DNA from: Parcubacteria group bacterium Gr01-1014_8
GTDB lineage: Bacteria; Patescibacteriota; Minisyncoccia; Phycocordibacterales; UBA2100
DNA length: 64,000 nucleotides
Direction: 5' to 3'
Assembly (NCBI GenBank): GCA_007376385.1
Contig: VMGC01000005.1
Coordinates: forward strand, 64,001-128,000
The stretch's first letter is position 1, and each line of letters opens with the position of its first letter. Both the position numbers and the translations under genes were made by a program. The notes under the pieces were generated by a model. It saw only the letters and a list, made by a program, of their open reading frames with translations. It ran no database searches and was not told the DNA's origin. Shown here in pieces: positions 1 to 64,000 of the stretch.

Positions 1-707
1 CAGTCGCGACGAACATGAAGATGGTGCCTGTCGAAGGTGTTGTTCGCGGATACCTGACGGGCGTTACTGATACGGCGATATGGACGCGATACTCACGTGG
101 CGTGAGGGATTTTGGGGACGTCGTGCTGCCGGATAGGATGAAGAAAAACCAGAAACTGCCGCAGCCTATTTTTGACCCGACAACAAAGGAAGAGACGCAC
201 GACAGGACGCTCACACCTGCTGAGATGATCGCAGAGGGGTTTATTACCGCGGGACTTTTTGAGAAAGTAAAAGAGAAGGCACTTGCGCTTTTTGCCCGTG
301 GGCGGGAGCTTGCTGCAAAGAGCGGGCTCATTCTCGTTGACACAAAGTATGAATTTGGAACTGACGAAAAGGGAGAATTAGTTCTCATTGACGAAATACA
401 TACCCCGGATTCGTCCCGCTATTGGTATTTAGAGTCGTATGAACAGCGTTTTGCGGAAGGTAAAGAGCCGGAGTATTTCGACAAAGAATTCTTGAGACTA
501 TGGTTTAAAAATAACTGCGATCCGTACAAGGATGCGGTCTTGCCCGAAGCTCCTGATGAGTTAGTGCAGGAAATGTCTCGCAGGTATATTCAGATGTACG
601 AGCAGATAACGGGCCTGAAATTTATTCCTGGCGATGTCCCGGTGGAAGCACGATTGGAGAAGAATCTGCAGCGATACCGAATTTATATATCATATTCCGA
701 TTCGTAA
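1..707 (+). CDS. purC: Phosphoribosylaminoimidazole-succinocarboxamide (SAICAR) synthase, C-terminal portion (5' end lies outside window)
   Basis: Translation matches the conserved SAICAR synthetase core (..VVRGYLTG.., LILVDTKYEFG, HTPDSSRYW). The ORF runs in from the window edge. Confidence 0.75.
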   Translation, partial: VATNMKMVPVEGVVRGYLTGVTDTAIWTRYSRGVRDFGDVVLPDRMKKNQKLPQPIFDPTTKEETHDRTLTPAEMIAEGFITAGLFEKVKEKALALFARGRELAAKSGLILVDTKYEFGTDEKGELVLIDEIHTPDSSRYWYLESYEQRFAEGKEPEYFDKEFLRLWFKNNCDPYKDAVLPEAPDELVQEMSRRYIQMYEQITGLKFIPGDVPVEARLEKNLQRYRIYISYSDS

Positions 708-1792
708 TAGGCCTGATAGTAACCTGAAGATGTTTCCCAGTACTCATATGTATCTTGAGGATACGTTGTTTGCTCAAGTTGGACAGAAGCTGGGTCCTGG
801 CTCCACGGCATTTGACCGCACATGCCGCTATCAGGCCCGTATTCTCCGCACCAACTGTCGTCGGGGGCTAATGGCTCCGGCACCCTCCATTCCTCGGTCG
901 GTTCATTTGGATCAATATATCCGTACGGGGGTTGATTTGGGTCATCACCAGGCACTTGATCGTCATCACCGCACCAATAGTCCCACATGCATGGGTCATG
1001 CACGTCTCCTTCCAGCTCGACTTCGTGAGCAGTGTCATAGCCACACCAATAGTCCCACCAGGAACACCCGTCTGTGTCTATGATGTCTTCTGTGTACACG
1101 TTGTCATGAAAATCGTCATATTCATCCCATTTGTCGTCGTAGTATATGGTCTCCTCAGAATAGGAGTTCTGCGCGCTATTTGAAGAATTTCCATAAAAAG
1201 GCGAGAACAGAGTATTTGCAACGGCAGGGAAATAGCCATACGGGAAAGTTTTTGCTGATACGTTTACATGTGTGGTCTGAACACATGGCACCCCAACACC
1301 TTGCGCGGTGAGCGTGTAGCTCATTGTTCTCGTCGGATTCACGGCGCGAGTGCCGCTTGGGGGAACACTCCCGAGATTCGTGATGAAGAGTTGCGATGCG
1401 TTCGATGAACCCCACGTGATTGTGGCGCTATGACCTTGTTCGATGTTCTGCGGCCACGCAGATATAAAACAGGATGGGCTACGAGCCATCACTGTGACCT
1501 CAGTGAAGCAAATGTGGTGGTCGGCACCTTTTCTGACGGTAAGCGCGAATTTTTTTGAGGCGGTGACTTGTACTGTTCTCCGGCCTGAAATAGGGACACT
1601 GCCGATGCCCTCAAGGGACGCGCTGGTTGCTCCGAACGAGGACCACGTCAGAGTTACGTTCTGTCCTGCCGCGACACGTTCAGGCGAAACTCGAATGGAA
1701 CAGCGGATATTGTCGCTGCTTTGCGCGGAGGCTGTAACTGGGAACAGCACCGCAACGAGTACACACAAAAGGGCGCGTCCAATAAACGCCAT
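683..1792 (-). CDS. Secreted repeat protein with acidic Trp/Tyr/Cys-rich C-terminal region (hypothetical)
   Basis: Signal peptide MAFIGRALLCVLVAVLFPVTASA. Two related ~90-aa repeats (TLTWSSFGATSASLEGIGSVP / TITWGSSNASQLFITNLGSVP). The C-terminus carries CxWWDYWCG-like motifs. Likely start is the ATG at 1792, directly behind a -10-like TATACT. Confidence 0.6.
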   Translation of the reverse strand: MAFIGRALLCVLVAVLFPVTASAQSSDNIRCSIRVSPERVAAGQNVTLTWSSFGATSASLEGIGSVPISGRRTVQVTASKKFALTVRKGADHHICFTEVTVMARSPSCFISAWPQNIEQGHSATITWGSSNASQLFITNLGSVPPSGTRAVNPTRTMSYTLTAQGVGVPCVQTTHVNVSAKTFPYGYFPAVANTLFSPFYGNSSNSAQNSYSEETIYYDDKWDEYDDFHDNVYTEDIIDTDGCSWWDYWCGYDTAHEVELEGDVHDPCMWDYWCGDDDQVPGDDPNQPPYGYIDPNEPTEEWRVPEPLAPDDSWCGEYGPDSGMCGQMPWSQDPASVQLEQTTYPQDTYEYWETSSGYYQAYYESEYDI

Positions 1793-1798
1793 GCAGAC

Positions 1799-1819
1799 AG
1801 TATACCCCTGAGATAAATC
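1799..1819 (-). promoter_or_regulatory. Promoter-like motif TTATCTCAGGGGTATACT immediately upstream of start codon (leaderless arrangement)
   Basis: An instance of the recurrent motif TTATCTCAYGGGG plus a -10-like hexamer. The hexamer ends 6 nt before the ATG at 1792. Confidence 0.45.
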
Positions 1820-1868
1820 CTTTAGGGCGAAGCACCACCCCTTCACTGTGGAGAAGTTTTCCAGTTAG

Positions 1869-1883
1869 CCCCGTGAGATAAAG
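1869..1883 (-). promoter_or_regulatory. Second copy of the TTATCTCAYGGGG motif (reverse orientation), partner of 1952-1970
   Basis: CCCCGTGAGATAAAG is the reverse complement of the motif. It forms an inverted pair with the purB-proximal copy 77 nt away. Confidence 0.4.
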
Positions 1884-1951
1884 CGATTAAATATTGCTAG
1901 TCGTGTCGAGATTGATAATATTGTTTGGGCGATGCAAACACTCGTTTTTTG

Positions 1952-1970
1952 TTATCTCATGGGGTAAAAT
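1952..1970 (+). promoter_or_regulatory. Putative purB promoter: TTATCTCATGGGG + TAAAAT (-10-like)
   Basis: The motif is followed by TAAAAT, ~33 nt upstream of the purB ATG. Confidence 0.45.
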
Positions 1971-2003
1971 GCTACATTAGATAGGAAACACACACGTTTT
2001 TAT

Positions 2004-3404
2004 ATGCCTCTTCACACATTGCAGGCGATAACGTCACTCGATGGTCGTTACCGCATGCTTGTTGAAGACTTGGCTACACACCTCAGCGAGTTTGCACTCC
2101 ACAAAAACAGACTCCGAGTTGAGTGCGAGTATCTGATCGCGCTTTCTGAGGAAAAGAAGGTAGGCGTGCGAAAGCTAACAGAAGAAGAAAAGAAGACGCT
2201 CCGTTCGATGGCGGAGAATTTTTCTCTCGAGGATGCCGCAATTGTGCAAAAAATAGAAAAAGAAGGAAGAAATGGTATTCCCGCGACAAATCACGACGTT
2301 AAAGCTGTAGAGTATTTTCTCAAATTGAAACTCGATGAGACCTCCCTCAAAGATGTGCGCGAGTGGGTTCACTTTGCGCTTACGTCTGAAGATATTAATT
2401 CGGTCGCGTACGGTCTGATGCTCCGAGGAGCGCTCGAGGACGTCATACTGATGACGCTCGACGACGTTAGAGGCGTTCTTGAGGATCTCGCGAATGAATA
2501 TGCTTCAACGCCAATGCTTGCGCGAACACACGGACAGCCGGCGTCGCCCACAACCTTCGGCAAGGAGATGCGTGTTTTTGAAAGGCGGCTGGAGAAGCAG
2601 TTGAAGGGTGTCGGCATAAGCCCCATCCTCGTAAAATTTGGCGGTGCTACAGGAAATTGGAATGCTCACTCTGTTGCCGTGCCCGATGTTGATTGGCATG
2701 AGTTTAGCAAAAGATTCATAGAGAGTTTTAATAAAGATTCAGCGGTGCCGCTCGGGCTTAATGATGCGACAACTCAGATTGAACCTCACGATACATACGC
2801 TGAGCTTTTCGATGCGATGCGCCGTATCAATGTCATTCTTATCGATCTATCGGAGGATATGTGGCGATACATAAGCGATGGATGGGTTACGCAGAAGCCG
2901 AATGAGGGAGAGATAGGCTCTTCCGCCATGCCGCATAAAGTAAATCCGATTGATTTTGAAAATGCGGAAGGGAATTTGGGAGTGGCGAACGCGTTGTTCA
3001 ATCACTTTTCGAATAAGCTCCCGATCTCCCGTTTACAGCGCGATCTTTCCGATTCGACTGTCGAGCGCGTTTTTGGTTCGGCATTTGCGCATTCGCTCGC
3101 GGCATACAAATCCTTGTTGAAGGGACTAGGAAAAATAAGCGTGAATAAAGATGCGCTCCAACAGGCACTCGACGCGCATCCCGAAGTTTTGTCGGAAGCG
3201 ATTCAGACGGTTCTTCGAAAAGAGGGAGTTGAAGTCCCATACGAAAAACTTAAAGAACTGACAAGAGGGAAGAAAGTGACCCTCTTAGATTTTGCTAAAT
3301 TTATTGCGGAACTGGACATTTCTGATGCGGTAAAGGAAAAGTTGAAACAACTGAGACCGCACAATTACACTGGATTGGCATCGAAGATCGCAAGGCAAAA
3401 ATAA
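2004..3404 (+). CDS. purB: Adenylosuccinate lyase
   Basis: Fumarate-lyase superfamily signature GSSAMPHKVNPIDFEN. N-terminal ..LDGRY.. and overall length are typical of PurB. Confidence 0.9.
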   Translation: MPLHTLQAITSLDGRYRMLVEDLATHLSEFALHKNRLRVECEYLIALSEEKKVGVRKLTEEEKKTLRSMAENFSLEDAAIVQKIEKEGRNGIPATNHDVKAVEYFLKLKLDETSLKDVREWVHFALTSEDINSVAYGLMLRGALEDVILMTLDDVRGVLEDLANEYASTPMLARTHGQPASPTTFGKEMRVFERRLEKQLKGVGISPILVKFGGATGNWNAHSVAVPDVDWHEFSKRFIESFNKDSAVPLGLNDATTQIEPHDTYAELFDAMRRINVILIDLSEDMWRYISDGWVTQKPNEGEIGSSAMPHKVNPIDFENAEGNLGVANALFNHFSNKLPISRLQRDLSDSTVERVFGSAFAHSLAAYKSLLKGLGKISVNKDALQQALDAHPEVLSEAIQTVLRKEGVEVPYEKLKELTRGKKVTLLDFAKFIAELDISDAVKEKLKQLRPHNYTGLASKIARQK

Positions 3405-3419
3405 CTTTTTCGGACATTT

Positions 3420-3885
3420 CACAGGTGTGCAGTATCCGAGAAAGCGGGGAACTTGACGTTCCCCACCTGTCGGTCATGTTGTCACGAAATACTGTCAGTT
3501 GTGAACTGGACAGTCGCGGGCGGCCGCATGACCAGTGCAGGTACACACCTTTTTAGGGGTGGGTGGAGGTTTGATCCTCGCCGGTTCCGGCCCTTCACCA
3601 AGACGATGGTTATCGTAGTGGCTTCGCGGCGGTTGTACCGGTTTCTCTCCCTGTGCCATTTTCACCTCCATGGCGGTTAGGGTTGAAGTTCGTCCTCTCG
3701 CACTGCGAGAGGCAACTGGGCGAACTTGCTGGTATAGAATCGGCTCCGCCGATACACACCAGTCTTATCGCCTCATCCGTACGTCTGTTTCGCACGGATG
3801 AGGCGATAACCCCAGATAAAGAACATCCGCTCTTACGTAAAAGTCACCCCTCACGTAAGAGGGGATCGAGTTGATACGGTTGTTG
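3420..3885. ncRNA. Unclassified GC-rich, highly structured intergenic region (candidate large structured RNA)
   Basis: ~470 nt between purB and the TrpR-like gene, with GC clearly above the flanking sequence. Four overlapping ORFs (3301..3546 -, 3453..3680 +, 3610..3795 -, 3653..3874 +) are called across it, the usual signature of GC-rich non-coding RNA. Many near-perfect hairpins, e.g. a 16-bp perfect stem at 3765-3809, CCTCTCGC-ACT-GCGAGAGG at 3697-3715 and GGGGAAC-TTGAC-GTTCCCC at 3446-3464. Short RNase P-like strings occur (GGGTGA..GTAAGAGCG on the minus strand; GACCAGTGCA on the plus strand), but I could not assemble a P4 pseudoknot or a tmRNA acceptor/T-arm. Confidence 0.35.
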
Positions 3886-3887
3886 TA

Positions 3888-4202
3888 TCAGCGCGCTCCT
3901 CTCCCACGGGAGATAAGAGCGCCATGATGCAGGCGCGGAATAATGGTCTTGTAGCCACCTTTCCCTTTTTGAAGCCATTTTGAGACGCGGGCGATGGTGG
4001 TCGAGCTGAATCCCGTTGCTTTCTTTATATCTGAATAGGGGATATTTTCACTAAGCATTTCCGCAGTTTTGAGACGACCGGCAAATTCCTTGAGCTCGCT
4101 TTTAGTGAGAAGGTCGCGCAAAAAGCACCGTACTTCTTCAGTGGAGCGTAGCGCCAAAATGGCGGCTATCAATTGTTTACTTTCCAGGCTTTTCCAGTCC
4201 AT
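3888..4202 (-). CDS. TrpR-like DNA-binding protein, YerC/YecD family
   Basis: 104 aa with the layout of YerC-type TrpR homologues (..AILALRSTEEVRCFLRDLLT..LKEFAGRLKTAEML..; HTH IKKATGFSSTTIARVSKWL). Confidence 0.7.
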   Translation of the reverse strand: MDWKSLESKQLIAAILALRSTEEVRCFLRDLLTKSELKEFAGRLKTAEMLSENIPYSDIKKATGFSSTTIARVSKWLQKGKGGYKTIIPRLHHGALISRGRGAR

Positions 4203-4240
4203 TCGACCACTTTACTAGAGTAAAGCGATGTGTCAAGACA

Positions 4241-4636
4241 TTACAGTGCCTCTATTCTGAATGACTCGAAACTCACGTCCATGAAATCGGTGCGGACGCC
4301 TGCACGACCCGCTTCAATAATAGGAGGTGTTCCGCCGAACACTCTACCGTCGTCTTTTGCTTCCAGAAGCTTTTTCCAAGTTGTCTCGCCGCTCTTTTGC
4401 ATGAAGAGATTGATCGTAATAGAGCCGTCGGCGTTGCGCACATTTTCGACTCGCAGACCTATCCACGTCTGATGGGGAAGCATGTTTATTTTCTCTCCTT
4501 GCACGTACGAACCGGCGAATATCTGCTTTTGTGCCATCGTGTAATATGTGCCTTTGTATTTTTTCTTTATGACCGCCGTACCATCGACGCGAATGCCGGC
4601 GTAGTACAGAGTGTCTTTGTCTATATAGCGGCTCAT
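4241..4636 (-). CDS. Hypothetical protein (possible DUF1080/LamG-like C-terminal fragment)
   Basis: The ORF has protein-like composition. The start probably lies at the internal Met (MSRYIDKD..); the upstream extension is GC-rich and unlikely to be coding. The C-terminus (..GRVFGGTPPIIEAGRAGVRTDFMDVSFESFRIEAL) resembles the end of DUF1080-type domains. No function assigned. Confidence 0.35.
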   Translation of the reverse strand: MSRYIDKDTLYYAGIRVDGTAVIKKKYKGTYYTMAQKQIFAGSYVQGEKINMLPHQTWIGLRVENVRNADGSITINLFMQKSGETTWKKLLEAKDDGRVFGGTPPIIEAGRAGVRTDFMDVSFESFRIEAL

Positions 4637-4967
4637 AAGCAGGATCATGATCAACGAGGGGCTTAGCCTGATAAATGAGGCGCATTCATGTACGCCGGGG
4701 AGACCGTGCCCCCTCAGGCCGCACGATCTCCCCGGCTTACACGACCAACTTCGCATCAGAGTTGGCTGATACCTCGGGCGTCACCTGTGTCATAGGCTAG
4801 TATCGTCAACTGCTAATTTTGAGGCGACAGGTGCCGCAGAGACATAGATCCCTGCGGGTCTGTGCGCTCATAAAGGAACTAGCTCTCCGAACACTGTACA
4901 GAAAAGTTATGAACCATGTATGAAGAAAGACTTAGTTGATATTTTTTGCTGAATATCAGCGCTTGTA

Positions 4968-6170
4968 TCAGAGGAGGTTGTTTGGCCTGTGGGAATAATC
5001 GACGGCTATTTCGTCACTGCCCCTGTCGCTCCGTCCTTTTTGGTCCTTATCTTCATTGCCGGCAGGGAAGAGCACTGTCACCGAAGTACCTCGTCCTTCT
5101 GCGCTCCTCACTGATATTTTTCCACCGTGCTGCTTTACAAGTTCGCTCACAATGGTAAGACCGAGCCCGCTTCCTCCTGAAACGCGATTGCGCGAGCGAT
5201 CCGCTCGATAGAACGGCTCGAAGATACGGAAGAGATCTGAGCGGGCGATGCCGGTCCCTGAATCCTGGATGGAGAGCTCTATCGTATTAGGGCCCGTGCC
5301 CTCCACTGTGATGCCGACCCGACCTTTTAGGGATGAGTACGTTATTGCGTTCTTCAAGATATTCGTGACTATCTGTTCAAGAGCGGCTGAATTTCCCCAT
5401 ACAATGCGCCAATCACTCATGCGCGTCGTGACTTCGAGGTGCTTACGTTCTGCAAGTCCACGCATCTTTTTTGTCACATTCTCTACAATGGTGCCGAGGT
5501 CTACATTGTCGAATTCAATACGTTCCGGCCGCACGGAATTAGAAAGCGTGAGCAGGTTATTGATGATATCCGAGATGCGGTCAAGCTCTTCGACGTTGCT
5601 TGTCATGATATCCCGCAGTTCTCGGTTCATATCAGCGTCGAACAATGCCACCTCAGTGTTTGTCTTTATTGTGGAGAGTGGCGTGCGAAGCTCGTGTGCG
5701 ATATTGCCGATGAATTGTTTTTGAGAATTTAGCGCATTTCGCACGGGACCCAGCGTGACGTATGCGATGACGTACGAAAATAGCATCGTGATCCCGATAA
5801 CGCTGGTGATGACGATAATGACATTACGCGTCTGCAAATACTGGAGTTCGGACACGATGTTCGCACCTATCGTGCTTGGTGCGATATTCGATGTCGCGCT
5901 TTCCACGATGCCGAGGGAAAGCACGTTGACCACGTCTTGGTACAAGAATGAGAGCGAAATGGCTGCGATAGCGAGGACGAGCATTCCAAAGCTGCACTGC
6001 AGGGCCAGCACGTTCACTTCTGTGCGGAAGAACGGCTCGTATCTATATTTATCCGCGAAGCCGATAACCAATCCCACGGACCGTTTCCAGAGGGTTTTCG
6101 CTCTCTCCACTGCCAAGCTTTTTTCGAAGATTTTTAACATGGACGTCAACGACATTACTGAATGAGGCAT
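4968..6170 (-). CDS. Sensor histidine kinase (two TM segments, HisKA + HATPase_c)
   Basis: H-box NIAHELRTPLSTI. HATPase motifs (NAITYS.., DSGTGI, GGSGLGLTIV). Two predicted TM helices. The annotated 5' end overlaps the upstream regulator by 122 nt; a GTG start just after the regulator stop (~6030) is more likely. Confidence 0.85.
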   Translation of the reverse strand: MPHSVMSLTSMLKIFEKSLAVERAKTLWKRSVGLVIGFADKYRYEPFFRTEVNVLALQCSFGMLVLAIAAISLSFLYQDVVNVLSLGIVESATSNIAPSTIGANIVSELQYLQTRNVIIVITSVIGITMLFSYVIAYVTLGPVRNALNSQKQFIGNIAHELRTPLSTIKTNTEVALFDADMNRELRDIMTSNVEELDRISDIINNLLTLSNSVRPERIEFDNVDLGTIVENVTKKMRGLAERKHLEVTTRMSDWRIVWGNSAALEQIVTNILKNAITYSSLKGRVGITVEGTGPNTIELSIQDSGTGIARSDLFRIFEPFYRADRSRNRVSGGSGLGLTIVSELVKQHGGKISVRSAEGRGTSVTVLFPAGNEDKDQKGRSDRGSDEIAVDYSHRPNNLL

Positions 6171-6723
6171 AATTAAAATCCCATAGATTAGTTAATAGAT
6201 CTTCCCGATTCACGACCTGATTCGGGTGCCGCATGAAATACTCCAATAATCCAAATTCTTTTAGCGTAAGCGGTATCTCTTCCCCGTCTCTTTTCACTGT
6301 CCGTTCGACCGGATTGAGTTCGATGTTGCTCACGGAAATGATCTTGGGCACTGTTTCCGTCGGGCGGCGAAGCAGAGCGTGCACTCGTGCAGCTAGTTCC
6401 TTGAAAGAAAACGGCTTGACGAGATAATCATCGGCGCCGGAAAGCAAGAGTTCCACTTTACGATCTGTTTCGTTGCGAGCGGTAAGAATAAGAATTGGCA
6501 CTGTGACGCCCCATTCCCTGACGGTTTTGCATATTTCTGCGCCGTCCATCGAAGGAAGCATCAGGTCTAGAATAACAAGGTCGTAATCGCTTCGGTGAAG
6601 GGAGATGCGGTTCAATGCCTTCTTGCCGTCATGGATCGTGTCCACGGTGTACCCCTTTAGACTTAAGCCGCGGGCCAGCGCATCAGCTAACTTTTGTTCG
6701 TCCTCAACAAGTAATATTTTCAT
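6049..6723 (-). CDS. OmpR-family response regulator
   Basis: Receiver domain (LLVEDE..D..ILDLMLP..DG) followed by a winged-helix trans_reg_C domain (..LTLKEFGLLEYF..VHVKNLRKKL..GIGYRL). Confidence 0.9.
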   Translation of the reverse strand: MKILLVEDEQKLADALARGLSLKGYTVDTIHDGKKALNRISLHRSDYDLVILDLMLPSMDGAEICKTVREWGVTVPILILTARNETDRKVELLLSGADDYLVKPFSFKELAARVHALLRRPTETVPKIISVSNIELNPVERTVKRDGEEIPLTLKEFGLLEYFMRHPNQVVNREDLLTNLWDFNYASFSNVVDVHVKNLRKKLGSGESENPLETVRGIGYRLRG

Positions 6724-6885
6724 GGTCGTGCATTGTTTTCTGCTAAGCTAAAAAGAACCGCCTTCGCGAAGTATAGAGCGGAAAGATGAAGACTTCATGA
6801 GATTACAGACGAAAACAGGTCCGCATCTCTTACGTTGGGTCTCTGAAAGAGCCATGGCGTGGCTCAATGCAGGCGCAATGTGTGT

Positions 6886-7003
6886 GATTTATTTGCGAGC
6901 GTTGCGAGTGAAACGCAAAAGAGCACTTTTGCATTTCCGAGCCGAGGAGCAAACACAGGTTCAATACCTCGGAGCAAGCTCCGAGGAACCTTTATTGCTT
7001 AAG
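6886..7003 (+). repeat. Intergenic structured repeat, family 1, copy 1 (~115 nt; also at 35134-35254 and, diverged, 59114-59222)
   Basis: Near-identical to 35134-35254. Contains TTGCGAG-CG-TTGCGAG, a GCAAAAG/CTTTTGC hairpin, CCGAGG..CCTCGG..CCGAGG alternative pairings, and an AGG-TTCAATA-CCT hairpin resembling a tRNA T-loop. Confidence 0.6.
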
Positions 7004-7774
7004 ACCTAGCCCTGTGCGGATGAAGTACCAATTGGCAGCAATGAGGATAGCCACTAACACTACAAGTATCGAGACTGACATGTAGAGGGAAACGTCAGTA
7101 ATGCCGAGGAATCCGTAGCGGAAACCGTTGATGAGGTAGAAAAGGGGATTTGCGTACGTTATCGCCTGCCACCAATCGGGAAGCGAATGGACCGAGTAGA
7201 AAATACCACCGAGGTAGACGAGTGGTGTCAGGAAGAATGTGGGGACGATGTTGATGCCATCGATCGTTTTCGCATAGATGCCGTTCACGAGTCCTGCGAG
7301 AGCGAAAACGAGTGCGGTGAGGAGGGCGAATCCTAGGATGACGAGGACGCTATGAATGGTGAGCGAGAGGCCAGTGAAAAAGAGTGACACCATAAGCACT
7401 AGTGCGCCGACGAGGATGCCGCGTATCACGCCTCCGCCAACAAAGCCAGCAATAAGAAGCCATGGCGGCGTAGGGGAGACGAGAATTTCATCGATCGAGC
7501 GTGCGAAGAATTTTGACGTAAAGAACATGAATGACGTATTCGCGTATGATGTTGTGACGATAGCGAGCATCACGAGACCGGGAACGACGAATGTCATGTA
7601 ATCGACACCTTGCATGTCACCAATACGGGAGCCAAGCACGGTTCCGAACACGAGAAAGTAGAGAGTGGAAGTGATAACGCTCGGAAGAAATGTCTGGACC
7701 CAAATGCGGAACATGCGGACAATGTCCTTTCGTATCATGGTGTAGAACGCGATCCATTTTTGGTAGGGAGTCAT
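6992..7774 (-). CDS. ABC-2 family transporter permease
   Basis: Six predicted TM helices in an ABC-2 type permease architecture. The start overlaps the upstream ORF stop by 4 nt. Confidence 0.8.
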   Translation of the reverse strand: MTPYQKWIAFYTMIRKDIVRMFRIWVQTFLPSVITSTLYFLVFGTVLGSRIGDMQGVDYMTFVVPGLVMLAIVTTSYANTSFMFFTSKFFARSIDEILVSPTPPWLLIAGFVGGGVIRGILVGALVLMVSLFFTGLSLTIHSVLVILGFALLTALVFALAGLVNGIYAKTIDGINIVPTFFLTPLVYLGGIFYSVHSLPDWWQAITYANPLFYLINGFRYGFLGITDVSLYMSVSILVVLVAILIAANWYFIRTGLGLKQ

Positions 7775-8433
7775 ATTGCGATGAATGATGCCTTTAATTT
7801 CTCATTTTTATCCAAAAGTTCATCAGGAAGTAAACCTAAAATCGCGTTGTAGCAGTAAATAGCCCATTCGCGCCTCTTTTTGTCGTCAATTTTAAGGATC
7901 GCCTGACGTAAAAGCTTGGGGTCAAACTTGACTGTTAATTCTTTATCGTCCTTGTCACCCGCCCAAAAGGCAGGTTCAAAATCGAAGAATTTCCGCTTTC
8001 CGTCTGCATCGCGCGATGAATTGAGTGCCTCAAATTCCCCCCGAAATCCTGCTTTTTTAACTTTTGTGATAATCGATTTGTATTCTGGCGACGACTCTAT
8101 TTGCTGCCATTCGCCAGCAAGCTCACGCCATACAGGATCATCCTTTGGGGTCCCGCTCTTAATGAGTTCCTGATATTTTGCATGCGTTTCGTCGTGCGCG
8201 ACCCGATCGACGAGAACGTTAACCGTGCCGCTTTCGTCAAGTCCCGCGCCATGCGTGTCCGGAAATACCTCTGGGAAAAGAAGATGATGCAACTTTATGA
8301 AATAGTAAAACGATTTTGCCTCTGCCCCAGAAGCACCTTTTATACCCCCAACTTCAATCCGAAGAACGCCTTCCTTATATTCAAATGCCTTCTTATTTGA
8401 GCCGACCGCAATTGCTTCTCCGGTACTTTTCAT
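7771..8433 (-). CDS. Hypothetical soluble protein embedded in ABC exporter operon
   Basis: 220 aa with no TM segment and no recognisable motif. It sits 1 nt after the ABC ATPase stop and overlaps the permease start by 4 nt, so it is translationally coupled to both. Confidence 0.55.
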   Translation of the reverse strand: MKSTGEAIAVGSNKKAFEYKEGVLRIEVGGIKGASGAEAKSFYYFIKLHHLLFPEVFPDTHGAGLDESGTVNVLVDRVAHDETHAKYQELIKSGTPKDDPVWRELAGEWQQIESSPEYKSIITKVKKAGFRGEFEALNSSRDADGKRKFFDFEPAFWAGDKDDKELTVKFDPKLLRQAILKIDDKKRREWAIYCYNAILGLLPDELLDKNEKLKASFIAI

Positions 8434-8434
8434 A

Positions 8435-9196
8435 CTATTTTTCGCTGGTGAGTTGGAGGAACACTTCTTCTAATTTTCCGCCGCGGATGCCGCCTTGGTG
8501 TGCTTTTTCGTCGTGAAGCGCAAGAATCTCCTCTTTTGTCCCAGAAGCGACGATCTGGCCTTTGTTGATGATAGCGACATGCTTCGCCAGCTGTTCGGCT
8601 TCTTCAAGGTAGTGGGTGGTGAGAAGTATTGTAAGTCCTTCGCTTGTGAGTTTGCGGAGGTACTCCCACATGCCGCGGCGCAGCTCCACGTCCACTCCCG
8701 CTGTTGGTTCATCCAGAATGAGGAATCGCGGTTTGTGTACGAGTGCGCGGGCGATCATGAGCCTGCGCTTCATGCCGCCAGATAATTCCATTGCGCGGCC
8801 GAGCATCTTTTCGCCAAGGCCAAGATCTTTGAGGAGCTGCTCGGCGCGCGGCCGCGCAATGGAGCGAGGAATCCCATAGTAGCCACCCTGGTTCGTTACG
8901 ATGTCGAGCGGTTTTTCGAATGGATTGAAGTTCAGCTCTTGACCAACAAGTCCTATCTGCGCTTTTGCGACTTCTGTTTCTTTATCAATGTCGTGACCAA
9001 AGACGGACGCTGAGCCTGATGTTTTGTTCACGAGACCCGTCACGATACCGATAATGGTGGTTTTTCCGGCGCCGTTGGGACCAAGGAGAGCGAAAAAATC
9101 ACCTGCGGGGACAGTGAGAGAAACTCCTTTCAAGGCCTCTGTTCCAGTTTTGTAGACTTTCTTGAGGTCTTTGACAACGAGTGCTGGGGTCTCCAT
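8435..9196 (-). CDS. ABC transporter ATP-binding protein
   Basis: Walker A GPNGAGKTT, signature LSGGMKRRL, Walker B ILDEPTAGVD. Start placed at the internal Met (METPALVVKDL..); the annotated ORF extends further to 9250. Confidence 0.9.
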   Translation of the reverse strand: METPALVVKDLKKVYKTGTEALKGVSLTVPAGDFFALLGPNGAGKTTIIGIVTGLVNKTSGSASVFGHDIDKETEVAKAQIGLVGQELNFNPFEKPLDIVTNQGGYYGIPRSIARPRAEQLLKDLGLGEKMLGRAMELSGGMKRRLMIARALVHKPRFLILDEPTAGVDVELRRGMWEYLRKLTSEGLTILLTTHYLEEAEQLAKHVAIINKGQIVASGTKEEILALHDEKAHQGGIRGGKLEEVFLQLTSEK

Positions 9197-9286
9197 ACAG
9201 CACGACAGTGTAACATACGTGTCATTTTGGCTGGCAGTGGCGCGAGGCATTCTCTAATTCGCGCGAATTAGAGGATAGTTGCGGAG

Positions 9287-10684
9287 TTAATGTCCGGAGG
9301 TGTCCCATTCCTCGCCGACGCCCTTGAAGTGCGCGAGTTTTTCTCGGAAAAGCGCTTTTATTTTTTCGAGTGTATCATGGGTCTTTGCCTCGAAGCGAAG
9401 CACGAGTGTTGGTGTGTTCGAAGAGGCGCGGACAAGTCCCCAGCCGTCGTGTGCATAGACACGTGCGCCGTTTATATCAACGACCTTGTAGCCATCATGT
9501 TTGAACATCTTTACCAGCTCATCGACAATCTTGTATTTTTCCTCATCAGTCGTTTTGACTTGGATAGTCGGAGTGGCGATGTAATAGGGAGTCGTCGCGA
9601 CCAATTCCGAAAGCGTTTTCGTATGTGATGAAAGATATTCAAGCAGTTTGAGGGCGGCGAAGAACGCATCGTCAAACCCATAGAAATCATCGCCGAAGAA
9701 AATGTGTCCGCTCATTTCTCCGCCGAGCGCGGCATCCACTTCCTGTAGCTTCGCTTTGATATACGAATGTCCCGTTTTCCACATAATAGGGACGCCGCCG
9801 TGCATGGCAATATCTTCTGGAAGCGCTTGGGAGACTTTCACATCGAATACGATCTTGGATCCAGGTTTCTTTGCCAAAACCAATCGAGAAAGAAGCATAA
9901 GATAGCGATCTGGCCAAACGATATTACCTTTCTCGTCTACGACACCGAGCCTATCGCCATCACCGTCGAACGCGAGTCCGATGTCGCACGCGTTTTTCAA
10001 GACCTGCACGACGGTGTCGTTCATCATCGCTTCGCCATCCGGATTCGCTGTGTAATTCGGATAGCTTGGATCGACGTTTGTAAGATGTTCTACGATTTCG
10101 CAACCGGTTTTCCGGAATAATTCCGGCGCGAACATTCCCGCGGTGCCGTTCCCCGTATTTATCAGCACTTTTAGTTTTTTCTTGATTAATGTTCGACATA
10201 CGATGTCGGTCATATATTCCTTGGCTATGTCGTCCTTTCGAATGTTCGACATCGTATGTCGAACATAGTCCTCTTTTTCGATGATTGAATAGAGAGTTTT
10301 GATTTCGTCCGGGCCGAGGGTCTCGGAGAAATTAATTCCTAGCTTGAGGCCGTTCCACCCGGCAGGATTATGACTGGCCGTTATCATGCAGAGGCCACGC
10401 GCTTTGAAATGGTATTGCGCCCAGTAACTCATCGGGGTTGTGACCGTGCCGATGTCTATGATGTCCACGCCTGATTCCGCCAGGGCTTTTTTTGCCTGTG
10501 CTGCGAAACTTTCGGATGTCTCGCGCGCATCGTTTCCGACAACAGCGTTCGTGATATTCGCATCGCGAAGCATTTTTCCAAATCCTCTCGCGATGTGGTA
10601 TATGGAGTTCTCGTTCAGCTCGTCGTCCGATTCACGGCCGCGAATGTCGTATTCGCGGAACATTGTTTTTTTAAGAGAGGCCAT
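9287..10684 (-). CDS. Phosphoglucomutase/phosphomannomutase family protein
   Basis: Active-site TASHNPAGWNGLK, metal-binding DGDGDR, and the four-domain length of the alpha-D-phosphohexomutase family. Confidence 0.9.
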   Translation of the reverse strand: MASLKKTMFREYDIRGRESDDELNENSIYHIARGFGKMLRDANITNAVVGNDARETSESFAAQAKKALAESGVDIIDIGTVTTPMSYWAQYHFKARGLCMITASHNPAGWNGLKLGINFSETLGPDEIKTLYSIIEKEDYVRHTMSNIRKDDIAKEYMTDIVCRTLIKKKLKVLINTGNGTAGMFAPELFRKTGCEIVEHLTNVDPSYPNYTANPDGEAMMNDTVVQVLKNACDIGLAFDGDGDRLGVVDEKGNIVWPDRYLMLLSRLVLAKKPGSKIVFDVKVSQALPEDIAMHGGVPIMWKTGHSYIKAKLQEVDAALGGEMSGHIFFGDDFYGFDDAFFAALKLLEYLSSHTKTLSELVATTPYYIATPTIQVKTTDEEKYKIVDELVKMFKHDGYKVVDINGARVYAHDGWGLVRASSNTPTLVLRFEAKTHDTLEKIKALFREKLAHFKGVGEEWDTSGH

Positions 10685-10718
10685 TGAAAAATAGTATCAC
10701 AGCGGGGTATTTTTTAGT

Positions 10719-11495
10719 TCAGCCGCGAGCAAAACGAGAACGCCGACGTTCTCGAAGCCACGTCATAAAAAGGCGAAGCATTATGTATAAGACGAGCGCC
10801 ATCAGTCCGTAAAAAAGTATCTGGATGCGCAGGACCATGAGCGCGCCTCGGAGAATTTTGTTCCAGATATTTGATAACAGGGAACCCGATGAGCTTACTG
10901 CGGCAACTGAAGGATCCGATGCACTCAGCACTTCGCCTTCGCTAGAGACAGGGCTTTGTGCAAGCTTTTTTTCTACCGCGGCGATTGCCTCGCTCCGCAC
11001 GTGTTCTGTGAGAACGAAGGCTCTGCTCGAAATGTTGAGCACGGTCGGTTTTGCTGCACGTACGCCCTCTTGGAGTGCAGATGCGACATTGGATGCAGTG
11101 TGCGCAGCTGCGCTCGGCGGCGGGGCCGCCGCGACAGAAAATGAAAGAGGATCATATACGCACGATGTGGACGCATGTGCAGATGATGCGTGCGCGGAAA
11201 GGGAATGCACGCCGGCAGCAGCTTTCCATGTAACCGATGCGATTGCCGGCTCACCCGCGTTCATCTGCACATGTTGGTCACCAATAATGGAGCCATCAAT
11301 TTCGAATGTGACTGCTTTTGTTTGCGGCTCTCCCGAATTGTTGTGCACTATCGTATAGAACGTTACGGATTCGTTCTCAACTACGGTTTCGCGCGAGATC
11401 CACAATGCATTTGGGGCGCACGGCGCTACGTCAGCATATGCAAAGAGAGGCAGCGCGGTTGCGAGAATGAGAAGCGAGATGTGCACCGTGCTCAC
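10719..11495 (-). CDS. Hypothetical secreted protein with C-terminal membrane anchor
   Basis: N-terminal signal peptide and a C-terminal TM segment, Ala/Ser-rich, GC-rich gene. The plus-strand ORF opposite it was judged antisense. Confidence 0.5.
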   Translation of the reverse strand: MSTVHISLLILATALPLFAYADVAPCAPNALWISRETVVENESVTFYTIVHNNSGEPQTKAVTFEIDGSIIGDQHVQMNAGEPAIASVTWKAAAGVHSLSAHASSAHASTSCVYDPLSFSVAAAPPPSAAAHTASNVASALQEGVRAAKPTVLNISSRAFVLTEHVRSEAIAAVEKKLAQSPVSSEGEVLSASDPSVAAVSSSGSLLSNIWNKILRGALMVLRIQILFYGLMALVLYIMLRLFMTWLRERRRSRFARG

Positions 11496-11519
11496 CTTAC
11501 CAGTATATCGTGCTGTATC

Positions 11520-11801
11520 ATGAAAGGCGTGAAGGCGTTAAAAGCAGTTGCACACGGCAGAGTACAGATGGTGATGTATCGAGACTATGCCCAGCGGAAG
11601 GCGAGGAAGTTGGGAATTGTAGGGACAGTGCGAAATGTGCCCGATGGAACAGTTGAAGTGATAGCAGAGGGAGAAGATGCAGTGCTTCGAGACTACATTG
11701 AGCGTCTAAAACGAGGCTCCATACTTTCCAAGGTGACGGCACTTGAAGTGACGTGGCAGCTGCCGACGCGTCTCTTTCACGATTTTACGATCCTCTATTG
11801 A
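11520..11801 (+). CDS. acyP: Acylphosphatase
   Basis: The ~93-aa product from the internal ATG carries acylphosphatase motifs (V.GRVQMV.YR..A...A..LGIVG.VRN..DG.VE). Confidence 0.7.
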   Translation: MKGVKALKAVAHGRVQMVMYRDYAQRKARKLGIVGTVRNVPDGTVEVIAEGEDAVLRDYIERLKRGSILSKVTALEVTWQLPTRLFHDFTILY

Positions 11802-12238
11802 GCGGTCATTGCTCTGAAGTCAAAAAACAGCAGGAAATGGGCAGCTGATCTTCTTTCATCACGTCTATCGATATGTCGCCATAATATTATAAGGTTTACC
11901 CACCTCCTGTACACTTTGTGTGAGCGGAAATTATCAGTTTTCGTACACAAAGTATGTCGAGAGAAAAGGGCTTCAAGATAGTCGAGGTTCCCGTTACGTG
12001 GTAGAATGACGCGCAAACGAAACTTACATTATTCAGGACTTCTCAGATGCTTCTCGATATCATTCGGATCAGATTTCACTTGTTGTAAAAAAGGCCGTCC
12101 CGTCGATCCCTGCGCCAAGAGCCCAGGGCGTTCTCAGTGCGAACCAGTAAAGAATTCCGCGCTAACTGGTGAGAGAGGATGTCGCAGATATACACACGGG
12201 AGCCCGTCGTTCTAGGGCATTGTGTTAATCTTCACCAT

Positions 12239-13342
12239 ATGAGACCAAGCCGTGTGCTCGTGTCTTTCGTTGTCGCGCTCGTACTCATTGTTCCTGCTGC
12301 CTCGCACGCGCAGATCGCTGAAAATATTCAGAATAGTTTGTTTGCCCTTTTCAATCAGATCATCGGGCTCCAGAAACAGCTTATCCGGGACATTGACAAA
12401 CAACTCTCTGCCGTCCGGTCGGAACTTGATATGAACAAAGGCATGCTTGCGTACGCAAATGGGCAGCTTTCCGCACTCGGAAAACAAGTCTCGTCGACGC
12501 AATCGGAATTAAGCGATGTGAAGAGCCAGCTTGCTACATGCAAGAATCAACTGCCTCCGCCGAAACCCGCTTCGTGTACTTGGAGCAATGGTGTGACGTA
12601 TCCTGACGGATCGATCATTCCGTTTATGCCAACCGGAGGATATAATTTTTCGTCGTCTGCAGTTCCTGCTTCGGCCATGGCTGTGTGTATGGCGCCCTGT
12701 GGCGGGTATGTCGTGTACTATAAGTGTCAAAATGGCGATTGGGTGCAAGTTACCACCGGATATCCGAATCCGTATCCCATCGCCCTGAAGCCTGTCATAT
12801 ATCTGTATCCAACCAGCACGCAGGAAGTAACAGTGAAGTTGAAATACAGGGGCGAACTCGCATATACCTATCCAGAATACGATACGGCTCTTGGCGGGTG
12901 GAGAGTGATAGCAGAGCCGAGCGGCACGCTCACAAATCTCGCAGACAGCAGAGAGTACAGCTATCTTTTCTGGGAAGGGAAAGAGTATCCGATACACATA
13001 GATGAAGCGCGAGGATTTGTCGTGAAGGGAAGCGATACTCGCGCATTTCTCCAAGCCAAGTTGGCAGAGCTCGGTCTCCTTCCTCGCGAATACAACGAGA
13101 TGATCGTGTACTGGCTCCCAAAAATGCAGGACAACCCCTATACTTTTGTTCAGTTTGTCGGTGAAGAATATACATCGAGCGCTTCCCTTTCCATTTCTCC
13201 AAAACCTGACTCAATACTGCGCGTGTTCATGGCAATTAAACCCCTGGATAGCTACACGGAAGTCATACCGCAAAAAATAGAGCCGTTCGAACGAAAAGGA
13301 TTCACCGTTGTCGAGTGGGGAGGTATGGAGATCACAGAATAG
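12239..13342 (+). CDS. Hypothetical secreted protein (N-terminal coiled-coil, C-terminal beta-rich domain)
   Basis: Signal peptide MRPSRVLVSFVVALVLIVPAASHA, then a coiled-coil segment and a Tyr/Pro-rich globular region. Confidence 0.55.
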   Translation: MRPSRVLVSFVVALVLIVPAASHAQIAENIQNSLFALFNQIIGLQKQLIRDIDKQLSAVRSELDMNKGMLAYANGQLSALGKQVSSTQSELSDVKSQLATCKNQLPPPKPASCTWSNGVTYPDGSIIPFMPTGGYNFSSSAVPASAMAVCMAPCGGYVVYYKCQNGDWVQVTTGYPNPYPIALKPVIYLYPTSTQEVTVKLKYRGELAYTYPEYDTALGGWRVIAEPSGTLTNLADSREYSYLFWEGKEYPIHIDEARGFVVKGSDTRAFLQAKLAELGLLPREYNEMIVYWLPKMQDNPYTFVQFVGEEYTSSASLSISPKPDSILRVFMAIKPLDSYTEVIPQKIEPFERKGFTVVEWGGMEITE

Positions 13343-13523
13343 CAGCGGAATTACTTACTGGTTTGCATCAAGAACGCCTCGCGCTTTGAGCGCGGGGATG
13401 GATTGATGTACTTTCAAATAAGTGCGGCCGGTGGGCCGCTCCTATTCCAGCAAAGAACCCATGGTCCTGCGCCTAAAGAGCGCATCCCTAACACCTTGCG
13501 CTCTGTGGTGCAGGGTTCTTTAC

Positions 13524-14801
13524 TCATTCTGTTCGGAATATTCTATAAATGGCGCCAGCGCGGTCGTCGGAGACGAACATCGTGCCGCCGGGTTCGACGA
13601 GAATGTCGACGGGACGGCCTATAACCTCGCCGTCTTTCATGAAGCCGGTCATAAAATCAACCGGAGCAAGCGGATTTCCTCCGGAGTCGAAGGGAATTCG
13701 TACTATTTTGTATCCCGTCAGGACAGAGCGATTCCATGAACCGTGGTATGCGACTAAGAGATCGAACCAGTAATCCTCGGGCCATCCTTCTTCAGGAATG
13801 AACGCCAATCCTAGCGGAGCGGAATGTGCCTGTAGGTCAATGTACGACGGCGTTTCAAACGGCTCCATGCATGGATTACGTATATAGGTGTTTTTATCAA
13901 ATACGTTGTCGTGGATATTTTTTCCATAGCAGATAGGCCAGCCGTAATTTCCGCCCTCTTTGATGATGTTCACCTCGTCCGGCGGAACATCGTCGCCGAG
14001 GAGGTCGCGCCCCATGTCAGTGCCCCATAGCTCTCCGGTCACCGGGTGAATGGCCATAAAGACCGTGTTGCGGAGGCCGCGCGCGAATTCAGCCGGTTCA
14101 TCAAATGCGCTTCCTGGAAAATCGAGTGCAAGTATCTTTGCATTGCGCGCATCGGTTTCATTGCATGCATTGCATGAGGAACCAACTGCAATGAGCAAAC
14201 GTGTGCCGTCCGGGTGTGCTAAGAGAGTTCGCGTGACATGTCTTCCGCCCGTGGGAAAAGATGCAAGTGTTTTCGGCAGTGTTGCTGTAAACGTGTCGGG
14301 GTCGTAGGCGTACGATTGGAGCACATCTTCTTCCGCGACATACATTCTGCAGTCGTTTCCTGCCTGCGCCGAGGCTTCGGCAGGCAGGCCGAATTCGCCT
14401 GCCCCGTTAGAGGCCACAGGCTCTCTAATGGGGTCGCACCGGAACAAGATCCCGTGCGGAGCGTTCAAACCAGTCAGGATGTCTACGATGCGGTCGGCTT
14501 TTTTGTCGCCATCTTTGTCGGGCAGCGCCACGATGCGTCCTTCCGACATAAGAGACGCAACGAGGGTTCCTTTAACGTCGCGGGCCAAGACGCGAGCGCC
14601 GGGTGTATCGTCCGAATACACTGATACGGCAAACCCTTCGGGCACTTTGAATGGAAGTTCCCCATCATCCGCAGGAAGTGCAGGCGGAGATTTTGCGAGC
14701 GGGACTGCGCCTATCACGTTGCGGTACACATGTGGACCGAACCAAAGGAGGGCTATCGCTGCGAGCGAGAGCAACAGGATCGCAATAGTACGCGTTGGCA
14801 T
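13524..14801 (-). CDS. PQQ-dependent soluble sugar (aldose/sorbosone) dehydrogenase-like beta-propeller protein
   Basis: N-terminal TM anchor. Motifs typical of YliI/SGDH family (..HGILF.., ..GELWGTDMGRD.., GGNYGWP, GLAF..E). Confidence 0.75.
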   Translation of the reverse strand: MPTRTIAILLLSLAAIALLWFGPHVYRNVIGAVPLAKSPPALPADDGELPFKVPEGFAVSVYSDDTPGARVLARDVKGTLVASLMSEGRIVALPDKDGDKKADRIVDILTGLNAPHGILFRCDPIREPVASNGAGEFGLPAEASAQAGNDCRMYVAEEDVLQSYAYDPDTFTATLPKTLASFPTGGRHVTRTLLAHPDGTRLLIAVGSSCNACNETDARNAKILALDFPGSAFDEPAEFARGLRNTVFMAIHPVTGELWGTDMGRDLLGDDVPPDEVNIIKEGGNYGWPICYGKNIHDNVFDKNTYIRNPCMEPFETPSYIDLQAHSAPLGLAFIPEEGWPEDYWFDLLVAYHGSWNRSVLTGYKIVRIPFDSGGNPLAPVDFMTGFMKDGEVIGRPVDILVEPGGTMFVSDDRAGAIYRIFRTE

Positions 14802-14805
14802 GTCA

Positions 14806-17445
14806 TTAGTGGCCGTCGAACGAGCGGAAGAGCCACTTGGTTGTCTCAACGATGGTCATATTAAGGAAGACCCACACGACAACTATCCATAAGAGTGACA
14901 GAGGCGGCACGACTTCGATGTGGAAAATATGCCGAAGAGGTGCAAATGCCACCGTAGCGATAAGAAGACCAACACCAATAACGACGCTCCAATTCAGTTC
15001 GCGATTAGAGAATATGGGGTACGTGAACAAGGGACGCCGCAGGGAGCGGAAGCAATACGCGACCGCGAGTACATACGAAGCGAAGCAGAGAAACAAAATA
15101 GAACGCGCTTCTTCAACAGGAATGCCAGCGTACAGCAAGAGCCAGTACAGCGCAAAGAGAAGAGGGGCTGTCACTGCACCAATGCCTATGGTGAGAATGC
15201 GCACTTTTGTGTCGAAAATCGCACCAGCCCCGCGCGTTCTTGAAGGCTGCTCGTTATACAAGGATTCGAACGCATACGAAAGAGCGGGGAAACTGCCAGT
15301 TATGAAATTCACCCAAATTATCTGCAAGGCGGTAAGGGGGAGCGGCAAGCCAATGAGAAGAGCGCCGCCGATGAGGACAACCTCGTCGAAACAGCTTGTC
15401 ATCAAATAGACGAACGCCTTTCGAGTGTTCGCAAGAATGCGCCGGCCTTCTTCTATCGCTGCAACAATAGTTTTGAAGTTGTCATCGAGGAGCACGATGT
15501 CAGCGACGCTTTTTGCGACATCTGTGCTGCTTCCGAGCGCGATGCCGATATCAACTGCTTTTAGCGCAGGTGCGTCGTTTACGCCGTCGCCCGTCATTGC
15601 GACTACTTCACCTTGCTTTCGATAGAGCATGCCGATGCGCAGTTTATCTTCCGGCGTAACGCGCGCGAATATCTTTATGTTCGGCAGTATTGTTGTTAGC
15701 TCTGTGTCCGTCAGTTTTCGGATCTCCTCGCCGGAGATAGCATGGCCGTCGTGAACATTCCATCCGAGTTCGTGCGCTATCGCAACCGCGGTTCCTTTCA
15801 GATCTCCCGTAACCATGACCACGCGTGCTCCGAGGTGTTCTATGCGCTGGAGCGCGCTTTTTGCTTCAGGACGTATAGGATCCCTGAACATAAGAATGCC
15901 CCGAAAGTCGAGCTTTTGTGCGTCTTTTGCGGAGAGCTCTTTTGCATTTTGAGGTCCTTTTAGTTTGGCGATGCCGAGCAATCGTTTGCCTTCGGAGCTG
16001 ATAGCGTGCACTCTTTTTTCAAGTGACAGGAATTCATCTTTCGTTATATCTGAGTGCGCGAGCAGGATCTCCGGCGCGCCTATGACATAGTGCTCTTCTC
16101 CTTTGCTTTTCACGATGGAAAATTTGTTTGTCGAGTTGAACGCGAGTAGGGGGGGATGCTTTTCTTGCATGAGTTCAGCGACATCTATTCCTTGGTGAAC
16201 GGCGGCATGCGCGATGGTTACGTCGAGCGACCTGCCGGAGAATTTTGGATGTGTTTTTGATTCTGAATCGTCGACGGTGACGTCAATGCCGAGGATTGCG
16301 GCCTCGAGTATGGCGCGCTTTTCAGGCGAGAGATTTGTGTCTCTGTCAGAAAGATGGGGGCTTTCCTGCGGCGAGGAGTTGGATAGGAGTTCGTGCTTGG
16401 TCTCGATACCGACGAGCCGCATGTTTGCTTGCGTTAGAGTACCCGTCTTATCTGTCATGATGATAGTTGCAGAACCGAGTGTTTCTGCTGCGGCAAGATT
16501 GCGAATGACGCCTTTTCTCTCTGCGAGCCTTTGGACTCCTATCGCTAGAATGACGGTGAGCGCGATGGGAAGCGCTTCGGGAACGGCGCCTACAGCGACA
16601 GCGGATGCGATGAGGAGCATTTCAATGAGGGGAATTCCTCTCGCAAGTCCGATGAAGAACATCCCCACGACGAGTACCGAAATGCCGAGAAAAATGAACC
16701 ATGCGATATTCCACAGTGCTTTTTGGAGAGGCGTTGGCTCATGGCCCGTGTGAGTGACAAGGGACGCGATTCGTCCGATCTCGGTTGCTCCGCCGACAGC
16801 GGATACGACGGCGGTTCCATGTCCATCAACAACGAGGGTGCCGGCGAATGCCATGTTGACCCTCTCCGAAACGCTTGATGCCTCCGAAACGACACGCGAT
16901 TCTTTTTGAACAGGCAGGGATTCCCCGGTCAGGATGGCTTCATCGATGAAAAGATTATTCTCGGTGAGAATGCGAGCGTCGGCCGGTACGCGGGCGCCAT
17001 ACGATAGCCGGATGATGTCGCCTATGACGAGTTGTTCTGAATCAACTTCTTGTTCGACTCGCTGTCGAATGACGCGTGCACGTTCCTTTATGTATGTTGT
17101 TAATTTTTCTAGCGTATTCTCTGCCTGATATTCTTGATAGAAGCCAAGAGCTGCGTTCACAAAAATGGCGAGCAAGATGACAGAGGAGTCTATCCATTCT
17201 TTCAGAAGAACGGTGAGCCCCGCCGCAACCAAGAGCATGAAGATAAGAGGACTCTCGAATTGACGCCACAAAATAGCAAGCGCATTCAGGCGCCCCGATC
17301 TTGGAAATGCATTCGCACCGAAGCGCGAGAGACGGATCGCTACTTCAGCGTCGCTCAATCCTTCACTTTTTGCGTGGTGCAGCAGTAAGGCCTCATCCGT
17401 CGACAGTGCCCACACGTGCTGCTGCACAAGAGGATGATCCTTCAT
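14806..17445 (-). CDS. P-type cation-transporting ATPase (P2-type)
   Basis: Phosphorylation site DKTGTLT, TGDGVNDAPALK, a cation-transporter N-terminal domain and ~10 TM segments. Confidence 0.9.
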   Translation of the reverse strand: MKDHPLVQQHVWALSTDEALLLHHAKSEGLSDAEVAIRLSRFGANAFPRSGRLNALAILWRQFESPLIFMLLVAAGLTVLLKEWIDSSVILLAIFVNAALGFYQEYQAENTLEKLTTYIKERARVIRQRVEQEVDSEQLVIGDIIRLSYGARVPADARILTENNLFIDEAILTGESLPVQKESRVVSEASSVSERVNMAFAGTLVVDGHGTAVVSAVGGATEIGRIASLVTHTGHEPTPLQKALWNIAWFIFLGISVLVVGMFFIGLARGIPLIEMLLIASAVAVGAVPEALPIALTVILAIGVQRLAERKGVIRNLAAAETLGSATIIMTDKTGTLTQANMRLVGIETKHELLSNSSPQESPHLSDRDTNLSPEKRAILEAAILGIDVTVDDSESKTHPKFSGRSLDVTIAHAAVHQGIDVAELMQEKHPPLLAFNSTNKFSIVKSKGEEHYVIGAPEILLAHSDITKDEFLSLEKRVHAISSEGKRLLGIAKLKGPQNAKELSAKDAQKLDFRGILMFRDPIRPEAKSALQRIEHLGARVVMVTGDLKGTAVAIAHELGWNVHDGHAISGEEIRKLTDTELTTILPNIKIFARVTPEDKLRIGMLYRKQGEVVAMTGDGVNDAPALKAVDIGIALGSSTDVAKSVADIVLLDDNFKTIVAAIEEGRRILANTRKAFVYLMTSCFDEVVLIGGALLIGLPLPLTALQIIWVNFITGSFPALSYAFESLYNEQPSRTRGAGAIFDTKVRILTIGIGAVTAPLLFALYWLLLYAGIPVEEARSILFLCFASYVLAVAYCFRSLRRPLFTYPIFSNRELNWSVVIGVGLLIATVAFAPLRHIFHIEVVPPLSLLWIVVVWVFLNMTIVETTKWLFRSFDGH

Positions 17446-17453
17446 TGCCTACC

Positions 17454-17473
17454 AGTCTACCCCATGAGATAAG
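17454..17473 (-). promoter_or_regulatory. Putative leaderless promoter of P-type ATPase (motif + TAGACT)
   Basis: On the minus strand, TTATCTCATGGGGTAGACT lies 8 nt upstream of the ATG at 17445. Confidence 0.45.
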
Positions 17474-17539
17474 ACCAAAACCTTCCCGCCCTAATCGGTG
17501 TGAGTAAGGGAATAATTTTGTCTGAAAAGACCTATTTTC

Positions 17540-17558
17540 TTATCTCACGGGGTATAGA
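17540..17558 (+). promoter_or_regulatory. Motif copy TTATCTCACGGGGTATAGA (forward), inverted partner of 17460-17473
   Basis: Part of an inverted motif pair 87 nt apart in the divergent region between the ATPase and the LTD protein gene. Confidence 0.4.
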
Positions 17559-17713
17559 TGATGAATTGTCATGTGCAGGCGAGACGCCAAGGCCGAGACG
17601 GGCGGCCGCCCCTCAGTTATGCACATCATTTTCTGCCATCATGATTTTTCGCCTGGTATTGTGTATGTATTATTCCCGCGCGGTTCATGGGCGCGCTTAG
17701 CATCACTTTCTGT

Positions 17714-19459
17714 ATGATGCATCATGCTCGCAGTGTCTCGCTCGTGTTTGTATTAGCCGCGCTCCTCACGTTTTCTGTTTTCGCGCCGACCGTTGTCATG
17801 GGCGACAGTATCACGTCTCGTCTATGTGAGAGGCAACACAGTGTCGGCATTCGTTTAGCACGCCTGCTAATTGATCCGGAAATATGCAATCCTGCGCCTC
17901 CTCCTGCCACGATTCTCGATTTTTCAGCTTCACCTCCTAGCATAGAAGCAGGGCAGAGCTCGTTGCTTTCGTGGGATTCTACAAATGCAACTTCTTGCAC
18001 TGCGTCCGATGGGTGGAGTGGCGGCAAGTCAGAGGACGGCACGCAAAGTGTTTCTCCTGCCGTTACGACCGCCTACACGCTTTCATGTACCGGTGCAGGC
18101 GGGACGGTTACAAAAAGCGCAACAGTTACGGTGACCGCTGCCCCGATCGCTCCGACGCTTACGCTTGTAAAGGATCTCCCGAACGATAGCGGAGGAAATG
18201 CCGTCGCCGCAGATTTTCAGGCAAAGATAGACGGCGTTAATGTTCCATGGAGTTCAGCACAAACGGTTTCGGCTGGCCCCCATACTGCATCTGAAGTTAC
18301 GCTTCCCGGCTATACGGCGAGCGTGTGGGGCGGAGATTGCGCGGAGGATGGAACAATAACGCTTGCAAACGGAGAAAATAAAACATGCTCCATCACCAAC
18401 GACGACCAGCAGGCGACGATGACAGTCATCAAGCATGTGATAAACGATAACGCCACTCCTGGCACGGCGACGGCCGCAGACTTCGCGATATTCGTCCAAG
18501 GAGTTTCAAAGCCGGGGAGCGAGAGCGGCACTATATACAACGTTAATCCCGGTTCATACGTTGTTGCTGAAGTTCTTGTGTCAGGCTACGAAGGAATTTC
18601 ATCGGTGGGGGATTGCGCCGGCACGATAGCGCTCGGCGAACATAAGACATGCACGATAACGAACGGCGACATCGCACCCGAACTTCCAACAGTTCTCTTT
18701 TCTGCGGATCCTTTAACAGTACACGAAGGCAGTCTCATAGATGCGACATCTACTCTGACGTGGGATTCAACGAATGCTGATTCCTGTGTTGCATCGAATG
18801 GTTGGAGCGGAGCGAAGGTGGCTGACGGCGCGGAGGTCGTTCAGCCCACCGCTACGACATCAATAACGTATGTCATTACTTGTTCGGGGCCTGGCGGCAC
18901 GGTCGCAGGTTCTGCAACGCTCGCCGTTGTTCCACCTGCGGCTGTCGGAAAGCTTCTTATTACAGAAGTGTTGTATGACGTAGACACGGCGACGCAGGGA
19001 GCAGAGACTGCAGACGAGTGGGTAGAACTGTTCAACGGCACTGACGCAGAAATAGATCTCACTGGATATGCTCTCAAAGATAACAACGGGACAATAGGCG
19101 ATGCATTTCCGCAAGGCACGATCATTCCGGCTAATGGCTTTCTAGTTGTACTTGCGAGCGATACGACAGCAGGGTTCTGGAGTATCCCGCAAGGCACACA
19201 AACGCTGGTAGTAGATGGAGACATCGGAGGAAACGGGCTCGCGAATGGCGGTGACCGCATCGTTCTACACGATGCCCAGGACGCTGTTCTCGACAGCGTG
19301 AGCTGGGGAACAGATGAAACAGCGTTCGCTCCGTCGGTGCATCCAGACCCGACATCAGATGATTTTGAAGGAAGCTCAATAGGACGAACGAACAATACGA
19401 CCGACACAGGCGCTGCTGCTGACTGGGAAGAGAAGACAACGCCGACACCGGGGGCGTAG
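17714..19459 (+). CDS. Secreted protein with tandem Ig-like repeats and a lamin-tail domain (LTD)
   Basis: Signal peptide, two ~75-aa repeats (..SLLSWDSTNATSCTASDGWSG..TAYTLSCTGAGGT..), and a C-terminal LTD-like segment (LLITEVLYD....DEWVELFN.TD..IDLTGYAL.D). Confidence 0.65.
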   Translation: MMHHARSVSLVFVLAALLTFSVFAPTVVMGDSITSRLCERQHSVGIRLARLLIDPEICNPAPPPATILDFSASPPSIEAGQSSLLSWDSTNATSCTASDGWSGGKSEDGTQSVSPAVTTAYTLSCTGAGGTVTKSATVTVTAAPIAPTLTLVKDLPNDSGGNAVAADFQAKIDGVNVPWSSAQTVSAGPHTASEVTLPGYTASVWGGDCAEDGTITLANGENKTCSITNDDQQATMTVIKHVINDNATPGTATAADFAIFVQGVSKPGSESGTIYNVNPGSYVVAEVLVSGYEGISSVGDCAGTIALGEHKTCTITNGDIAPELPTVLFSADPLTVHEGSLIDATSTLTWDSTNADSCVASNGWSGAKVADGAEVVQPTATTSITYVITCSGPGGTVAGSATLAVVPPAAVGKLLITEVLYDVDTATQGAETADEWVELFNGTDAEIDLTGYALKDNNGTIGDAFPQGTIIPANGFLVVLASDTTAGFWSIPQGTQTLVVDGDIGGNGLANGGDRIVLHDAQDAVLDSVSWGTDETAFAPSVHPDPTSDDFEGSSIGRTNNTTDTGAAADWEEKTTPTPGA

Positions 19460-19471
19460 TATACTGAACGC

Positions 19472-20602
19472 ATGCAAAAGAAGTTCTTAGCTGCCGGGGC
19501 TGTCGCCCTGGTGCTCATTCCGGTCGCTGTGTTTGCTGCGACGTTTAGAACAGGAGAGCAGCCCACCATCCCTTCTGGTACGACGATCAATGACGACCTG
19601 TATATTGCGGGCGGGAACGTTACGCATGCAGGCGTCGTCACAGGAGATCTTATCGCGGCTGGCGGCTCTGTTCTTGTCAGCGGAGATGTTCGAGGCGATG
19701 CGCTTGTGTCGGGAGGAAACGTAACGATACTCGGCGCAGTTTCTGACGACGTTCGAGCGGCGGGAGGCAATGTGGTCATCAATGGAGCTGTCTCGAGCGA
19801 CGTCGTTGCTGTCGGTGGGCAGCTTACTATCGCGGGTCCGGGGATTGGCGGAGATGTACTTGCCGCGGGCGGCACCGTCCGAATAGATGCGCCGGTTGTG
19901 GGCGATGTTCTCATTACAGGAGGAGACGTTTTTATCAACGCGCCGATCAAAGGAAAAGTAGACATCGAAGCCGATAAAGTCACGATTGGAAGCGCTGCGG
20001 TCATTGCGGGCGATCTAACGTACCGTGCGGGCAAGGAAGCTACAATAGAAGAAGGAGCACAGGTAAAAGGAACGACCACTCACACACTGAGGGCCGACAT
20101 AGGAAGAGCCGCTAAGAAGGGTATCGCAGCATTCGTATCGGCGTGGCTCGTCATGAAGCTTCTGATGCTTCTCGCGGGAGCATATGCGTTCTTCTATCTT
20201 TTCAAGAAGTATACGGAGACTATCGTGAGGGATTCCCTAAGCGATCCAATGTCGCAGCTCGGAAGAGGCCTTGTCTCATTCATCGTGTGGCCAGTTGCCG
20301 GCGTCATTCTGCTCGCGACTGTGGTAGGGATGCCTCTTGGCATCATGGCGCTTCTCGGGTACGGGATACTTCTGATATTTGCTCACATCATGGCGCCGAT
20401 CGCGATAGGAAGCTTGCTCTATGCGTGGGCGACAAAAAGCGCCTACCAGGTTACATGGCAGACCATACTGCTTGGAGTAGTCGCGTATTTTGTTCTCGGC
20501 TTCGTTCCAATAGTGGGTTGGATAATACGATTTGCATTCATGTTGCTGGTCTTAGGAGCGGGCCTCAGTCTCAAGTGGAATCTTGCCAAAGAGTGGAGGT
20601 AA
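19472..20602 (+). CDS. Beta-helix repeat (bactofilin-like) protein with C-terminal 4-TM membrane domain
   Basis: Signal peptide, then ~10 tandem GG.V.I.G.V..DV motifs typical of bactofilin/polymer-forming beta-helices, then four TM helices. Confidence 0.6.
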   Translation: MQKKFLAAGAVALVLIPVAVFAATFRTGEQPTIPSGTTINDDLYIAGGNVTHAGVVTGDLIAAGGSVLVSGDVRGDALVSGGNVTILGAVSDDVRAAGGNVVINGAVSSDVVAVGGQLTIAGPGIGGDVLAAGGTVRIDAPVVGDVLITGGDVFINAPIKGKVDIEADKVTIGSAAVIAGDLTYRAGKEATIEEGAQVKGTTTHTLRADIGRAAKKGIAAFVSAWLVMKLLMLLAGAYAFFYLFKKYTETIVRDSLSDPMSQLGRGLVSFIVWPVAGVILLATVVGMPLGIMALLGYGILLIFAHIMAPIAIGSLLYAWATKSAYQVTWQTILLGVVAYFVLGFVPIVGWIIRFAFMLLVLGAGLSLKWNLAKEWR

Positions 20603-20603
20603 A

Positions 20604-21749
20604 TCAAATAACTATCTCCTTTGGTTTAGGTCGCAGGTTGTAATTCGAACTCATGGCGTACCCGTACGCGCCGGCGTCGGCGAAAAGGAGAAGATCGCCA
20701 AGGCGAGGCGCGGGGATAGGACGGTCTTTGCAGAACACGTCTCCTGATTCACAGATGTATCCCGCAACGGTGATAGGCTGGACTTTTCCTCGTGGATTTG
20801 TGAGGTTGAAAATGTGATGGTATGAATCGTACATTGCGGTGCGGATGAGATGATTGAAACCGGAATTTATGCCGACGAAGGTGTGCGCCGGTGTTTTCTT
20901 AATATCCACTACTTCCGCAAGTAGTGCGCCTGCCGCCGCGACAATATAACGGCCAGGCTCGACCGAGAATTCCAGTTTCCTTCCGTAGCTTCTTGAGAAA
21001 TCTGTAAAGAGAGATGTCATGTCTTTCCCGAGTACGCGGAGGTCCAGCGGTTTCTCCTTCGGATGATAGGGGATGCCGAAACCTCCGCCGAAATCGAGGA
21101 ATTCCAAGTCAGAAAATTCTCGAGCCGATTGGAGGAGTAATTTCATTGCTCTGATGAATGCTTTGGGGTTCAGGATGTTAGAGCCAATATGCTGATGAAG
21201 CCCGACGATGGTTAGTTTGTAATGAACAGCGATCTTCTTTGCCTCTGCAAGTTGAGAAAAATGAATGCCAAATTTGCTTCCCACCCCGCCGGTGATCACG
21301 TGTGAATGATGCCCTGCGCCGAATCCACGATTCACGCGGATTGAGATACGAGAGCCCGGTTTTGCTTCGCCCCACCACTTAATTTGATTGATAGAGTCGA
21401 GGTGGACTCGAACGCCAGTTCGCATTACCGCGAGCAGTTCTTCACGAGGGATATTGCTGCATGTGTATGAGATGCGGTGAGGCGGGAATCCGCCCGCAAG
21501 CGCCGCGTGTACTTCGCCGATGCTCACTGCTTCGCAGCTCGCGCCCTCTTTTCTTAGAAGTTTTAAGATGTCTTTGTTCGCGTTCGCTTTGCTCGCGTAA
21601 AATATCGTTGTGTTGGGATAGGGAATTGCATCCCGTAATGAGCGATAGGCATGCGCGACGAGATCTTCTCGATACACGTACAGAGGAGAGCCATATTTTC
21701 TTACAAGCTTTTTCGCAACAGCAGAGGAAATTATTGGCAGCTTTCTCAT
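20604..21749 (-). CDS. PLP-dependent decarboxylase, Orn/DAP/Arg decarboxylase family 2 (LysA/NspC-like)
   Basis: FYASKANANKDILKLL PLP-binding motif, GGGFGIPY and a CESGD-type C-terminus. At 381 aa it fits diaminopimelate or carboxynorspermidine decarboxylase. Confidence 0.8.
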   Translation of the reverse strand: MRKLPIISSAVAKKLVRKYGSPLYVYREDLVAHAYRSLRDAIPYPNTTIFYASKANANKDILKLLRKEGASCEAVSIGEVHAALAGGFPPHRISYTCSNIPREELLAVMRTGVRVHLDSINQIKWWGEAKPGSRISIRVNRGFGAGHHSHVITGGVGSKFGIHFSQLAEAKKIAVHYKLTIVGLHQHIGSNILNPKAFIRAMKLLLQSAREFSDLEFLDFGGGFGIPYHPKEKPLDLRVLGKDMTSLFTDFSRSYGRKLEFSVEPGRYIVAAAGALLAEVVDIKKTPAHTFVGINSGFNHLIRTAMYDSYHHIFNLTNPRGKVQPITVAGYICESGDVFCKDRPIPAPRLGDLLLFADAGAYGYAMSSNYNLRPKPKEIVI

Positions 21750-21775
21750 TTCTCCAGTATAGCCAAATTAACAAA

Positions 21776-22456
21776 TTAAGCAGGAGGCGCAGTTTCTTCT
21801 TGTTTTGGCGGCTGCATATCGGCGAGCCGAAGAAAAAAGAACATCGAGATGGCACCTATGATGCTCATGGCAAAGAAAATTAGCCCGACATTGAGAAAAC
21901 TCATGTCCTCAAGAAGGAGTGAGCCTGATGCGGTGAGAAGAATGGTTGGAACGAGACTGACGCCTATGTGGATGACTATATAGGGAAGGAATGAAAGGCG
22001 GGTGAGCCCTGCGGCATACGCGACAATGTCTTGCGCGGTTATGAGGAGTACGCGCGTGATGAGGAATCCTTTTACCGTACCCATCATTGAAAGAATCCGT
22101 CCCAGTAAACCAGAATCACCGACCATGCGTTCAACGAACGCCCGGCCAAGTCGTCTGCTGATATAGAACGCGACGGTGCCGCCGATAGCGTCCCCAATAA
22201 CGAGATAGACGAGCGCCTTCCAAAATCCGAAGAGCGCGCCTCCAAGGGGATAGAGGAGCGCCCCAGAGAGCGGCGCAAAGATGATGGTAGAAGCTTTTGC
22301 CGCAATGAGTATGACGGGGCCCAAGACGCCAGCGCCCTCGATCCACGTGCGAAGCGAGTCGTTGCCGTAGGTCTGTATGGCGAAATACAAACCCGCGATG
22401 GTCACGACGAACAGCGCAGTATTTAGAAATAGATCCTTGCGAAAGAAATCAGGCAT
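21776..22456 (-). CDS. DedA/TVP38/TMEM64 family membrane protein
   Basis: Characteristic ..F.PLSGALLYPLGGALFGFW..G..IG....F..SRRLGR region with multiple TM helices. Start placed at the internal Met directly behind a motif/-10 (TATACT) promoter-like element. Confidence 0.7.
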   Translation of the reverse strand: MPDFFRKDLFLNTALFVVTIAGLYFAIQTYGNDSLRTWIEGAGVLGPVILIAAKASTIIFAPLSGALLYPLGGALFGFWKALVYLVIGDAIGGTVAFYISRRLGRAFVERMVGDSGLLGRILSMMGTVKGFLITRVLLITAQDIVAYAAGLTRLSFLPYIVIHIGVSLVPTILLTASGSLLLEDMSFLNVGLIFFAMSIIGAISMFFFLRLADMQPPKQEETAPPA

Positions 22457-22474
22457 ACGTATTAAGAAGCGAGC

Positions 22475-22497
22475 AGTATACCCCGTGAGATAATAAA
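22475..22497 (-). promoter_or_regulatory. Putative promoter of dedA-like gene (TTATCTCACGGGGTATACT)
   Basis: Motif plus TATACT on the minus strand, ~20 nt upstream of the ATG at 22456. Confidence 0.4.
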
Positions 22498-22603
22498 ATC
22501 TAAGCAGCGCCGTTAGGCAAACCATAAGCGTCTCATCTTTGCGCGGAGCACTTTCCACCCTGCTCCCTTTCCTTAGGTGAAGAATTTCGAGCACGATCAA
22601 ATA

Positions 22604-22633
22604 CCTTAAGTGTGCCGACCGGCACACTTAAGG
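22604..22633. promoter_or_regulatory. 14-bp perfect palindrome CCTTAAGTGTGCCG-AC-CGGCACACTTAAGG in divergent promoter region
   Basis: A perfect inverted repeat with no flanking T-run, so not a typical terminator. It lies between the divergent dedA-like gene and the cupin PGI/sugar cluster, so it is a candidate operator. Confidence 0.4.
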
Positions 22634-22893
22634 TATTTATGTGGGTATACTCTCGGGAAAACAATCTATCTATTCTATTTTCAAGTATTGCAGTATCTTT
22701 TGAAGTTTTTCGTCTTCGATGCGGGCAAGACGCATTTGCAGCTCTTGTATTTCTTTTTTTTCTGCCAGGTTGCAGGCCTCCATTGTATAGGGGCATTATA
22801 GGCCTGTCGCTGCAAGGGGGGATAGTCACAGGGGTTCATATCCACGCGCGCATGGATTTTTTTGAAACAAAGCCAGGTATACTGGAGGATACT

Positions 22894-23484
22894 ATGGCGA
22901 AAGAACATTTGGCAACGCGACTCCACGAAAAAATGAAAGAGGTATTGTTGCATCCCGACCTGCCCGGACCCTCTGAACACTACTATATGATCCGCGGGGG
23001 GAGCGACATGCGGAACGTAACGGTGTGGGAGTCGGGAAAAGTCGGCGATGAATATATAAAGACGTATGGACACTATCATATAGGAGAGCTTGATGAGACC
23101 TATTGGATACTTCTCGGCGAAGGGGTCGCGCTCCTCCAAAAGTTGGTGGAGATAGATGGGAAGCCGCAGCCCGATAGAGTGGAAGAATTTAAAGCCGTGA
23201 AAGTGAAGACGGGGGACTCGGTTTATATGCCGTCCGGATACGGGCACCTTGTTGCAAATACTGGAAGCACGTATTTTGTGACCGCAGACAACAGCCCAGT
23301 TGATTTAGGAGACAAGGACCCAATTTCGATGCCAGGCCACGCTGATTACGAAATGGTTCGCCTCATGCGCGGATTTGCATACTATGTCGTCGAACGAAAC
23401 GGCGCGCCGGCACTTTTGAAAAATCCGTTATATAAAGAAGTGCAGAAAACAGATTTTGGAGGTGTTCCTATCGTAGAACAATAG
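22894..23484 (+). CDS. Cupin-type (archaeal-like) glucose-6-phosphate isomerase
   Basis: ~196 aa from the ATG preceded by GGAGGA. Cupin metal-site pattern TYGHYH.GELDETY...H (GYGHLV) matches cPGI of Thermococcales. The annotated 5' extension is non-coding-like. Confidence 0.6.
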   Translation: MAKEHLATRLHEKMKEVLLHPDLPGPSEHYYMIRGGSDMRNVTVWESGKVGDEYIKTYGHYHIGELDETYWILLGEGVALLQKLVEIDGKPQPDRVEEFKAVKVKTGDSVYMPSGYGHLVANTGSTYFVTADNSPVDLGDKDPISMPGHADYEMVRLMRGFAYYVVERNGAPALLKNPLYKEVQKTDFGGVPIVEQ

Positions 23485-23489
23485 AATAC

Positions 23490-24728
23490 ATGTCTGAAAA
23501 GAAATTTCCTGAAGGATTTTTATGGGGCGCAGCGACTGCTTCGTACCAAGTTGAAGGCGGTATCGAGAATTGCGACTGGGCGAAAGCTGCTCGAGAAGGG
23601 AGGGTGCCAGAGTGCGGGCGAGCGTGCGACCACTACAATCGCTATGAAGCCGACTACGATATTGCAAAATCACTCGGGCACAACTGTCATCGGATCTCTA
23701 TCGAGTGGGCGCGTCTAGAGCCGGAGGAGGGGAAATTCGATGAGAAAGAAATTGAACACTACCTGGCTGTTCTTGCTGCACTCCGCGAGCGCCGCTTGAA
23801 GCCGTTCATCACGCTTTGGCACTTTACACTTCCGCAGTGGTTCGCCGACAAGGGCGGATTTGAACACCCTGATGCTCCGGAAATATTCGCACGGTACTGC
23901 GGATATGTCGCGCGAAAATTGGGGAATGATTGCCGTCATTTCGCGACCATCAACGAGCCCATCCCCTATGCTTCCAACGGTTGGCGGCGCGGGATATGGC
24001 TTCCATTTAAGAAGTGGCCGGGAATTGACACCATAGCGATCGCAACCTCAGGTCGCGAATTAGACCCGAGGCCAGAGACGAGCATAGCGAATATCTTCAA
24101 GTATTTTTCAGTCATAAATACGCTCATTCGCTCGCACAACGCGGCGTATGATGCGATAAAGAAATCGGCGTTCGGAGCAGAAGTGGGCATCGTACACCAA
24201 GTCCTTCTATTCCACTCGAATGGAAATCCATGGAATGTACTCCTGGCGCGCTTAATGAATTGGCACTTCACGCATTATTTTATAAAGCGTGTTTATAAAA
24301 AGTGTGACTCGATTGGCGTTAATTATTACTTGCACAAGAAATTCGGCGATACCGTCGTCTATGACAAGACGGATATGGGTTGGGACGTATATCCGGAGGG
24401 AATCCGCGAGGCGCTGCTTATGGTCAAGCGCTACGGACTGCCGCTGTGGGTCAGCGAGGCGGGTGTCGCGGACGCGAAAGACACAATTCGTGCCGAATAC
24501 ATCAAGGGGCTCGTTCGCGGCACGTATGACGCGATGCAGGAGGGCGCCGATGTGCGCGGTTTTATGTACTGGTCGCTTCTCGACAACTATGAATGGGCGT
24601 CCGGATTCGGGAAACGGTTCGGACTTGTGGAGATAGATTACGATACGCTCGAAAGGAGAGTCCGTCCGTCGGCGTACGTGTATAAACAAATCATCGAACA
24701 GAATGGCTTGGTAGACTCCGTGAGATAA
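23490..24728 (+). CDS. Glycoside hydrolase family 1 (beta-glucosidase-like)
   Basis: Classic GH1 N-terminus FPEGFLWGAATASYQVEGG, ..LWHFTLPQW.., and catalytic-region motifs (TINEP, VSEAGV). Confidence 0.85.
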   Translation: MSEKKFPEGFLWGAATASYQVEGGIENCDWAKAAREGRVPECGRACDHYNRYEADYDIAKSLGHNCHRISIEWARLEPEEGKFDEKEIEHYLAVLAALRERRLKPFITLWHFTLPQWFADKGGFEHPDAPEIFARYCGYVARKLGNDCRHFATINEPIPYASNGWRRGIWLPFKKWPGIDTIAIATSGRELDPRPETSIANIFKYFSVINTLIRSHNAAYDAIKKSAFGAEVGIVHQVLLFHSNGNPWNVLLARLMNWHFTHYFIKRVYKKCDSIGVNYYLHKKFGDTVVYDKTDMGWDVYPEGIREALLMVKRYGLPLWVSEAGVADAKDTIRAEYIKGLVRGTYDAMQEGADVRGFMYWSLLDNYEWASGFGKRFGLVEIDYDTLERRVRPSAYVYKQIIEQNGLVDSVR

Positions 24729-24798
24729 ATTCGTTGCGCTTGGCGGGGAGGCTTCTCGCATATTGCCAACATTCGACTGTGAAAAAGTCCGCGCGCAT

Positions 24799-24817
24799 TA
24801 TCTCATGGGGTAGAATA
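24799..24817 (+). promoter_or_regulatory. Putative leaderless promoter (TTATCTCATGGGGTAGAAT) of DMT-like permease
   Basis: The motif's -10-like TAGAAT ends 6 nt before the ATG at 24823. An inverted partner CTCCGTGAGATAAAT at 24716-24730 overlaps the GH1 stop codon. Confidence 0.45.
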
Positions 24818-24822
24818 GGTCA

Positions 24823-25731
24823 ATGTCAACCTGGCTTGGGCTTGCTGTATTTGCCCAGTTTTTGTTTGCTGTATCCGTGCTTGTCGACAAGCACATTGTG
24901 CTTCACAAAGAGCACATCGGGAAACCCGTTGTTTATGCCTTTTATGTTTCCTTGCTCTCAGGATTCGTTATAGTGCTTGCGCCTTTTGGGTTTGTATCAT
25001 TGCCAAGCTTGCTGGTTCTTGCGTACTCGCTCGTCTCGGCGATAACATTTCTTGTAGCCATCTATTTTCTTTACTCCGCGCTCAGTATTGCTTTCGCGTC
25101 CGACGTGGCGCCTGTTGTTGGCGCCGTCTCAGCGATCTCGACGCTTGTCCTTGCGGCTATTTGGATAGATGGAGATGTTACTGGTTTTCTTGTTTTACCG
25201 GTAGCGCTCCTCATTTCAGGGACCGCACTCATATCGCATTTTCACTTTACGAGACGCGCGCTTCTCTTTGTTGTCTCGTCCGGCGCTATGTTCGGCGTGA
25301 CGGTCTTTTTGAGCAAGCTTATTTTCATAGAAACTAACTTCATTGATGGCGTGTTCTGGACCCGCATGATGAATGTTGTTGTCGCGCTTTTCTTGCTTTT
25401 AATTCCTTCGATACAGCTCGCGATATTCACGGGTGGTCGGCACTCTTCTCACGGAGCAAAATTTCTTGTTATTGGCAATAAGATAGTCGCGGGGAGTGCG
25501 AGCGTGTTGACGGCGTTTGCAGTGAGTCTTGGCAGTGTGTCTGTCGTGAACTCGCTCGCGGGGCTTCAGTTCGTATTTTTATTTGCACTTACGTACCTCC
25601 TTTCCAAGTCGATGCCGGGGCCAAGTAAAAATACTTCGCACATCCATGTCGGATTTTTGCACACAGCGATCGGAGTTGTTCTCATCGTTCTCGGTCTTGC
25701 ACTGCTGTACGCCGGTCACATCAATGCATGA
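24823..25731 (+). CDS. Integral membrane protein (10 TM; EamA/DMT-like permease)
   Basis: Ten hydrophobic helices arranged in two five-helix halves. The stop overlaps the next gene's start (ATGA). Confidence 0.55.
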   Translation: MSTWLGLAVFAQFLFAVSVLVDKHIVLHKEHIGKPVVYAFYVSLLSGFVIVLAPFGFVSLPSLLVLAYSLVSAITFLVAIYFLYSALSIAFASDVAPVVGAVSAISTLVLAAIWIDGDVTGFLVLPVALLISGTALISHFHFTRRALLFVVSSGAMFGVTVFLSKLIFIETNFIDGVFWTRMMNVVVALFLLLIPSIQLAIFTGGRHSSHGAKFLVIGNKIVAGSASVLTAFAVSLGSVSVVNSLAGLQFVFLFALTYLLSKSMPGPSKNTSHIHVGFLHTAIGVVLIVLGLALLYAGHINA

Positions 25732-26720
25732 TGCGTTTTTTTAAATGGGTTTTGTTGTTCCTCGCTGCCCTTGCGGCGGCAGTAGCCCTGCTATCGATAC
25801 GACCAGCGCCCGAGCGCATCATCTACGGAATGTCGTTCACTAAGTTGCATGCCGATGAGCTGAAGCTGGATTGGAAAGTAGTCTACAAAGCAATACTTGA
25901 TGATATGGGAGTGCGCAAATTAAGGCTTGCAGCGCACTGGCCAATGACAGAACCGCAGCGTGACCGATATGATTTTGCAGCCATGGACTATCAAATACGG
26001 GAAGCGTCAAAGAGAGACGCAGAAGTAGTACTTGCAGTCGGGCGCCGGCTTCCTAGGTGGCCGGAATGCCATATACCTTCGTGGGTAGGGAATATGTCCT
26101 GGGAAGAGCAAAAGATGGAGCTGCGTCAGTACATCACGGCAGTTGTTGAGCGATACAAGGGCGAAAAAGCAATAACGCATTGGCAAGTCGAGAACGAACC
26201 GTATTTAAGTTTGTTTGCGACTGAAATATGCGGAGAACTGGACGAAGACTTTTTGAAGGAGGAAGTAGCGCTCGTAAGATCACTAGACTCGTCGCGACCC
26301 ATTCTTGTGACGGATAGTGGAAATCTCGGAACATGGTTTCGACCATATCGGCTTGGCGATGTCTTTGGAACCAGTGTGTATGTGCATTTTTGGACACCGG
26401 AGCTTGGTCAATTCAGGACGGTTCAGCCTCCTGCACTCTATCGAGCGAAAACAAACCTGATGCGGCTTTTATTCGGAAAGAAAGAGGTGTTTCTCATTGA
26501 GCTCTCAGGAGAGCCGTGGCTTGTTGAGCCGGTCCGGGATGTACCCATAGAAACGCAACTTAGTCGCATGGATATTGATAAATTCAACGATATTGTAGAG
26601 TACGCAGAGAAGACGCACTATGAGGAGCAGTATCTGTGGGGGGCAGAGTGGTGGTACTACATGAAATTACACGGTCATCAAGAGTTCTGGGAGCGCGCTA
26701 AAGAGTTGTTTGATGAGTGA
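25728..26720 (+). CDS. Glycoside hydrolase, TIM-barrel (GH5-like, NEP motif)
   Basis: Signal anchor. ..HWQVENEPY.. acid/base motif typical of GH5-type hydrolases. Sits in a sugar cluster. Confidence 0.55.
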   Translation: MMRFFKWVLLFLAALAAAVALLSIRPAPERIIYGMSFTKLHADELKLDWKVVYKAILDDMGVRKLRLAAHWPMTEPQRDRYDFAAMDYQIREASKRDAEVVLAVGRRLPRWPECHIPSWVGNMSWEEQKMELRQYITAVVERYKGEKAITHWQVENEPYLSLFATEICGELDEDFLKEEVALVRSLDSSRPILVTDSGNLGTWFRPYRLGDVFGTSVYVHFWTPELGQFRTVQPPALYRAKTNLMRLLFGKKEVFLIELSGEPWLVEPVRDVPIETQLSRMDIDKFNDIVEYAEKTHYEEQYLWGAEWWYYMKLHGHQEFWERAKELFDE

Positions 26721-26778
26721 CCCGCGGGAGTGTGAGTAGTTGGGGAGAGCGACAGTATTTGTGTGGCACAATAGACGA

Positions 26779-27591
26779 ATGTCCTTTGTGATATTCGATT
26801 TGGGCGGTACCAACTTGCGCATAGGTGTCTCGCGCGATGGCAGCAAAGTAGACGACATGAAGTCTGTGCCGACGCCGCCGAAATTTGAAGACGGCGTTAA
26901 TACTATTGATAGCGTCGGCAAAGAGTTGCTTGGAGGAAATACGGCGACCGCTGTTGCAGGCGGTATCGGATGGTCACTTGATCAGAGCCGCTCCTCAATT
27001 TTCAATTCAACGAAGAAAAATCTTATGGATTGGAGCGGAAAGCCGCTTAGAGATGAGCTTGCAGCCAGGTTCAAAGCGCCGGCAACTCTCTATAATGACG
27101 TTGCCCTTGTCGGTCTTGGGGAAGCACACAGCGGGGCAGGGAAGGGTTCATCTATTCTTGCGTACGTTACAGTTTCGACTGGAGTCAACGGCGTTCGCAT
27201 CGTAGATGGGAAAATAGACAGAGCGACATACGGGTTTGAAACAGGAAAGCAGATAATTTCTGCAGGAAAATTAGAAGATCTCGTATCAGGTACTGCGGTG
27301 ACAAAAAAATTTGGCATCCACCCGAAGGACCTGGATTCGCTCGATGAGAGAAATAAACTCGGCGACTTGCTTGCAGAAGGCTTATTCAACACCATTCTGC
27401 ACTGGTCGCCGGATACGATCGTTCTCGGAGGTTCGATGATAATTGGCAAGAATCCGATTCCGATCCCGCGGGTGATGGAGTCTCTGGCGAGAATCCAAAC
27501 AATTTATCCGACAACGCCGCGCATCGTCATGGCGGCGCTTGGTGACAATGGCGGACTGGAAGGCGCCCGCGTTCTCGCAACAATGAGGTAA
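26779..27591 (+). CDS. ROK/glucokinase-like sugar kinase
   Basis: N-terminal FDLGGTNLRIGV ATPase motif and ..AGGIGW.. of ROK/glucokinase-type kinases. Start placed at the internal Met. Confidence 0.65.
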   Translation: MSFVIFDLGGTNLRIGVSRDGSKVDDMKSVPTPPKFEDGVNTIDSVGKELLGGNTATAVAGGIGWSLDQSRSSIFNSTKKNLMDWSGKPLRDELAARFKAPATLYNDVALVGLGEAHSGAGKGSSILAYVTVSTGVNGVRIVDGKIDRATYGFETGKQIISAGKLEDLVSGTAVTKKFGIHPKDLDSLDERNKLGDLLAEGLFNTILHWSPDTIVLGGSMIIGKNPIPIPRVMESLARIQTIYPTTPRIVMAALGDNGGLEGARVLATMR

Positions 27592-27674
27592 ACCCCGTGA
27601 GATAGGACATAGTCCATCGCTCACACGACGTCGTTATGCTACCAACATTGGATGCTTAGCGGGGGTCAGATTGC

Positions 27675-27693
27675 ATATCTCATGGGGTAAACT
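27675..27693 (+). promoter_or_regulatory. Putative leaderless promoter (ATATCTCATGGGGTAAACT) of 33-aa membrane peptide
   Basis: Motif plus TAAACT, 7 nt before the ATG at 27701. An inverted partner CCCCGTGAGATAGG lies at 27594-27607. Confidence 0.4.
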
Positions 27694-27700
27694 GATAGAG

Positions 27701-27802
27701 ATGCTACGCATGAAAAAAGCGTATCTCTATATCGGAGCGTTGTTATTTCTCGCGGGTGCCACCGCGCAGTTTGTTCACGCACAGTATGGTGCTCTCGAAT
27801 AA
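27701..27802 (+). CDS. Small hydrophobic peptide (33 aa, MLRMKKAYLYIGALLFLAGATAQFVHAQYGALE)
   Basis: Below the ORF-track size cutoff. One TM helix, and the promoter-like motif directly precedes it. Confidence 0.3.
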   Translation: MLRMKKAYLYIGALLFLAGATAQFVHAQYGALE

Positions 27803-27847
27803 TGGGCGTACAATGAAGATACGTTATCCATAAGACCATTCGTGCGT

Positions 27848-28006
27848 ATGGCGGAAATAGCATATTGCGTAAAGTGCAAGCAAAAGAGGGAGATGAAGGA
27901 TGCGAAGGAGGTATCGTTTGCCGGGAAAGGAGGCAATCAACGCCGAGCGATGCAAGGCATATGTCCGGTGTGCGGAACAAAGATGTTTAAGATACTGGGG
28001 AAATAA
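27848..28006 (+). CDS. Small zinc-ribbon protein (52 aa, CxxC...CxxC)
   Basis: MAEIAYCVKCKQKREMKDAKEVSFAGKGGNQRRAMQGICPVCGTKMFKILGK. Two CxxC pairs. It ends 8 nt before a strong rho-independent terminator. Confidence 0.45.
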   Translation: MAEIAYCVKCKQKREMKDAKEVSFAGKGGNQRRAMQGICPVCGTKMFKILGK

Positions 28007-28013
28007 AGGTTCC

Positions 28014-28048
28014 TCAAAAAAATCGCCCCACGTGGGGGCGGTTTTTTG
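28014..28048. terminator. Bidirectional rho-independent terminator
   Basis: A-run, CGCCCCACGTGGGGGCG hairpin, T-run. It serves the convergent small genes on either side. Confidence 0.7.
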
Positions 28049-28062
28049 TCATTCAGTCCTTC

Positions 28063-28266
28063 TCACGCGGCGACTGTTCTTTCTTCTATCATCTGGTGAT
28101 AGTCCGCCACAGGAATAAGCGGTTCACCAGGATGTTTTTTCTCCATGTGCATTTGAATTCCGGTTGTGAACATCATGCCTTTTAGCATCGCGATAGCGCC
28201 GTCGCGATTTGTTGCGTCAACGGTCATGATCTCACCGCAGTCGCACTTCATGTTAAATATCGCCAT
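28063..28266 (-). CDS. Small DUF1059-like protein (67 aa)
   Basis: MAIFNMKCDCGEIMTVDATNRDGAIAMLKGMMFTTGIQMHMEKKHPGE.. The N-terminal CxC and His-rich C-terminus are typical of DUF1059 small metal-binding proteins. Confidence 0.45.
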   Translation of the reverse strand: MAIFNMKCDCGEIMTVDATNRDGAIAMLKGMMFTTGIQMHMEKKHPGEPLIPVADYHQMIEERTVAA

Positions 28267-28365
28267 ATATGTCTTGTTAGCGAGTAGTGGATGTAACTCT
28301 ACCCTTAGCTTTATTGCGGTGCAACAACCAGAATTTCATAACAAACAGATCTTGGGGGGCAGATT

Positions 28366-28484
28366 CACCACACGGGTACTTCCATTTCACTAACATCGGG
28401 GTACCGATGAAGTGAAATTGGTCGCACCACACGGGTACTTCCATTTCACTAACATCGGGGTACCGATGAAGTGAAATTGGTCGC
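28366..28484 (+). repeat. Tandem direct repeat (2 x 59 nt) of a nested-hairpin element in the glnA leader
   Basis: The unit CACCACACGGGTACTTCCATTTCACTAACATCGGGGTACCGATGAAGTGAAATTGGTCG is repeated head-to-tail. Each unit folds as CATTTCACT..(CATCGG-GGTA-CCGATG)..AGTGAAAT. It lies ~95 nt upstream of glnA. Confidence 0.6.
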
Positions 28485-28577
28485 AGCACGTATGCACCGC
28501 TTTGTCTATCTAGACGAGTTCACGCTCTGTTCTATAGTTCCTACTATAAATTATCAATACATTATACTAATTCCGGC

Positions 28578-30017
28578 ATGAATAATACTAAGAACTCCCT
28601 CAAGGATTTTCTTGAGATCCCGTACCAGAAGCTTGAACAGATGAATGTGAAAGCAAAGGAGCGAGCGGAGAAAGCGACAGATAAAGAATTGGAAAAAGAA
28701 TATACGGCATGGCTAAAAAGGGAAAAAGGCATCAAAGCAGTAACGCTTTGTTTCTCCGACATCGAAGGCAGGCTTCACATGCTGGACTATGACAAAAAGT
28801 TCCTCTTGGATTCTCTCTCGAACCTGACGTTCGACGGCTCGTCGATCCGCGGATTTACTCCCCAGCATGAGTCCGACTTGCGGCTTGAAGTAGATTGGTC
28901 AAGCATACGCTACTTTCCCTCAGACGTGTTCGGACCCGGTAAAGTCATCTTCTTTGCGTCAGTCTTGAACAGAGATAGGACACCCTACTTCTCTGACTTC
29001 AGGGGCCGATTGAAAGCATACACAGCCTCCCTCAAGAAAAAGGATGGGCTCACCGCATATGCTGCTCCCGAGATCGAAGGATTTCTCGTAGATGAAACAA
29101 ACAGCGAACAAAATTACCGTATTCACGGCGGCTTTAAATTGGTATCGACTGGAGGCTACTTTCACTCACTGCCGATGGACCCCCTGCGTGTTTTTATAGA
29201 CAACGCTGCGGAAGCGCAAAGAGCAATGGGCTTTAAGAATGAGAAAGACCACCCCGAAGTCGCACCCTCACAGTTTGAAATGAACTTCTCCTACGCGGAA
29301 GTCGTGCGCGCGGCAGACAACATCCAGCTCTACAAACTCGTCTGTAGGCAAGTGGCGCGCAACATGGGACTCACTGCTTCGTTCTTGCCCAAACCCTTTA
29401 CCGGCATCAATGGCTCCGGTATGCACACGAACTTTTCGCTTGCAAAAAATGGAAGGAACATCTTCTACGACCCGAAGGGCCAGGACGGTCTTTCCAAGAT
29501 CGCGTGGGACATGATAGCGCGCCTCCTCAATCACGCGCCGGAAATATGCCTCATCCTGAACTCCTCGGTGAACAGCTATCGCCGGCTTGACCCGCACTTC
29601 GAGGCGCCGAACCAGATCAAAGTCTCGCCTATTGATCGCGGTTCGATGATACGTATCCCGATAGGAAACGAGAGAACCGCACGCATCGAGCTTAGGTCCG
29701 TCGCGCCGGATGCGAACCCGTACCTCGTCTTGTTCACGATGTTGAAGGTGGGGCTGGAAGGAAAAAAGCTCGAAAGGGACGCAAACAAACGCGACCGCAT
29801 CCGTTTTCTTCCCGACAATGCCTACGACGCGATTTCCCTCTTCAAGGCGAGTAAATTCCTGACAGAGGCGCTCGGCGAGGAAAGCAAGGACAAATTCGCC
29901 GCTTACAAACAAAACGCCGCTGACCGTTCTCCGAAAGCTCTCGGCGCAATTATCAAGGATTCGGAAATAATTTATCACCACGAGGTAACCAACCAATATC
30001 TATGGAACAACTTTTAG
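28578..30017 (+). CDS. glnA: Glutamine synthetase (type I-like)
   Basis: GS catalytic motifs KPF.GINGSGMHTNFSL, NSYRRL and PDANPY, at ~479 aa. Confidence 0.85.
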   Translation: MNNTKNSLKDFLEIPYQKLEQMNVKAKERAEKATDKELEKEYTAWLKREKGIKAVTLCFSDIEGRLHMLDYDKKFLLDSLSNLTFDGSSIRGFTPQHESDLRLEVDWSSIRYFPSDVFGPGKVIFFASVLNRDRTPYFSDFRGRLKAYTASLKKKDGLTAYAAPEIEGFLVDETNSEQNYRIHGGFKLVSTGGYFHSLPMDPLRVFIDNAAEAQRAMGFKNEKDHPEVAPSQFEMNFSYAEVVRAADNIQLYKLVCRQVARNMGLTASFLPKPFTGINGSGMHTNFSLAKNGRNIFYDPKGQDGLSKIAWDMIARLLNHAPEICLILNSSVNSYRRLDPHFEAPNQIKVSPIDRGSMIRIPIGNERTARIELRSVAPDANPYLVLFTMLKVGLEGKKLERDANKRDRIRFLPDNAYDAISLFKASKFLTEALGEESKDKFAAYKQNAADRSPKALGAIIKDSEIIYHHEVTNQYLWNNF

Positions 30018-31360
30018 CACTGAAAAACAAAATGGGTTTGCTGCAGAACGCCTTTCTTCTCTTCCTCGTCGGGTGCGCAGTCGGATACATCGCCATGTCG
30101 TTCGCGGGTGCTTCGGCGGGCGCGTTCGACCCAGCATCGATAGATACCGGCGACACGGCGTGGATGCTCGCATCAAGCGCGCTTGTGATGATAATGACGC
30201 CAGCGCTCGGTTTCTTTTACGGCGGCATGGTGTCGTCCAAGAATGTCGTCTCGGTCATCAAACAAACAGTCGTTATTCTTGCCCTGGTCAGCGTTCAGTG
30301 GGTGGTCATCGGCTACACGCTGGCATTCGGAACAGACGTGAGCGGCCTCATAGGAGGCCTGAACTATTTGGGATTACGCGACGTGGGGTTTGCGCCGAAC
30401 GTCGACTATGCGGCAACGATCCCGCATCTTGTGTTCATGATCTTCCAGGCGATGTTTGCCATCATCACGCCAGCTCTTATCATCGGGGCGTTCGTGGGCC
30501 GAATGCGATTCAGTACGCTCATCGTGTTTACTTTGTTATGGGTGACGCTCGTGTATGACCCGATCGCGCACTGGGTGTGGGGGGTCGGCGGTTGGATACG
30601 CACTATAGGCGCGCTGGATTTTGCGGGAGGCACGGTCGTTCACATGAGCGCTGGCTTTTCCGCGCTCGCGGCCGCAATTCTTGTTGGAAAGCGTCTGGAG
30701 CAGACAAACGGCGAGAGCGCCAACAACGTGCCGTTCGTTATTCTTGGCGCGGTCTTACTGTGGTTCGGCTGGTTCGGATTTAATGCGGGTTCTGCACTCG
30801 CGTCGTCCGCTCTCGCCGCAAGCGCATTCGTTGTCACCAACACTGCGGCTGCGGCTGCCGCTCTCACATGGGTTGCGCTTTCGTGGATAGAGAAAAAGAA
30901 GCCCTCGGCCATGGCTGCCGCAATCGGTGCAGTCTGCGGCCTTGTCGCGATAACGCCAGCGTCCGGCTACGTCGGTCCCATTGCGTCCATATCTATCGGC
31001 ATCATTGCCGGCGTCATCACCTATGTCGCGGTTTATATTCGGAGCAGGAAAATGAAAATAGATGACACGCTCGATGTGTGGGCAGCTCACGGAGTCGGAG
31101 GTCTCGCAGGCGCGGTCCTGACCGGATTCTTTGCCGAAAAAGCGATCAACGCAGCGGGGAATAATGGTGCGCTCTTCGGGAATCCGGAGCAATTGGCAAT
31201 TCAGTTGATCGCCGTTCTTGCGGTGGGCCTCTACGCTTTTGTGGTGACATACATTCTTCTGAAGCTCATTTCTTTCGTGATGCCGCTGCGCGTCACGTCC
31301 GCAGACGAGCACGAAGGCCTCGATAAGTCATCGCACGGCGAGGAGGGGTACCGCTTCTAA
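30002..31360 (+). CDS. amt: Ammonium transporter
   Basis: Amt/MEP family: 11 TM helices and the ..DFAGG.VVH..AG.. signature. Overlaps the glnA end by 16 nt. Confidence 0.9.
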   Translation: MEQLLALKNKMGLLQNAFLLFLVGCAVGYIAMSFAGASAGAFDPASIDTGDTAWMLASSALVMIMTPALGFFYGGMVSSKNVVSVIKQTVVILALVSVQWVVIGYTLAFGTDVSGLIGGLNYLGLRDVGFAPNVDYAATIPHLVFMIFQAMFAIITPALIIGAFVGRMRFSTLIVFTLLWVTLVYDPIAHWVWGVGGWIRTIGALDFAGGTVVHMSAGFSALAAAILVGKRLEQTNGESANNVPFVILGAVLLWFGWFGFNAGSALASSALAASAFVVTNTAAAAAALTWVALSWIEKKKPSAMAAAIGAVCGLVAITPASGYVGPIASISIGIIAGVITYVAVYIRSRKMKIDDTLDVWAAHGVGGLAGAVLTGFFAEKAINAAGNNGALFGNPEQLAIQLIAVLAVGLYAFVVTYILLKLISFVMPLRVTSADEHEGLDKSSHGEEGYRF

Positions 31361-31391
31361 GATCGTGAGAGCACTTTGCAATGAACACAAA

Positions 31392-31422
31392 CAGCCCCGA
31401 CATTTTGTCGGGGCTGTTTTTG
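31392..31422 (+). terminator. Rho-independent terminator of amt
   Basis: CAGCCCCGACATTTTGTCGGGGCTG followed by TTTTT. Confidence 0.7.
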
Positions 31423-31424
31423 CC

Positions 31425-32045
31425 CTATAAACCTCCGGCGTTAGCCGGAGTGTACGTTTGAAGGCGAAGCCGTATGCTAAAGCCGTCCGGCAGGACGGCT
31501 TTAGCAATAACCATACGCATGTCATCACACAAACGTACAATACGCACATTATCACACTGCTTTTACGACCTGAAATACCATCTGGTATGGACACCAAAGT
31601 ACCGAGGAAAGGTACTGACAGCACAGAAGGTGAAAGATGAGTTGCGGAGAATCTTCGAGACAATCTGCAAGTGGAAACACTGGGAAGTCATCGAACTGAA
31701 CATTCAAGACGATCACGTACACTTCTGCATCCTCACGACACCGAGAGACTCCATCTCATATACCATGCAAATACTGAAGGGGAAGTCGTCTGCTTGGCTC
31801 AAGAAGAAGATCAAACGGGCACACGGTCTGTACGAAAAAGAATCTCTGTGGGCGAGGGGTTACTTTGTCTCTACGATCGGCATCGACGAGCACCTCATAC
31901 GTCGGTACATCAAGCATCAACACCATCACAATCAAACAGACCAACCAAGTCTGTTTGACAAGCTGCTCTCTTAACAACCGCGGCCGCCCTGCCGGCGTAG
32001 CCGGCAAATACAAAGCCACCGGACCCCAGTCCGGTGGTCGTTTAC
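31425..32045 (+). mobile_element. IS200/IS605-family insertion sequence (tnpA only)
   Basis: Sub-terminal hairpins upstream (CTCCGGC-GTTA-GCCGGAG 31433-31450; GCTAAAGCCGTCC-GGCA-GGACGGCTTTAGC 31476-31505) and downstream (GCCGGC-GTA-GCCGGC 31991-32005; CACCGGAC-CCCA-GTCCGGTG 32017-32036) of a Y1 HUH transposase gene. Confidence 0.7.
31519..31974 (+). CDS. tnpA: IS200-like Y1 (HUH) transposase TnpA
   Basis: HUH motif DDHVHFCI, plus ..YDLKYHLVWTPKYR.. and the catalytic Tyr region (..ISYTMQILKGKSS..). Start placed at the internal Met. Confidence 0.85.
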   Translation: MSSHKRTIRTLSHCFYDLKYHLVWTPKYRGKVLTAQKVKDELRRIFETICKWKHWEVIELNIQDDHVHFCILTTPRDSISYTMQILKGKSSAWLKKKIKRAHGLYEKESLWARGYFVSTIGIDEHLIRRYIKHQHHHNQTDQPSLFDKLLS

Positions 32046-32368
32046 TAAAAAGAAAATAATCGGCGCTACTTCATATTCTGTATCACACTCATCGCCGTGT
32101 CGTGTCGCATTTTTGCGACAGTCGTGAGCGTCTGGTACAGCCTGTCTGCTGAAGCTCCTGAATGAGACGGCGTGTCGCATCGCGAAGAAGCACCAGCAAC
32201 CGGCGCGACCGAGAGAACACTGATAAATATCATACCGGCAATTAATTTGTTCATACGGCAACTGTACACCCGCCGCTTGGGCGAATACGCGTGTGCAAGC
32301 TTGTACGACACGTATATGTGCGGGCGTCAAATCGTGTTTAGAGCAGGTTGGCGGGTTATACTGCTGCC

Positions 32369-33415
32369 ATGTCGGACCACACGATGGGTGTGTACTTCCT
32401 CCTCCTTGTTCTCGCCGGGGCGCTCGTTCTTACCTTCTTTATATTCCAGCCATTCCTCGCTGCGCTCGTTCTCGCGGCGGTTTTTGCCGTTATTTTGCAG
32501 CCAGCCTATCGCCGCATCCACAGCGAGATGCCGCGTTGGCCATCTTCTGCCGCATTTCTCACCGTTCTACTCACCGTCGTGTGTATTCTCGTGCCGCTTG
32601 GATTTGTCGGGACGCAGATAGGGTATGAAGCCGCAAGTTTGTACACCTCGCTCGTCGAGGGCGATGGAAAGGCGCAAATCGCGCATTCCATCCGTGCCCT
32701 CGAAGATATTGTGGGGGTGTACATACCTGGCGCAGACGATTTTTCAGACAGGCTCTCGGAAAATATTTCATCATACGCCAAAATGGGTCTGACCTGGCTC
32801 CTTCAGCATCTAGGCTCGGCGTTCTCTGGCGTTGCGTCTATCTTTTTAAGTCTGTTCATTTTCTTCGTCACGCTCTACTATTTGCTCCGTGATGGTCTCA
32901 AGCTGAAGCAGGCGCTCATCGAATATAGTCCGCTTCGCGATTCGTACGATGAGTCGGTATTTAACAAACTAGAACTTGCAGTAAATTCCGTCATCAAAGG
33001 AAACTTGATGATTGCGCTCATTCAGGGCGTGCTCTCGGCCATCGGTTTTTCCATTTTCGGCGTACCGAATCCTGTCTTGTGGGGAACCGTGACCGCACTT
33101 GCAGCCTTGATCCCTGCAGTGGGAACCGGGCTCGTCTTTCTGCCGATAGTTTTATTTCTTTTTCTCACAGGCAATATGTTTGGTGGCATCGGACTTTCGA
33201 TCTGGGGCGCGCTTGCAGTCGGGCTCATTGATAACCTCCTCGGGCCGCGTCTCATCGGGAGCGGCATGAAGCTGCATCCGCTTCTCGTTCTCTTGTCTGT
33301 CCTCGGCGGCGTCACGTTCTTCGGTGCGCTTGGCATTTTCCTAGGACCCTTGTCGCTCAGCCTTCTTTTTGCTCTCCTTAGCATTTATCGAGATATTGCG
33401 AAGCAAGCCGTGTGA
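32369..33415 (+). CDS. AI-2E family transporter (PerM/YhhT-like, UPF0118)
   Basis: Eight TM helices with the AI-2E family topology. The first ATG sits 6 nt behind TTATACT, a leaderless arrangement. The annotated ORF begins at a TTG at 32348. Confidence 0.75.
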   Translation: MSDHTMGVYFLLLVLAGALVLTFFIFQPFLAALVLAAVFAVILQPAYRRIHSEMPRWPSSAAFLTVLLTVVCILVPLGFVGTQIGYEAASLYTSLVEGDGKAQIAHSIRALEDIVGVYIPGADDFSDRLSENISSYAKMGLTWLLQHLGSAFSGVASIFLSLFIFFVTLYYLLRDGLKLKQALIEYSPLRDSYDESVFNKLELAVNSVIKGNLMIALIQGVLSAIGFSIFGVPNPVLWGTVTALAALIPAVGTGLVFLPIVLFLFLTGNMFGGIGLSIWGALAVGLIDNLLGPRLIGSGMKLHPLLVLLSVLGGVTFFGALGIFLGPLSLSLLFALLSIYRDIAKQAV

Positions 33416-33427
33416 TAGGCTGACACA

Positions 33428-34471
33428 ATGCTTGTTGATGATGTCACCATAAAACTCTCTGGGGGCAACGGCGGTCCGGGCATCGTCGGCTTCAATCGCA
33501 CTAAAGGAAACACGGGTCCGACAGGCGGTAACGGGGGCCCTGGCGGCGATGTCATTCTTGAAGGCATTTCGGATATCAGCGCGCTTCTTCAATTCAGATT
33601 TAACAAAGATTTCAAAGGCGAAGATGGCAAGCAAGGCACAACGCGTCTGCGCGACGGCACGCGCGGTGAGGATTTGATATTGAAAATTCCGACGGGAACG
33701 GTCATCACGAATCTCGACACAGGCTGGACGCATGAACTGACGAAGGAGGGCGAGCACGTTATGGTCGCAAAAGGCGGCTATCGCGGCCGTGGAAATTTCC
33801 ACTTCCGCGCATCGACGAATACGACGCCGATGGAAGCCGAGACGGGCGAACTCGGAGAGAGTTTTACATTCCGCCTTGAACTCAAGATGATCGCCGACGT
33901 GGGTCTTATCGGTATTCCGAACGCAGGCAAATCGTCGCTTCTCAACGAACTGACCGGCGCGCACTCGAAGATAGGGAATTACGCGTTCACGACACTCGAG
34001 CCGCACCTCGGCGCATACTACGGGCTCATTCTTGCAGACGTGCCGGGTCTTATCGAAGGTTCGTCGGAAGGCAGGGGCTTGGGAGACAGATTCTTGCGCC
34101 ACATCGAACGCACGCGCGTCCTCTTTCATTTAGTGTCTGCGGAATCAGACGATGTCGTACGCGATTACAAAATAGTGCGGCAGGAATTGCAGGCCTATAA
34201 TCCTGCGCTCACAAAAAAAGAGGAGTATGTGTTTTTGACGAAGGTTGACCTCGTGGATGGTAAGGACGCGGAAGCAAAATTGAGGTTATTGAAGAAGATG
34301 AACAAGAATGCGCTCGCGCTCTCGGTCATCGAAGATAAGCGGATGAGGGCGGTGAAAGACATTCTCAACACGTTCCTAAAAGAAAAGAAGGTGGCTCCCC
34401 CTGGGACCACACTTGGATTTTCTGAAGCGGGAGTACCCGCTAAGAAAATCTCGGCGGTCGATGACAAATGA
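33428..34471 (+). CDS. obg: GTPase Obg/CgtA
   Basis: Gly-rich Obg fold (GGNGGPG..) followed by a G-domain (GIPNAGKSSLLN, DVPGLIEG). The last ~18 codons are supplied by a copy of repeat family 2. Confidence 0.9.
   Translation: MLVDDVTIKLSGGNGGPGIVGFNRTKGNTGPTGGNGGPGGDVILEGISDISALLQFRFNKDFKGEDGKQGTTRLRDGTRGEDLILKIPTGTVITNLDTGWTHELTKEGEHVMVAKGGYRGRGNFHFRASTNTTPMEAETGELGESFTFRLELKMIADVGLIGIPNAGKSSLLNELTGAHSKIGNYAFTTLEPHLGAYYGLILADVPGLIEGSSEGRGLGDRFLRHIERTRVLFHLVSAESDDVVRDYKIVRQELQAYNPALTKKEEYVFLTKVDLVDGKDAEAKLRLLKKMNKNALALSVIEDKRMRAVKDILNTFLKEKKVAPPGTTLGFSEAGVPAKKISAVDDK
34405..34460 (+). repeat. Hairpin repeat family 2, copy 1 (inside obg 3' end)
   Basis: GACCACACTTGGATTTTCTGAAGCGGGAGTACCCGCTAAGAAAATCTCGGCG. 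Homologous to 52449-52517 (same orientation) and 52936-52999 (inverse). Confidence 0.6.
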
Positions 34472-35159
34472 ACCGACAGTGATTTTTGAGAACGACGATT
34501 TTCTCGTCATCAATAAACCGGCCGGGCTCATCGTGCACTCGGACGGAAGGACGATAGAGCCGTCGCTCGCCGACTGGCTCATCGCGCGCTCCCCCGCGCT
34601 ACAAGAGGTCGGCGAGCCATGGGTGTCGCCGCAAGGAGAAAAAATTGCGTGCCCTGGTCTTGTGCATCGTTTGGATAGAACAACATCGGGTGTGATGGTT
34701 GTGGCGAAAACACAGGCGATGTGGAAATACCTGCGCGCAGAATTTAAAGAGCGGCGTGTCGAAAAGAAATATCACGCATTTGTCTACAGTCATGTGGAGG
34801 GGAGTTCTGGTCGGATTGTTTCTGAAATCATGAGGTCGTCTACGCCTCCTAAAAAATGGTATGCACGGCCATGCGACGAAAGCCACAAGCGAGCAGCCAT
34901 AACGGATTGGACGCTTTTGAAAAAGCTCGAAGATAACGGCGAGCTCATTTCGTATCTCGAAGTTCAGCCTCGTACCGGCCGCACGCATCAGATACGCGTG
35001 CATCTTGCATCTATCGGGTATCCTATAGTCGCGGACCATCTGTACTCCGACAAGAAGCCACTTTTAGGATTCACGCGCCCGGCGCTTCATGCACACAGTA
35101 TTTCATTCATGCTGCCGTCAGTAGAAAACCGGGAATTTATTTGCGAGCGTTGCGAGTGA
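34461..35159 (+). CDS. RluA-family pseudouridine synthase
   Basis: Catalytic motif HRLDRTTSGVMVVAK and ..FLVINKPAGL... Overlaps the obg stop by 11 nt. Confidence 0.85.
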   Translation: MTNEPTVIFENDDFLVINKPAGLIVHSDGRTIEPSLADWLIARSPALQEVGEPWVSPQGEKIACPGLVHRLDRTTSGVMVVAKTQAMWKYLRAEFKERRVEKKYHAFVYSHVEGSSGRIVSEIMRSSTPPKKWYARPCDESHKRAAITDWTLLKKLEDNGELISYLEVQPRTGRTHQIRVHLASIGYPIVADHLYSDKKPLLGFTRPALHAHSISFMLPSVENREFICERCE

Positions 35160-35254
35160 AATGCAAAAGAGCACTTTTGTATTTCCGAGTCGAGGAGCAA
35201 ACACAGGTTCAATACCTCGGAGCTTGCTCCGAAGAACCTTTATAGCGCCACCAC
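35134..35254 (+). repeat. Intergenic structured repeat, family 1, copy 2
   Basis: ~95% identical to 6886-7003. It supplies the last codons (FICERCE*) of the RluA-like gene. The substitutions relative to copy 1 keep the GCAAAAG hairpin intact via a G-U wobble. Confidence 0.6.
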
Positions 35255-35275
35255 CGAAGGATTTTCGCTGATGTT

Positions 35276-35785
35276 TCAGTTTCTCTTTATTGTTTGGTCG
35301 ATCATTTGTTTTGCTGTCCGCAGTGCTGTTTCTGCTTTCAGCGCAAGTCCAGGGTCATCGATAGTGCCGATTGCGGCATTTGCCGCGTCCCGCAAACTAG
35401 AAATATATGGCACTACAGCCTCCCTTTCTTTATCCGCATTTTGCTCCCTGAATGGGACAAGTCCATTCTCGATCAAGAGGGGGATGACGACCGATATTAG
35501 GTGCGCCCGAACCGTGTCAGGTGACACTTCTTTGTCCCACCGGTCGTATATTATCTTTCGCAATTCGTTTTCAGACACATCGTGCACCTCGTCAAAAAAA
35601 TCCCTATCTTTTCCCGTTAGTTCCATCTTGTTGGCCAATTCGGCGCCTATGTCTGAAATGAGCGAGCATATTCCTGTGAGCATGTCTTCGACGTCATCGC
35701 CTTCGGTTATTTCTGCGACGTCGTTCTTTATCTTGTCGTCGAACGGAAACACGCCGACGTTTCTAATTCCTCCTCTGTCCGTCAT
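35276..35785 (-). CDS. Hypothetical acidic protein
   Basis: 169 aa with protein-like composition. The opposite-strand ORF 35271..35897 is Ser-rich and low-complexity and was judged antisense. Confidence 0.4.
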   Translation of the reverse strand: MTDRGGIRNVGVFPFDDKIKNDVAEITEGDDVEDMLTGICSLISDIGAELANKMELTGKDRDFFDEVHDVSENELRKIIYDRWDKEVSPDTVRAHLISVVIPLLIENGLVPFREQNADKEREAVVPYISSLRDAANAAIGTIDDPGLALKAETALRTAKQMIDQTIKRN

Positions 35786-35811
35786 ATTGCAATTCTACAG
35801 TACAATGCGCC

Positions 35812-36264
35812 ATGATGGATCCGGATATCTCACCACAGGCAGAACCGGAAGCGACACCCGAAATCTCTGCAGAGGTCGCACCTGCGCCGGGTTCTGAACA
35901 AGTAATTCAAGAGACACAGTCTGCCCAGTCAGGGCCGGCGGAACCGGCTCCGCCGCCGCCGGCATCTGCATCTCCCGCACCCGAGACTCCTCTATCCGCC
36001 TCACTTCCGCTCATGCTCGGGCCTGCTCTCGCTATCAAAAACCTCGCACAGCAGGCGCTCGAAAAATTGCAATTCCGCAAAAAGGGCCGCCTCGACAAAA
36101 TCATCGAGCTTGCGAGAAGGAAGGGGAGCATCGTCAATAATGATGTGGAGATGCTCCTCAAAGTCTCGGACGCGACAGCCAGCCGCTATCTTGCAGAGCT
36201 CGTCAAACAGGGCACATTACGGCAAAAGGGTGTCCGCGCAGGCACGACCTACGAACCAGCGTGA
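35812..36264 (+). CDS. Hypothetical protein with disordered Pro/Ala-rich N-terminus and C-terminal winged-helix-like domain
   Basis: C-terminal ..IIELARRKGSIVNNDVEMLLKVSDATASRYLAELVKQGTLRQKG.. resembles an HTH/wHTH. Confidence 0.45.
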   Translation: MMDPDISPQAEPEATPEISAEVAPAPGSEQVIQETQSAQSGPAEPAPPPPASASPAPETPLSASLPLMLGPALAIKNLAQQALEKLQFRKKGRLDKIIELARRKGSIVNNDVEMLLKVSDATASRYLAELVKQGTLRQKGVRAGTTYEPA

Positions 36265-36367
36265 GCGACCAATTTCTCTTCGCGATATTCCGCGTTAGAG
36301 AAATGTGAGTGCCCGTGCGGTGCCAAGCCTTGGCTCAAACGGCGCCATTTGAGCCAAACGCCGGAAG

Positions 36368-37012
36368 GTGTATCCTATGGCAACTATGACAAAAATTCTC
36401 ATCGCTGGCGTCGTTGTTGTTCTTGTAGCGATCGCAGGCTTATTTCTTTGGCAGACATACTTGAAAAAGCCAGAAGCCGCGCCAGTTACGCTTCCTGAAG
36501 AAGTGAAGCCAGTCCAAACAACCGATACATATGCATCCTCGACGCTCGGCATTTCAATAACCTATCCCAAGGGCTACACGGTGAACGAAGCATACGCGTA
36601 CGACCAGGTCAGCCCGACGAAGCTCATTCACGGCGTGAAGTTCGTTGTCCCGGAAACTGCGTTTGCCGGCACGAATCTCTCCGTAAGCGATACAGGTGTT
36701 TCAATCGAATGGCTTCCGCGGGCAAAAAAATGCACAGGAGATATCTATCTACCCGGCAACGTTGTCGCGCTCTCATTTGCGGATGGCGGCACAGCGTACT
36801 CGGTTGCAACATCGTCCGGCGCTGCTGCGGGGAATTTCTACGAGGAGAAGGTGTATGCAATCGCTTCAAGCTCGCCCTGCACCGCAGTGCGTTATTTCCT
36901 GCACTCGTCAAACATCGGTAACTACGCGACTGGCACCGCCCACGAATTCGACCGCGCGGCACTCCTCAGCGATTTCGACAAAATCCGCCAGTCACTCAAG
37001 ATCTCGAGGTAG
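36368..37012 (+). CDS. Hypothetical membrane-anchored secreted protein
   Basis: N-terminal TM anchor (ILIAGVVVVLVAIAGLFLW) and a beta-rich extracytoplasmic domain. Confidence 0.5.
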   Translation: MYPMATMTKILIAGVVVVLVAIAGLFLWQTYLKKPEAAPVTLPEEVKPVQTTDTYASSTLGISITYPKGYTVNEAYAYDQVSPTKLIHGVKFVVPETAFAGTNLSVSDTGVSIEWLPRAKKCTGDIYLPGNVVALSFADGGTAYSVATSSGAAAGNFYEEKVYAIASSSPCTAVRYFLHSSNIGNYATGTAHEFDRAALLSDFDKIRQSLKISR

Positions 37013-37053
37013 GGAAGTCAGGCCTGGATTGAACCAAAACGGTAATCGCCTAC

Positions 37054-38136
37054 CTACAGTAATCCGCTCAGCGCATCCTGATACGTCTGCACGCATTGCT
37101 TTTTCAGAGTTTCTTTGAATCTTGGTATCTGCGTCGCGAGTTCCGGGTAGTACACGAGCAGCTTGTCAGCAAATATTTCCAGTGAGTGCAGGGCACTCTC
37201 GTGGTCGAAGAGAAGTATTTCCGGTGGAATTGCGCCCGGTCCGAATTCTTGTGCGGTGTCGTGGTCCACAATACTGCAATCCAACGTGACGTTGTGGGTC
37301 GAGAGAGTCTTGTGCGCAATTCCCGCGCGATGCATTTTCCCGACACCCTGTCCCAGTTCTTCAGCGAACCATTGCGCGTACTCTCGGACATTTGTCACGG
37401 TCTCGTTCTCCATATTGATAAAATCGATCGCATCCTCGATATCTTCCCTGCCTTCAATGTCTTGCACGCGCGTCTTTATGCCATAGGCGCGTATTTCCAG
37501 GGCCGGCTCGAAGTTTTCAGGCAATATCCCATGCTTTCGGATTTGCGTATCGCCCCTTGGTATCTCGTCAACAGGCACAAGCTTCATACTTCCATCTTCC
37601 TGTCGTATTCCCACTTCTTTCAGCTGCAGGACGCCAAGACATCGGTGCGTACGTATGCCCAGCTCAGCAAACTTTTCTGCCATGTTGGCGTCGTACTCTG
37701 CCCACTTTTTATCAAGCAGGCCATCAACATCTTGAACGTCGCTTCCAGCCCGTGCTTCCCAGGGGAGTATGTCGCCGGTGCGGCGCGAAAGATGCACAAG
37801 TCCTTTGATATCGATGTCGCGATAGATGCGTCCCGTGCTGTCGGTGATGTATGCCTCGCCCACATCGCCGCTTCTCCTGTGACGTTCGCGTTTGCCGACG
37901 CGAAGACCAGGCAGCGTTTCGCCGTGCATTGTCTCTGCAAACTTTACGATGATTCCCAGCGGACTTCGCTCGCCCTTTTTGACGGGAAGGGGAGAATTCA
38001 TTTTGCTCGGGTCCGGTTCCCACGTACATTCATTGTCTGCCTGCACTGTCTGCATCTCAATTCGTCGGTCCCTCATGCCGGTGAGAATAAGCGCTCCGCC
38101 TGTGGTTTGTTGTTTATGTGGGTTCGGCTCTGTCAT
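37054..38136 (-). CDS. Hypothetical protein (possible atypical kinase-like fold)
   Basis: 360 aa with protein-like composition. ..HRAGIAHKTLSTHNVTLD.. loosely resembles a degenerate kinase catalytic loop. The opposite-strand ORF 37186..38250 is Cys/His/Phe-rich and was judged antisense. Confidence 0.4.
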   Translation of the reverse strand: MTEPNPHKQQTTGGALILTGMRDRRIEMQTVQADNECTWEPDPSKMNSPLPVKKGERSPLGIIVKFAETMHGETLPGLRVGKRERHRRSGDVGEAYITDSTGRIYRDIDIKGLVHLSRRTGDILPWEARAGSDVQDVDGLLDKKWAEYDANMAEKFAELGIRTHRCLGVLQLKEVGIRQEDGSMKLVPVDEIPRGDTQIRKHGILPENFEPALEIRAYGIKTRVQDIEGREDIEDAIDFINMENETVTNVREYAQWFAEELGQGVGKMHRAGIAHKTLSTHNVTLDCSIVDHDTAQEFGPGAIPPEILLFDHESALHSLEIFADKLLVYYPELATQIPRFKETLKKQCVQTYQDALSGLL

Positions 38137-38379
38137 GTGCCTCTAGTATCGCGCTTTTTCATGAGGCATCCAAGGTGTATTCTGTGCAAATGGATCTCGC
38201 CGAAGTACTCCGAACAATACTCGCATTCCTACTTCAACTTGCAGAGTTGATCGTCACGTTCATTATCGCCGCCCTCCGTCTATTCCTCGATTTCTTCGGG
38301 ACGTTAGTCGGGTCGGTGTAGTGGAATTGACTTGCTAGCAGGTACGTCTTGCTCCGTTTTGAGACTGGGCGTAGTCTGA

Positions 38380-39237
38380 ATGGATATGAAAACAGCACTT
38401 ATTGTTAGTATTGCACTATTCACGCTATCAATTGGGGGAATCGCGCAAGCGCAATCGTCCACAGCGTTGGAAGTTAGTGCGCAGGTGTCGGCAACGACGT
38501 CGGACAATGGCAAGGGCAAGGGCGCTGAAATGAGCGCGGGGGCTTCGGCAAACGCATCCGCGACAGGGACGGCTCACAAAGCAGACCCTGAAGAAAAAAA
38601 GGGCGAGGAAGGGCGTGGCGATGAGATGCGCTCGGCGACAGCAACGGCAATGACAGCGGAAAAAGGCGGCAGGGAAGACGACGATGACAGCGGACAGGAA
38701 AAAGATAAAGATGATTCTCCCGATCCCATGAAGGGCGGCGTGCATGTCGCTGCGGGCGATGTTGATGGTCTCACCGAAGACGAGAAGGAGGCATTCCTCG
38801 CACGCGTTAAAACGCACGCACAGGTAAAATCAGGTCAGGACTTGGAGAACTTTGCGAAGGGAATCCTCATTAAAGATGACAACGTCGAAGAACTTTCCTC
38901 GGACGAAGACAGCGTCGAGGTGCGCTACCGCGTGCCGGCGAAATTCCTCGGGCTTTTCGAGACGACGCTTCCTATCGAAGTAGTGGCAGAAAAAGCGCAG
39001 GGCGAGCTTGGCGGTGGCGTAAAAGTGAAATTCCCGTGGTTCCGCTTCCTCTTTGGCATTCCAGACGATGTCTCGCAGTCGTCGCTTGAAACGTCGGTTG
39101 GTGCAGCGGTCATCGGCGATTTGGATCGCGATGGCGTTCTTGATGTCGCCCTCACTGCGCGCCTCTACAACGCGATATCCAACATCCTCAAGACCAAGCA
39201 CGATACTGCAAAGAATTCGATTGGGAACATCCGCTAG
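38380..39237 (+). CDS. Hypothetical secreted protein (acidic, low-complexity N-terminal half)
   Basis: Signal peptide MKTALIVSIALFTLSIGGIAQA, an acidic Gly/Asp/Glu-rich linker and a structured C-terminal domain. Confidence 0.5.
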   Translation: MDMKTALIVSIALFTLSIGGIAQAQSSTALEVSAQVSATTSDNGKGKGAEMSAGASANASATGTAHKADPEEKKGEEGRGDEMRSATATAMTAEKGGREDDDDSGQEKDKDDSPDPMKGGVHVAAGDVDGLTEDEKEAFLARVKTHAQVKSGQDLENFAKGILIKDDNVEELSSDEDSVEVRYRVPAKFLGLFETTLPIEVVAEKAQGELGGGVKVKFPWFRFLFGIPDDVSQSSLETSVGAAVIGDLDRDGVLDVALTARLYNAISNILKTKHDTAKNSIGNIR

Positions 39238-39291
39238 TTCCCCTGCCGAGTCGGTGTAATTGCACGGCTTTCTAGGTGCTATAATCTCGGC

Positions 39292-39804
39292 ATGAGCGGA
39301 CCAGATGACATGCAAGGAGCCGTGACGCGCCGAAATGTGCTGAAAGCGGCTGCAGCGCTTGGCGCGATGGCAGCAGCACCGCTGCTGTTTGCCACAATCG
39401 CCGACGCGCGCGATTGCGAAGGGAAGCGGTGCGGGAATTGGCATATGAAGCCTTCTCCCGAACGTCGCGAAAATCCGGAGGAGGTCAAAAAGTTCAAAGA
39501 GGACATGAATACCGTTGTGAGCGAATACAAGAATATCCAGGAACTGCTAAACGACATACTGACGCATCACAAACTTGACCCAAAGCGCTTCACAATAACG
39601 ATGTCGCCGCCTGGTCGCGCAATTGAGATAGCTATATCGGAAAACGGCAAATCCGTCGGCAGTTTCGGCTTGAGTACCATGCAGCTAAGGAGCGCATACG
39701 GCGTTGATTCCGGTATCCCACCTGAACAACTCATCAACAAGAAAGGATTTCAGACGCTATTTTTCAAGCATTTACAGGAGCTCCGTCTCATGGAGAGTAA
39801 ATAG
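39292..39804 (+). CDS. Hypothetical Tat-signal secreted protein
   Basis: Twin-arginine motif TRRNVLKAAAALGAMAAAPLLFA. Confidence 0.5.
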   Translation: MSGPDDMQGAVTRRNVLKAAAALGAMAAAPLLFATIADARDCEGKRCGNWHMKPSPERRENPEEVKKFKEDMNTVVSEYKNIQELLNDILTHHKLDPKRFTITMSPPGRAIEIAISENGKSVGSFGLSTMQLRSAYGVDSGIPPEQLINKKGFQTLFFKHLQELRLMESK

Positions 39805-39856
39805 AGCACTCAGTCGGACAGTCATTGTGGCGTGGTATTCTAGTCATATTATCGAT

Positions 39857-40960
39857 ATGGATTCAGGCAACCAGACTCCGCCGCACAAGCACATACCCTG
39901 GCTGACGCTTGCGCTCGCCCTGCTCGCGGTCATCTCATACATCTATATGTCGGCGTATCCGCGCGTCATGATGCAGAACTACGCGGTCTCAAGTTCCGAA
40001 GCGGTCATCCCGAAAGGCATTCAAGTTGGCGGCGCTCCGGGTGTCCCCGATGCGCCTGCGATGATGGAATCAGTTGACATGATGCAATCAGGCGGCACAA
40101 GTGCCCAAAACGCCGTGATGCGTGCACCGGATTACTATCCGTATCCCAAGCCGTATTACCCCGGGACGCCGGACATTACCGACACGCGGGAATTTCTAAA
40201 GAAGGACTACGGCGCAGAAATGAAGACGCGTGACGTGTTGGAATTGACCAAGCGCGTGGAAACAACGGTCCGCGGCTATGACGGCCGGGTGGATCAGATA
40301 TCGAGCTCGCCCAAATACGGTTCGGTAAGCTTTGTCATCCCGGCGTCGAAATTTGATGCATTTCGCGACGAGATAGAAACTCTTGTCGGTCCGAAATTTC
40401 TTACCGTAAATATTCACTCTGAAAACCTTCTCTCGCAGAAGCAGGGAATCGAAGGACAGCAGAAACAAGTCGAGACTTCTCTTGCAGACCTGGAGAGCAA
40501 CCGGGCCAAGCTTGTTGCGGCTCACAAGAGTACGCTCGCATTCCTGAACTCCGAACTCGACGATGTCGAGACGGAAATCACCGCGCTCGAAAACATGCCG
40601 CCAATGGGTACCGAACAATGGATGCAAGTTAGTGCGCGTCTGCAGGTGTTACGGGCCGAGCAGAGCTCGTTGAATACTCGTATTGCGAATGAAAACAGTT
40701 CATACAAGTATCAGCTTGATACGGTAGATGCGCAGATAAAATATGCGAAGCAAAATCTGGATTCAGTGAAGGAACAGGACCAGAACTTGCTCGACAACGT
40801 TGCGACGGTCAGCGGGAACATCTCCGTAGTCTGGATAAGCGCGGCGGACATCGTGCAGCTCTTTTTCCCCGGAAACACGATCCCTGGCTTCTTGATCTTC
40901 TTGGCGGCGCTCTCATTCCTCTGGCATCATTTCCGCCCGCGAAAGGCGATACAGCACTAA
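39857..40960 (+). CDS. Hypothetical membrane-anchored coiled-coil protein (DUF4349-like)
   Basis: N-terminal TM anchor, a long coiled-coil, ..YGSVSFVIPASKFD.. and a C-terminal TM helix. Start placed at the internal Met to avoid overlap with the preceding gene. Confidence 0.5.
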   Translation: MDSGNQTPPHKHIPWLTLALALLAVISYIYMSAYPRVMMQNYAVSSSEAVIPKGIQVGGAPGVPDAPAMMESVDMMQSGGTSAQNAVMRAPDYYPYPKPYYPGTPDITDTREFLKKDYGAEMKTRDVLELTKRVETTVRGYDGRVDQISSSPKYGSVSFVIPASKFDAFRDEIETLVGPKFLTVNIHSENLLSQKQGIEGQQKQVETSLADLESNRAKLVAAHKSTLAFLNSELDDVETEITALENMPPMGTEQWMQVSARLQVLRAEQSSLNTRIANENSSYKYQLDTVDAQIKYAKQNLDSVKEQDQNLLDNVATVSGNISVVWISAADIVQLFFPGNTIPGFLIFLAALSFLWHHFRPRKAIQH

Positions 40961-41049
40961 GCCGCTTTCTCGAGTTCTTCCCTTCAAAGGGGACCGGGCA
41001 AACACCGAAGCTGAAGGCTAACTCTGCCCGAATTTCCAAAAAGAAGGAT

Positions 41050-42861
41050 TTGTGGGATGATGCGCTGATGGATTTTGGTCGCAAGTCAATAGGGGACATG
41101 CTAAACGGGATGGCTCGGTACCGAGTCCCAAAATACCAGCGCTCCTTTACCTGGGGTACAAACCAAGTCTCAGATTTTTGGAGAGACCTTTGTGAAGCAG
41201 ATGAGAGAGAAGGATTCTTTCTCGGGACCATGATATTGCATAAGGATAGAGAGGGGGTAGAGGTGGAAAATCTCAAGAATATTGTTGATGGACAACAGAG
41301 AATGACCGCCGCAAGTTTATTATTGCTCGCATGCAGGAATCACTCGTCAAGAAGGAACCGAGACAGGGCTGCTGCACTTGATCAAACTCTGATGTTTCGT
41401 GATATCGCTACTGGAAGAGCGGAAACGCTCAGACTTGAGGTCGCTCCAGACATTCTAGATGCTTTTCGTCACATGGTGACTGCTAGGCAGTGGGATGAAC
41501 AAACTTTTCCAGACGAAGTAGATGGCCGAGTCGCCAGACGAATAAAGTCTATTTATAAGTATTTCAAGCAGCAGGTAGACGAACTATCAGATGCAGAGCT
41601 CTCGTCCTTACTTAATAAATTGTTGAATTCATACTTTCTTGTGATAGAAATTGAAGATATCACACAGGCTTTTGAGCTTTTTGAACGAACAAATGCGCGA
41701 GGAACTCCGCTGAATGCAGGAGAGTTGCTCAAGAACAGACTGTTTGCAGAGGCGCAGGAGAAAGAAATTGTAGAAGGCGAATGGGAGGAGATTGTTTCTA
41801 ACTCTAATGGGATGCTACTGCGAATGTTGAAGTATTTTGCAGCTCTTAAGCACGGGCAAGAAACGGGTCGGACGGTTTTGTATCGACATCTGCGTGGTCA
41901 AGTTGAATCGGACACACCGAGCCAGTTCATCCACGATTTGAGCGCTTTCTCTTCATATTTTGGAAAGTTCTTGGACAACAAACTTCAAGCCGCACCATTT
42001 ATTGATCGAAATTCTGATAAGTCATTCGAATTTCTCTTCATTGATGAGATTGCTTTTAAAAAGTTTGGTCGCAGCATGAGTGCGATATCTCTTTTTGGTG
42101 TCTACATTGTCCTTCCCGTTGTTTTCGCTGGCCTAAAAGGGCTATCGAAATTGAAAGACAAAAGCGGATTTAGACCCGCGTTGAAAGATTTTCTAAATCT
42201 TCTAGGTACGATGGAGTGTTTCCATTTTATCAATAATCAGATATGTACACGTCCCTCGAATCGTGCCGAGTCACTATATGCAAGTAAAACAAATGTGTTG
42301 GCGACAGCGGAGACATGCGCACAGTTCAGAGAGGTAATAAAGCAGATATCAAAAGGACTCAAGGAGATAAAGGTCGCTAATAAGGAAGAGTTCCTACTTA
42401 ATTTTACTGGACTTTCATATACGAGTCCTGCAAGCGATAAGCCTCTCTTTGCATACGTCTTTGATAGATTTGAATCCTCTCCATTCGCGTCAGCAGCACC
42501 TGTAACCATATTTGATCCGTCAGCTAATTACAGCCTGAACCGCGTATTCGAAGTTGAACACATTACCCCTCGAGCAATGTGGGGCAATTTATATCCGGAA
42601 GATGATTTGGTCAACAATATCGGTAATTTACTCATCCTAACGCAGGAGACTAATAGGCTTGTAGATACCAAACCATTGCCGGATAAGATTCGAATAATGA
42701 AGGAACGAGGCTACGACAATTTAAGTACCGTTCAACAATTTTCTAAAAAGTTCGAGGATAAGGAACTCAAGTGGTTACGTCCGACAGACATAACAGAGCG
42801 ATCTGTCGCAATGGCAGCTCAAGGCTACAGTGATATTTGGGATCCATGGCCGAATGATTGA
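41050..42861 (+). CDS. DUF262/DUF1524 (GmrSD-like) modification-dependent type IV restriction endonuclease
   Basis: N-terminal DUF262 motifs (..RYRVPKYQRSFTW.., IVDGQQRMTA). C-terminal DUF1524 His-Me finger (EVEHITPRAMW....NIGNLLILTQETN). Confidence 0.75.
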   Translation: MWDDALMDFGRKSIGDMLNGMARYRVPKYQRSFTWGTNQVSDFWRDLCEADEREGFFLGTMILHKDREGVEVENLKNIVDGQQRMTAASLLLLACRNHSSRRNRDRAAALDQTLMFRDIATGRAETLRLEVAPDILDAFRHMVTARQWDEQTFPDEVDGRVARRIKSIYKYFKQQVDELSDAELSSLLNKLLNSYFLVIEIEDITQAFELFERTNARGTPLNAGELLKNRLFAEAQEKEIVEGEWEEIVSNSNGMLLRMLKYFAALKHGQETGRTVLYRHLRGQVESDTPSQFIHDLSAFSSYFGKFLDNKLQAAPFIDRNSDKSFEFLFIDEIAFKKFGRSMSAISLFGVYIVLPVVFAGLKGLSKLKDKSGFRPALKDFLNLLGTMECFHFINNQICTRPSNRAESLYASKTNVLATAETCAQFREVIKQISKGLKEIKVANKEEFLLNFTGLSYTSPASDKPLFAYVFDRFESSPFASAAPVTIFDPSANYSLNRVFEVEHITPRAMWGNLYPEDDLVNNIGNLLILTQETNRLVDTKPLPDKIRIMKERGYDNLSTVQQFSKKFEDKELKWLRPTDITERSVAMAAQGYSDIWDPWPND

Positions 42862-43321
42862 TGCAGCATTAATCAAACAGAAGACAAGGTACTTACGGGA
42901 CGGCCGGGCCCCGATTCCGAAAAGTGAAAAAATCTCTCGCACGATGAGTGCGATAAGAGCAAAGAACACGAAGCCCGAGTTACTTGTTCGCAAGGTTTTC
43001 CGAAAAGTAGGAATACGCGGATATCGATTGCATTGGAATAAAGTAGCCGGACGACCGGATATTGTGTTCCCTAAGAAAAAAGTCGCTGTGTTTGTTCACG
43101 GCTGTTACTGGCACGGATGTCCACATTGCAAACTTACACTCCCGAAAACGCATCGAGCATTTTGGCGTGCAAAGTTCAAGAGAAACAAGGAAAGAGACGC
43201 TCATAAGACAAAAGACCTGCGGAAATTAGGATGGCGTGTACTTACCGTGTGGGAGCACCAAATAAAGAAAGATGCGGATCAAATCGCTGCACGCGTCGTG
43301 AAGGCTCTTCGTGACGCTTGA
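42854..43321 (+). CDS. vsr: Very-short-patch-repair endonuclease
   Basis: ..SRTMSAIRAKNTKPE..GRPDIVFPKKKVAVFVHGCYWHGC..WEHQIKKD.., the Vsr catalytic core. Start codon uncertain (42854 or 42944). Confidence 0.85.
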   Translation: MIDAALIKQKTRYLRDGRAPIPKSEKISRTMSAIRAKNTKPELLVRKVFRKVGIRGYRLHWNKVAGRPDIVFPKKKVAVFVHGCYWHGCPHCKLTLPKTHRAFWRAKFKRNKERDAHKTKDLRKLGWRVLTVWEHQIKKDADQIAARVVKALRDA

Positions 43322-44648
43322 TGCTCTGCAAAAGTGCACGGCCTATTTCTTCAATGATTCCGACGACAAGTGCGTTACCCATGAAGAACGCTCGTTTTAC
43401 GTCGGAAATGTCGTCATATGCGGTATGGCGAGCAGGGAATTGGCATAATAACTCTAACTCTGTTGGGGTAAGTCGGCGGTATTTTCCGGACTTTGTTTTT
43501 ACAACATGCTTGAATCGCGAGGGTGCGGGCCCTCCCTCTCCTGTAATTATCGTGCGGGAAGGTTTATCCAAAGCATCCGGAAAAGTCATTGGACCCTCTG
43601 CGTAGTGATAAGTGAATCCATCTGTCCCATGGCGCTCTTCCTTTTTAGCACCCTTGAGATATTTCCACTCTTTTAGTGAGCCGTTGATAAAATATTCTTC
43701 GGCGACTTTGTGTTCCGGAAGTAGAATATCACCGAGAGTAATGAAAGGGCCACCGTATTTTGGAGTTACGCGAGCGGTTGTGATCCGACCGTCACTCATG
43801 ACCCCAGCATTCGCAAAATCTATATCGTCCGGGAACAATTGTTCAAAGTCTCTCGTTATTCTGACGGGATCATCAGCGACATCGTGTCTCGCGAATCTTG
43901 AAATTTCATCTTCGACTGCGAGTCGTTGCGCGAAAACTCCTTCTTTTGTCAGCCAATTGATCGCGTCAGTCGAACGTAGCGCATTTGCAATACCGGTTCC
44001 ATTCTTGAACGCGAGAATAAAGATCCGGCGCCTGCGCTGTGGTTTTCCGTAATCAGCTGCATTGATAACGCGCCATTCGACGACATATCCGAGGTTTGCG
44101 AGCGAAGCGAGCATGATCGCAAAATCACGACCGCGGGCAGATGCTGGGGACTTTAATAATCGGTCAACGTTCTCTAGGAACACATAGGGAGCAGAGTCCT
44201 TGTGTCCTTTTTCTTGAAGAATGCGATAGATCTGCCACCAGAGAACGCCTTTCTTTCCCTGGAGTCCCGCAGCTTGGCTCAACGTTCGTGCAACCGAATA
44301 ATCCTGACAAGGAAATCCTCCGACAAGAACATGATGGTCCGGGATGTCACCTGTTGCGACGGTCGCGATATCTTGATTACTGTGTCCTTTGCTGCCAAAA
44401 CGTGCCCGGTACACCTCGGATGCGTGCTGGCGTTTCGTTGATGGCTCCCACTGATTACTCCAGATGGTCTCGAATTTCAGACCTGCTCTCGCCGCTTCCT
44501 TTTTTGATGCTTGGTCGAGTCCGAGACGAAATCCTCCCACCCCTGCGAACAATTCAATGACCTTAAGTGGCACCGCTTGTCGATCGTCTTTTTTGAGCGT
44601 ATGTTTGGCTAGTTTCCCCATAGCTAAATCGTACCAAGGAATATCCAT
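43242..44648 (-). CDS. dcm: DNA (cytosine-5)-methyltransferase
   Basis: Motif I ELFAGVGGFRLG, motif IV GGFPCQDYS, motif VI FLENV, plus a target-recognition domain. Overlaps vsr at its 3' end (convergent). Confidence 0.9.
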   Translation of the reverse strand: MDIPWYDLAMGKLAKHTLKKDDRQAVPLKVIELFAGVGGFRLGLDQASKKEAARAGLKFETIWSNQWEPSTKRQHASEVYRARFGSKGHSNQDIATVATGDIPDHHVLVGGFPCQDYSVARTLSQAAGLQGKKGVLWWQIYRILQEKGHKDSAPYVFLENVDRLLKSPASARGRDFAIMLASLANLGYVVEWRVINAADYGKPQRRRRIFILAFKNGTGIANALRSTDAINWLTKEGVFAQRLAVEDEISRFARHDVADDPVRITRDFEQLFPDDIDFANAGVMSDGRITTARVTPKYGGPFITLGDILLPEHKVAEEYFINGSLKEWKYLKGAKKEERHGTDGFTYHYAEGPMTFPDALDKPSRTIITGEGGPAPSRFKHVVKTKSGKYRRLTPTELELLCQFPARHTAYDDISDVKRAFFMGNALVVGIIEEIGRALLQSIKRHEEPSRRVQRFDPHLSLFGAPTR

Positions 44649-44681
44649 TTGATCAAGATCGAGTTATCCACTGTCTGCCAT

Positions 44682-45452
44682 ATGCATAAAAAGTTCATCG
44701 AACTACTGAATATACCCGATCCAAAGATCCTGGAACCCAAAAAAGTGGGACCTAAACGCCTACAGATGGTCAACTTTGCACGAACGCTTTCTAGAGGAAC
44801 CTTAGAAAGCCCGCATGAACACAAGATTTGGAAAGTCAGGGCTTATTGGATTGGATTCCAAAAACCAGGAATTGAGACTGCTGCGGACGCGGAAACCAAT
44901 TACAAAGATGGTACTGTCGCTCCTAATCCTGACGACATGAAGCCCACTATATGGAAGTCGAATAAGATCATTAAAGCACCAGCGTCATTTGAAGAGATTT
45001 TTCACGTTTTTGAAAGACTTTTACGAAATGATGAAGAAAATGTTTTGGAGCTGCTTGCCGCCATCCTTTATAGAGATGCTTATTTGTTGGATTACGAGAT
45101 CAGTGATCAGCCGAACGCTGTCCCCGAATATAGGTTATCCCAAGATATACTTCAGGAACTTGAGAAACCGCTCTTCAGTGTTACTGGATTACCAGCTGAG
45201 GTTTATTTGAAATATTTGCAAATGATCGCATGGAATGAGGACGTCAAATATAACGCCTTAGGTTATAATATTGCGAAAGAGAAGACGGGCAGGCAGGGAA
45301 ATCTATTAACCTACACCCACTTGATTGCTGTGCTGTTAGGTAGGGCGCGATTAGCAAATTTTTGCTACGCATTTGCTCGAAGTGGAGGAGTAGCACCTAT
45401 AACGGGAATTGCTACCTGGGCAGCATTTCCTTGGCTTAGAAATGAGAAGTAA
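44682..45452 (+). CDS. Hypothetical protein divergent from dcm (candidate cognate restriction endonuclease or defence component)
   Basis: ~257 aa from the first ATG; the annotated ORF starts at a TTG at 44649. No recognisable motif. It lies in the low-GC island only ~33 nt from the dcm start. Confidence 0.45.
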   Translation: MHKKFIELLNIPDPKILEPKKVGPKRLQMVNFARTLSRGTLESPHEHKIWKVRAYWIGFQKPGIETAADAETNYKDGTVAPNPDDMKPTIWKSNKIIKAPASFEEIFHVFERLLRNDEENVLELLAAILYRDAYLLDYEISDQPNAVPEYRLSQDILQELEKPLFSVTGLPAEVYLKYLQMIAWNEDVKYNALGYNIAKEKTGRQGNLLTYTHLIAVLLGRARLANFCYAFARSGGVAPITGIATWAAFPWLRNEK

Positions 45453-45499
45453 TAATTTCTACCTTGCGAACGGATCCGCATCATTGGTACACTTCTTGA

Positions 45500-45760
45500 A
45501 TGAAAAAACTTCCATCTTCGGCGCATCATTTGGTAATGCCGTTCGTACTCTCGCTCCTAATGACAGCGATAGTGTCCGGAATATCTAGTGTACACGTTGC
45601 AGGATTTGCCGGTGCGCGCGAGGTATGGTTCGGCGCGTGGCTGTGGTCGTGGGCAGTAGCGTTTCCGGCGCTTCTCCTTGTGATGCCGATCGTCCGGAGG
45701 ATAGTTGCCTATATCGTGGAAGCGCCAGGTCAGCAGGAGTCGGACAAGAAGATGCAATAG
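45500..45760 (+). CDS. Small two-TM membrane protein (DUF2798-like)
   Basis: Two hydrophobic helices and a Trp-rich loop (AWLWSWAVAFP). Confidence 0.4.
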   Translation: MKKLPSSAHHLVMPFVLSLLMTAIVSGISSVHVAGFAGAREVWFGAWLWSWAVAFPALLLVMPIVRRIVAYIVEAPGQQESDKKMQ

Positions 45761-45769
45761 AGAACTCCG

Positions 45770-46072
45770 ATGAATGCGCAGCAGCTTAAAGAAAAAATGC
45801 AAAAGGGAGATGAGATGCTCCTTTTCGATATCCGAGAGAGTGAAGAGCTGGTGGATGTGCCGCCGATCGCGGGCTCGATCCATATGCCGATGGGCAGAAT
45901 GTTAGAGGAGGCGAATAGCGGGACGCTCCCCAATGATAAAAAGATGATCGCTATCTGCAGAACAGGCCGACGGAGCGATATCGTAGCTCGAGAACTTACC
46001 GAGAAGAGCTACGATATCGAGTCGCTGGAAGGGGGTGTAGTCGCGTGGCTGGAGGAAAAGAAAGCGGTATAA
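45770..46072 (+). CDS. Rhodanese-domain sulfurtransferase
   Basis: Active-site loop CRTGRRS in a ~100-aa single rhodanese domain. Confidence 0.8.
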   Translation: MNAQQLKEKMQKGDEMLLFDIRESEELVDVPPIAGSIHMPMGRMLEEANSGTLPNDKKMIAICRTGRRSDIVARELTEKSYDIESLEGGVVAWLEEKKAV

Positions 46073-46083
46073 TCCCACAGGAT

Positions 46084-46509
46084 ATGAAAACACAGTACAA
46101 ATTTGCATTCGTAGCGGTGCCGCTCGCGATCATCGCGTTTGCGCTGAGCCGTGTCATCTGGCCGGACCCAGCGGGCATGGCGGGGCCCAGCTCTTCGCTT
46201 ATTCCGCACTTCATTTTCCTCGGAGCTCTTGAGTCTCTTTCCTTCGGTCTCGGCGTCGCGTTTCTCATTTTCGGCTGGTCACGCGTGGTCGCCGCACTTC
46301 CTGAGAACAACGCGCTTGCGACAGCGTCGTTTGTAGCTATAGCGTGGATGCTCATTTCGTGGTGGCCGCACGACAACATGCACCGTGTAAACGGCATGGA
46401 GGATTTTGCAGGCCTCTTGCGCATCGAATACATTTTTCATTTCACGCTCATGATCTCTGCCTTTATCGTCGTGCTGTACCTGTGGAAATCCCTCGGCAAC
46501 CGCTCGTAA
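46084..46509 (+). CDS. Hypothetical integral membrane protein
   Basis: Four predicted TM helices. Start placed at the internal Met MKTQYKFAF. Confidence 0.45.
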   Translation: MKTQYKFAFVAVPLAIIAFALSRVIWPDPAGMAGPSSSLIPHFIFLGALESLSFGLGVAFLIFGWSRVVAALPENNALATASFVAIAWMLISWWPHDNMHRVNGMEDFAGLLRIEYIFHFTLMISAFIVVLYLWKSLGNRS

Positions 46510-46561
46510 TCATCTGAAATTTGCAGTTGTGCCTCCCGCGGGTGGGGTATAGAGTTCTCGC

Positions 46562-47449
46562 ATGAGGACCATCGTCAGCGTCCTGATCTCTATCATCGTC
46601 TTTTCTCCATTTGTTGTAAGTGCGAATTGGATAGATCCTGTGCGCGACGACCAGCTTTTGTACGAGGATTGCAAGACTTACCTGCCTACGGTTGGCAGTC
46701 TTCTTGGAGGAGCTGCGGGGGCGGCGTTTGCCGCCGGGACGGGTGGTCTTGGATCAGTTGCCGCGTTGTCGTTCGGGGTGGCAGGGACCGCTGCCGGCGT
46801 CGTGTTTTGCGACGCGTTCCATAAAAAGTCAGACTCATCGACCATCGGCGATGCAGGCATCCGCATTTTGTCGAACCCGACCTACTACATTCGCGCGCTT
46901 GATACTGATCAGTCAATAAATCCCGGTTACCTTCTTCCGTATACCGGATTCAAAATGTTGCTGGGAGCGGCCGATGTCTTTACGCGCGAGATTCCACCGA
47001 CGAAGCCGAAAGTGGAGGAAAGTCCGGTAGAGGTCGTGGTGGTGGTCGAAGAGAAAACGAGCGACGCCATCCCCGTGTCTCAACAAATCCAGGAGGAGAG
47101 TGCGCCGCCGGAGCAGGCGACGAAAAAAAACGGCGATCTGCATGGGAAATGGAGTGCGGCGTGGCGCGCATATGATGGGCAGTCGGGAACATCGGAAATG
47201 GAAATACAGCATCATGCGGACTCGGCTCAATTTTCCGGCACGGGGACGCAATTGTTCAAGGGAGTGACAACCGCATTTACCATTGAGGGCACAGTGCAGA
47301 GCAGCCATGTGACGGTGACCATGGAATTTCCGACGATACCGGACACGGTGATATACGAGGGAGCCCTCAACCGCAACTATGGAAGCGGGAAATGGACGAA
47401 CACACTTCAGAATTCTGGCACATGGTCGATGACCAGAGACAGTAGGTAG
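46562..47449 (+). CDS. Hypothetical secreted protein
   Basis: Signal peptide, a Gly/Ala-rich segment, an acidic linker and a beta-rich C-terminal domain. Confidence 0.45.
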   Translation: MRTIVSVLISIIVFSPFVVSANWIDPVRDDQLLYEDCKTYLPTVGSLLGGAAGAAFAAGTGGLGSVAALSFGVAGTAAGVVFCDAFHKKSDSSTIGDAGIRILSNPTYYIRALDTDQSINPGYLLPYTGFKMLLGAADVFTREIPPTKPKVEESPVEVVVVVEEKTSDAIPVSQQIQEESAPPEQATKKNGDLHGKWSAAWRAYDGQSGTSEMEIQHHADSAQFSGTGTQLFKGVTTAFTIEGTVQSSHVTVTMEFPTIPDTVIYEGALNRNYGSGKWTNTLQNSGTWSMTRDSR

Positions 47450-47483
47450 CTCTTTATTTACTATTCATGACGAACATAACAGT

Positions 47484-47816
47484 ATGATGAGCAAAGCATT
47501 GATAGGAATTACAGTGTTGGTGGTTGCAGTGTTGGCAGTTTTCTATGTAGGTAATCAGGTCGTCCAGACGACACCTCTTAGCAGTGCGGACGGTCCGTTT
47601 CAGTACGAAATAATGGATCCGCCGCTTGAGTGTTTACAACAGGCAATGGAAGCATCAAAAAGCATTACTGATCTGGGGCAGAGGTTGATAGCGGAGCAAC
47701 GTGCGCAAAGTGACTGCGTCGTTCAAAAACTGAACGAAAAAGGCGCCCTCGGCTGGGAGCTTGTTCTCGTTCGAGAAACCCAACCCATCCCGACATACAT
47801 CTTCAAGAAGAGATAA
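47484..47816 (+). CDS. Hypothetical membrane-anchored protein (DUF4177-like C-terminus)
   Basis: N-terminal TM anchor. C-terminal ..GWELVLVRET....YIFKKR. Confidence 0.4.
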   Translation: MMSKALIGITVLVVAVLAVFYVGNQVVQTTPLSSADGPFQYEIMDPPLECLQQAMEASKSITDLGQRLIAEQRAQSDCVVQKLNEKGALGWELVLVRETQPIPTYIFKKR

Positions 47817-47829
47817 TATTTGCATCAAG

Positions 47830-48033
47830 TCATCGCTTTTGACGCATAAGATAGAGTATGAGTGCAACGAGAAAACAGGCGCCTGCGAGAATAACAGCAA
47901 ATCCGATATAGATGGGAAACACAATGACCTCCACGACCCTAGGCGGGTCAGTTATTACCTGCAAAAACAAATAGCTCGCACCGCCGAGCGCAAGAATTCC
48001 AAAGATGAAGAAGGTTTTGCTCGCTGCAATCAT
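47830..48033 (-). CDS. Small two-TM membrane protein
   Basis: 67 aa with two hydrophobic helices. Confidence 0.35.
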   Translation of the reverse strand: MIAASKTFFIFGILALGGASYLFLQVITDPPRVVEVIVFPIYIGFAVILAGACFLVALILYLMRQKR

Positions 48034-48265
48034 GCCTTCAATACTACAATGTTTTGCGGAGTCGAGAACAAGCCAGCCTAGCCGCTTCGTCTTTGAGAAG
48101 AGCCGCCTCGGTTCTTGTTGACTCGATACTGTGGAATGGGCGGCCGCCTCCCTTTACCCGCCTGGTCGTTTTGACGTTTCCACTTTTCTTCTTTCATGCA
48201 CGCCAGTGTATCATGGCCTCCTTCAAACGTTGGTATACTTCACAGATAGCAGCTAACTTTTTTAT

Positions 48266-48529
48266 ATGCATACAAATGCTTCAAAAGCAGGGCAAGTGGG
48301 CGCGATATTTTTAGGAGGAGTGCACGTATTGTGGTCGGCTCTCGTCCTTCTCGGATGGGCGCAGCCGCTGGTGAACTTCTCGATGTGGGCACACATGGTA
48401 GAGAAGGGTATTACCATCAAGCCGTTTGAATTTGGCGCAGCGATCACCGTCATCATTGTTGCAAGCTGTGTTGGATATTGCGTCGGATACGCACTCTCCA
48501 CGATCTGGAACAAAGTGCACCGCGCATAG
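48266..48529 (+). CDS. Small membrane protein
   Basis: 87 aa with two to three hydrophobic segments. An ORF of similar size overlaps it on the opposite strand, so the strand assignment is uncertain. Confidence 0.35.
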   Translation: MHTNASKAGQVGAIFLGGVHVLWSALVLLGWAQPLVNFSMWAHMVEKGITIKPFEFGAAITVIIVASCVGYCVGYALSTIWNKVHRA

Positions 48530-48536
48530 ATCTTCT

Positions 48537-48705
48537 AGGTGCGGCCTCCCAAAATACCAAACTGACCGAGGGACCTGCATGCGCGTGTCCTTTGTTTTGT
48601 TACTTGCGCAGAATACCCCGTAGCTCTGCTGCGGGGATAAATGCGCAAGAGCGGAGGGGGTCGGGGAACCGCGTTCGGTTCCCCGTGGAGGAGAGCAGAG
48701 CCGCA
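48537..48705 (+). promoter_or_regulatory. Structured leader region upstream of basic-protein gene (long-range stem AGGTGCGGC...GCCGCACCT)
   Basis: The 9-nt ends pair across ~160 nt. An internal perfect hairpin GGGGAACCG-CGTT-CGGTTCCCC is present, and a T-run precedes the ATG at 48722. Confidence 0.35.
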
Positions 48706-48721
48706 CCTAACATTTTTTGAT

Positions 48722-49231
48722 ATGGCGACGACAAAACAACGACGAGCAGCAAAGAGGAATATCAAGCGCGCGCAGAAGGCGTGGAAGGGAATGACGAAGC
48801 GACAGCACACGCTCGCGCAACCGCAGGGACGCATCAGAAAAAAGCCGGGTTCGACAGGAAGGGGGCGTTTCTATCGCGTCATGGTGCGGCCTAAGGGCGA
48901 GTTCGTTTCATTCCGCGTGCAGGATGTGGGAAAGAAGGGCGGGCTGGAACGTCTGGCGGGAAGGCGCTCGAGCGGGAGCTGGGACACGGTGTCGTGGCTC
49001 GTTGGCAAGAATGCGGCGCGTGTTACATCAAATGGTCAGCTGAAGATCACGGGAAAGAAAGAGAAAACCGCACTCAAACAGATACGCGGTCCCATCGTGC
49101 ATGTGAAGGGTGACATTTTCCGCGCGCATCCGGCGCGCAATGTGCCGGAGGGCGAGAAGCCCACGGCCGCGATGCGCCGTGCACAGAGAAAAAATATCAA
49201 AAAGGCGCAGAGAGCGAGGAGGCGAGGATAG
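48722..49231 (+). CDS. Hypothetical highly basic protein
   Basis: Lys/Arg-rich. RRAAKRNIKRAQKAW is repeated near the C-terminus as RRAQRKNIKKAQRARR. Start placed at the internal ATG downstream of the structured leader. Confidence 0.45.
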   Translation: MATTKQRRAAKRNIKRAQKAWKGMTKRQHTLAQPQGRIRKKPGSTGRGRFYRVMVRPKGEFVSFRVQDVGKKGGLERLAGRRSSGSWDTVSWLVGKNAARVTSNGQLKITGKKEKTALKQIRGPIVHVKGDIFRAHPARNVPEGEKPTAAMRRAQRKNIKKAQRARRRG

Positions 49232-49249
49232 CCTGTTACAATACGCCCT

Positions 49250-50566
49250 GTGGAATCGGTTGTCGTACTCGTTGACGCGCTCACGGAACTCTTTCACAGG
49301 GCGATAGAGACTGCGCTGCTCGTCGTCAGTATTTCTCCTTTGATCGCGGTAGCGGGAGTGCTGCTTTTTCTACTGGTGATCGCTGCGTACTTAGCGCTGA
49401 GCGCTCGGTGGACTGCAGAGCAGCATGTTGCAGATCTTGTGCATAAGATAGATGCCGTATCTGAAAAACTGAGCGAAGCCGAAAAGATAGGAAAGTTTGG
49501 GAGTTTTACCTGGGACATTGAAGATCCCTCTGAATCGTTCTGGTCGGAGGAAATGTACGCGCTCACGGGACTTTTTCAGAGAGATAAACCTCCCGCTATT
49601 GAGGCGATGGTAGAGGTGGCGCATAAAGCAGATAAAGAAGCAGTACGAACGGCATGGAAAAGCGCAATGATGCGAGCTGGTCCATTCACATTTACTTATC
49701 GTATCGTTCTCGGATCAGAACAGATACGGCACGTGCGCGTACATGGAGTGACCAGCGTGACCAGTGTGGGCAGCGAGAAGCGCCTGCTTCGTATTACCGG
49801 CGTCATGCACGACATCACGAAAGAAATGGAGATAGATAAAGCGAAATCAGAATTCGTTTCGCTTGCGTCGCATCAATTAAAGACGCCGCTCACGTCTATT
49901 CGATGGCTTTCCGAGGCTCTCCTCGGGGGAAAAGCCGGGGAACTTGTCGAAAAGGAGAAGGAATATGTGAGCCAAATACTCGACGCGAACCGGCGGATGG
50001 TGGAAATGGTGAACGAACTTCTGAATGTATCCAAGATCGAGCTCGGAACGTTCGCAACGGATCTTGAAGAGTTTGATGTGTGTGACCTTCTTGCGCGTGT
50101 GGTTGAAGAGCAAAAGCACATGGTTGATGCGAAGAGCATCGCGCTTCGATGTATCTGTGCGTCGGATGTGCCGCATCTTCAGGGGGACAAGGCGATGGTG
50201 AGGATGATCCTCCAAAATCTTGTTTCCAACGCTATTAAATACACCCTGGCCAAGGGTTCTGTTGAATGCGAGATAACGACGGGCGGCGCAAGGCAAGACA
50301 TGCTTTTTATTCGCGTCTCCGACACCGGTATCGGCATTCCGAAAGCGGAGCAGGGCAGAGTGTTCGAGAAATTGCACCGTGCATCGAACGCGGCAGAACT
50401 CGTGCCGGATGGTACCGGTCTTGGATTGTACGTCGTCAAATCTATTGCTGAGAAGACAGGCGGAAATGCAACGTTTGATTCCATCGAAGGCAAGGGCACG
50501 ACGTTTCGTGTTTCGGTGCCGCTTGTATGGAAGGAAAATTATGAGAAGAAATCGGTCGAAATGTAG
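49250..50566 (+). CDS. Sensor histidine kinase with PAS domain
   Basis: N-terminal TM region, a PAS-like segment, H-box LASHQLKTPLTSIRWL, and HATPase motifs (NAIKYT, DTGIGI, GTGLGLYVV). GTG start. Confidence 0.85.
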   Translation: MESVVVLVDALTELFHRAIETALLVVSISPLIAVAGVLLFLLVIAAYLALSARWTAEQHVADLVHKIDAVSEKLSEAEKIGKFGSFTWDIEDPSESFWSEEMYALTGLFQRDKPPAIEAMVEVAHKADKEAVRTAWKSAMMRAGPFTFTYRIVLGSEQIRHVRVHGVTSVTSVGSEKRLLRITGVMHDITKEMEIDKAKSEFVSLASHQLKTPLTSIRWLSEALLGGKAGELVEKEKEYVSQILDANRRMVEMVNELLNVSKIELGTFATDLEEFDVCDLLARVVEEQKHMVDAKSIALRCICASDVPHLQGDKAMVRMILQNLVSNAIKYTLAKGSVECEITTGGARQDMLFIRVSDTGIGIPKAEQGRVFEKLHRASNAAELVPDGTGLGLYVVKSIAEKTGGNATFDSIEGKGTTFRVSVPLVWKENYEKKSVEM

Positions 50567-50587
50567 AGTGCTACACTAAAGAGAAAT

Positions 50588-50974
50588 ATGAGCGAAAAGA
50601 AACAGACCGTTCTTCTCGTCGAAGATGAGGCGCCAGCTGCACTTGTCCTTTTCGCCGCGCTCGAAAGTGAAGGATATATGGTTCTGAAGGCGACAGACGG
50701 CAAAGAGGGCCTCGCGCTAGCGCTCGCTAACCATCCGGATGTCATTCTTGCAGACCTAAAAATGCCGAAGATGGGCGGCATGGAGATGATCCACGAGATA
50801 CGGCAGGACTCCTGGGGGAAGAAAGCAGAAATAATCATTCTGACGAATGTGACGGATGAAAAGAGCCTGGAAGAAGCGATGAGCGAGGGGACGTTCCACT
50901 ACATGGTGAAGGGGGATTCGAGCGTAGCCGATATCGTCGCAAAGGTTCGCTCGCGGCTCTCTCCGACACAGTAG
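50588..50974 (+). CDS. Single-domain response regulator (CheY-like receiver)
   Basis: LLVEDE..D...ILADLKMPKMGG..K.. Confidence 0.85.
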   Translation: MSEKKQTVLLVEDEAPAALVLFAALESEGYMVLKATDGKEGLALALANHPDVILADLKMPKMGGMEMIHEIRQDSWGKKAEIIILTNVTDEKSLEEAMSEGTFHYMVKGDSSVADIVAKVRSRLSPTQ

Positions 50975-51026
50975 CGTTTTCCACTCTTGGATACCTTTCA
51001 TATCAAAGAATGTGTAGAATAGCCGC

Positions 51027-51554
51027 ATGGAATACACCATCAAGCGTTCGCGGCGCGCAAAGTATATGCGCCTTCGCGTGCATCCCGGCGGCGTTGTGAT
51101 CTTGACGGTGCCATACGCGAGCGAGGCAACTGCAATTCAGCAATTTGTATCGAGGCAGGCCGAGTGGCTGAAGTGGGCCGTGCGCAAAATGATGCAGTAT
51201 AAGGCCTTGCCGGTCTCCGGGAGGAGGGATTATTTGAAATTCAAGGAAGATGCGAGGAGTTTTCTGCACGAGCGCGTTGCGTATTGGAATGCACACTACA
51301 ACTTTTCATTCCGGCGCATCGCAATAAAGAATACTAGCCGCACATGGGGAAGTTGTTCGAAGAAGGGGAATTTGAACTTCTCTTTTTCACTTCTTTTTCT
51401 TCCGAAAGAACTTGCCGACTACGTTGTTGTGCATGAACTCAGTCACTTGGCGCATCCGAACCATTCCCGCTCGTTTTGGGCGGAGATAGCAAAGACCATC
51501 CCAGATTTTCAGGCGCGCCGACAAGAATTGAAGCGGTACATGCCGCGCAGTTAG
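51027..51554 (+). CDS. DUF45/YgjP-like zinc metallohydrolase
   Basis: HExxH (VVHELSHLAHPNHS) in a ~175-aa YgjP-type protein. Confidence 0.7.
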   Translation: MEYTIKRSRRAKYMRLRVHPGGVVILTVPYASEATAIQQFVSRQAEWLKWAVRKMMQYKALPVSGRRDYLKFKEDARSFLHERVAYWNAHYNFSFRRIAIKNTSRTWGSCSKKGNLNFSFSLLFLPKELADYVVVHELSHLAHPNHSRSFWAEIAKTIPDFQARRQELKRYMPRS

Positions 51555-51566
51555 AACACAGAAAGC

Positions 51567-51604
51567 AAAAAGCGCCCCGCCTAAAGAGGCGGGGCGCTTC
51601 GTTT
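51567..51604. terminator. Rho-independent terminator (AGCGCCCCGCC-TAAAGA-GGCGGGGCGCT), bidirectional
   Basis: GC-rich 11-bp stem flanked by an A-run and a T-run. An inverse copy lies at 52395-52438. Confidence 0.65.
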
Positions 51605-51611
51605 GAGATGA

Positions 51612-52283
51612 TTAAAGACCGATCTCTACTTCTGTCGAACCTTCCATCTTCGTTTTACTTCCTGCTTCTGCACTCGAACCTCCTTCTGCATGCGCCGATG
51701 TCTCGCTTTTGACGGTGGCCGGACCGACGTGAATGTCAGCTGTTCCGTCGCCGTTCACGTCGCCCGCTGTGACATTGATGTCAGCGGTACCATCGCCGCT
51801 GACGTCCCCTGCGGCGACACCTGCGCGAGCCCGGATGTTCTGGATGATGTTCTTGAGGCTTGTGTGGGCTTCTGCTGAAGCACTGCCTTTCACGTTCGTT
51901 TCGACATTGCTGAATGCGTTGATAGCAGTGTTGATGCGCGTAAGGACCGATACCGCAGCTTCCGTCTTGCCGGACGTGCTAAGTTCGTTGGCTGCTTGAA
52001 GCGCGGCTTCTGCATGCGACGAAAATTCTGCTCCCAATTCTGCAGCAACGTCAGCATCCAATTCGCCGCGGGCGCTAAGTTCTGCGGCTTCTTGCAAGCG
52101 GCGTTCGGTAACGCGTGCTTGCCAGTTCGCTTCTGCTTCGCTCGAAACCGTAAGTGCAGCACGGACGTTTTCGTTCACCGACGTTTTCATGCCGTAGAGG
52201 ACGTCTCCCGGGACAGCATTTTCGGCGGCAAAAGAGGCTCCGCCTCCAAGTGCCAAGATCACTACTAGAATGATTGCAATCAT
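51612..52283 (-). CDS. Hypothetical secreted protein (DUF5667-like N-terminus)
   Basis: Signal peptide. ..PGDVLYGMK..EN.. N-terminal motif and an Ala/Glu-rich helical segment. Confidence 0.5.
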   Translation of the reverse strand: MIAIILVVILALGGGASFAAENAVPGDVLYGMKTSVNENVRAALTVSSEAEANWQARVTERRLQEAAELSARGELDADVAAELGAEFSSHAEAALQAANELSTSGKTEAAVSVLTRINTAINAFSNVETNVKGSASAEAHTSLKNIIQNIRARAGVAAGDVSGDGTADINVTAGDVNGDGTADIHVGPATVKSETSAHAEGGSSAEAGSKTKMEGSTEVEIGL

Positions 52284-52394
52284 ATTGACTAATTAACTTG
52301 TGTTACGTGTAATGACCGCCACGCGGGCGGACGAATATTGAGACGATATACGTCATTAAGTCTTACACGGTCTGTCAAGCCTATTCGGAGGGGC

Positions 52395-52438
52395 AAAAAG
52401 AAAGCGCCCCGCCTCTTTAGGCGGGGCGCTTCTTTCTT
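52395..52438. terminator. Rho-independent terminator, inverse copy of 51567-51604
   Basis: Same stem AGCGCCCCGCC with the loop inverted (TCTTTA), flanked by an A-run and a T-run. Confidence 0.6.
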
Positions 52439-52448
52439 GACCGGCACG

Positions 52449-52517
52449 TGGCTCGCTTACGCGGCCACACTTGGATTTTCTAAAGCCGGCATACGCCCGC
52501 TTTAGAAGATCTCGGCG
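52449..52517 (+). repeat. Hairpin repeat family 2, copy 2 (immediately 3' of csp)
   Basis: GGCTCGCTTACGCGGCCACACTTGGATTTTCTAAAGCCGGCATACGCCCGCTTTAGAAGATCTCGGCG. It forms an inverted pair with 52936-52999. Confidence 0.6.
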
Positions 52518-52736
52518 TTATGCCATCGGCTGAGCAACTGCTCGGCTGACCTGAGTCGCGTTCGGACCTTTCGGAGAGTCCACGACTTCAAACGTCAATT
52601 TGTCACCTTCTCGAAGCTCGTCGAATGTAACGCCGACAAGCTCTTTGGAGTGGAAGAAGACATCCTTCTCCTGCCCCTCGATCTTGATGAACCCAAATCC
52701 TTTATCAGTGATTCGGGCGATTGTTCCTGTTTGCAT
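52518..52736 (-). CDS. csp: Cold-shock protein (CspA family)
   Basis: RNP motifs GFGFI and VFFH in a ~72-aa product from the internal Met MQTGTIARI. Confidence 0.9.
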   Translation of the reverse strand: MQTGTIARITDKGFGFIKIEGQEKDVFFHSKELVGVTFDELREGDKLTFEVVDSPKGPNATQVSRAVAQPMA

Positions 52737-52935
52737 AATGAAATGAAAATAGAATTGGTAAAAACATGCTCGCAACGCGCTATAGAGTTTAATCCAAGTG
52801 GTCGCAGGTAAGTATCAAAAGCAGTGTGCTGGGAGTTGTAGGTCGATCCCTCTTCTCTGGATCAGCCCTGAAATTGATGCCCGAAGGGTATCACACGCTT
52901 TCTCGCTTGTCCAGTCCTAAAAGAGGGGTATACTG

Positions 52936-52999
52936 CGCCGAGATTTTCTTAGCGGGTACGCCCGCTTTAGAAAATCCAAGTGTGGTCGCGAAGCGAGCC
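52936..52999 (-). repeat. Hairpin repeat family 2, copy 3 (inverted; upstream of csp)
   Basis: Reverse complement of the 52449-52517 / 34405-34460 element. The spurious ORFs 52826..53014 and 34195..34467 share the peptide AEIFLAGTPA(L/S)ENPSVV because of it. Confidence 0.6.
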
Positions 53000-53010
53000 A
53001 CCGCCCTGTT

Positions 53011-53484
53011 ATGAAGATAAAGATGAACAAGACAGTACTCATTGCGGGCTCCCTCGCCATTCTGGCTATTGTTGCGCTCTCCGCCTACTTTTTACTATCC
53101 GGCGGGCGCACAGGAGAAGGAGTCCTAGGCGGTTTTGTTTCGGGGCCAGGCCCCGATGAGAGACCGAGATCTATGTTGCTGACCATATGGAGGAGCACGG
53201 GCAGCATCAAGTACACCCGAGAATTCAAGGCAAACGGCAGTCTTATTGATTCATACGACAGCGCTCCGGCTGCTCCGCTCGGAGGCAGATGGATGATAGT
53301 CAATCCACTCCTCGAAACAGCGCTTCCCGTACCAGCAGAGAGCCTCGACTCGACCGTAATAAAGATAATGTTTGATACAGGTGACGTGTTTTATTTTGGT
53401 GTTGATGCTCTATCTGAAACAGAACTGAGGCTAAAGAACTTAAGCGGCAATGGGAACACATTGCGCTACAGCAAGATGAAGTAA
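53011..53484 (+). CDS. Hypothetical membrane-anchored protein
   Basis: N-terminal TM anchor. No recognisable motif. Confidence 0.4.
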   Translation: MKIKMNKTVLIAGSLAILAIVALSAYFLLSGGRTGEGVLGGFVSGPGPDERPRSMLLTIWRSTGSIKYTREFKANGSLIDSYDSAPAAPLGGRWMIVNPLLETALPVPAESLDSTVIKIMFDTGDVFYFGVDALSETELRLKNLSGNGNTLRYSKMK

Positions 53485-53508
53485 GAGATTCTGTGCAAGA
53501 TCACAAGA

Positions 53509-53787
53509 TCAGATGCCGAGCAGTTTGCCGAACGTAACGATAGCAGTTCCGACGAAACGTATAGGGTCAACTTTTGCGCGAGACGTGCGAGAGCTCGTGT
53601 TCGCGTACGTACCCGGATAGAGGTACATCTCTACATATGAATCTCTTGCAGCCATTCTGTTCGTTATCTGTGTCGTATCGGGGCTGGCGACGGGACCGAA
53701 TGCCAGATAGTACCCGCCGGCGATAATGACAACGACGCTGACCACAATTGTCGCAAGAGGGGAGACAGGACTCATATTTTGTTGCAT
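53509..53787 (-). CDS. Small membrane protein
   Basis: 92 aa with one TM helix near the N-terminus. Confidence 0.35.
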   Translation of the reverse strand: MQQNMSPVSPLATIVVSVVVIIAGGYYLAFGPVASPDTTQITNRMAARDSYVEMYLYPGTYANTSSRTSRAKVDPIRFVGTAIVTFGKLLGI

Positions 53788-53925
53788 AAAATGTTCAGCA
53801 CTTACGTTAGATACTGTAATTATACGAGTTATTTGGATACTTTAGGTACCTCCTGTGAATAGCATCACAACACCAGATTTTCTCCATGTGTGCAAGTGTG
53901 AGGGCATGATATAACGCGAGCCCAT

Positions 53926-54450
53926 ATGAATAGGGCTTCTATACAGCTTTCCTGCCTCGCATCCATGATGGCAGCCGTGTTTATGATCGTACCCGTAACT
54001 GCGGATGCGCAATATTATGACGACTATGGCTCCCAAATAGCGTATGAGGAAGTGTACGACTTTGGTTATGGATACGATTACAGTGATTTCTACGATACCT
54101 ACGATTATTACGATTACGGATATGACGACTACTCGCAGTACCAGTGGGTGAGTTACGGGGGAAACTATGGAGGCGGATACAATTCTCCCTACCAGTCTGC
54201 GTATCCATATCAAGCAGCGTTTCCGGTCTCATACGGCCAGCAGCAATATGGCCAACCGTACGCGCAGTACACTTTTTCCGCATACCAATTCAATTCTCCG
54301 TATCAATACACGTACAATGCATCGCCTACCGGCGATTACATTCCATACGTGAACGAGCCGCTGTGCGACTACCCGGGCTATGGCCGCTATTCGTGCAGTT
54401 ATCATCCAAGCCAGCCGATATACGACTACTGGACAGGTACCTGGTACTAG
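53926..54450 (+). CDS. Secreted tyrosine-rich low-complexity protein
   Basis: Signal peptide, then ~150 aa dominated by Tyr/Asp/Gly/Gln repeats (YDYSDFYDTYDYYDYGYDDYSQYQW..) and a C-terminal CDYPGYGRYSCSYHP. Confidence 0.55.
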   Translation: MNRASIQLSCLASMMAAVFMIVPVTADAQYYDDYGSQIAYEEVYDFGYGYDYSDFYDTYDYYDYGYDDYSQYQWVSYGGNYGGGYNSPYQSAYPYQAAFPVSYGQQQYGQPYAQYTFSAYQFNSPYQYTYNASPTGDYIPYVNEPLCDYPGYGRYSCSYHPSQPIYDYWTGTWY

Positions 54451-54696
54451 AGAGGTGTTTGCTCGGCATGTGTTTGCAGCCGCTGGTGTCCGGCGCTGCA
54501 CATTCGGTCTGTTGCTCTTAGTACTTCCTACATTCAGCCTACTGGCTTCAGTATTTCCTCGTTCTTCACTTGGTCATCGCTCTGCGCTCGGCAGGCTGCA
54601 TACCTTAGTGGTGCCGACCGGCACCACTAAGGTATGCGTTCTTTGCGGGGATATCTTTCTTGTTTGGGGCATCGTACGCCTGCTACTGTTACTGGG

Positions 54697-55677
54697 ATGA
54701 TGTTAAGAATTAAGAGTGCAGCAGGCTTCGTTCTACTCTTGCTGCTTTTGCCGCCTCTCGTAGGCGCACAAGGGCTGCCTGAGTCGCCAGCGTCCCCCAA
54801 TAAAGACGTTGAGGCGCTCGTTCGCGCGGAATTTGCAGACATACCGCTCATGATATCCATCGCACAGTGCGAATCAGAAATGAGGCAGTATGGCCCGCCC
54901 GGCAAGGGCGCAAACGGGGCCCTGCACGGAGGCGCAGGCGGCGCGATGGTAGGAGTCTTTCAGATCCATGAAGGAGTTCACCGCGCGGCAGCCAAAGCAA
55001 AGGGCATGGATATTGATACGCTCGAAGGAAATATCGCCTACGCGCGCTACCTATTTCAAACAGAAGGTACGAATCCGTGGCTCTCATCAGCGTCGTGTTG
55101 GCAGAGTACAGCGATGACGATTTCCTCCGTTGTTGATCCTGGTTCGATTGTTGTACCCGGCGATGTTGCGGAGCATAAGATATACACGTTTAATTCGCGC
55201 ACGCTCACCGCCGCATTGAAAATCGGCGACACGAAGCCAGAGGTCATCACGCTGCAAAAGATGCTGAACGGATCAGGTTTTGTGCTTGCTGAGTCCGGCC
55301 CAGGCTCGCCGGGCAATGAGACATCTACCTTCGGCCCCTTAACACGCGCGGCAGTGCGAACCCTGCAGTGTCATTCAAAGATAATTTGCTCCGGCGACGA
55401 AAAAACGACTGGCTTTGGATTCGTCGGTCCGCGCACGCGTGCAGCCCTCATGCAATTTGCAAAGGATAACGTGTACGTTCAGCCAGAGCCGATAATTGTG
55501 ACTGTGCCCCTGGACGGGCAGGCCGGCAGCTCTTCAACGTCTACAGCGTCGACTACACCACCAGGTTCTTCCGGCTCACCGACTTCCATGACGCCAGAAA
55601 AAGCTGCTCAAATAGATCTCTTGCAAGCACAGATACATGAGTTGCAACATCGAATTGCCGAACTAATGGATACGTGA
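54697..55677 (+). CDS. Secreted transglycosylase-like domain protein with peptidoglycan-binding domain
   Basis: Signal peptide. ..IAQCESEMRQYG....GVFQI.. transglycosylase-like motif. PG_binding_1-like segment (ITLQKMLNGSGF....FGPLTRAAVRTLQ). Confidence 0.6.
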   Translation: MMLRIKSAAGFVLLLLLLPPLVGAQGLPESPASPNKDVEALVRAEFADIPLMISIAQCESEMRQYGPPGKGANGALHGGAGGAMVGVFQIHEGVHRAAAKAKGMDIDTLEGNIAYARYLFQTEGTNPWLSSASCWQSTAMTISSVVDPGSIVVPGDVAEHKIYTFNSRTLTAALKIGDTKPEVITLQKMLNGSGFVLAESGPGSPGNETSTFGPLTRAAVRTLQCHSKIICSGDEKTTGFGFVGPRTRAALMQFAKDNVYVQPEPIIVTVPLDGQAGSSSTSTASTTPPGSSGSPTSMTPEKAAQIDLLQAQIHELQHRIAELMDT

Positions 55678-55901
55678 GCACAAGAACCTGATATCGACCG
55701 GATATGGTGCCGTAGACCCCCGAACTCGCGCGGCGATAGCGGCTGTGTGCAGCTTTTGAATAGAATGTTAGTCAGCAGAATTGCCGAAGCTGTAGATACG
55801 TGAGCTAATATTTTGGGGTCAGTTTTCCACTGGCACATTGCCGGACGGCCTGCTATTCTGCAGCCAATGACTCACCCCGGAACGGCCGTCATGATGTGTA
55901 T

Positions 55902-58421
55902 ATGAAAAAACACATCCGACCGAGCGGCGTGCGACAACCGAGTGGCGAACGAGGACGTGGTGAGGACAGCAGTCCGAATCCAGGAAGTGCTGAGGCCAGC
56001 AGAGCGAACGTGGTCTGGATGGAGGAGGTCGGGATGAACGATGTCGCGAGCGTGGGGGGAAAGAACGCCTCGCTGGGCGAGCTTCTCGGTTCTGTCGGAA
56101 AAAAAGGAGTTCGAGTGCCGAGCGGTTTCATCGTCACTGCAGCAGCGTACGAGTACATATTGAAGAAAAATAATCTGAATGCATTTATTAAAGAGACTCT
56201 TAGTGGCATCCAGGTCCGCAACATCAAGGAACTTGCACGCCGCGCAAAGAAGATACGCGACAAGATAATCGCCTCAAAACTCCCGCCAGACCTGGCGGGA
56301 GAAATCGTTAAAGGGTATCGGGAGATGGAAAGGCAATACGGTAAAAATGTGGATGTTGCGGTCCGCTCCAGCGCGACTGCAGAAGACTTGCCGGATGCGA
56401 GTTTTGCAGGGCAACAGGAGACATACCTCGGCATCCGCGGAGAAGCAGCAGTCCTGAAAGCGGTGATGTGGACCATAGCGTCGCTCTTCAACGATAGAGC
56501 AATCGTATATCGCGCCGAAAAAGGATATTCCCATACACACATCGCACTTTCCGTCGGTGTTCAGAAAATGGTGCGGGCAGGGGAGGGCTCATCGGGCGTC
56601 ATGTTTACGCTCGACACCGAATCCGGATTCAAAGATGTGGTGCTGATCACCGCCTCGCTGGGGCTAGGCGAGCTTATCGTCCAAGGCCGCGTTTCTCCCG
56701 ATGAGTACATCGTATTCAAGCCGACGCTCGGCAAGTTTCCGAAACCAATCATCTCAAAGGCAATGGGCCAGAAGGAAGGCAAGATGGTGTACTCCAAGCA
56801 AAACGAATCAGTGGATATTTCGCGCGTAAAAGAAATTAAGACAAGTGAAAAAGAACGAAGCACGTTCTGTCTCTCGGACAAAGATATTCTTACGCTCGCA
56901 AAATGGGCGACGATGATAGAGGACCACTATACGAGGCGCCGCGGTTCATGGTCGCCGATGGACATCGAGTGGGCGAAAGATGGCGACGGGAAACTGTATA
57001 TCTTGCAGGCGCGGCCGGAGACCGTGCAAGTGAAGCGTGACGTCACGGTCTTTCGAGAATATTTGCTTCGCGGCAAACCGCGCAAACTTCTTGCGAAGGG
57101 TATATCAGTGGGGCACAGCATCGTCTCTGGACGTGCACGCGTTATCCATCACCCCAAGGAAGCAGAACAATTCAAGAAAGGCGAAATTCTCATCACGAAA
57201 ATGACAGACCCTGACTGGGGCCCGATCATGAAAATGGCAACCGCCATCGTAACGGATAGTGGCGGCAGGACCTCGCACGCGGCAATCGTCTCTCGCGAAC
57301 TTGGCATTCCGGCCATCGTCGGCGCTCATGACGCGACAAAAAAGATAAGGACGGGAGACATCATCACCATAGATGTCGCAGGCTCGGAAGGCAGGATTTA
57401 TCCGGGCAAGGTCTCCTTCACGATGACCGAACAGAACATCAAGGCGCTCCCGAAAACAAAAACGAAGCTCATGCTGAACCTCGCGTCGCCCGACATGGCA
57501 TTCGGCTATTCGCACTTGCCGGTGCAGGGCGTGGGCCTCGCGCGCGAAGAATTCATCATCGCGTCCTACATCGGCATCCATCCATCGGCGGTTCTCAATT
57601 TCAAAACGTTGCCCCCGGACATAAAGAAAAAAGTCGCGAACCGTACGCGCGGTTGGAGCGACCCGAGACAATTCTACATAGACAAGCTTGCCTTCGGTAT
57701 CGCCAAGATCGCGGCCGCATTCTATCCGAAGCAGGTCATCGTCCGTTTTTCTGATTTCAAGTCGAACGAGTATGCAGGCCTCATAGGCGGTGACTTGTAC
57801 GAGCCTAAAGAAGAAAACCCGATGATAGGGTGGCGTGGTGCGTCCCGCTACTACGCGCCGGCATTCCGCAAAGCGTTCGAGCTGGAAATAAAGGCGTTCT
57901 TGAAAGTGCGCAACGATATGGGGCTTAAGAACGTGATACCCATGGTGCCGTTCTGCCGCACTATTGAAGAGGCGAAAAAGGTTCTTGCGTTGATGGCGGA
58001 GGACGGACTTGTCCCGCGCTCGCTCGCGAAGAAGAAGAGCGAAGGAGTCGAAACCATCATGATGTGCGAGATACCGTCAAACGTCGTCCTTGCTGATGAA
58101 TTTCTCAACTACTTCGACGGTTTTTCCATCGGCTCGAACGACTTAACCCAGCTTGCGCTCGGACTCGACAGAGATTCTGGCACTATCGCCAAGGTGGGCA
58201 ACGAGAACGACCCGGCTATCCGAAAACTCATCAGTGGCGCAATAGATGCCTGCAAGAGGCGAAAGAAATATTCAGGCATCTGCGGCCAGGGTCCGTCGGA
58301 TCTTCCTGATTTTGGCGACTTTCTGGTGCGGAAGGGAATTGGGAGCATGTCGCTGAACCCCGACACGGTCGTCAAAACGCTGGTGCGGATCGCGAAGCTG
58401 GAGAAAAAGTTGAAGTTCTAA
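55902..58421 (+). CDS. ppsA: Phosphoenolpyruvate synthase (pyruvate, water dikinase)
   Basis: N-terminal ..VVWMEEVGMNDVASVGGKNASLGEL.., phospho-His domain GGRTSHAAIVSRELGIPAIVG, and a C-terminal PEP-utilising TIM-barrel. Start codon uncertain (GTG 55896 / ATG 55902). Confidence 0.9.
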   Translation: MKKHIRPSGVRQPSGERGRGEDSSPNPGSAEASRANVVWMEEVGMNDVASVGGKNASLGELLGSVGKKGVRVPSGFIVTAAAYEYILKKNNLNAFIKETLSGIQVRNIKELARRAKKIRDKIIASKLPPDLAGEIVKGYREMERQYGKNVDVAVRSSATAEDLPDASFAGQQETYLGIRGEAAVLKAVMWTIASLFNDRAIVYRAEKGYSHTHIALSVGVQKMVRAGEGSSGVMFTLDTESGFKDVVLITASLGLGELIVQGRVSPDEYIVFKPTLGKFPKPIISKAMGQKEGKMVYSKQNESVDISRVKEIKTSEKERSTFCLSDKDILTLAKWATMIEDHYTRRRGSWSPMDIEWAKDGDGKLYILQARPETVQVKRDVTVFREYLLRGKPRKLLAKGISVGHSIVSGRARVIHHPKEAEQFKKGEILITKMTDPDWGPIMKMATAIVTDSGGRTSHAAIVSRELGIPAIVGAHDATKKIRTGDIITIDVAGSEGRIYPGKVSFTMTEQNIKALPKTKTKLMLNLASPDMAFGYSHLPVQGVGLAREEFIIASYIGIHPSAVLNFKTLPPDIKKKVANRTRGWSDPRQFYIDKLAFGIAKIAAAFYPKQVIVRFSDFKSNEYAGLIGGDLYEPKEENPMIGWRGASRYYAPAFRKAFELEIKAFLKVRNDMGLKNVIPMVPFCRTIEEAKKVLALMAEDGLVPRSLAKKKSEGVETIMMCEIPSNVVLADEFLNYFDGFSIGSNDLTQLALGLDRDSGTIAKVGNENDPAIRKLISGAIDACKRRKKYSGICGQGPSDLPDFGDFLVRKGIGSMSLNPDTVVKTLVRIAKLEKKLKF

Positions 58422-58512
58422 TCAAGAGTCTCTGCATAGAGCTCAAATCCAAAATACCATAATGGTGCCGGTCGGCACCATTATGGTATTTCGTTTTTCA
58501 TGGTGAGAAGCG

Positions 58513-59070
58513 TCAACCTGCGCTCTCTCGCTCGATAACGTCCTGTATCTCGCGAATATCTTTTACGTTCTCCATCCATCTGAGTTCTCTGTCTGTTTTC
58601 GAAATACCGAGGTGATGGTGCAAGGCATCATGCATACGCAATATTTTCGTTATTTCTGCTTCCGCACGCACGTCTATTTCGAAATCCATCTGTTGGCGTA
58701 GGTCCGCAATTTTGCTCTGTCTGTTCTGGCTGATGAGGACGACGATGGCGAGACCGATTGCTTCAAGCGAGACTACCATCGTAAGGAGCCCGAATGGGAA
58801 CGGGTCAAATATAGGGAGTCCTAGCCATCCCAGATTCCACTCTATCCAGCCGATGAAGAACCCCGCATGCCAGATCAGGAACCAGACAGTGCCGAACTGT
58901 ACGGTCATGAAATCGGCGACTTTATCGGTCCAGTGCCGCTCAAACTTGAGCTGGGACTTGAACATTTCAGCCTTATGCTTCGCCTTCTTTTTGTGCTCCT
59001 CTTTTACTTCAAGGGTATGTTTTATTGGCTCCATCTCCGGCATCCTACCCCCGGCTCGACTTCTCCTCAA
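58513..59070 (-). CDS. DUF1003 family membrane protein
   Basis: Two TM helices followed by a charged helical C-terminal region typical of DUF1003. Confidence 0.65.
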   Translation of the reverse strand: MRRSRAGGRMPEMEPIKHTLEVKEEHKKKAKHKAEMFKSQLKFERHWTDKVADFMTVQFGTVWFLIWHAGFFIGWIEWNLGWLGLPIFDPFPFGLLTMVVSLEAIGLAIVVLISQNRQSKIADLRQQMDFEIDVRAEAEITKILRMHDALHHHLGISKTDRELRWMENVKDIREIQDVIERESAG

Positions 59071-59113
59071 CTGGCGTCTCGCGTTGGGCTCTCAAGCATG
59101 CCGATTGCGGAGG

Positions 59114-59222
59114 CCTTTATTGGCGAGCGTTGCGAGCGAAGCGAAAATGTATTCATTTTCATTTTCGAGCCGAGGAGCCAACATAGGGTCGAATACCCCG
59201 CGGTATGAATACCCTTTATTTT
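59114..59222 (+). repeat. Intergenic structured repeat, family 1, diverged copy 3
   Basis: TTTATTGGCGAGCGTTGCGAGCGAAGCGAAAATG-TATT-CATTTTC..GAGCCGAGGAGCCAACATAGGG-TCGAATA-CCC. It keeps the direct repeat and both hairpins with different stem sequences, i.e. compensatory changes. Confidence 0.5.
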
Positions 59223-59581
59223 AAGAGCCTGTCGATAGCATCAATGATGCCTTGTGCTGATTCATCTGATTTCACTACGTAGCCGCGGATACCGAGCGCC
59301 ATTCCTTCCGCGATGTTATCCATTGAAGACACGTTGGAGGTAATGAGTACAGGCGTTTTACCCTCGCCGTATTTTTTGTTCAGTTCCTTCAGGAATTGGA
59401 GGCCGTCCATTCCAGGCATCTTGATATCAAGAAGGATGCCGTCGGGCTGTGATTCGCTCATTTTTTGCAGCCCCTCGCTTCCGTCACTCGCACATACCAC
59501 TTCGTACTCTGCGCTGTCCAGCTCTCCTTTCATGAGACTCTTGAAAGTCTCGTCATCATCGATAATAAGTATTTTCTTCAT
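59216..59581 (-). CDS. Orphan single-domain response regulator (CheY-like)
   Basis: ILIIDDDE..D..LLDIKMPGMDG..K.. Confidence 0.85.
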   Translation of the reverse strand: MKKILIIDDDETFKSLMKGELDSAEYEVVCASDGSEGLQKMSESQPDGILLDIKMPGMDGLQFLKELNKKYGEGKTPVLITSNVSSMDNIAEGMALGIRGYVVKSDESAQGIIDAIDRLLK

Positions 59582-59743
59582 GGACTAGTTGTTTCTTTTT
59601 GCGCCACCGGGAGGGTGAAATAAAATGTACTTCCGACCCCAACTTTGGTCACAACGCCGGTAATACCTCCGTGCCCCTATTATACCCTTGGCGATGGCGA
59701 GCCCAAGGCCTGATCCTCGCATTCTCGGGATTGCCTTGTTATC

Positions 59744-59775
59744 GAAAACCAAAACGCCCAGCGATAGCGCGGGGC
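59744..59775 (-). terminator. Rho-independent terminator downstream of 59802..61136 gene
   Basis: On the minus strand: GAACGCCCCGCGCTATCGCTGGGCGTT followed by TTGGTTTT. Confidence 0.55.
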
Positions 59776-59801
59776 GTTCTCCACTCCTTTGTTAGAAGAA
59801 G

Positions 59802-61136
59802 TTACGGTTGGACGAATGACTGGGTCGAACTCGTTGCCGTGTTGTTCGCTGCGTCCGTCGTCTCTATAGCGTAGTAGTACGTTGTACTTGCCGTAAGCCC
59901 AGAGAGTCCGAGCAGGTGGTTTGTTACGAGCGTGCTATTAAACGCGTTCAAGGTCGGACTCGCCAGCGTGACAGGCGTTGTTGTGCCGTACCATACTTTA
60001 CTCGAGGCGTTTTCGTTCGTCGCCCATATCACGTTTGCTGCCGTTGCAGAGGTAGACGATGCGTTTAGACCCGAGATAATTGGTGCGGTTGTGTCAGGCG
60101 TTCCTGTCGTGAACGTCGAATCTCCCGAAGTTGCACTGTTGCCCGCAGCATCTTTCGAGATAACGCGGAAGTGGTACAGCGTTCCGTTGGTGAGACCCGT
60201 AATCGCGACGCTGTGACTTGTCACAAGCGTTGCATTAAGCGTTGTCGTTGCCCCGTAGGAAGTTGTTGTTCCGTATTCGACTTGGGATGTTGCGCCTTCG
60301 TTGGTGTTCCACTGGATCGTTGCTCCTGCAGTTGTGATGCTTGTCGCAGCAATGTTGCTGAACGTCGGAGCAGTTGTGTCGGTTGGTGTCCCGCCCCCTG
60401 CACATACGCCGACAGAGTCGCCGTGAGCGAGGTGGGCTCCGAGAGCCGGAATTGCGATGACGAGTGTTTGCGGAGACGCACCGGCTGGCTTGTGGCACAG
60501 AGTCACAAATCCTTGTCCCGGCGTCGTCGAGCTGATCTCAAGTCCAAGTCTCTTGATGATGCCGAACGGAAGTTCTCGGCCGATGAAGAGCGAAAGGATT
60601 TTAGCCTGCGTCTTTGGGCCAAAGATACCGATGGAATCAATGCCGTGCTTTTTCTGGAACAGGCGCAGCGCTGCTTCGGTTCTCGGGCCAAAGAATCCAG
60701 TTATGAATTCCGGCGAGAAGAGCGAAGGATCCTGTGCAAGAAGTTCCTGCAAGTCGCGCACGTCATCGCCTGACATGCCGCGTGAGAGCGAGCGAAGGAA
60801 TTTCAGGTCCTTTCTCACATCCTTTATATCGGATTTTGTTTCTTTTATCTCGACTTTGAGCGCTGCTCGCGCTGCGTCGTTCGAATCGTCGTTGCTCAAG
60901 GCCTTCTTGTCCGCCTTCAGCTTTGCGAGCTCTTCTTGCAGAATCTTAATCTGCTGCATGAGCGCATCGGTGGTTGTGCCAAGTGCTCCGAAGTTGAACA
61001 CCCACGACTTGTTGCCGTTGTTACTCTTTCCCGACTTTCCATGTTCGCCGTCATTATCGTTGTCTGCATATGCGAGCGGTGCCATAGCGAGGCCCATGAA
61101 CATTGCAGAGATTATTCCTACTCGTAATAGATACAT
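59802..61136 (-). CDS. Secreted protein with coiled-coil, peptidoglycan-binding domain and two fibronectin type III-like repeats
   Basis: Signal peptide. PG_binding_1-like ..DVRDLQELLAQD......GFFGPRTEAALRLFQ... Two Thr/Ser-rich FN3-like repeats (..TAPT.S.I.A.....A.I.W.TNE.A.S.V.YGTTT.Y..). Confidence 0.6.
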   Translation of the reverse strand: MYLLRVGIISAMFMGLAMAPLAYADNDNDGEHGKSGKSNNGNKSWVFNFGALGTTTDALMQQIKILQEELAKLKADKKALSNDDSNDAARAALKVEIKETKSDIKDVRKDLKFLRSLSRGMSGDDVRDLQELLAQDPSLFSPEFITGFFGPRTEAALRLFQKKHGIDSIGIFGPKTQAKILSLFIGRELPFGIIKRLGLEISSTTPGQGFVTLCHKPAGASPQTLVIAIPALGAHLAHGDSVGVCAGGGTPTDTTAPTFSNIAATSITTAGATIQWNTNEGATSQVEYGTTTSYGATTTLNATLVTSHSVAITGLTNGTLYHFRVISKDAAGNSATSGDSTFTTGTPDTTAPIISGLNASSTSATAANVIWATNENASSKVWYGTTTPVTLASPTLNAFNSTLVTNHLLGLSGLTASTTYYYAIETTDAANNTATSSTQSFVQP

Positions 61137-61433
61137 ATTTGCTATTGCTTTATTACTAAGTTTATAAGCCGCACGAATGTGGATTATACACCCGTACTTG
61201 TAGGTAGGACGGTGGGGGAGTGCGCTTCTTGCGGTTGCCCAGATTAGCACACGTTTACAGCGTACTTGTCAATTTTCGGCAGTCCCAACCAATCATCAAG
61301 CACTGACGATAGTCTTGAATCCACCGTACGCCATCTTTTTCGTTCTTCCCGGCCAGCAAATAGGGCAGGGACCGCTTCCGCGAAACTTGTGACCGCGGTT
61401 GCAAGTTCTCCATGGAGATTTCTTTTTCATTGT

Positions 61434-61700
61434 TCAATCTTCGTTGTCGTGAATGTTATCGATTGGGACCCACCATTTTGTTGGCACCCCGTTAACAGCA
61501 ATCATAACCTCTCCTTCAGGCTGACCCTGAAAGTTTTCTCTGACGCGTGTTAATTTATATTCTCCATGAGGACCGGGTTCCTTTACTCCCGTCCAATCAA
61601 CACTTACACGAAGTCCTATTTTGCCGCGAAGTTTTGGGTACTTCCAAAGCAGTCTCGCGTCGTTTTCTTCTTGAGGTGGAGTAATATTTTCCGGACTCAT
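61434..61700 (-). CDS. Hypothetical protein
   Basis: 88 aa. Overlaps the upstream membrane-protein gene by 4 nt, so it is operonic. Confidence 0.4.
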   Translation of the reverse strand: MSPENITPPQEENDARLLWKYPKLRGKIGLRVSVDWTGVKEPGPHGEYKLTRVRENFQGQPEGEVMIAVNGVPTKWWVPIDNIHDNED

Positions 61701-62122
61701 ACCACTGGAATTGCAGGTTGTGTATTACGCATGCGCAATTTTCCGCCGAGCCACACGAGAGGGAATGCAGTGACCGCAAGCAGGGTGGGGTACCAATGTT
61801 GAGAGAGATTCCATCCTGCAACCACGCCGGCTATCCCGCCGATGACTCCCAAAACCGCGAGAATTTTTACATGTCGCATTTGTTCGTCCGGTGCGAGCAT
61901 AGCGGTCACATATCCGCCTACGATTGCGTACAGACTGCGGTACAGAAAGGCCACAACGAGCATCCATGTGACAAATAATCCTTGGTCAGACACGGGAGGG
62001 AAAATGCCCACTTGTTCGAGCACCCAATCAGTGCCCATTGATAAAACAACAACGGTGATAAGACCTGCAAGAACTGCACCAATGCTTTTAAGGATTGTCA
62101 TGCGGTAATTATTTACCCTCAA
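61697..62122 (-). CDS. Hypothetical 4-TM membrane protein
   Basis: Four hydrophobic helices. Confidence 0.5.
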   Translation of the reverse strand: MRVNNYRMTILKSIGAVLAGLITVVVLSMGTDWVLEQVGIFPPVSDQGLFVTWMLVVAFLYRSLYAIVGGYVTAMLAPDEQMRHVKILAVLGVIGGIAGVVAGWNLSQHWYPTLLAVTAFPLVWLGGKLRMRNTQPAIPVV

Positions 62123-62223
62123 ATGCTTTCTGCAAAGTCGCGATGTACGATGAATGAGATGGCCTCGCTGACTTTTGTGAGGGCACGGGGGAGATCATAT
62201 CAAATCGAGGCTGGATTGAGTGT

Positions 62224-62796
62224 CTACTGCACAAGACAGTATGAGGGGTAGTATCCGCACATGAAGCCCCGAAGTTGTATCCTGTTGGCTTCTGTCTGCC
62301 TTTCGGTAAATTCATTGAACTGTCGCCACGCCTCTTGTTCGTCGATACTTCCGCTACGCAGTCTTCTTTCAATAGCGCCAAGCCCTTCAGCGATGAGGAG
62401 ACCGGGATATGAGCGAGTCCCGTTTGCTTCGTATGCGCGTAATGCCATGCCGTATTCACGGGAGAACCGGGTAAGATTTTCCACCAACTTTCCTAACGCT
62501 GGCTGTCCCGTTTTGTTATACACGGCGGAGTCGTAATTCATGCGCGCGATTTGCATACGCTCTTGGGCGTCATCGACTGCTTCATCGAACGGTCCGAACG
62601 GAGGATCTCCCGGGCGCCATCTCGGTACAGGCCGCAATTCGGCAGGAAGTTCATCAGGATTTTCCTGTGCGAATGCCGGTCCGAACATCATCACTCCGGC
62701 CGCTACTCCTGCCGCTTCTCCTGTCATTCGCAGAAAGTCTCTTCTGCTTGGAAGATTATTTGGAAGCGGTAGTTTTTCCTTGCCGTCCATTGTCAC
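62224..62796 (-). CDS. Hypothetical Tat-signal secreted protein
   Basis: Twin-arginine motif SRRDFLRMTGEAAGVAAGVMMFGPAFA. Confidence 0.5.
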   Translation of the reverse strand: MTMDGKEKLPLPNNLPSRRDFLRMTGEAAGVAAGVMMFGPAFAQENPDELPAELRPVPRWRPGDPPFGPFDEAVDDAQERMQIARMNYDSAVYNKTGQPALGKLVENLTRFSREYGMALRAYEANGTRSYPGLLIAEGLGAIERRLRSGSIDEQEAWRQFNEFTERQTEANRIQLRGFMCGYYPSYCLVQ

Positions 62797-62867
62797 ACGT
62801 TAACTATACTCTCCTCGACAACCTTTCAAAATGGCGGGGATGCCACCGTCCTGCGAAAAACCGTGTT

Positions 62868-63269
62868 TTACATTTCTTTTGGCTGTATCACGCCAACACG
62901 GTTGCCTTCGGTGTCGAGAATGCTCACGTAGAGTCCAATGCCCGGAATGTCGTCGGGAACGCCGGGCTTTTGTCCGCCCAAGACCGTGCCTCCCGCGTCG
63001 GCCACTTTCTTCATCGCCTCTCGAATATCTTTGACCGCTATGACGACATTCGGGTATTGGTCGGATTTTGTTCTCTTAAATATTCCGCCGTTTATTCTGC
63101 CTGGCTTTGTCGGCATTCTGTCTTTATCCATTTCCGTTGTGTGAATGACAGTATAATTTGCCATTTCCGGTCCGAGGTGCTGTGCGTGCCAGCCGAACGC
63201 CTTTCCATAAAAATCTGCGGCGCGCTTCTGGTCGTCCGCAGGCATCTCAAAGTGAACTACAGGGTCCAT
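62868..63269 (-). CDS. VOC-family (glyoxalase/bleomycin-resistance-like) protein
   Basis: ~133-aa beta-alpha-beta-beta-beta fold: ..VVHFEMPADD..RAADFYGKAFGW.., ..GTVLGG... Confidence 0.75.
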   Translation of the reverse strand: MDPVVHFEMPADDQKRAADFYGKAFGWHAQHLGPEMANYTVIHTTEMDKDRMPTKPGRINGGIFKRTKSDQYPNVVIAVKDIREAMKKVADAGGTVLGGQKPGVPDDIPGIGLYVSILDTEGNRVGVIQPKEM

Positions 63270-63442
63270 AGTGTGTGCTCATTATGATGATAATTATTAG
63301 GAACCCAGTATAGCAAAATCACCTTTTCAGAAGACTTGAAACAAATTGCCTGTCCGCAGCGTACTAGGGGCAATGCGGGGTAGGTTTATCCGTGCATTAA
63401 GCGCTGTAAGACGCCAGCAATCGTTTGCGTCTGTATACACAT

Positions 63443-64000
63443 ATGAATCAGATCTTATTTGGGGTTATTGCATTATTTATGTTCACAATTACCGGTATAG
63501 GTATTGCGGAAGTAAAGACGCAAATGTTTACCAACGCAAACGGCGAGACTAACTCGGAGGTCATCTCTGACGACTCAGGGGCTGCGCGCGTCACATCTCA
63601 ATCGCAAGTTTCAGCAGCGGCCGCTGCCTCTCCTAAGAATAGCGGCGGGGTTTCGGCGAGTGTAGGCGTAAACGCGAAGGCCGCCACCACTGTTCCGGAA
63701 GTTTTGGCGGCGGTTGCCCGCGAGGTTGAGGGCGCACTATTTAGCGGCTGGAGCGATGACGGTGAGGACGAAAATGAGCACGAATATGGGGACGACGATG
63801 AGGACGATGAGGATAATCGCTCGTCGAATCGCACGTCTCAAACGAACACGGCTCCCGCGCCAACGCCAGCTCCTGCTCCAGCACCGACAGCATCATCGAA
63901 CACAAGTACAAACACAAGCACTTCCGTGAGCACCGTTGCGACATTTACAATGTCCGATGTTGCAGCGCACAATTCATCAGCAAGTTGCTATTCGGCAATT
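63443..64000 (+). CDS. Membrane-anchored protein with low-complexity linker and cytochrome b5-like domain start (3' end outside window)
   Basis: The open frame has no stop before the window end, so it is absent from the ORF track. TM anchor, Ala/Ser/Pro/acidic linker, then ..FTMSDVAAHNSSASCYSAI resembling the start of a cyt-b5 heme-binding domain. Confidence 0.35.
   Translation, partial: MNQILFGVIALFMFTITGIGIAEVKTQMFTNANGETNSEVISDDSGAARVTSQSQVSAAAAASPKNSGGVSASVGVNAKAATTVPEVLAAVAREVEGALFSGWSDDGEDENEHEYGDDDEDDEDNRSSNRTSQTNTAPAPTPAPAPAPTASSNTSTNTSTSVSTVATFTMSDVAAHNSSASCYSAI

What the first reader, a model, noticed from the sequence alone, without database searches (positions are those of the whole stretch)
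53926..54450. Secreted protein composed largely of tyrosine-rich repeats
After a signal peptide, roughly 150 residues are dominated by Y, D, G, Q, S and P in short degenerate repeats (YDYSDFYDTYDYYDYGYDDYSQYQWVSYGGNYGGGYNSPYQSAYPYQ...). Tyr is about one residue in four. The protein ends with a Cys-containing tail.

Such composition suggests a cross-linkable or adhesive extracellular matrix or cell-wall protein. It is unlike standard annotated families.
Basis: seen in the sequence. Interest (0 to 1): 0.5.

Follow-up and report, generated by a model that had tools for sequence, protein, structure and literature searches.

The report
Secreted tyrosine-rich protein with conserved tail
This is a real gene from a groundwater Parcubacteria (candidate phyla radiation) bacterium encoding a small exported protein with a disordered stretch that is one-quarter tyrosine and a small, strongly conserved folded tail of unknown fold; it founds a rare, unnamed family that probably acts as a sticky cell-surface or matrix protein, though no function has been shown.

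Summary
ORF 53926-54450 (+) encodes 174 aa with 39 Tyr: 22% overall, 27% after the signal peptide, about 9.5 SD above other window ORFs. It is coding: in the last 41 codons, synonymous sites are saturated against relatives (pS 0.92) while pN is 0.05-0.08.

The "Cys-containing tail" is a about 44-aa module, P-T-G-D...C...Y-G-R..C...P.Q..Y-D.W-T-G-T-W-Y-stop. About 35 small proteins share it, and the named sources are Parcubacteria/Kaiserbacteria. All have a Sec signal peptide, a Tyr/Gln/Gly/Ser/Pro low-complexity region (pooled Tyr 25%, Lys 0.1%) and this module.

AlphaFold2 predicts a disordered middle and an all-beta tail (pLDDT 84-91). The tail has no fold match in PDB and no Pfam or NCBIfam hit. 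Its last residues nearly reproduce the designed hairpin CLN025 (YYDPETGTWY).

The Tyr region is a composition bias, not true repeats. Aromatics are more evenly spaced than chance in 36 of 36 members, as in FUS-type "sticker-spacer" domains.

No oxidase, maturase or anchor motif is consistently linked. Best reading (about 0.4): an exported, self-associating surface or matrix protein whose tail binds an unknown partner. It is a new family, and its function is inferred, not shown.

The parts
53907..53915 (+). Extended -10-like promoter box TGaTATAAC, ending 10 nt before the ATG. It implies a leaderless or very short-leader mRNA.
   Evidence: Read directly from the sequence. The same placement of a TATAAC/TATAAT/TATAGT box 7-12 nt before the start occurs in at least 10 of 16 family loci, often with TTGAC[ACG] 17 nt upstream. 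A -10-like box just before the start is common in this window and SD motifs are rare. This is a consensus match only; it has not been tested.
53926..54450 (+). Coding sequence of the 174-aa secreted Tyr-rich protein, including the stop codon.
   Evidence: ORF listing and translation. It is 100% identical to P0001, a hypothetical protein of Parcubacteria group bacterium Gr01-1014_8. Purifying selection acts in this frame.
53926..54009 (+). Predicted Sec signal peptide, residues 1-28 (MNRASIQLSCLASMMAAVFMIVPVTADA | QYY).
   Evidence: The n-h-c organisation and A-D-A cleavage motif can be read from the sequence. Relatives have equivalent peptides ending ASA|W, VSA|W, AFA|F, TFA|W and ANA|Q. AlphaFold2 models residues 3-29 as a helix. 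No dedicated signal-peptide predictor was available.
54010..54315 (+). Tyr-rich low-complexity region, residues 29-130. It has an acidic Asp/Tyr first part (Y 36%, D 24%) and a Gln/Ser/Gly/Ala/Pro/Tyr second part (Y 24%, Q 17%).
   Evidence: Composition. pLDDT is below 50 with no secondary structure for residues 31-121. There are no tandem DNA repeats. Aromatics are more evenly spaced than in shuffles (z -2.7), and adjacent aromatic pairs number 3 against 12.2 expected. Sequence and length are not conserved among relatives, but composition is.
54316..54447 (+). Conserved C-terminal module, residues 131-174: ..SPTGDYIPYVNEPLCDYPGYGRYSCSYHPSQPIYDYWTGTWY-COOH. It is predicted to be a small all-beta domain.
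   Evidence: Invariant or near-invariant columns across 23 sequences are P, T, G, D, C, Y, G, R, C, P, Q, Y, D, W, T, G, W, Y. An exhaustive HMM search found 18 representative clusters, always with the module at the extreme C-terminus. AlphaFold2 gives pLDDT 82 for the module alone and 84-91 in the full-length model, with strands 133-139, 144-149 and 153-156 plus a terminal hairpin. pS is 0.92 against pN 0.05-0.08. There is no fold match.
54364..54396 (+). The two invariant Cys codons (Cys147 at 54364-54366, Cys157 at 54394-54396); a disulfide between them is presumed.
   Evidence: Both Cys are invariant in all 23 aligned members. The disulfide is inferred from invariance plus export; it is not shown.
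54418..54447 (+). Chignolin-like terminal beta-hairpin, residues 165-174 (IYDYWTGTWY).
   Evidence: The only PDB sequence hit of the module profile is the chignolin-type YDPETGTWY segments of 3wkn, AFFinger p17. CLN025 is YYDPETGTWY. AlphaFold2 places beta-bridges at 166-167 and 172-173, which is the chignolin register.
54597..54638 (+). Terminator-like hairpin (19-bp stem, 4-nt loop, then TTCTTTG), lying between this gene and the next.
   Evidence: The 60-nt stretch containing it folds at -42 kcal/mol. Comparable strong hairpins follow the stop codon in L011, L013, L014, L016 and L019. This suggests a monocistronic unit.
53509..53787 (-). Divergent neighbour: a 92-aa protein with an N-terminal membrane helix and a C-terminus ...VTFGKLLGI. 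This is context; it is not shown to be functionally linked.
   Evidence: The same small gene sits next to the closest homologue in L002/L003, and the same FGKLLGI ending occurs on a large Cys-repeat protein in L004 and L006. No other relatives were found in the large protein database.
54697..55677 (+). Downstream neighbour: a secreted protein with a PG_binding_1 domain. The likely start is Met22, after the hairpin. This is context only.
   Evidence: Pfam PG_binding_1, E 2.3e-7. A homologue lies within 5 kb of the Tyr-rich gene in 6 of 17 loci. The hairpin at 54597-54638 separates it from the Tyr-rich gene.

Best explanation
The gene encodes a small protein that is exported through the Sec pathway and released from its signal peptide. 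It then acts outside the membrane of a single-membrane Parcubacteria cell as a self-associating, sticky surface or matrix component.

It has two working parts:
1. A about 100-residue disordered region. Evenly spaced Tyr residues, in [S/G/Q]-Y-[G/Q/S/P] contexts with almost no Lys, Arg, Glu or aliphatic residues, would act as multivalent aromatic 'stickers'. This is the grammar of FUS/Sup35-type prion-like low-complexity domains, which form condensates, gels or labile cross-beta networks.
2. A about 44-residue aromatic beta module at the C-terminus. It is probably stapled by one disulfide and ends in a chignolin-type hairpin. It would supply the specific contact: docking to a conserved partner such as a wall polymer, a surface layer, another copy of the protein, or a host-cell surface.

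Shown or strongly supported: the gene is real and under selection, the three-part architecture, the predicted disorder and fold, and the family-wide composition and aromatic patterning.

Inferred: export, the disulfide, self-association, any binding partner, and any role in adhesion.
For: - Real gene under constraint: in the last 41 codons pS is 0.92 against pN 0.05-0.08 versus L002 and L001.
- Conserved architecture in about 35 distinct members: signal peptide, Tyr-rich low-complexity region, C-terminal module.
- Low-complexity composition is kept despite no sequence or length conservation. Pooled values are Y 25%, Q 12.6%, G 10.9%, S 10.6%, P 8.4%, K 0.1%, E 0.7%, R 1.0%. Every member has 19-42% Tyr, which argues for selection on composition rather than a passive spacer.
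- Tyr context is S/G/Q before and G/Q/S/P after. The top tripeptides are YGY, GYG, SYG, YGG, YSY and QYQ.
- Aromatics are more evenly spread than in shuffles in 36/36 members (mean z -1.67). Adjacent aromatic pairs are depleted in 36/36 (mean z -1.94). Even spacing of aromatic stickers is the described hallmark of prion-like low-complexity domains that form dynamic condensates rather than aggregates (PMC8638251). Tyr is the stronger sticker (bioRxiv 10.1101/2021.01.01.425046).
- AlphaFold2 predicts residues 31-121 as disordered and 131-174 as a confident beta domain.
- Candidate prion-like domains in bacteria are reported to be enriched in cell-wall and cell-periphery proteins (PMC4606120).
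- Weak contextual support: cell-wall genes lie within 5 kb in many loci. PG_binding_1 proteins occur in 6 loci and undecaprenyl-diphosphatase BacA in 4.
- The gene appears to be an independent unit with its own promoter-like box and terminator-like hairpin.
Against: - There is no experimental or expression evidence of any kind.
- No anchoring motif is present (no LPXTG, lipobox or known wall-binding domain), so retention at the cell surface is unproven.
- The C-module has no detectable similarity to any known binding fold.
- Gene neighbourhoods are not conserved beyond close relatives. The cell-wall neighbours could reflect ordinary synteny in small genomes, and no background rate was computed.
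- Tyr at 25% is about twice that of the eukaryotic domains used as the analogy. The first 42 residues of this region in the window protein are strongly acidic (net charge of the mature protein about -15), which would oppose self-association unless cations screen the charge.
- The family is very rare: 18 clusters among 1.84 billion representatives, all singletons. It is therefore not a general envelope component of these bacteria.
Confidence: 0.4

Rival explanations
1. Pro-protein for a secreted mini-protein. The functional entity is the conserved about 44-residue disulfide-stapled C-terminal module, acting as a signal, ligand, inhibitor or toxin. The Tyr-rich stretch is a pro-region or spacer that is removed or irrelevant.
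For: Conservation is concentrated almost entirely in the last about 44 residues, up to the very last residue, while the middle is hypervariable in length and sequence. The module has two invariant Cys and a compact predicted fold. All members are small stand-alone proteins of 80-240 aa, with no fusion to other domains.
Against: Every member keeps a Tyr-rich (19-42%), Lys-free middle with non-random aromatic spacing. A disposable spacer would not be expected to hold such a costly and specific composition. No conserved protease site is evident at the junction, which reads ..SYGYPTGD / ..NASPTGD. No immunity, transporter or receptor gene is consistently adjacent. The module is anionic, unlike most bacteriocins (read from the sequence).
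Confidence: 0.2
2. Substrate for oxidative cross-linking. The Tyr-rich region is covalently cross-linked (dityrosine or DOPA chemistry) into a hardened wall or coat layer. The comparison is with Bacillus spore-coat CotC/CotU/CotG, resilin, or coccidian oocyst-wall proteins.
For: Extreme Tyr content in an exported protein. One relative (L001) lies next to a small cupredoxin / multicopper-oxidase-like protein. Tyr-rich proteins cross-linked through dityrosine are an established class of extracellular structural proteins (general knowledge; papers listed).
Against: No peroxidase, laccase or tyrosinase lies in the 20 kb around the gene or near most relatives. The cupredoxin has no homologue in the 64-kb window. 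Many of these organisms are thought to live in anoxic groundwater (general knowledge, not checked here), where O2- or H2O2-dependent cross-linking is less likely. Only 64 kb of the genome could be inspected, so absence from the genome is not established.
Confidence: 0.12
3. Cation- or mineral-binding protein. The acidic Asp/Tyr stretch binds Ca2+, Fe or mineral surfaces in groundwater, either attaching cells to particles or controlling mineral encrustation.
For: The mature window protein has 13 Asp, 3 Glu, 1 Arg and 0 Lys, a net charge of about -15. L018 and L020 reach -19 to -21 with Asp/Cys/Tyr-rich segments. All named sources are groundwater organisms.
Against: Acidity is not a family trait. 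Many members are near neutral (net -2 to -4, Asp 0-2% of the middle region) yet keep the Tyr-rich composition and the C-module.
Confidence: 0.05
4. Precursor of a ribosomally made, post-translationally modified peptide, with the Trp/Tyr-rich C-terminus as the modified core.
For: A short, conserved, aromatic-rich C-terminus ending in Tyr recalls some radical-SAM-modified peptides. This is a resemblance from general knowledge only.
Against: The protein has a classical Sec signal peptide rather than a leader peptide. No radical-SAM, cyclase, protease or transporter genes are adjacent in any of about 18 loci. The module is predicted to fold on its own.
Confidence: 0.02
5. Not a gene: a chance open frame, or the shadow of a gene on the opposite strand.
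For: Antisense ORFs of 90-123 aa overlap it. No Shine-Dalgarno motif precedes the start.
Against: The + frame is conserved in at least 35 proteins from different organisms. Synonymous sites are saturated with few amino-acid changes. The antisense frames are runs of Val/Ile produced by reading Tyr codons backwards. Shine-Dalgarno motifs are rare throughout this window.
Confidence: 0.01

Closest known systems
Prion-like / FUS-type low-complexity domains (FUS, hnRNPA1, Sup35 N-domain): a functional class, not a homologous family
   Same: A polar Gly/Ser/Gln/Pro/Tyr composition with very few charged or aliphatic residues. Tyr sits in [G/S/Q]Y[G/S/Q] contexts. The region is predicted to be disordered. 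Aromatic residues are spaced more evenly than chance across the whole family, the feature linked to condensate formation in PMC8638251 and bioRxiv 10.1101/2021.01.01.425046.
   Different: This protein is exported, bacterial, and has no RNA-binding domain. Tyr density (about 25%) is roughly double, Asn is modest, and Arg is essentially absent, so Tyr-Arg contacts cannot contribute. The region is attached to a small disulfide-containing beta module. Phase behaviour is untested.
Bacterial proteins with candidate prion-like domains at the cell periphery (survey in PMC4606120)
   Same: A Q/N/G/S/Y-rich disordered region in a protein that works outside the cytoplasm, attached to a folded domain.
   Different: Those proteins carry recognisable wall-related domains (LysM, CHAP, NlpC/P60, SLH and others). 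This family has no recognised domain and a far higher Tyr content.
Tyr-rich cross-linked structural proteins: Bacillus spore-coat CotC/CotU/CotG, insect resilin, coccidian oocyst-wall Tyr-rich proteins
   Same: A small extracellular protein with extreme Tyr content. The Asp/Tyr segment YDYSDFYDTYDYYDYGYDDY resembles the Asp/Tyr runs of CotC (my own recollection of the CotC sequence; not tested here).
   Different: There is no sequence homology. Lys, a major residue of CotC/CotG, is absent here. No partner oxidase was found. Parcubacteria are not known to sporulate (general knowledge).
Chignolin / CLN025, the designed 10-residue beta-hairpin mini-protein (YYDPETGTWY)
   Same: The family's last ten residues, [IVL]-Y-D-[PY]-W-T-G-[TS]-W-Y, match CLN025 at 8 of 10 positions in members with Pro and at 7 of 10 in the window protein. 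AlphaFold2 predicts the same hairpin register.
   Different: Chignolin is a synthetic design derived from the protein G B1 hairpin (PMC13602922). Here the motif is natural, is part of a larger about 44-residue module, and has Trp where chignolin has Glu. The likeness is almost certainly convergent and says nothing about function.
Curli-type functional amyloid subunits (CsgA)
   Same: A secreted, Gln/Gly/Ser/Tyr-containing protein that could form extracellular fibres.
   Different: There are no imperfect repeat units, no Curlin_rpt match and no nucleator or secretion partner genes nearby.

Membership tests
FUS/Sup35-type prion-like low-complexity domain (class) | G/S/Q/N/Y-rich composition, poor in charged and aliphatic residues | tested here: met
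   Pooled middle regions of 25 members: Y 24.9, Q 12.6, G 10.9, S 10.6, P 8.4, N 5.0, K 0.1, E 0.7, R 1.0, L 1.8, I 1.1 %. Asp is high in some members, including the window protein (10%).
FUS/Sup35-type prion-like low-complexity domain (class) | Intrinsic disorder | tested here: met
   AlphaFold2 full-length model: residues 31-121 have pLDDT below 50 and no secondary structure. This is a prediction only.
FUS/Sup35-type prion-like low-complexity domain (class) | Aromatic stickers evenly spaced along the chain | tested here: met
   Local aromatic density varies less than in shuffles in 36/36 members (mean z -1.67; 13 below -2). Adjacent aromatic pairs are depleted in 36/36.
FUS/Sup35-type prion-like low-complexity domain (class) | Demonstrated phase separation, hydrogel or cross-beta assembly | not testable with these tools
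   This needs purified protein.
Bacillus spore-coat Tyr-rich proteins (CotC/CotU/CotG) | Sequence homology to the family | tested here: not met
   No Pfam or NCBIfam hit for the window protein or for 20 relatives.
Bacillus spore-coat Tyr-rich proteins (CotC/CotU/CotG) | Tyr together with abundant Lys | tested here: not met
   Lys is 0 in the mature window protein and 0.1% family-wide.
Dityrosine-cross-linked structural proteins (class) | A partner oxidase (peroxidase, laccase/multicopper oxidase, tyrosinase) encoded with or near the gene | tested here: inconclusive
   None was found within about 10 kb in the window. A cupredoxin neighbour occurs only in L001 and has no homologue in the window. 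The rest of the genome was not available.
Dityrosine-cross-linked structural proteins (class) | Presence of dityrosine bonds | not testable with these tools
   This needs biochemistry.
Chignolin/CLN025-type beta-hairpin (structural motif) | Sequence Y-D-P-x-T-G-T-W with flanking aromatic residues | tested here: met
   Family consensus is YD[PY]WTGTWY. The profile hits the YDPETGTWY segments of PDB 3wkn at E 0.004. The CLN025 sequence is confirmed in PMC13602922.
Chignolin/CLN025-type beta-hairpin (structural motif) | Hairpin with Tyr/Trp cross-strand pairing | tested here: met
   AlphaFold2 places beta-bridges at 37-38/43-44 of the module, equivalent to 166-167/172-173 of the full protein. This is a prediction only, and coordinates could not be inspected.
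Curli-type functional amyloid (CsgA) | Tandem imperfect repeat units and a Curlin_rpt match | tested here: not met
   No tandem repeats and no Pfam match.
RiPP precursor peptides | Adjacent maturase, protease or transporter genes, and a leader peptide instead of a Sec signal | tested here: not met
   The neighbours in about 18 loci are housekeeping, two-component and wall genes. A classical signal peptide is present.
Covalently anchored surface proteins (sortase substrates, lipoproteins) | C-terminal LPXTG with a hydrophobic and basic tail, or an N-terminal lipobox Cys | tested here: not met
   The protein ends ...YDYWTGTWY-stop. There is no conserved Cys at the signal-peptide cleavage site in relatives.
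Known wall- or glycan-binding and small beta modules (PG_binding_1, LysM, SH3b, CW_binding_1, CBMs, hevein, WW) | Profile match or fold match of the C-terminal module | tested here: not met

The most novel reading that the evidence does not exclude
A lineage of groundwater Parcubacteria secretes a protein that forms an extracellular condensate or gel, a bacterial 'glue'. It would use the same evenly spaced Tyr-sticker grammar as eukaryotic FUS-type domains. A previously unseen mini-domain, whose tip is a natural counterpart of the designed chignolin hairpin, would hold the glue on a specific target. Such a material could mediate attachment of these tiny, probably episymbiotic cells to hosts or particles. 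It would be a rare example of a phase-separating low-complexity protein acting outside a bacterial cell.
Probability: 0.15. Interest if true: 0.75.

Novelty: new variant of a known kind. Interest (0 to 1): 0.5.

Why it matters
Candidate-phyla-radiation bacteria are uncultivated, very small and thought to live attached to other cells. How they attach, and what their surfaces are made of, is largely unknown, and most of their lineage-specific proteins have no annotation.

This family gives a concrete, easily synthesised candidate (about 150 residues, no cofactors) for a surface or matrix material built on Tyr-sticker chemistry. It also offers a new about 44-residue fold for structural study.

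If it self-assembles, it would extend the sticker-and-spacer concept to secreted bacterial proteins, and it could interest protein-materials research. The near-identity of its tip to chignolin is also a neat natural test case for a much-simulated designed peptide.

If it does none of this, it remains one more rare, lineage-restricted hypothetical protein.

Tried and rejected
- Pfam and NCBIfam scans of the window protein, of 23 C-modules and of 20 full-length relatives gave no family.
- PDB sequence search with the mature protein gave only a chance hit at E 1.7. The module profile hit only the chignolin grafts of 3wkn.
- Tandem Repeats Finder found no repeats, so the idea that the region is built of degenerate repeats is rejected.
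- Operon or neighbour inference: clustering of neighbours in 17 loci showed no gene conserved across the family. The PEP synthase/PPDK, cold-shock and DUF1003 neighbours are synteny among close relatives. The context of P0011 is different again. RiPP and oxidase-partner ideas were therefore set aside.
- The L001 cupredoxin, the N/Y-rich protein and the L004 Cys-repeat protein were searched against the window and none was present. Only a glucose/sorbosone-dehydrogenase-like gene matched, 40 kb away.
- The viral contig scan found no relatives, so a phage origin is unsupported.
- A profile search of the word-indexed protein database returned only one protein. The exhaustive representative search was the informative one.
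- Cluster look-up gave no names or taxa for distant members.
- A search with the 92-aa FGKLLGI neighbour returned only itself.
- The downstream PG_binding_1 protein had no PDB relative. I suspected from the CES...GVFQIH motif that its N-terminal part is a lytic-transglycosylase-like domain, but this was not confirmed by any tool and is not claimed.
- Literature searches for Tyr-rich proteins in candidate-phyla-radiation bacteria, and for Kaiserbacteria surface proteins, found nothing relevant.
Full report
**1. The observation**

- Tyr accounts for 39 of 174 residues (22.4%), and 39 of 146 (26.7%) after the predicted signal peptide. G, Q, D, S and P follow.
- Among 198 stop-to-stop ORFs of at least 100 aa in all six frames of the window, the next highest Tyr fraction is 6.9%. 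The mean is 2.6% and the SD 2.0%, so the bias is far beyond chance.
- The region is not made of repeats. Tandem Repeats Finder reports nothing at the lowest threshold.
- The pattern is instead regular spacing of Tyr. Adjacent YY pairs occur 2 times against 10 expected from shuffles, and spacings of 2-4 residues are enriched.

**2. It is a real gene, and the source is known**

The protein is 100% identical to a hypothetical protein of 'Parcubacteria group bacterium Gr01-1014_8', which is annotated from the internal Met14 (P0001).

Six homologues came from the first search. An exhaustive profile search with the conserved C-terminus against 1.84 billion representative proteins found 18 clusters at E below 0.001. 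Scans of genome and metagenome contigs added 16 loci.

The named sources are two Candidatus Kaiserbacteria genomes, one genome labelled Saccharibacteria with Kaiserbacteria-like gene order, and one unclassified genome. Kaiserbacteria belong to the Parcubacteria group of Patescibacteria.

Over the last 41 codons, the window gene differs from L002 and L001 at almost every synonymous site (pS 0.92) but at few non-synonymous sites (pN 0.05-0.08). This is strong purifying selection in the + frame. The overlapping antisense ORFs are Val/Ile runs produced by reading Tyr codons backwards.

**3. Anatomy**

All full-length members share three parts.

*(a) A classical signal peptide with an AxA-type site followed by an aromatic residue.* In the window protein this is MNRASIQLSCLASMMAAVFMIVPVTADA|QYY. 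Relatives end ASA|W, VSA|W, AFA|F, TFA|W or ANA|Q.

*(b) A low-complexity region of about 40-145 residues.*
- Its sequence and length are not conserved, but its composition is. Pooled values are Y 24.9%, Q 12.6%, G 10.9%, S 10.6%, P 8.4%, K 0.1%, E 0.7% and R 1.0%.
- Mature proteins have 0-1 Lys and a net charge of -2 to -21. The window protein is about -15.

*(c) A about 44-residue C-terminal module that always ends the protein.*
- The motif is P-T-G-D-x(5-7)-C-x-[YFW]-x-x-Y-G-R-x-x-C-x3-P-x-Q-x-x-Y-D-x-W-T-G-x-W-Y-stop, with both Cys invariant.

AlphaFold2 on the full-length alignment gives three regions:

| Residues | Prediction |
|---|---|
| 3-29 | helix (the signal peptide) |
| 31-121 | no structure, pLDDT below 50 |
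| 131-174 | confident all-beta domain, pLDDT 84-91; strands 133-139, 144-149, 153-156 and a terminal hairpin |

The module modelled alone gives the same topology at pLDDT 82.

**4. The C-terminal module is new, but its tip is familiar**

Its only PDB sequence hit is to the YDPETGTWY segments of the artificial protein 3wkn. That sequence is the designed beta-hairpin mini-protein chignolin/CLN025, YYDPETGTWY (PMC13602922).

The family's last ten residues, [IVL]YD[PY]WTG[TS]WY, match CLN025 at 8 of 10 positions in members with Pro and at 7 of 10 in the window protein. AlphaFold2 predicts the chignolin register. I take this as convergence on a very stable hairpin. It supports the view that the tail is a folded unit, but it does not reveal function.

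**5. The Tyr-rich region follows a 'sticker and spacer' grammar**

Tyr is preceded mostly by S, G or Q and followed by G, Q, S or P. The commonest tripeptides are YGY, GYG, SYG, YGG, YSY and QYQ.

In 36 of 36 distinct members, aromatic residues are spread more evenly than in shuffled sequences (mean z -1.67; 13 members below -2). Adjacent aromatic pairs are depleted in all 36 (mean z -1.94).

Even spacing of aromatic stickers in a polar, low-charge context is the described signature of prion-like low-complexity domains that form dynamic condensates rather than aggregates (PMC8638251). Tyr is the stronger sticker (bioRxiv 10.1101/2021.01.01.425046).

This composition and patterning are maintained across deep divergence (module identity falls to about 41-50%), while the sequence itself is free to vary. 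That argues the region is selected for its material properties and is not a passive linker.

**6. Transcription unit and neighbours**

*Signals around the gene.*
- A TGaTATAAC box ends 10 nt before ATG 53926.
- At least 10 of 16 related loci have a -10-like box 7-12 nt before their start, several with a TTGAC[ACG] box 17 nt upstream.
- In this window, Shine-Dalgarno motifs are rare (5 of 43 long ORFs) and such boxes are common (15 of 43). Leaderless-type starts therefore seem to be the rule in this organism, and 53926 is the likely start.
- A 19-bp hairpin followed by a T-rich run lies at 54597-54638, before the next gene. Similar strong hairpins follow the stop in several relatives.
- The gene thus looks monocistronic.

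*Neighbours in the window.*
- Upstream and divergent: a 92-aa membrane protein.
- Downstream: a secreted PG_binding_1 protein, followed by PEP synthase/PPDK.

*Recurring neighbours within 5 kb, from clustering 17 loci.*

| Neighbour | Loci |
|---|---|
| PG_binding_1 homologue | 6 |
| Histidine kinase / response regulator | 6 |
| PPDK | 5 |
| DUF1003 | 5 |
| Cold-shock protein | 4 |
| BacA | 4 |

Nothing is conserved family-wide, and another locus has Obg and a beta-lactamase-fold gene instead. No oxidase, maturase, transporter or sortase is a regular partner. A cupredoxin neighbour occurs only in L001 and a dehydrogenase-like neighbour only in L008. The window itself has no oxidase near the gene.

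**7. Interpretation**

The best-supported reading (confidence about 0.4) is an exported protein that acts outside the membrane as a self-associating, sticky surface or matrix component. The Tyr-rich disordered region would provide multivalent weak contacts. The conserved module, probably disulfide-stapled, would provide a specific contact with an unknown partner.

- Shown or strongly supported: the gene, its selection, the architecture, the predicted disorder and fold, and the family-wide composition and patterning.
- Inferred: export, the disulfide, self-association, the partner and any adhesive role.

A published survey reports that bacterial proteins with prion-like composition are concentrated at the cell wall and periphery (PMC4606120), which fits this reading.

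Points against:
- There is no anchoring motif and no recognisable binding fold.
- Tyr density is far above the eukaryotic analogues.
- The window protein is strongly acidic.
- The family is very rare, with all clusters singletons.

Rivals, in order of confidence:
- A pro-protein whose conserved 44-residue mini-protein is the active species (0.2).
- A cation- or mineral-binding acidic protein (0.05).
- A modified-peptide precursor (0.02).
- A non-gene (0.01).

**8. Comparison with known systems, and novelty**

The region works like a FUS/Sup35-type low-complexity domain in composition, disorder and aromatic patterning. However, it is secreted, bacterial, richer in Tyr and lacks Arg.

It resembles Tyr-rich cross-linked structural proteins only in Tyr content. 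It lacks their Lys and any partner oxidase, and there is no homology.

It is not a curli-type amyloid subunit, a sortase substrate, a lipoprotein or a member of any known wall-binding domain family; the membership table gives the tests.

I rate it a new variant of a known kind: an unnamed, lineage-restricted family that combines a known type of low-complexity region with a new small fold.

Interest is moderate (0.5). It is a clean, testable candidate for a surface material in poorly understood bacteria, and it carries a curious natural chignolin-like hairpin. There is no functional evidence yet.

Noticed in passing
window 53509-53787 (-); L002 7170-7412 (-); L004 1571-3619 (-); L006 5353-7254 (-): Proteins next to the Tyr-rich gene share an identical C-terminal ending...[TL]FGKLLGI-stop. 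It occurs on a 92-aa and an 80-aa membrane protein (window, L002) and on 633-682-aa secreted proteins (L004, L006). It may be a lineage-specific C-terminal anchor or sorting tail. A database search with the 92-aa protein found only itself.
   Followed up: partly
L004 1571-3619 (-); L006 5353-7254 (-): A large secreted protein with about nine repeats of a Cys-rich unit (GPGGC[RKV]GEAC..YCE...H.EEC..FA.ENG.MS.E). In L004 it is followed by a Gln/Tyr-rich stretch (YREQYGEQYQKQFENQYREQYQQEYQQQYNQQYQEQYQ). In both loci there is a Pro-rich tail and the FGKLLGI ending. It has no Pfam annotation in the precomputed table.
   Followed up: no
L007 236-574 (+); L018 3915-4244 (+); L020 3836-4240 (+): A second, unrelated family of small secreted Tyr/Asn-rich proteins lies 0.4-1.3 kb from the Tyr-rich gene in three loci. 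Its layout is: signal peptide, QYQLY[LW]C...YSPC module with two Cys, Tyr-rich stretch, NYNYNYN run, ending GWW or FWY. Tyr is 23-28% and there is no Pfam match. This suggests a wider class of secreted aromatic-rich proteins in these bacteria.
   Followed up: partly
window, whole; examples at 17445 (-), 10684 (-), 21749 (-), 19472 (+), 24823 (+), 46562 (+): Shine-Dalgarno motifs are rare (5 of 43 ORFs of at least 220 aa). By contrast, 15 of 43 have a -10-like box (TAGACT, TATACT, GATACT, TAGAAT) ending 6-10 nt before the start codon. This suggests widespread leaderless mRNAs in this organism.
   Followed up: partly
window 54597-54638 (+) and 54634-54697: A perfect 19-bp inverted repeat (the 60-nt stretch containing it folds at about -42 kcal/mol) overlaps the first ATG of the downstream ORF. 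The real start of that PG_binding_1 protein is therefore probably Met22 (54697), which begins a normal signal peptide, MMLRIKSAAGFVLLLLLLPPLVGA.
   Followed up: partly
window 54697-55677 (+) and 59802-61250 (-): Two secreted PG_binding_1 proteins lie within 7 kb. The first has an unannotated N-terminal part with a CES...GVFQIH motif and a C-terminal coiled-coil-like tail. The second combines PG_binding_1 with fn3 / purple-acid-phosphatase-N-like domains. Homologues of the first recur near the Tyr-rich gene in 6 of 17 loci.
   Followed up: partly
window 43242-44648 (-): A C-5 cytosine DNA methylase gene (Pfam DNA_methylase, E 3e-56), followed by an unannotated 267-aa ORF at 44649-45452 (+). This is possibly a restriction-modification pair.
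   Followed up: no
window 13524-14849 (-) and L008 6288-7544 (-): A glucose/sorbosone-dehydrogenase-like protein is the immediate divergent neighbour of the Tyr-rich gene in L008. It has a 53%-identical homologue in the window, but 40 kb away from the Tyr-rich gene.
   Followed up: partly
window 51612-52283 (-): A secreted DUF5667 protein with a weak FG-GAP-like repeat match lies 1.6 kb upstream of the Tyr-rich gene. It is another uncharacterised envelope-type protein in the neighbourhood.
   Followed up: no
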